Shown here: piece after piece, positions 1-16,726 of the stretch
Layout of the letters: each line of letters starts with the position of its first letter
Position numbering within the stretch: position 1 is the stretch's first letter
Source: Candidatus Iainarchaeum sp.
GTDB lineage: Archaea > Iainarchaeota > Iainarchaeia > Iainarchaeales > JAFCCJ01
Reading direction: 5' to 3'
Length of the DNA: 16,726 bases
Assembly (NCBI GenBank): GCA_043816965.1
Contig: JBDRHK010000071.1
Location: forward strand, 1 to 16,726
Notes under the pieces: model-generated
The model's input: only the letters and a program-made list of their open reading frames with translations
Database searches by the model: none
What the model was told of the DNA's origin: nothing
Translations under genes and position numbers: made by a program

Positions 1-905
1 CCCCTAAGTGTTGGAACCTCAATTTCAGTTCCAAGTGCAGCCTCGCTGAATGAAAGCGGAATCTCTGAAAAGATGTCTGTTCCGTCCCTTTTGAAAAACT
101 CGTGGGGATTAACAAATAAAACAACAAATAAATCCCCTGAAGGTGCGCCCCTCTCTCCGGAATTTCCCTGCTCCTGCAGCCTCAAATGGTTTCCTGTATT
201 AACCCCTGCAGGAATCTTAACCTTCATTTTCCTTCTTGCCTTTACTCTTCCCACACCCCCACATTTATTGCAGAGATTCTCAATCATCTCCCCCTCGCCA
301 TGGCACTTGCTGCATGTCTGCCTAGTTGCAATTGTCCCTAAAATAGTTCTCCTAATTTGCTCTTCCAATCCAGTTCCAAGGCAGATATCGCACCTGGTTT
401 TTTTAGTGCCTTTCTCCGCACCACTTCCTTTGCAGCTATCGCATTTTTCCATCCTTTCAATAGTAAATTCCTTCTCAATTCCAAATGCTGCTTCCTCAAA
501 GGAAATTCCCAAATCAAAGCGGATGCTCTCCCCCTGCTGAGGGCCCCTTTTCCGCCCTGAACCAAAGGCTCCCCTAAAGAGGTCGCCCATTCCCCCGCCA
601 CCGAATGCAAAATCAGAAAAAATATCCCCAAAATCGAAATCAGCGCGCTGAAATCCAGCACCTGAAAAATCCCCGAAGCCTCCGAACCTCTGCGCGGCAT
701 CACCAAATCTGTCGTAATTATTTTTCTTCTGTGGGTCACGCAAGGTGTTGTATGCCTCAAGCACTTCCTTGAATTTCTTTTCAGCACCCTCCTCCTTGCT
801 CACATCAGGATGGTATTTTTTCGCCAGCTTTTTGTAGGCGGCCTTAATATCGTCCGGAGAGGCATCTTTGGAAATACCTAAAGTATTGTAGTAGTCTTTT
901 GCCAA
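1..905 (-). CDS. dnaJ: Molecular chaperone DnaJ (class A); 3' end runs off the window
   Basis: Absent from the ORF track (no stop in window). Manual translation from TTG at 905 gives MAKDYYNTLGISKDASPDDIKAAYKKLAKKYHPDV (J-domain HPD), a G/F-rich region with a DIF motif, four CxxCxGxG motifs (CDSCKGSG, CDICLGTG, CSKCHGEG, CNKCGGVG), then VKIPAGV. Lies directly downstream of dnaK. Confidence 0.97.
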   Translation of the reverse strand, partial: MAKDYYNTLGISKDASPDDIKAAYKKLAKKYHPDVSKEEGAEKKFKEVLEAYNTLRDPQKKNNYDRFGDAAQRFGGFGDFSGAGFQRADFDFGDIFSDFAFGGGGMGDLFRGAFGSGRKRGPQQGESIRFDLGISFEEAAFGIEKEFTIERMEKCDSCKGSGAEKGTKKTRCDICLGTGLEEQIRRTILGTIATRQTCSKCHGEGEMIENLCNKCGGVGRVKARRKMKVKIPAGVNTGNHLRLQEQGNSGERGAPSGDLFVVLFVNPHEFFKRDGTDIFSEIPLSFSEAALGTEIEVPTLR

Positions 906-959
906 CTGGAATTACCATCCTAAAGGGAAATATTAGGGGACAGAAGTATTTATGCCTTT

Positions 960-2849
960 TTATTTCTTGTCCTTATCCTTATTTTCGTCCTCTACCTTAA
1001 AATCAGCATCCACAACATTATCCTTATCGGACTTTTCCCCTTTCTTTTCCTTACCAGCTCCCTGCTGCGCCTGCTGCTTTGCCGCTTCCTCTGATGCTTT
1101 TTGGTAGAGTTCGGTTGACATTGCCTGAACTGTTTTATTCAGCTCATCCAGTTTCTGCTTAATCTTTGCAACATCCTTTTCCTTTGGCTTAAGCAGTTCC
1201 TTTAACTCATTTACCTTTCCCCTGATTTCCTCTTCCTTTTTTGCATCAATCTTGCCCTTCATATCCTCAAGCACTTTCTCTGTACTATAAACCGCGGCAT
1301 CTGCCTGGTTCAGGGTGTCAATCTCTTCCTTAATCTTCTTGTCTTCCTCTGCATGCTGCTCTGCCTCTTTCTTCATCCTTTCAATTTCTTCATCATTGAG
1401 TTTTTGGGAGGCAACAATCTTTATGCTCTGCTCCTTCCCAGTTCCCATATCCTTTGCAGTAACATGCACAATTCCGTTTGCATCTATATCGAAGGTAACC
1501 TCAATCTGCGGAACCCCTCTTGGTGCAGGGGGAATTCCAACCAATTGGAACCTTCCCAAACTCTTATTTCCCACAGCCATTTCCCTTTCTCCCTGCAGGA
1601 CATGTATGTCCACCGCGGGCTGGTTTTCTGCGGCTGTTGAAAATATCTGGCTTTTTTTAACCGGAATTGTTGTATTTCTCTCAATTAGTGGTGTCCTAAT
1701 CCCCCCAAGGGTCTCTATCCCCAATGTAAGTGGGGTGACATCAAGAAGCAAAACATCCGTTACCTCTCCTGAAAGGACCCCGCCCTGGATTGCCGCACCC
1801 ATTGCGACAACTTCCATTGGATCAACCCCTCTCTCAACCTTTGCCCCGACCGCGGCTTCAACAAACTTTTGCACAGCAGGCATTCTTGTGGGTCCGCCAA
1901 CTAAAACAACCTCGTTTATTTCCCCAGCAGTCATTTTTGCATCGGCAAGGGCCTGCTGGATTGGCTTTTCACATTTCCTTATTATAGAATCAACCAATTC
2001 CTCAAGCTTTGCCCTGTTAATTTTCATAATCAAATGCTTGGGCCCAGAGGAATCGGCAGTAACATAAGGCAAATTAATCTCAGTCTCCATTACAGAACTC
2101 AATTCAATCTTTGCCTTCTCTGCAGCCTCATTGACCCTTGGAATTGCCATTGAGTCTTTTGTTATGTCAACGCCCTGGTCCCTCTTAAATTCAGCAACAA
2201 TATAATCCATCAATGCCTCGTCCATATCCCTTCCACCAAGCTGGGTGTCGCCGCTTGTGCTTTTAACCTCAAACACGCCATCGCCGAATTCCATTACAGT
2301 GACATCCAGGGTTCCGCCACCAAAATCAAAAACCATGATTTTATGCTCTTTTCCCCTTTTCTTGTCCAGCCCATAAGCAAGTGCTGCTGCTGTTGGCTCA
2401 TTAACAATCCTTTCAACCTTCAATCCCGCAATTTCGCCTGCATCCTTTGTTGCCTGCCTTTGGTTGTCATCGAAATAGGCAGGAACAGTAATGACTGCCT
2501 TCTCAACCTTGTCCCCCAAAAAGCTCTCGGCATCCTTCTTAACTTTTTGCAGGATAAATGCACTTATCTGCTGCGGGGTGTACTCTTTCCCGTGTACCTT
2601 ATACTTATGGTCAGTTCCCATCTTTCTTTTGGCACCTGTAATTGTGCCCTCAGGATTGCTTACTGCCTGTCTTCTTGCAGGTTCTCCCACTAACATCTGT
2701 CCGTCTTTTGTAAATGCAACAACCGATGGGAACGCCTTCCCATAAACAGTGTTTCCCTCTGCTGAAGGGATAATTTTCGGCTTTCCTCCCTCAAGAACCG
2801 CAGCAGCGGAATTCGAGGTGCCGAGGTCTATGCCTATTATCTTTGCCAT
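960..2849 (-). CDS. dnaK: Molecular chaperone DnaK (Hsp70)
   Basis: 629 aa. [75 protein letters not shown]. Confidence 0.99.
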
Positions 2850-2851
2850 GT

Positions 2852-3802
2852 TTAATCACTCTCCTCAAGAATTTTTTTTACAACAACAGATTTTTTGCTG
2901 TGTTTTAAATATAAACCAATAGTTTCTACCCATTTTCTTAAATATTTTTTTGGAATTCCAAGTCGATAAACAGTTTTTTTTGCCCTGATTATTCTATTAT
3001 TTAAATAATATGCTCCTGATCGTTTTTTCATTTTAAGCATTGAGTTTTTTATCCCGCATTCATTCAAATAGTTTGAAATATTATCCAATAATCTTTTATT
3101 TGAGTTATAGAGATAAACGTGAAAATATTTTTTTTGTTTTAAGACACTTCCTTCCGCATCCCAAAAACCAGCCAAAAAATTCTGGGCTAGCAAGTCTTCA
3201 GAAAGAATATGCATAATAGTATCTTCCCTCTCAATTTTATTTCTTTTTATTAAATCCGCAATTTTTACACTAGATAGTTTTATTTTCCATAAGCCATCCT
3301 GTCTAACGGTTTCTTTGATTTTTCCGTATTTTTCCATAATTCCTTTTAAGTATTCTTTCATGCCTTCATCTTTATTAAAAACCTCAACACAATATTTTTG
3401 TACGGCACCATCTCCAAGGCAAAATCCTACCAAATAGGACAAATCTTTATCAATTGGTATGGCAGAAATATTCGTTGAACCTTCTCTAGACATAAAAATT
3501 GAGCTTCCGCTAAAATTTGCCGGAATAGCCAGATTGTTAATATGTCTTCTTCTGGATTTAACTCCGAGCTGTTTAAACCAATAAGAAAGGGATGAATCTG
3601 GAACATTAAATATTTTTTCTAAGGCTTTAATATCGTTCTGAGGATATAAATTATTAATTAATTTAATCAATTTTTTATCCCCTATCGATTTTCTGACTTT
3701 TTGGAAATTACTTTCTTTTCTGATTAAATTTATCTTATTTATAGTATTTACATCATCTTGCGAAATTCCCTGAACAATTGCATCCAATCTGTAATTAACC
3801 AT
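2852..3802 (-). CDS. Free-standing two-motif LAGLIDADG (DOD-type) homing endonuclease with putative N-terminal helix-turn-helix
   Basis: Motifs [14 protein letters not shown] and [13 protein letters not shown], followed by [24 protein letters not shown]-like segment [25 protein letters not shown]. Likely ATG at 3802 behind the SD-like AGTGAT. Markedly AT-rich. No intein splicing termini. Confidence 0.88.
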
Positions 3803-4328
3803 GGTTATCACTATCTCGATTCTCATTTTCTAAATTATTCACCTTGACCTTACTCGGCCTCAAAACCTGGCCATTCAATAAATATCCTTTCTGGAATTCC
3901 TCCAAAATAATTCCGTCTTCCTTACGTTCATCCTTTCCCTGCATCATTGCCTCATGCAAAGAAGGGTTAAACCCCTTTCCCAGGGATTCAATTTCCTCCA
4001 AGCCCTCTTTTGCAAGAAACTCCTTCAATTGCTTCTCCATCAAAGAAACTCCCTCAAGCACTTTCTCAAGGCTAATTTCATTATTCCCCTTCATTTTATC
4101 AACCGCATTCTCAAATGATTCCACGAATGGCAGGAATTCCGCAATAATCTTTGCATTGGAATTTTTCCTGAATTCCTCTCGTTCCTTATCACTTCTCTTC
4201 TGGAAGTTCTCGAATTCTGCCTGTTTCCTTTGCAGCAAATCCTTGAACTTATCCCTCTCTTCCAGGAGTTCCTTCATCGCGTCCTTTTCCTTCGCATCCG
4301 CCTTTTTATGCACTTGTTTATCGCTCAT
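3795..4328 (-). CDS. grpE: Nucleotide exchange factor GrpE
   Basis: [50 protein letters not shown]; first gene of the dnaK operon. Confidence 0.97.
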
Positions 4329-4353
4329 TGAACCACTTTTAGAAGAATAAATC

Positions 4354-4403
4354 TGTTCAAACTGTTTAAACGTTTATACCATTGTTTAAACAAAAGTTTA
4401 AAA
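4354..4403. promoter_or_regulatory. Divergent promoter region with clustered GTTTAAAC-like palindromic boxes (TATA boxes and candidate operator)
   Basis: GTTCAAAC 4355-4362, GTTTAAAC 4364-4371, GTTTATAC 4372-4379, TGTTTAAACA 4383-4392, GTTTAAAA 4396-4403. CAAAAG-TTTAAAA resembles BRE-TATA and ends 24 nt before ATG 4427. Confidence 0.6.
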
Positions 4404-4426
4404 GCCTTTCCTGCACCATTCCCTAT

Positions 4427-4855
4427 ATGGATGAAAGGAAAGCGTCTTTTAAAATTGTAATAAGGAAGATTGAAAGGCCCTTTTCCAATGAGCCGATGGA
4501 TGAATTGGACTGGATTTGCGAAAGCCTTGGCTTTTTCGAGACAATTGATAAGGACAAAACAGCGTCATCAATCTTCAGGGAAATTGTTACCGCAACAGAA
4601 AAAGGGGAAGCATTAACATCAACTGCAATCGCCGAAAGGGTCGGCATGAGCCGTGGCGCTGTCATCAATCATCTCAACAATCTCCTTCGCGCCGGGCTTA
4701 TTACAAGGCATGGGAGATATTACATTGCGCGCTCAAAATCAGTTTACAGAACCATAAAAGAAATTGAAGAGGACATTCTTTCTGTTTTCAGGAAAATGGA
4801 AATAACCGCAAGGGAGATTGATGAGGAAATGGGCATAGAGGTTAATGAAAAATGA
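4427..4855 (+). CDS. Winged helix-turn-helix (ArsR-like) transcriptional regulator
   Basis: LTSTAIAERVGMSRGAVINHLNNLLRAGLITRHGRYY is an HTH plus wing, followed by a coiled-coil-like C-terminus. ATG 4427 is preferred over TTG 4382, which lies inside the promoter boxes. Confidence 0.88.
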   Translation: MDERKASFKIVIRKIERPFSNEPMDELDWICESLGFFETIDKDKTASSIFREIVTATEKGEALTSTAIAERVGMSRGAVINHLNNLLRAGLITRHGRYYIARSKSVYRTIKEIEEDILSVFRKMEITAREIDEEMGIEVNEK

Positions 4856-5400
4856 GCAAGGGAAAAATGAAATTAACACCTAAACTGGTTTTCTTCCCAG
4901 GAATAATTTTTCACGAACTTTCCCATTACCTGGCATGCCTTCTGATGGGGGTTGAGGTAAAGGAGATTGAATTTCTCGGAAAAAAGGATTCGTTTGTTGT
5001 CCATGGGAAGGCAAACCTGCCACAGTCAATCGCAATAACCACTGCACCATTTATCCTTGGAAATATTTTCGCCCTGATTTTCCTCCTTTTTGCAAAAGCA
5101 ACCTTTCTCACCCCCAATCCGCTAATGATTATCTATCTTTGGTTCGCGGTTTCATTCATCTATTATTCTTTCCCAAGCGAGAAGGATGCGCAGAACACCT
5201 TTGACGCATTTTTCCTGTTTTTCCAGGAGAAGGTGTTTGAGTCAAAGGAATTTTCCAAGAAAGTTTTTTGGGCAGTTCTCACACCGTTTATGTTTGTCCC
5301 CATGACCTTTCTTTTGGGGATTATCCTGCTTTTTGACAAGTCCTTTTTTATGAGGCTTGTGTGGGGAATCATCATTTTGTCTATTGTGGCCGCATTGTAA
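4852..5400 (+). CDS. Membrane-embedded HEXXH zinc metalloprotease-like protein (DUF3267/M50-like)
   Basis: PGIIFHELSHYLAC (HEXXH), TAPF, FPSEKD and several hydrophobic helices; ATGA overlap with the regulator stop codon. Confidence 0.75.
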   Translation: MSKGKMKLTPKLVFFPGIIFHELSHYLACLLMGVEVKEIEFLGKKDSFVVHGKANLPQSIAITTAPFILGNIFALIFLLFAKATFLTPNPLMIIYLWFAVSFIYYSFPSEKDAQNTFDAFFLFFQEKVFESKEFSKKVFWAVLTPFMFVPMTFLLGIILLFDKSFFMRLVWGIIILSIVAAL

Positions 5401-5402
5401 TG

Positions 5403-5410
5403 TTTTTATA
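5403..5410 (+). promoter_or_regulatory. Putative TATA box
   Basis: TTTTTATA ending 23 nt before ATG 5433 and no SD motif, consistent with a leaderless transcript. Confidence 0.45.
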
Positions 5411-5432
5411 CTAGAAAGTCCCTACTAATACT

Positions 5433-6008
5433 ATGCTTGAAAAGGCAAGGAAAATAAACCGGGAATCGACCCAGACTATTAAAACCACCGCAAAGGAAAA
5501 GATAAAGCGGGTGAGAGAGGATAATAGGGTAATCGCCCTTGAAGTTCTGCAGTTTGTTCTGATGCTCATGGTTTTTTTGGGAGTTATAATGCTTGTGATT
5601 CCCAGTGACCCGTCAATCGAATCCTTTGTAAGGGAGTTTTTCCTTAACTTCAATTCAGAAGAGCAGGTAAACAACTTCATTTCACTGATTCAATTCCCGA
5701 ATAATATTGTATTTTTTGCAGTAATTGTTGCAGTTGCATTATGGCTCTACAGCTACACCGCCAATTTTAGGAAAGAGCGCACAACACCAAAAAACAAAAA
5801 ACTGAGGGCACTGGAAACTATTGCCCTTTTCGTGATATTGCTGATTCTCCTGCTAATAGCAACCTCTTTCCACTTTGACCCCACAAAGGACATTGTACTC
5901 GCGCCATTGGGCCTGCTCATTGTCATGCTTTTGATAATCCCCTTCATCTACCTTTTCCTTTACATAAAGGAGCACAACACAATCAGTGAACTCCTGAAAA
6001 GGAATTAG
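5433..6008 (+). CDS. Hypothetical integral membrane protein (about 4 TM, internal two-fold repeat)
   Basis: 191 aa, four hydrophobic segments, basic N-terminus and loop; fills the gap between neighbouring genes and has a TATA-like box upstream. Confidence 0.75.
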   Translation: MLEKARKINRESTQTIKTTAKEKIKRVREDNRVIALEVLQFVLMLMVFLGVIMLVIPSDPSIESFVREFFLNFNSEEQVNNFISLIQFPNNIVFFAVIVAVALWLYSYTANFRKERTTPKNKKLRALETIALFVILLILLLIATSFHFDPTKDIVLAPLGLLIVMLLIIPFIYLFLYIKEHNTISELLKRN

Positions 6009-6020
6009 AAAGCCTTTTAA
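6008..6020 (+). promoter_or_regulatory. Putative BRE-TATA promoter
   Basis: GAAAGCC-TTTTAA ending 25 nt before ATG 6045. Confidence 0.45.
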
Positions 6021-6044
6021 CCTCAATTTTTCTAATTTATACTG

Positions 6045-6332
6045 ATGGAACTGGCAGATACTAAAAATAGCAGGGTACACATAAAACTGGCAAAATACTT
6101 CTTTTGGATAATGCTGGCCCTTTTCTTCATCCTGAACCTTGGCATTTCTTATGGCCTTCTTTTGGGCACAATAACAATGTTTCAGGCCTTGCTTACTGAA
6201 TCGCTTTTCTTCATTATTTTTATCATCGGGGAACTATTCCTGATTTTGGGGATTTTCTGGTGGAATATAAAACTTACAAAAAACTGGGGTGGAAAAAATG
6301 ATAGTCGGGGTATTGAAGGAGATAAAGGATAA
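6045..6332 (+). CDS. Hypothetical small membrane protein (2 TM)
   Basis: 95 aa with two hydrophobic stretches; promoter-like motif at leaderless distance; 3' end overlaps the ald start. Confidence 0.65.
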   Translation: MELADTKNSRVHIKLAKYFFWIMLALFFILNLGISYGLLLGTITMFQALLTESLFFIIFIIGELFLILGIFWWNIKLTKNWGGKNDSRGIEGDKG

Positions 6333-7410
6333 CGAGAACAGGGTTGCAATTACGCCTAATGGTGTCCAGGAATTTGTGTCAAAAGGCCATGAGCTGCTTG
6401 TGGAGAAGGATGCGGGAATCGGGAGCGGTTTCAGCAATGAGGAGTATGAAAAGGCAGGCGCCATATTAATCGGCACCCCTAAGGAACTCTGCGAAAAGGC
6501 AGAGCTGGTAATGAAGATTAAGGAGCCCATAAAGGAGGAGCACACTTATTTCAGAAAGGATCAAGTTCTTTTCACATACTTCCATTTTGCCTCAATGAGA
6601 GAATTAACTGATAATATGATTTCCTCAAATGCGGCATGTGTTGCATATGAAACCGTTGAGTTGGAAGACAGGTCTCTCCCGCTGCTTGCACCAATGAGTG
6701 AAGTGGCAGGAAAGATGTCAATCCACATAGGCGCCCACTACCTCGCGAAATTTGCAGGCGGAAAAGGAATTCTCCTTGCAGGGGTGACAAATGTAAAACC
6801 CGGAAATGTCGTAATAATCGGCGGCGGTGTTGTGGGAGAATCCGCTGCAAAGGTTGCACTTGGGATGGGCGCAAACACAACAGTAATTGAATTAAGGGAT
6901 GAGAGGATTGAAGAATTAAAGAAATTATATCCAAAACTGAATTTGGTTAAATCAAACCCTGAGAACATCGCAAACGAAGTTCCAAAGGCAGATTTGCTTG
7001 TTGGAGGGGTCCTTGTAGCGGGGGCAGAGGCACCTAAACTGGTTTCCCGGGAAAATGTTGCGAAGATGGCGCCAGGCTCTGTAATAGTTGATGTTGCAAT
7101 CGACCAAGGAGGCTGCATTGAAACTTCCCGCCCAACATCACATTCAGACCCGGTTTATGTTGAGGAGGGAGTAACACATTACTGTGTTACAAACATGCCA
7201 GGGGCATTTCCCAGAACCTCCACATTCGCAATCACGGCAGCAACTCTTCCATATGCAATAGAGATGGCGGACAAGGGCTGGAAAACAGCGCTAAAGGAAA
7301 ACCCTGCCCTTATGAAAGGCCTGAATATGATTGACGGGAAGGTTACATACAAAGGGGTCGCTGACGCGTTCGGGATGGAGTATGTGGAACCAGAGAAGGC
7401 ACTCGGCTAA
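6298..7410 (+). CDS. ald: Alanine dehydrogenase (bacterial AlaDH/PNT family)
   Basis: MIVGVLKEIKDNENRVAITP, KIKEP, LFTYFHFA, LPLLAPMSEVAG, IIGGGVVG (Rossmann), VDVAIDQGGCIETS, HYCVTNMPGAFPRTST. ATG 6298 follows GGGGTGG. Confidence 0.97.
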   Translation: MIVGVLKEIKDNENRVAITPNGVQEFVSKGHELLVEKDAGIGSGFSNEEYEKAGAILIGTPKELCEKAELVMKIKEPIKEEHTYFRKDQVLFTYFHFASMRELTDNMISSNAACVAYETVELEDRSLPLLAPMSEVAGKMSIHIGAHYLAKFAGGKGILLAGVTNVKPGNVVIIGGGVVGESAAKVALGMGANTTVIELRDERIEELKKLYPKLNLVKSNPENIANEVPKADLLVGGVLVAGAEAPKLVSRENVAKMAPGSVIVDVAIDQGGCIETSRPTSHSDPVYVEEGVTHYCVTNMPGAFPRTSTFAITAATLPYAIEMADKGWKTALKENPALMKGLNMIDGKVTYKGVADAFGMEYVEPEKALG

Positions 7411-8384
7411 AGCCAGTTAACCTCAACCTGGTCAGTGCGGAACCTTTGGTTTGTCCTGGTTTCCGCCAGTTCCATTCTTTTTCCAGCTTTGAATTCAACT
7501 ATTCCCTGCCAGCCTATCATGGCACCATTGTCTGCCGCCACACTAAAAGGAGTAATCAAAAATTTAGCCTTCTGCCCCTTGCACATCTCACTTAACATTT
7601 TCTGCAGCGCTTTGGATGCAGCAACCCCCCCGGTGAGCAAAACCTCTTTTTTACCTGTGTGTGTCAGCGCCCTTTCCGTCACCTCTGTGAGCATCGCAAA
7701 AGCAGTGTGCATCAATGAATAAGCCAAATCATCCTCATTCTCTTTCCCAATCTTCAATTTTGCAGCAGTCAGCAAACCTGAAAAATTCAAGTCCATTCCC
7801 TTTACAGTGTAAGGGAGCTCAATATACTTTTTCCCCTTAAAATACATCTTATCAATCTTCGGGCCTGCAGGGAATCCAAGCCCCATTGCCCTCCCAAATG
7901 TGTCAAGCAAATTCCCTATTCCTGTATCTAAAGTTTCGCCAAAAACCCTATACTTGCCGCTTTCATAACCAATTATTTGCGTATTTGCCCCGGAAGCGTA
8001 AACAACCAAAGGGTCCTTGGCCCTGCATAATTTCTTCCCGATTTCAATATGCGCAACACAATGATTTACTCCCAAAAGCGGTTTCCCATGAATCAATGAA
8101 AGCGCCCTTGCGGCAGTTGCCCCTACTCCCAAACAAGGCCCCAAACCCGGCCCCAAAGAAAATGAAATTAAATCAATCTCCTTCCATTTTTTACCGCTTT
8201 TTTCAATCGCCGATTCTATTACTCCCCTAGCATTCTTCAAATGAAATTCCGCAGCATCCCCTGGTTTAATGCCACCGTCTTCCGTAACAAAAGACTTCTT
8301 CTCATTTGCGAGGATATCACATTTATCATCCACAATCCCTACTCCGAAGGTATGGGCTGTGCTTTCTATGGCAAAACAAATCAT
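7407..8384 (-). CDS. kae1: tRNA N6-threonylcarbamoyladenosine transferase Kae1 (stand-alone, no Bud32 fusion)
   Basis: IESTAHTFGVG, FSLGPGLGPCL, VNHCVAHIEIG, GETLDTGIGNLLD, LPYTVKGMDL, GGVAA, DNGAMIG, FRTDQVEVNW. Confidence 0.97.
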   Translation of the reverse strand: MICFAIESTAHTFGVGIVDDKCDILANEKKSFVTEDGGIKPGDAAEFHLKNARGVIESAIEKSGKKWKEIDLISFSLGPGLGPCLGVGATAARALSLIHGKPLLGVNHCVAHIEIGKKLCRAKDPLVVYASGANTQIIGYESGKYRVFGETLDTGIGNLLDTFGRAMGLGFPAGPKIDKMYFKGKKYIELPYTVKGMDLNFSGLLTAAKLKIGKENEDDLAYSLMHTAFAMLTEVTERALTHTGKKEVLLTGGVAASKALQKMLSEMCKGQKAKFLITPFSVAADNGAMIGWQGIVEFKAGKRMELAETRTNQRFRTDQVEVNWL

Positions 8385-8983
8385 TCCAGCACACCCAAAA
8401 TCTTTTTTTCCGAAATTTTTCCCTTCCTCAAAACAATTCCCTTCCCGACATCAAACAAAGTGGAGGCCTTCCTTTTCGGGAGCCTTCCTGCATCAATTAC
8501 CAAATCCACCTTTACATCAAATTTTTCAATTATTTTTTTAGCGGAATAATTTGCCGGTTCCGAGGAAAAATTTGCAGAAGTGGCGGTTATTGCAGCCCCC
8601 AATTCATTGCACATATCCCTTGCGAATTTATTTGCCGGAATCCTGAATGCAATGCCTTTTCTGCTCAAAGAATCAGGAACCGTTTTCTTTTTGGGCACAA
8701 CAAGTGTAAGCGGCCCTGGCATGAATTTCCTAATTAATTTTTTGGAATTCTTGCCCAGTTTGCAATATCTTACCGCCATTTTTTCATCAGAAACAATAAT
8801 TGAAATAGGCTTTCTGGCATCCCTTCCCTTGATTTTTTTAATTTTCCGAATTGCCTTGAATGATTTAACACTCCCCCCCATCCCATAGGATGTTTCTGTA
8901 GGGTAAATAATCACGCCATCATTTTTCAGAACCTGTGCTGCCTTTCTTGCGGCAACATTTCCAACTTTCAATATCTCAGTCAT
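8381..8983 (-). CDS. tsaC: Threonylcarbamoyl-AMP synthase, single-domain TsaC/YrdC (Sua5 family)
   Basis: IIYPTETSYG, KIKGRDARKPI, PGPLTLV, FRIP, TATSANFS. ATG 8983 overlaps the upstream stop (ATGA). About 200 aa, with no Sua5 C-terminal domain. Confidence 0.93.
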   Translation of the reverse strand: MTEILKVGNVAARKAAQVLKNDGVIIYPTETSYGMGGSVKSFKAIRKIKKIKGRDARKPISIIVSDEKMAVRYCKLGKNSKKLIRKFMPGPLTLVVPKKKTVPDSLSRKGIAFRIPANKFARDMCNELGAAITATSANFSSEPANYSAKKIIEKFDVKVDLVIDAGRLPKRKASTLFDVGKGIVLRKGKISEKKILGVLE

Positions 8984-9516
8984 GAAAGCACCAAAATAGC
9001 TATTATGAAACAATTATATAAAAAGTGTCCAATGTAATTCTGCAGCAGGGAATTATTTTTCTGGAACCACCATGCAAGTATAAGCCCGAGCAAAAACGCG
9101 CCAATAACCTCGGCCACAGAGCCATAAAGGGCATGCATCAGCCCAAATGCCAGTGATGACCATAAAATCCCGACTCTTTTTACCAAAAACCCGCGGAAGA
9201 AAACCTCTTCTGCAAAGACCCTCACAACCAATGCATAGACAATAAACAAAGGAATACTGCTTATCATAGTTTTAATCGAATCCTTAACAACAACCAAATC
9301 GTTGAGATTAAGCATGGAAAGTAAAATTGAAATTATGATTGATGAAACAAATAGCGCAACAAAAAGCAACAAGGATTCTGTTAAATCCTTCAAGAATCTG
9401 TTTGGTTTAAGCCCCAATTCCCCTTTGGCGCTAAGTTTTTGCCAGATGAAAAACAAAAGTGGCAAACCTATGAGAAGGGCATCAAATGCCATCTCAATTA
9501 GGAATGCATTAATCAC
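8980..9516 (-). CDS. CPBP/Abi (type II CAAX) intramembrane glutamic protease
   Basis: AEEVFFRG, FGLMH and GHFLYN motifs in a multi-TM protein. Start is GTG 9516 or ATG 9492; the track start at 9597 overlaps rps27ae. Confidence 0.88.
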   Translation of the reverse strand: MINAFLIEMAFDALLIGLPLLFFIWQKLSAKGELGLKPNRFLKDLTESLLLFVALFVSSIIISILLSMLNLNDLVVVKDSIKTMISSIPLFIVYALVVRVFAEEVFFRGFLVKRVGILWSSLAFGLMHALYGSVAEVIGAFLLGLILAWWFQKNNSLLQNYIGHFLYNCFIIAILVLS

Positions 9517-9523
9517 TGGAATC

Positions 9524-9712
9524 CTACTTCCATTCAGAGTATTTGCAATTGCCGCAGCTGGACCTGTCCTTATGATTCGCCATAAAAACCCCGGCACCGC
9601 ATTTTGGGCAGGATTTCCTGTTCCTTTTCAGCCCTTCACCGCTTGCTTCATAATAGCTGCCTTTGCCCTTTTTGGCTCTCTTCTTTTTTTCCTGCTTCAC
9701 TTTCTCCGCCAT
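9524..9712 (-). CDS. rps27ae: 30S ribosomal protein S27ae
   Basis: CPKCGAGVFMANHKDRSSCGNCKYSE; SD AGGTGA. Confidence 0.96.
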   Translation of the reverse strand: MAEKVKQEKKKRAKKGKGSYYEASGEGLKRNRKSCPKCGAGVFMANHKDRSSCGNCKYSEWK

Positions 9713-9721
9713 CTAAATCAC

Positions 9722-10042
9722 CTATTCCTTTTTCTCCTCTTCTTTGGCATTCCCATCTTTCTTTTTTACGCCCAGATTCCTTTTAACAATGAACTTTGCC
9801 TCCACTGAATCCATCTTCTCCTTGGATTCATAAATCCTGGCTTTGCAGCTTAACTTCTTTGAGCCAAAGTGGTGCTCAATTTTGCCGACCATAACCAGTT
9901 CCTCATTTGCACCGGCCAGTGCGGCTATCTTTTTCCTCAAATCTTTTCTGGAGGGGGTTTCTTTGGTTTCCTCTACTGCAAGAAGCAGTTCCTCCCTTCC
10001 AAGAAGGGGGTTCTTAGTCCTTTCGCTTATCTCTACATCCAT
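9722..10042 (-). CDS. rps24e: 30S ribosomal protein S24e
   Basis: KNPLLGREE, TPSRKDLRKKIAA, ARIYES; SD AGGTGA. Confidence 0.95.
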   Translation of the reverse strand: MDVEISERTKNPLLGREELLLAVEETKETPSRKDLRKKIAALAGANEELVMVGKIEHHFGSKKLSCKARIYESKEKMDSVEAKFIVKRNLGVKKKDGNAKEEEKKE

Positions 10043-10050
10043 TCAATCAC

Positions 10051-10245
10051 CTATCTGCTCAGCCTTAGCGCATATTTTCCAATAGTGCTAATACCCATCT
10101 TTACTGCAATTTCTGATTTTTCAGGGTCAATTATTTTAACATAACCTCTCCAAAAAGTTGTAAAATGGGCACTTCCGCAAACAGGGCACTTATCCCCTGT
10201 TTCAATTACCTTCCTGCACTGCCTGCATGCTTTTTCCTGAGTCAT
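10051..10245 (-). CDS. spt4: Transcription elongation factor Spt4 (RpoE'')
   Basis: KACRQC...CPVCGS...WRGYVKIIDPEKSEIA...GKYAL. Confidence 0.96.
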   Translation of the reverse strand: MTQEKACRQCRKVIETGDKCPVCGSAHFTTFWRGYVKIIDPEKSEIAVKMGISTIGKYALRLSR

Positions 10246-10856
10246 TTCTTATCCTCCTCTTTTTCCGCTTTCTTCTCTGACCTGGCGACCCTTTCCTTCT
10301 CCTTGCCCTTCTTTGTTTTTGCGTCAATCTGTTCCCAGCCGTCTTTTCCTAATCCTTCCTGGCGCATTGTAAGGCCTATCTTTGATGAGGAAACATTGCC
10401 CTTGAGGCTTATTGTAACAATCCTCGCAAGCACATGGTCACCCAAAATTAGTTTCTTGTTGGTTTCCTTGCCGATAAACCCTGGCAGTTTCGCATCATAG
10501 TTGATATAATCGTCCATTATCTGCGAAACATGGATCAAACATTCAATCGGCCCTGTCCTTATGAAAGCCCCGAATTCAGTGACTTCAGAGACAAATCCCT
10601 CAACTACCTCATGCATTTCAGGCTTGTATATCAGCATTTTGAGGTCGGCATCATAATAAACCGCACCATCGCCGGGAATAACCTTTCCCTCGCCTACATT
10701 CTCAACTTCGGTCGTTGCAACTACAACCCCCAAATCCTCGTCAAGCAGCCCGTCATATTCATTCCGGGCAATTCCCAATATTGTTTTCTTCAAATCTCCG
10801 CCCAGTTCATTGGGTGGAACCCTCATAGTGTCATGAATGCTGTAGATTGTGTACAT
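10242..10856 (-). CDS. rpoE1: DNA-directed RNA polymerase subunit E' (Rpo7)
   Basis: RVPP, GEGKVIPGDGAVY, S1 domain EFGAFIRTGPIECLIHVSQIMDD, KIGLTMRQEGLGK. Confidence 0.97.
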   Translation of the reverse strand: MYTIYSIHDTMRVPPNELGGDLKKTILGIARNEYDGLLDEDLGVVVATTEVENVGEGKVIPGDGAVYYDADLKMLIYKPEMHEVVEGFVSEVTEFGAFIRTGPIECLIHVSQIMDDYINYDAKLPGFIGKETNKKLILGDHVLARIVTISLKGNVSSSKIGLTMRQEGLGKDGWEQIDAKTKKGKEKERVARSEKKAEKEEDKK

Positions 10857-10869
10857 TTTATCACTCCTA

Positions 10870-11253
10870 TCACATTATTTCCAGAAATTTCTTCTGCCTT
10901 AAAAAAATAATCTTCCCGCCAATTTCCCTGATCCTTGCCTTTAATTTGGCATCATTGGTTGCAATAATTGCCCCCTTTCCGGCCAACTCAACCAATGCAT
11001 CATCAGTTCCTTTAACTGAAGTAACAACTTCCAAAACATTCTCCTTTTCCATAAGTTCCTTAGCAATTTTTACCGAGGATAGGTTTTTCTTTCCTTCCTT
11101 TGCAAGACCATCCAACTCCCTCATCACCTGCTTTGGAACAATAAACTCAACATTTCCCATTTCCCCTTTCACCTCATTGAAAAAATCAATGCCAAATTGA
11201 TTTATTGCCATAAGCATATTTGTATCCACCGCGACTTTATTTGCATACTCCAT
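10870..11253 (-). CDS. PIN-domain protein (Fcf1/Utp24-like)
   Basis: VDTNMLM, VPKQVMRELD, TDDALV, IIATNDAKLK; usual position between eif2g and rpoE1. Confidence 0.9.
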   Translation of the reverse strand: MEYANKVAVDTNMLMAINQFGIDFFNEVKGEMGNVEFIVPKQVMRELDGLAKEGKKNLSSVKIAKELMEKENVLEVVTSVKGTDDALVELAGKGAIIATNDAKLKARIREIGGKIIFLRQKKFLEIM

Positions 11254-12445
11254 AAGCTGTCAGCCTCCAGCTTGTCCCGTCTCTTTTGCTTACCGCAACC
11301 TTTTGCCCCTTCCTGATTACGACCGCATTCTTCAGCAGTACCTCATAATCCTTTTCCCCTGCCTTTTTTACAATATTTCCCACAGCAGTTGTTGCTCCAA
11401 CAGCCAAAACAATTAAATCATTGACCTTAATTTCGAGCGGATTCTTGCTAACCAGCCTTTTAAAGGGGTGCAGCTCAAGTGTAAGGTTTTTTGTTGCGGC
11501 AGGGAGCTTTCCAGGCCTCCCGATAATCTGCCCCCTCATTTGGTCGTTTCTTGTAAGGTTAGGGTCCAGCATTGTCCCCACCGCGATCAGGCCTCCGGAA
11601 TGCGCCTCATTAAGAGTTCCGGTGGAAACACCCAAGTCAACAGATTTTGTCACAATTTTCTTTTCATCAGGCCCTGGGGCAATCTCTATCTCCTCGCCCT
11701 TCTTTAAACTTCCCTCAATAATGCTCCCGCCAAGAACCCCTCCCTTCATCTCACTGGGTTTTGTCCCTGGCTTGTTCACATCAAAAGAACGAATCACATA
11801 CATTAAGAGCTCCTTTTTGGGGTCTCTCTCCTTGGAAGGAATATTTTCCTGTATTGCCTCTGTCAGCAAATCAATGTTGACCTTGAAATTTGCAGAAATA
11901 GGAATTACCGGCGCATTTTCATAACCATGCTCTTTCAGGAAACCTTTTATCTGCTTGTAGTTCTTCATTGCATTTTCCCTGTCAACTAGGTCAACCTTAT
12001 TCTGCACGGCGATAACATTCTTTACCCCCAAAATGCTCAGCGCCATCAGGTGTTCGGCCGTCCTTGGCTGTGGAACAGGTTCATTGGCAGCTATTACGAG
12101 AATGGCTCCTTGCATTAGTGCAGCACCGCTTAGCATTGTTGCCATAAGGGTCTCATGGCCAGGGGCATCAACAAAACTCACCACTCTCTGCAGTTTACCT
12201 TTACCGCCGCAGATAGGGCATTTTTCATTGCTGCCGTATGCCTCCGCTCCCTTGCATTTGTCGCATTTGTAGAACCCGGCATCGGCATAGCCAAGCCTGA
12301 TGGAGATCCCCCTTTTCAGCTCCTCTGAGTGGGTATCGGTCCACTTTCCTGTAAGGGCTTCTGCCAAAGAGGTCTTGCCATGGTCGACATGCCCAATCAG
12401 GCCGATGTTTACCTCTGCCTGGACTGCGGATTCTTTTTTAGACAT
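11237..12445 (-). CDS. eif2g: Translation initiation factor 2 gamma subunit
   Basis: GHVDHGKT, DTHSEELKRGISIRLGYAD, zinc knuckle CDKC/CPIC, DAPGHETLMATMLSGA, QNKVD, RSFDVNKPG. Confidence 0.98.
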   Translation of the reverse strand: MSKKESAVQAEVNIGLIGHVDHGKTSLAEALTGKWTDTHSEELKRGISIRLGYADAGFYKCDKCKGAEAYGSNEKCPICGGKGKLQRVVSFVDAPGHETLMATMLSGAALMQGAILVIAANEPVPQPRTAEHLMALSILGVKNVIAVQNKVDLVDRENAMKNYKQIKGFLKEHGYENAPVIPISANFKVNIDLLTEAIQENIPSKERDPKKELLMYVIRSFDVNKPGTKPSEMKGGVLGGSIIEGSLKKGEEIEIAPGPDEKKIVTKSVDLGVSTGTLNEAHSGGLIAVGTMLDPNLTRNDQMRGQIIGRPGKLPAATKNLTLELHPFKRLVSKNPLEIKVNDLIVLAVGATTAVGNIVKKAGEKDYEVLLKNAVVIRKGQKVAVSKRDGTSWRLTAYGVCK

Positions 12446-12446
12446 A

Positions 12447-12905
12447 TTACCTTCCTTTTGGTTTCTCCTTTAATTCTTCCTGCCCCTCAGCAATCTTTAA
12501 GGACTGTTCAATTGCAAGTTCTTTGGCAGTTTTCTTCTCTTCCTTGACTTCCCCTTCCTTTGGGAGAAGCTCCTCAAGTGTTTTGGTGCCATGCTTTGTA
12601 ACAGTAAGATTCAGCTGGCTTGTTTCCTCTGAAACAGTATTGCCTCTCTTGCTAATCCTTATCTTTGTCCCGCTTTTTTTATCTTTCAGGACAAAAATCT
12701 TTTGCCTGGCCGCCCCTTTCAAATCCTTCTTCATTGGAAAGCCCTGCTTGTCGCTCCCGCCTGAAATTTTTGCCTCATATCCTCCTAAACCAATCTCTCC
12801 CAACTCAACATTTTCCCCAATTCTCTTGTTTGCAAAAGCTGCTGAGGAATCAATTTTTTTCGAATAGGCCTTTCCTGTTTTAGGGTCTGAAATAACAATG
12901 TTCAT
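12447..12905 (-). CDS. rps6e: 30S ribosomal protein S6e
   Basis: IVISDPKTGK, ISGGSDKQGFPM, RGNTVSEETSQLNL; SD AGGAGGT upstream of ATG 12905. Confidence 0.95.
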   Translation of the reverse strand: MNIVISDPKTGKAYSKKIDSSAAFANKRIGENVELGEIGLGGYEAKISGGSDKQGFPMKKDLKGAARQKIFVLKDKKSGTKIRISKRGNTVSEETSQLNLTVTKHGTKTLEELLPKEGEVKEEKKTAKELAIEQSLKIAEGQEELKEKPKGR

Positions 12906-12915
12906 CAAATACCTC

Positions 12916-14670
12916 CTATGCTATCAGTTCCTTATCCTTCTCAATTTTCTTAATTTCCTCCATCAAAGACAGTTCTTTATCACTTAAGGAATCTTCCAGT
13001 TCCTTGATTTTATCAAACTGCTTTTTTGGAATAAATGAAATAAGCTCATCCTTCTCATTTATGTTCCTGCCGACCATGGCTATGCCTGAAATTGACACAG
13101 CAACCTCCTCCCCCTCCTTTGCTTCGGAAAGATTCTTTCCTGCAGACTGTATTGCATGCACCCTTCCGATAATTTTACCATCCTTCATGATCTCAATATT
13201 TGTCCTCAATTTTCCGACCAAAACCCTGACCCCCACAACTGCAGGCTTGGTGTTCCTGAAAATAAACCCCGGAATTATCTTAATCTTCACAGGCATTATG
13301 ACCTTTTCCATTGCTTCTTGTTTTTTCTTGTTCTTCTCTTCCTCTACCCATTTGTCATAATCCTCAAGAAGCTTGTAGATTATATTGCCCTCCAAAATTT
13401 TGACATCGCCCTTCTTGGCCTCATCCAGGGCATCATCTGTGGCCTTTGTGTGGAACGCAAATCCAACTGCCCTGAATTGGTCCTTTTCTTTTACAGACTC
13501 AAGTTCCATTATGTCCCTCCTTGTAAGATCCCCTATATCTGCCTTCTTGACCTTTATTCCACGCTCGGCAAGCAGTTTTACAAACGCCTCCAATGAGCCC
13601 AATGTATCTGCCCTGACCACTGGCCCAATGGCGTCTGATTCAATCTTCACACTCTGCATCTCCTCAAGAATTTCCTTCTCATCATTGTCCCCTCCAACAA
13701 CCCTAACTGGCGAGCCTGCTATTGCGTCATCCAGCATAGGCGCGGCAATCTTGACACCTGCGGCAGCATGTATTTCCTTTATGCTTTTGAATTTTTCCTG
13801 GGGGTTTCTGATTTCATCCAGTGCCCTGGGTTCAAGGAGGGCCCTTATTTTCGTAACTATTGTGCCATTCCGCCCCCCGACAATTATCTCCTCACCAACC
13901 TTAATAGTTCCGTCATAAACAATAACATCTATTGTTGTGCCCAGGCCTTTCTCCTCTTTAACCTCGAGAATTGTTCCTTTTCCCCTTCCCTTAACATGAA
14001 TGCTGAGTTTCTTCTCCAGATATTTCTGGCTCAGCCCAGCCAGAAAAACCAGCACCTCTGGAATTCCCTCGCCGAATTTTGCGCAGGTCGGGATTATCGG
14101 AATTTCCTTGGTAAAGTCACTGCATCTGTCAAACCTTTCGCTTGAAAATCCTTTTGAATGCAATTGCCCCACCAATTCGTAAATTTTTTTGTCCAGCTCA
14201 TCCTTTGCCTTTTGCGGCTGCCTTTCAATATTGTCGCTGAAAGGCCCCTTTTCAGTCTGCCATCCGAAAATTCGGTCAATCTTGTTTGCGGCAATTATGA
14301 ACGGGGTTTTGTAACTTTTAAGTATCTCAATTGCCTCAATAGTCTGGTTCTGCAGCCCCTTATGGATATCAACCACAACAACCGCCAAATCGGCAATGCT
14401 CCCCCCCCTCTTTCTCAGGTTGGTGAATGCCTCATGGCCGGGAGTGTCAATGAAAAGCAATCCAGGAATTGTGATATTGAACCCGAATTTATGTATAAGA
14501 TTTCCCGCAATTCCCTCAATAAGGCTCATAGGAACTTCGGTGGCGCCTATGTGCTGCGTAATTCCCCCAGCTTCCTTTTCGCTGACAGAGGTTCCGCGGA
14601 TTGTGTCAAGCAGCCTTGTCTTTCCTGCATCAACATGGCCCATTACTGTGATTATCGGCGTCCTTATCAT
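12916..14670 (-). CDS. infB: Translation initiation factor aIF5B (IF-2)
   Basis: RTPIITVMGHVDAGKT, EAGGITQHIGA, FIDTPGHEAFTNLRKRGGSIADLA, ANKID, DTLGSLEA. ATG 14670 follows SD AGGTGA. No intein. Confidence 0.98.
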   Translation of the reverse strand: MIRTPIITVMGHVDAGKTRLLDTIRGTSVSEKEAGGITQHIGATEVPMSLIEGIAGNLIHKFGFNITIPGLLFIDTPGHEAFTNLRKRGGSIADLAVVVVDIHKGLQNQTIEAIEILKSYKTPFIIAANKIDRIFGWQTEKGPFSDNIERQPQKAKDELDKKIYELVGQLHSKGFSSERFDRCSDFTKEIPIIPTCAKFGEGIPEVLVFLAGLSQKYLEKKLSIHVKGRGKGTILEVKEEKGLGTTIDVIVYDGTIKVGEEIIVGGRNGTIVTKIRALLEPRALDEIRNPQEKFKSIKEIHAAAGVKIAAPMLDDAIAGSPVRVVGGDNDEKEILEEMQSVKIESDAIGPVVRADTLGSLEAFVKLLAERGIKVKKADIGDLTRRDIMELESVKEKDQFRAVGFAFHTKATDDALDEAKKGDVKILEGNIIYKLLEDYDKWVEEEKNKKKQEAMEKVIMPVKIKIIPGFIFRNTKPAVVGVRVLVGKLRTNIEIMKDGKIIGRVHAIQSAGKNLSEAKEGEEVAVSISGIAMVGRNINEKDELISFIPKKQFDKIKELEDSLSDKELSLMEEIKKIEKDKELIA

Positions 14671-14679
14671 TTCACTCAC

Positions 14680-15111
14680 CTATTGCAATCCTGTGCTGCC
14701 AAATCCCCCGTCATTCCTGCTTGTTTCATCCAATTCTTCAACTTCTTCCAGTTCTGCTTCCTCAACCTTTGCAAAAACCATTTGCGCAATCTTCTGCCCT
14801 TTCTTAATGCCAAAAGCCCTGTCACTGAGATTCACAAGTATCACTTTTACCTCTCCCCTGTAGCCTGCATCTATTGTTCCAGGGGTGTTAAGAACTGTAA
14901 TACCCTCCTTTATCGCAAGCCCGCTCTTAGGCCTTACCTGTGCCTCATAGCCATTTTCAAGTGCAATCTTTATCCCTGTTCCGACTAATTTCCTTTCGCC
15001 AGGCAGCAGCTCTGTTTCTTCAACTGAGTAGAGGTCCATTCCGGCATCCCCTGGATGAGCATATGAAGGCAGTATCGCCTCCCCGCTAATTTTACTTATC
15101 TTTACTTTCAA
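14680..15111 (-). CDS. dut: Trimeric dUTP diphosphatase (bacterial-like)
   Basis: [46 protein letters not shown]. Likely start is TTG 15111 after AGGAGAAAGGA, overlapping the ndk 3' end; start uncertain. Confidence 0.95.
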
Positions 15112-15577
15112 GATATCCTTTCTCCTTTTTCGCATATACCCAGTCAAAGTCCATTTTCTGATAGGAATGTATCTCATTCTTCTCGAAAAACCTCTCGATT
15201 TCCTCTTCAGCAACATCTACATTTTCTGATGCATGGATTAAATTTGCCTGGTTTGACACCGAGAAATCCCCTCTTATTGTGCCAGGTTCAGCTTCTCTTC
15301 CCAGAGTTGAACCAATCATTTTCCTCACAACAGCACATACTTCCTTCCCCTCAACAACAACAAGGATTGACGGGATTGAGGTCATGAACTTAATCAGTTC
15401 CTCATAGAAATCCTTCTCCTTGTGGTGGGCATAGTGCTCCTTGAGCTTGTATGGATTAAGCTTCTCCATCTTAATTGCGATTATTTTCAATCCCTTGTCC
15501 TCAAACCTTGCCAGCATCCTCCCTGCAAGGCCCCTATTTACCGCATCTGGCTTGAAAATTATCAATGATCTCTGCAT
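15092..15577 (-). CDS. ndk: Nucleoside diphosphate kinase
   Basis: [32 protein letters not shown] (catalytic His). Confidence 0.97.
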
Positions 15578-15589
15578 TATTTACACCCC

Positions 15590-15781
15590 CTATTTTTTGC
15601 TCTGCTCCTTAAGGTCATGGTGGATTTTGGTCCATTTGGTTTTCCTGCTCGAGCGCTTGAGCTTTAACTGGTTTTTCTCGCACTTGCTGGAGCAAAAATG
15701 GTAAGTGGTTCCGTCCTTCTTGCCATAGATTTTTCCTGTGCCTTTTGATATGTCCTCTCCGCAAAAACTGCATTTCACCAT
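15590..15781 (-). CDS. rpl24e: 50S ribosomal protein L24e
   Basis: KCSFCG...GTG...DGT..FCSSKCEKN...KWT; ATG 15781. Confidence 0.96.
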   Translation of the reverse strand: MVKCSFCGEDISKGTGKIYGKKDGTTYHFCSSKCEKNQLKLKRSSRKTKWTKIHHDLKEQSKK

Positions 15782-15786
15782 TGTAA

Positions 15787-15993
15787 TCACTTCACCTTAA
15801 TCTCTTTTGCTTCCCTTTCGGTGCTGAGAAGAATTATCACATCGCCTTTCTTGACGTTTCCCTTGACATTCCTTCTCTTCACCCTTCCCTGTTCCGGCCC
15901 TTCGAGAATCTTGCACAGAACCTGTATAATTTCCCCGTAAACGCCGGTTCTCTGGACGATTTCAACAACCTCTGCCGGAGTTCCCTTATCCAT
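15787..15993 (-). CDS. rps28e: 30S ribosomal protein S28e
   Basis: [36 protein letters not shown]...L.TEREA. Confidence 0.96.
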
Positions 15994-16003
15994 CCAATCA
16001 CCA

Positions 16004-16369
16004 TCACTTCTTAAGCTCCGCCAGCTTTTTGCTCAAATCATCAAGATCTTTCTTTGCATCCCCTTCATCAATTACGGCCAAAGCAGCGGTTCCTATTTCA
16101 ATCCCTGCTCCCTGGCCCAATTCCTTTTTTGTGGAAAAATATGAATATGGGATGTTTTTCTCATTGCAGATAAGGGGCAGATGCATAACTATTTCAGGCG
16201 GGCTAACATCCTCAGCTATGAAGATAATTTTAGCTGTGCCTCTCTCCGCTGCCTTGGTCGCCTCATTTGCGCCAATCCTTATCTTTCCTGATTTCTTTGC
16301 CTTTGCGAGCAAATCCATTTGTTTCTTCTTTAGCTCGTCAGGCACACTGAATTTGACAAATTCTGCCAT
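16004..16369 (-). CDS. rpl7ae: 50S ribosomal protein L7Ae
   Basis: [59 protein letters not shown]. Confidence 0.98.
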
Positions 16370-16375
16370 TTAAAG

Positions 16376-16418
16376 TTCACCTCCAAACCCCCGTGGGGGA
16401 AATTGGTCATCGGTTGAA
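16376..16418 (-). promoter_or_regulatory. Kink-turn hairpin in the rpl7ae 5' UTR covering the SD (L7Ae autoregulatory element)
   Basis: mRNA 5'-UUC A ACC GAU GA CCAA UUU CCCC CACG GGGG UUUG GA GGU GAA-3': C-stem ACC/GGU plus UUC/GAA, 3-nt bulge GAU, tandem G.A/A.G pairs, C-G at 3b/3n, apical CCCC-CACG-GGGG hairpin. Confidence 0.75.
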
Positions 16419-16464
16419 AAAATGAGACCAAATTTATTTACTATAAAAATTATGCCCTAAGAAG

Positions 16465-16480
16465 GTTTAAAAATGCTTTT
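16465..16480 (-). promoter_or_regulatory. Putative BRE-TATA promoter of the rpl7ae superoperon
   Basis: Minus strand AAAAGCA-TTTTTAAAC; implies a transcription start near 16440, which places the k-turn in the 5' UTR. Confidence 0.55.
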
Positions 16481-16513
16481 AGTGGGTTAGAATGGGCTTA
16501 AAAGCGGCAATTC

Positions 16514-16726
16514 CTATTTATGCGCAAAAACCAGGTGCATCCTTTTCTCATCCACTTTATCAACGCGCGCATAACCAAATTTATCCAAATAAGCAATATC
16601 TCCCTCTTCCAGCCCGTTCGCATCTGAAATCCCAAATGCCTTGGTCCCATCAGCCATTAAAACCTCAATATCAGTTCCTTCCAAAACCCACTGCACAATC
16701 GGCCTGTTCACCATCGCATCTCCAGT
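16514..16726 (-). CDS. gltX: Glutamate--tRNA ligase, C-terminal end (partial)
   Basis: IVQWV...EVLMADG...G....EGDIAYLDKFGYARVD...FAHK resembles the archaeal GluRS C-terminus (QFERFGFVRxD...FxHK); the frame is open to the window edge. Confidence 0.8.
   Translation of the reverse strand, partial: TGDAMVNRPIVQWVLEGTDIEVLMADGTKAFGISDANGLEEGDIAYLDKFGYARVDKVDEKRMHLVFAHK

Follow-up and report, generated by a model that had tools for sequence, protein, structure and literature searches.

A free-standing LAGLIDADG endonuclease family directly before dnaK in DPANN archaea

Homing endonucleases encoded by free-standing genes are known chiefly from phages and organelles, whereas the LAGLIDADG enzymes of archaea are typically found in rRNA introns and inteins. 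A LAGLIDADG gene lodged between grpE and dnaK, in the heat-shock operon of an archaeon, therefore raises the question of what the gene is and what keeps it there. The case comes from a contig of 16,726 nt assigned to Candidatus Iainarchaeum sp. (the whole stretch analysed, here called the window). The original prediction, drawn from the DNA letters alone, saw either a mobile nuclease that homes into an operon junction without splicing or a domesticated DNA-binding regulator. Here the gene and its product are described, the family to which they belong is delineated, and the two answers are weighed together with less probable ones.

The gene, its neighbours and its product

The endonuclease gene is co-oriented with grpE and dnaK and fills the whole gap between them, at the coordinates originally proposed (Table 1). 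It overlaps grpE by 8 nt and ends atop the ribosome-binding site and start codon of dnaK, with 2 nt as the sole non-coding DNA. Two in-frame ATG codons could open the reading frame; the shorter, 316-aa form is likely the gene, because homologues start at the corresponding 'MVNY' ATG. On the other side of grpE lies a divergent winged-helix gene, which is the more likely regulator of the operon; among the 19 loci whose upstream flank reaches 1 kb or more, 18 contain a homologue of it upstream of grpE. A conserved inverted repeat is also found upstream of grpE, at about 4345-4400 of the window, and could be a binding site. Within the window, no convincing repeats, direct or inverted, were found at the borders of the insert, and a PADLOC search for defence systems gave no informative match.

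Table 1. Coordinates of genes, signals and protein segments at the grpE–dnaK junction of the window
Feature	Position	Strand	Remarks
Endonuclease gene	2852..3802	(-)	Free-standing LAGLIDADG, 316 aa; ATG at 3802, TAA 2852-2854; homologues begin at MVNY; alternative in-frame ATG at 3826 gives 324 aa (P0001)
First LAGLIDADG helix (GFCLGDG)	3401..3442	(-)	Asp139 codon 3410-3412; aligns to I-DmoI D21
Second LAGLIDADG helix (GFWDAEG)	3146..3181	(-)	Glu225 codon 3152-3154; aligns to I-DmoI E117
N-terminal helical domain and beta-hairpin	3452..3766	(-)	P0001 residues about 21-125
MerR-type helix-turn-helix (profile matches sub-threshold)	about 3545-3631	(-)	Invariant P62, S78, W83, R93
dnaK Shine-Dalgarno GAGGAGAGTGAT	2855..2866	(-)	Within final codons of the endonuclease gene
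grpE	3795..4328	(-)	Pfam match (1.9e-41); stop 3795-3797
grpE 11-codon tail	3798..3830	(-)	1 residue replaced and 10 added; reads into the endonuclease start region
dnaK	960..2849	(-)	Pfam match (8.6e-226); ATG 2847-2849, 2 nt past the endonuclease stop
dnaJ	3..905	(-)	Runs past the window end
ArsR/HTH_20-type winged-helix gene	4382..4855	(+)	Divergent from grpE; HTH_20 1.1e-9

Could the gene be the endonuclease part of an intein or intron (group I or archaeal), misread as free-standing? Its nearest relatives in sequence include the intein-borne PI-PfuI as well as NCBIfam models of RpoA'' and RNR proteins that contain inteins. Against this, each of grpE and dnaK is a complete gene in a frame of its own, the Pfam search of the protein returns no Hint or intein-splicing domain, and the protein starts MVNY and ends EESD, lacking the N-terminal Cys/Ser and C-terminal His-Asn of an intein. 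An Rfam search of the whole window at the gathering threshold gave 0 matches, so that no intron RNA was found, and the 2 nt of non-coding DNA are all that remains at the junction. The intein or intron reading, already dismissed in the original prediction, is extremely improbable and, on the sequence evidence, refuted.

The LAGLIDADG assignment is borne out by both profile and structure. LAGLIDADG_3 matches two stretches of the protein (1.5e-14, 54.4 bits), and the best sequence matches in the PDB are I-DmoI and PI-PfuI (E about 4e-4, 21-24% identity). An AlphaFold (AF2) model with a pLDDT of 86.8 finds I-DmoI as its best Foldseek match (E 1.2e-9, target-normalised TM 0.69). The protein has the two interface helices and the alpha-beta-beta-alpha-beta-beta-alpha fold of double-motif LAGLIDADG enzymes, and each motif is closed by an acid of the metal-binding kind, as predicted. 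Asp139 is invariant in all 29 aligned proteins and in the 24 genomic copies (24/24) that cover this part of the gene, and Glu225 in 29/29 proteins and 26/26 genomic copies; an invariant Asn, N151, lines up with I-DmoI Q42 in an alignment judged by eye. Alignment and model together show an I-DmoI-like double-domain nuclease, predicted to be monomeric, with a complete-looking active site. Like I-DmoI, I-Tsp061I and PI-PfuI, its best matches in sequence or fold, it carries two LAGLIDADG helices with an alignable catalytic Asp/Glu pair. Unlike these enzymes, which reside in rRNA introns or inteins, it is encoded by a free-standing gene and carries, in addition, some 120 N-terminal residues that form a domain with a helix-turn-helix (HTH).

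The HTH-like segment foreseen at the N-terminus does emerge, at sub-threshold scores. The model places helices at residues 23-87 and strands at 96-124 (pLDDT 71-92). MerR_1 matches the N-terminal parts of 21 of 24 family members at E<=1 (best 2e-4), all below curated cut-offs, the window protein itself scoring 13.1 bits against a cut-off of 21.6 bits; a profile built from the family N-terminal parts retrieves the RacA winged HTH at E 0.004, also below the curated cut-off. By these profiles the putative HTH is closest to MerR_1, and not to HTH_7 or HTH_23. The protein as a whole falls outside the MerR/HspR-type regulators, its MerR HTH being sub-threshold and its remainder a nuclease fold. Accessory HTH domains fused to homing nucleases of the LAGLIDADG, HNH or GIY-YIG type are likewise found in phages and Bacillota. 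Protein-atlas clusters combining LAGLIDADG_3 with HTH_7/HTH_23, HNH with NUMOD3, and GIY-YIG with HTH_23 are leads only, because all their scores lie at 0.80-0.85.

A comparison with WhiA is instructive, as this regulator also unites an HTH with a LAGLIDADG scaffold, degenerate in its case. Pfam LAGLIDADG_WhiA does match the window protein (30.4 bits, E 4.4e-7), more weakly than LAGLIDADG_3, and neither WhiA_N nor the WhiA HTH domain is detected in the Pfam search. In contrast to WhiA, the HTH of the window protein is N-terminal, which agrees with the reversed domain order noted at the outset, the catalytic acids are kept and the distribution appears patchy.

A family fixed before dnaK

Full-length homologues (n=40) share 42-65% identity with the window endonuclease, which rules out a chance reading frame. 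In databases they are labelled only 'LAGLIDADG family homing endonuclease' or 'hypothetical'. They form a tight, old, widespread and site-faithful family that spans several DPANN archaeal phyla. A single scan of genome contigs with the endonuclease yielded 26 loci. In all 26, dnaK lies immediately downstream; grpE is visible upstream in 23, and the other three end at a contig edge. The endonuclease stop falls between -11 and +14 nt from the dnaK start at each of the 26 junctions (the window and L001-L025), and a GGAGG/GGTGAT-type element, identified by eye, sits within the endonuclease 3' end at most of them. The grpE side is variable, from an overlap to a spacer of 522 nt, with other small ORFs in some cases. 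Since the left side varies and the right side is fixed, the element is tied to the 5' end of dnaK. Decayed older copies were considered as the content of the long grpE-endonuclease spacers; these show no protein similarity to the family at E<0.03 and hold unrelated small ORFs instead.

What is new is an endonuclease family of DPANN archaea that lies directly before dnaK at all 26 loci, with a Shine-Dalgarno element inside its 3' end at most junctions. No published account of this endonuclease-dnaK arrangement was found in the literature. Searches of phage and plasmid collections returned no homologue, so that no vector is known, and PHROGs gave no significant match.

The family is under constraint. 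Identity to the window protein is higher for the endonuclease (41-65%) than for GrpE (30-51%), 25 of 26 loci are intact, and the reading frame is uninterrupted in each of the 24 full-length genomic copies. Invariant columns run along the whole alignment, HTH included, indicating purifying selection over the full length. The exception is L026. Compared with its neighbour L023 it lacks about 373 bp, the second LAGLIDADG half among them, and the otherwise invariant Trp is changed; its dnaK is intact, and the endonuclease 3' end carrying the dnaK Shine-Dalgarno is retained. Between L023 and L026 the endonuclease dN/dS is 0.05. Synonymous divergence of the same pair is greater in the endonuclease (pS 0.72) than in the flanks (0.53), a gap not taken as a sign of separate acquisition because the flanks, with their skewed composition, saturate at a lower level.

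These data bear on the possibility that the gene is a stranded passenger, once homing but now immobile and functionless, kept through the dnaK ribosome-binding site and the rarity of clean deletions. The Shine-Dalgarno position at most junctions, the deletion in L026 that spares exactly this 3' end and the lack of a known vector all speak for it. However, a functionless gene should gain frameshifts and lose catalytic residues, whereas the 24 full-length copies are open, their catalytic residues do not vary and dN/dS is 0.05; the passenger explanation is thus improbable.

Composition, patchiness and trees

The low GC content of the reading frame is confirmed in sliding 300-nt windows, with 25-34% inside the ORF and 42-50% in the flanks. 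Its use as a sign of recent acquisition, as first proposed, proved unsafe. At each of the 26 loci the endonuclease gene has a higher AT content than the remainder of the locus; where the host's dnaK GC3 is 0.65-0.80, endonuclease GC3 is only 0.27-0.41, and the gene is AT-richer even than the non-ORF DNA of these hosts. Mutational equilibrium is insufficient as a cause, host non-ORF DNA still having a GC content of 0.44-0.56. Because the skew is family-wide, and present even in related copies of related high-GC hosts, it is a standing property of the family and carries no date stamp. Recency alone explains such persistent AT-richness poorly.

The gene appears to be patchily distributed among relatives, absence being inferred indirectly from protein-search tables. 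Of the 65 nearest DnaK relatives whose contigs measure 10 kb or more, none lies on a contig equal in length to one that bears an endonuclease match, and ten of these apparent non-carrier contigs also bear a GrpE match. They include the window's sister (DnaK 90% and GrpE 78% identical, on a 31,355-bp contig). When presence and this indirectly inferred absence are mapped on the DnaK tree, at least eight changes are required, seven of them forced by well-supported branches.

A trace of insertion may be preserved in grpE. The 11-codon tail of the window's GrpE is missing from its three closest GrpE relatives, which finish at ...KVNKLN, and it terminates inside the endonuclease start. By this comparison, the tail is a putative insertion scar, and it marks the left boundary of the AT-rich stretch. 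The window's DnaK shows no visible co-conversion tract, and the DnaK N-termini of carriers and non-carriers do not differ. The idea that the N-terminal part of the endonuclease derives from the first dnaK codons, the gene having inserted within dnaK and a new 5' end having replaced the old one, is no more than a lead: a DnaK-like leader is found in only two of 29 testable endonucleases (P0026, which is the L009 protein, and P0037, each with p about 0.001), and at the DNA level the L009 leader shares 18/30 identities with dnaK, which equals the background.

Comparison of the endonuclease tree with the trees of its neighbours gives an answer in two parts. Joint constraints reject congruence with the flanks: the endonuclease alignment rejects the clades supported by DnaK and GrpE alike, when these are imposed as a tree constraint (p-AU 0.014-0.018), and, more strongly, the well-supported DnaK clades (p about 0.001). 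GrpE itself is fitted better by the DnaK topology than by the endonuclease topology (delta lnL 45 against 124). The nearest relative of the window endonuclease is that of L001, which is not the nearest host by either DnaK or GrpE. On the other hand, four single-clade tests on the endonuclease alignment leave the host groupings unrejected (p-AU 0.27, 0.066, 0.077 and 0.15), and the major endonuclease clades broadly track host clades. The endonuclease tree thus seems to conflict modestly with those of both flanking genes.

Homing or domestication

Which of the two original answers do these observations support? Mobility is favoured, on the strength of the fixed site, the apparent patchiness, the one decayed copy, the invariant catalytic residues and the modest tree conflict. 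It is proposed, with a probability of about 0.6, that the gene encodes a free-standing, site-specific homing endonuclease riding the heat-shock operon in the manner of the phage T4 seg/mob genes. The gene would be transcribed as a promoter-less cassette of the operon and translated through coupling. Its product would cut gene-less alleles at or close to the uninterrupted DNA that precedes dnaK or forms its 5' end; enzymes of this family recognise long targets of about 14-40 bp, and a 4-nt 3' overhang would be expected. Repair from a gene-bearing copy would insert the 0.96-kb cassette, a process of 'intronless homing' as in T4 seg/mob. Imprecise deletion of the gene would probably harm dnaK expression, and retention would be favoured because the dnaK translation signals sit within the endonuclease 3' end. 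Copies would nevertheless decay and get lost over time, leading to the patchy distribution. Weighing against homing are the four non-significant clade tests, the lack of a co-conversion tract in DnaK, the likeness of DnaK N-termini in carriers and non-carriers, the AT-richness that persists in related high-GC hosts and the lack of a homologue in the phage and plasmid collections.

The T4 precedent supplies several of these elements. In PMC2988022, the free-standing T4 endonucleases are described as promoter-less cassettes in polycistronic messages, and the signals of an essential downstream gene, embedded in the endonuclease gene, as favouring retention. The seg/mob genes resemble the window gene in lying between conserved genes in the same orientation, in embedding signals of the essential gene downstream and in a patchy occurrence among relatives, which for the window family is apparent. 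The differences are also clear. The seg/mob enzymes are of the GIY-YIG or HNH type and belong to phage genomes with frequent co-infection, whereas the window family is LAGLIDADG and occupies one site in cellular DPANN chromosomes across phyla. Moreover, T4 enzymes cut hundreds of bp from their own gene.

The principal rival is a domesticated LAGLIDADG-HTH protein, a host-kept, DNA-binding part of the heat-shock operon acting for example as a promoter regulator or as a stress-induced nuclease. HspR, a regulator of bacterial dnaK operons, belongs to the MerR family, and WhiA illustrates a domestication in which the catalytic residues were lost. Analogy with both, given the MerR-like N-terminal HTH, argues for a regulatory role, as do the strict gene order over several DPANN phyla, the conserved translational coupling to dnaK seen in the junction layout, the broad likeness of endonuclease and host trees with its four non-significant tests, and the inverted repeat upstream of grpE as a candidate binding site. 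Selection points the same way: the rarity of decay (1/26), a conservation above that of GrpE and a dN/dS of 0.05, with constraint extending over the HTH, fit host-level selection at least as well as mobility. Set against these points, the catalytic acids and the Asn equivalent to Q42 are all invariant, the closest relatives apparently manage without the gene, one copy is internally deleted next to an intact dnaK, and a separate conserved winged-helix gene already stands beside grpE. In addition, the composition looks foreign in every host, and under the joint constraints co-inheritance with the flanks is rejected. Domestication is therefore weakened, though only weakened, and is best regarded as an unlikely alternative that still deserves serious attention.

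A related and rather doubtful proposal is that the endonuclease is perhaps a kept component of the heat-shock operon, a catalytically competent protein made together with GrpE and DnaK that would bind or cut a conserved site for operon control or stress recombination, or else that it persists by an 'addiction by translational coupling' gained through takeover of the dnaK start.

The locus reveals a free-standing LAGLIDADG family apparently wired into the transcription and translation of a heat-shock operon, before a universal chaperone gene. If the favoured homing endonuclease is indeed mobile, it would provide direct evidence for ongoing DNA exchange and homologous recombination among DPANN lineages, which are uncultured episymbionts, and would serve as a natural marker to trace this exchange; it would also represent a new meganuclease specificity against a very conserved sequence. 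A domesticated protein would instead mean that the LAGLIDADG scaffold has been reused independently for a second time, after WhiA. Should it prove to be a kept operon component, or addictive by coupling, it would define a new route by which a homing endonuclease becomes wired into a core stress response.

The operon and its internal reading frame

The window is archaeal DNA: it encodes the archaeal proteins aIF2-gamma, aIF5B, S6e, S24e, L7Ae, Rpo7-like, Kae1 and Sua5, and its proteins find their best matches in Diapherotrites/Iainarchaeota MAGs. As the original prediction had it, a 316-aa ORF fills the grpE-dnaK gap, its ATG lying in an 8-nt overlap with the grpE stop and the dnaK ATG 2 nt past its TAA. 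An alternative in-frame ATG at 3826 would add 8 residues; alignment places the start of the homologues at MVNY, not at this ATG. The predicted AT-richness is also real: in 300-nt windows, GC content is 0.25-0.34 within the ORF, compared with 0.42-0.50 beyond it. The original observation thus holds on all points.

Genes of the heat-shock operon in the window
Feature	Coordinates	Strand	Remark
grpE	3795-4328	minus	first of four in order
316-aa ORF	2852-3802	minus	between grpE and dnaK
dnaK	960-2849	minus	after 316-aa ORF
dnaJ	3-905	minus	continues past window end

Besides the endonuclease, the operon has a more conventional candidate regulator, since an ArsR/HTH_20-type winged-helix gene lies beside grpE, divergent or upstream, in 18 of the 19 loci whose upstream flank spans 1 kb or more, and the grpE promoter region contains inverted repeats. 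Palindromes of the GTTTAAAC type occur directly upstream of grpE in the divergent promoter shared with the winged-helix gene (window 4345-4400). Several related loci have an inverted repeat of ∼17 nt located 15-40 nt before the grpE start (e.g. GTTGACTTAAAGTCAAC in L007); palindromes or repeats are found upstream of grpE in L003, L005, L007, L014, L017 and L020-L022, and a TTTGATTAAA box lies farther upstream in some loci. These repeats look like an operator conserved in DPANN heat-shock operons, with the adjacent ArsR/HTH_20 protein as its probable binder.

Fold, active site and fixed position of the family

The HMM search and structure prediction proposed as checks both identify a LAGLIDADG enzyme. 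Pfam LAGLIDADG_3 matches two stretches of the protein (1.5e-14), LAGLIDADG_WhiA and Hom_end match more weakly, and PI-PfuI and I-DmoI are the sequence matches in the PDB. An AlphaFold model built from 29 family sequences (pLDDT 86.8) has I-DmoI chains as its best fold matches (E 1.2e-9, target-normalised TM 0.69). The two helices keep their acidic residues, as predicted: Asp139 and Glu225, aligned with D21 and E117 of I-DmoI, are invariant in the 29-sequence alignment and kept in 24/24 and 26/26, respectively, of the genomic copies containing that position. According to alignment and model, many further invariant residues lie where beta-strands of the DNA-binding saddle are predicted, which suggests to us that all family members share one conserved DNA target. 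No Pfam splicing domain was found, in line with the claim that the protein is not an intein; an intein or intron origin of the window copy is excluded as far as can be read from the sequence.

The N-terminal ∼120 residues comprise a conserved domain of helices and, after it, a beta-hairpin. The HTH-like character ascribed to this segment is supported by MerR_1, matched at E≤1 by 21 of 24 family members (the best at 2e-4, and every match under the curated threshold), and by the RacA winged helix, matched by the domain profile at E 0.004. Neighbours in the protein atlas are HTH-bearing homing nucleases of phages and Bacillota; with scores <0.9, they are leads only.

The family is small and tight. 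A word-indexed protein search gave 40 relatives with 42-65% identity, nearly all of ∼300-350 aa (three are shorter), and an exhaustive search of representatives gave only 18 cluster representatives at E≤1e-30, with many ordinary LAGLIDADG proteins trailing far below them. A genome scan yielded 43 loci, with family members in L001-L026, from MAGs labelled Iainarchaeum, Micrarchaeota, Woesearchaeota and Nanoarchaeia, plus two contigs labelled Binatia and Acidoferrum. The latter two (L006, ‘Binatia bacterium’; L018, ‘Acidoferrum sp.’) have an archaeal-type grpE-endonuclease-dnaK locus and a DnaK that clusters with DPANN sequences, and are probably mis-binned.

dnaK is immediately downstream of the endonuclease in 26/26 loci and grpE upstream in 23, contig ends cutting the other three. 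The right-hand junction keeps its position: at all 26 junctions measured (window and L001-L025), the endonuclease stop falls between -11 and +14 nt from the dnaK start, and at most of them a dnaK Shine-Dalgarno sequence (GGAGG/GGTGAT) is seen by eye within the last endonuclease codons. The left junction is loose, ranging from overlap to a 522-nt spacer, and unrelated small ORFs occupy some spacers. Thus, the element is anchored to the dnaK 5' end, not to grpE.

Some loci have peculiarities of their own. The spacer of L013 holds a 163-aa ORF (5399-5922), and those of L014 (4885-5167) and L020 (7476-7998) a common short Cys-rich, zinc-finger-like ORF (77% DNA identity over 69 nt). Two in-frame stops in the first 60 dnaK codons of L002 (7373-7552), at a contig end, reflect either sequence error or a damaged gene. 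In the family members L009 (5689-5730) and P0037, the N-terminal peptides MEKISGIDL... and MGKIIGINL... resemble the DnaK N-terminus, M.KIIGIDLG (shuffle test, p ∼0.001 each); the other 27 endonuclease leaders tested show no resemblance, and DNA identity between the L009 leader and dnaK is at background.

Evidence for and against mobility

Several observations count toward mobility, the first being patchiness. GrpE relatives of the window reach 84, 78 and 75% identity and one DnaK relative 90%, with the best endonuclease relative at only 65%. Among the best 120 DnaK relatives listed, 65 sit on contigs of 10 kb or more, and none of these contigs (0/65) matches an endonuclease-bearing contig in size when the protein-match tables are compared; they are presumed, from this size comparison, to lack the endonuclease. 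Ten also carry a GrpE match, one of them being the 31,355-bp contig from the closest relative of the window. The matching works, since five endonuclease matches agree by eye in contig size with their own genomic loci. In a DnaK phylogeny built with FastTree from 24 carriers (L002 and L010, with partial DnaK, left out) and the 65 presumed non-carriers, sampled around the window only, the carrier label has to change at least 8 times, with 7 changes forced by starred branches, against a shuffled mean of 21.5.

The phylogenetic conflict with the flanking genes would also speak for mobility. Endonuclease and DnaK topologies are mutually rejected (LG+F+G4); GrpE rejects both and prefers that of DnaK (delta lnL 45 versus 124). 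The endonuclease alignment rejects trees constrained to DnaK clades with ≥97% bootstrap (p-AU ∼0.001) or to four clades backed by both flanks (p-AU 0.014-0.018), under LG+F+G4 and LG+C20+F+G4 alike. Pairwise distances of endonuclease and DnaK are only moderately correlated (Spearman 0.41), and L001, the nearest endonuclease relative of the window, is not its nearest host by DnaK or GrpE. The comparison of the endonuclease with its flanking genes gives conflict under joint constraints, but not in single-clade tests of four host groupings, none of which is rejected (p 0.27, 0.066, 0.077 and 0.15).

A possible scar and a decayed copy also count toward mobility. The window GrpE has an extra tail that terminates within the start codon region of the endonuclease; its three nearest relatives, by contrast, end in ...KVNKLN, and the L004 GrpE shares the ‘...HG’ ending of the window GrpE. 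This tail may be an insertion scar. L026, ∼80% identical in DNA to L023, is a decayed copy: its endonuclease lacks ∼373 bp, including the second LAGLIDADG half, and has a frameshifted tail and an invariant Trp changed to Arg, while the 3' end with the dnaK ribosome-binding site is retained.

Composition counts toward mobility as well, but does not date the element. The endonuclease is AT-richer than the rest of the locus in 26/26 cases (by 0.03-0.25) and comes close to its host only where host GC is itself roughly 30%; where dnaK GC3 is 0.65-0.80, its GC3 is 0.27-0.41, and it is AT-richer than the non-ORF DNA of those hosts too. The bias is, however, retained in a high-GC clade of mutually related copies, a point against mobility that sits badly with simple recency, so the earlier argument from AT skew to recent acquisition fails.

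Against mobility stand, besides the single-clade tests, the coincidence of major endonuclease and host clades, 25 of 26 loci that look intact, better conservation of the family than of GrpE and a dN/dS of 0.05 (L023 versus L026). No co-conversion tract is visible, and no carrier-specific changes were found in DnaK N-termini. A domesticated DNA-binding or stress-nuclease role is a less likely reading. A stranded, functionless passenger is more doubtful still, the conservation of the endonuclease making it improbable.

A probable homing cassette before dnaK

Nuclease fold and active site, fixed site and operon coupling are established, and the gene is most likely a free-standing homing endonuclease cassette. 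The operon promoter would drive its transcription, and coupling to grpE its translation. The enzyme would recognise the uninterrupted dnaK 5' region in non-carrier DNA, a conserved target that the conserved saddle residues fit, and repair of the double-strand break from a carrier copy would install the cassette. Because the dnaK ribosome-binding site lies in its last codons, only precise deletions would be tolerated, slowing loss. The same logic has been described for seg and mob of phage T4, which lack promoters of their own and are expressed as cassettes within polycistronic messages; their retention is favoured by embedded signals of essential downstream genes (PMC2988022). Genes for free-standing endonucleases are, in general, confined to target sites between genes (NAR 2026, PMC13619312).

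Other loci of the scan show different arrangements. In a Nitrosopumilales MAG (L030:7821-8708) and a Nitrososphaerales MAG (L031:7764-8681), a LAGLIDADG_3 ORF of 295-305 aa immediately precedes the gene for a UbiA prenyltransferase and may represent another site-faithful free-standing archaeal family. A 267-aa LAGLIDADG ORF in a Bacillota MAG (L032:2-2880) separates two ORFs that jointly encode a single barrel domain of ribonucleotide reductase; the gene is split, or else the endonuclease is carried by an intron. A distant relative in a Hadarchaeota MAG (L027:54-1170) is split over two overlapping frames and adjoins an SMC-like ATPase, and a Nanoarchaeota MAG (L028:8025-9772) has two adjacent LAGLIDADG ORFs.

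Database names of family members are generic, and the portions of the literature covered by our search hold no description of a LAGLIDADG endonuclease at the grpE-dnaK site in DPANN archaea. Within that coverage, what is new is that a free-standing LAGLIDADG family resides in the chromosomes of cellular archaea and keeps to a single operon site.
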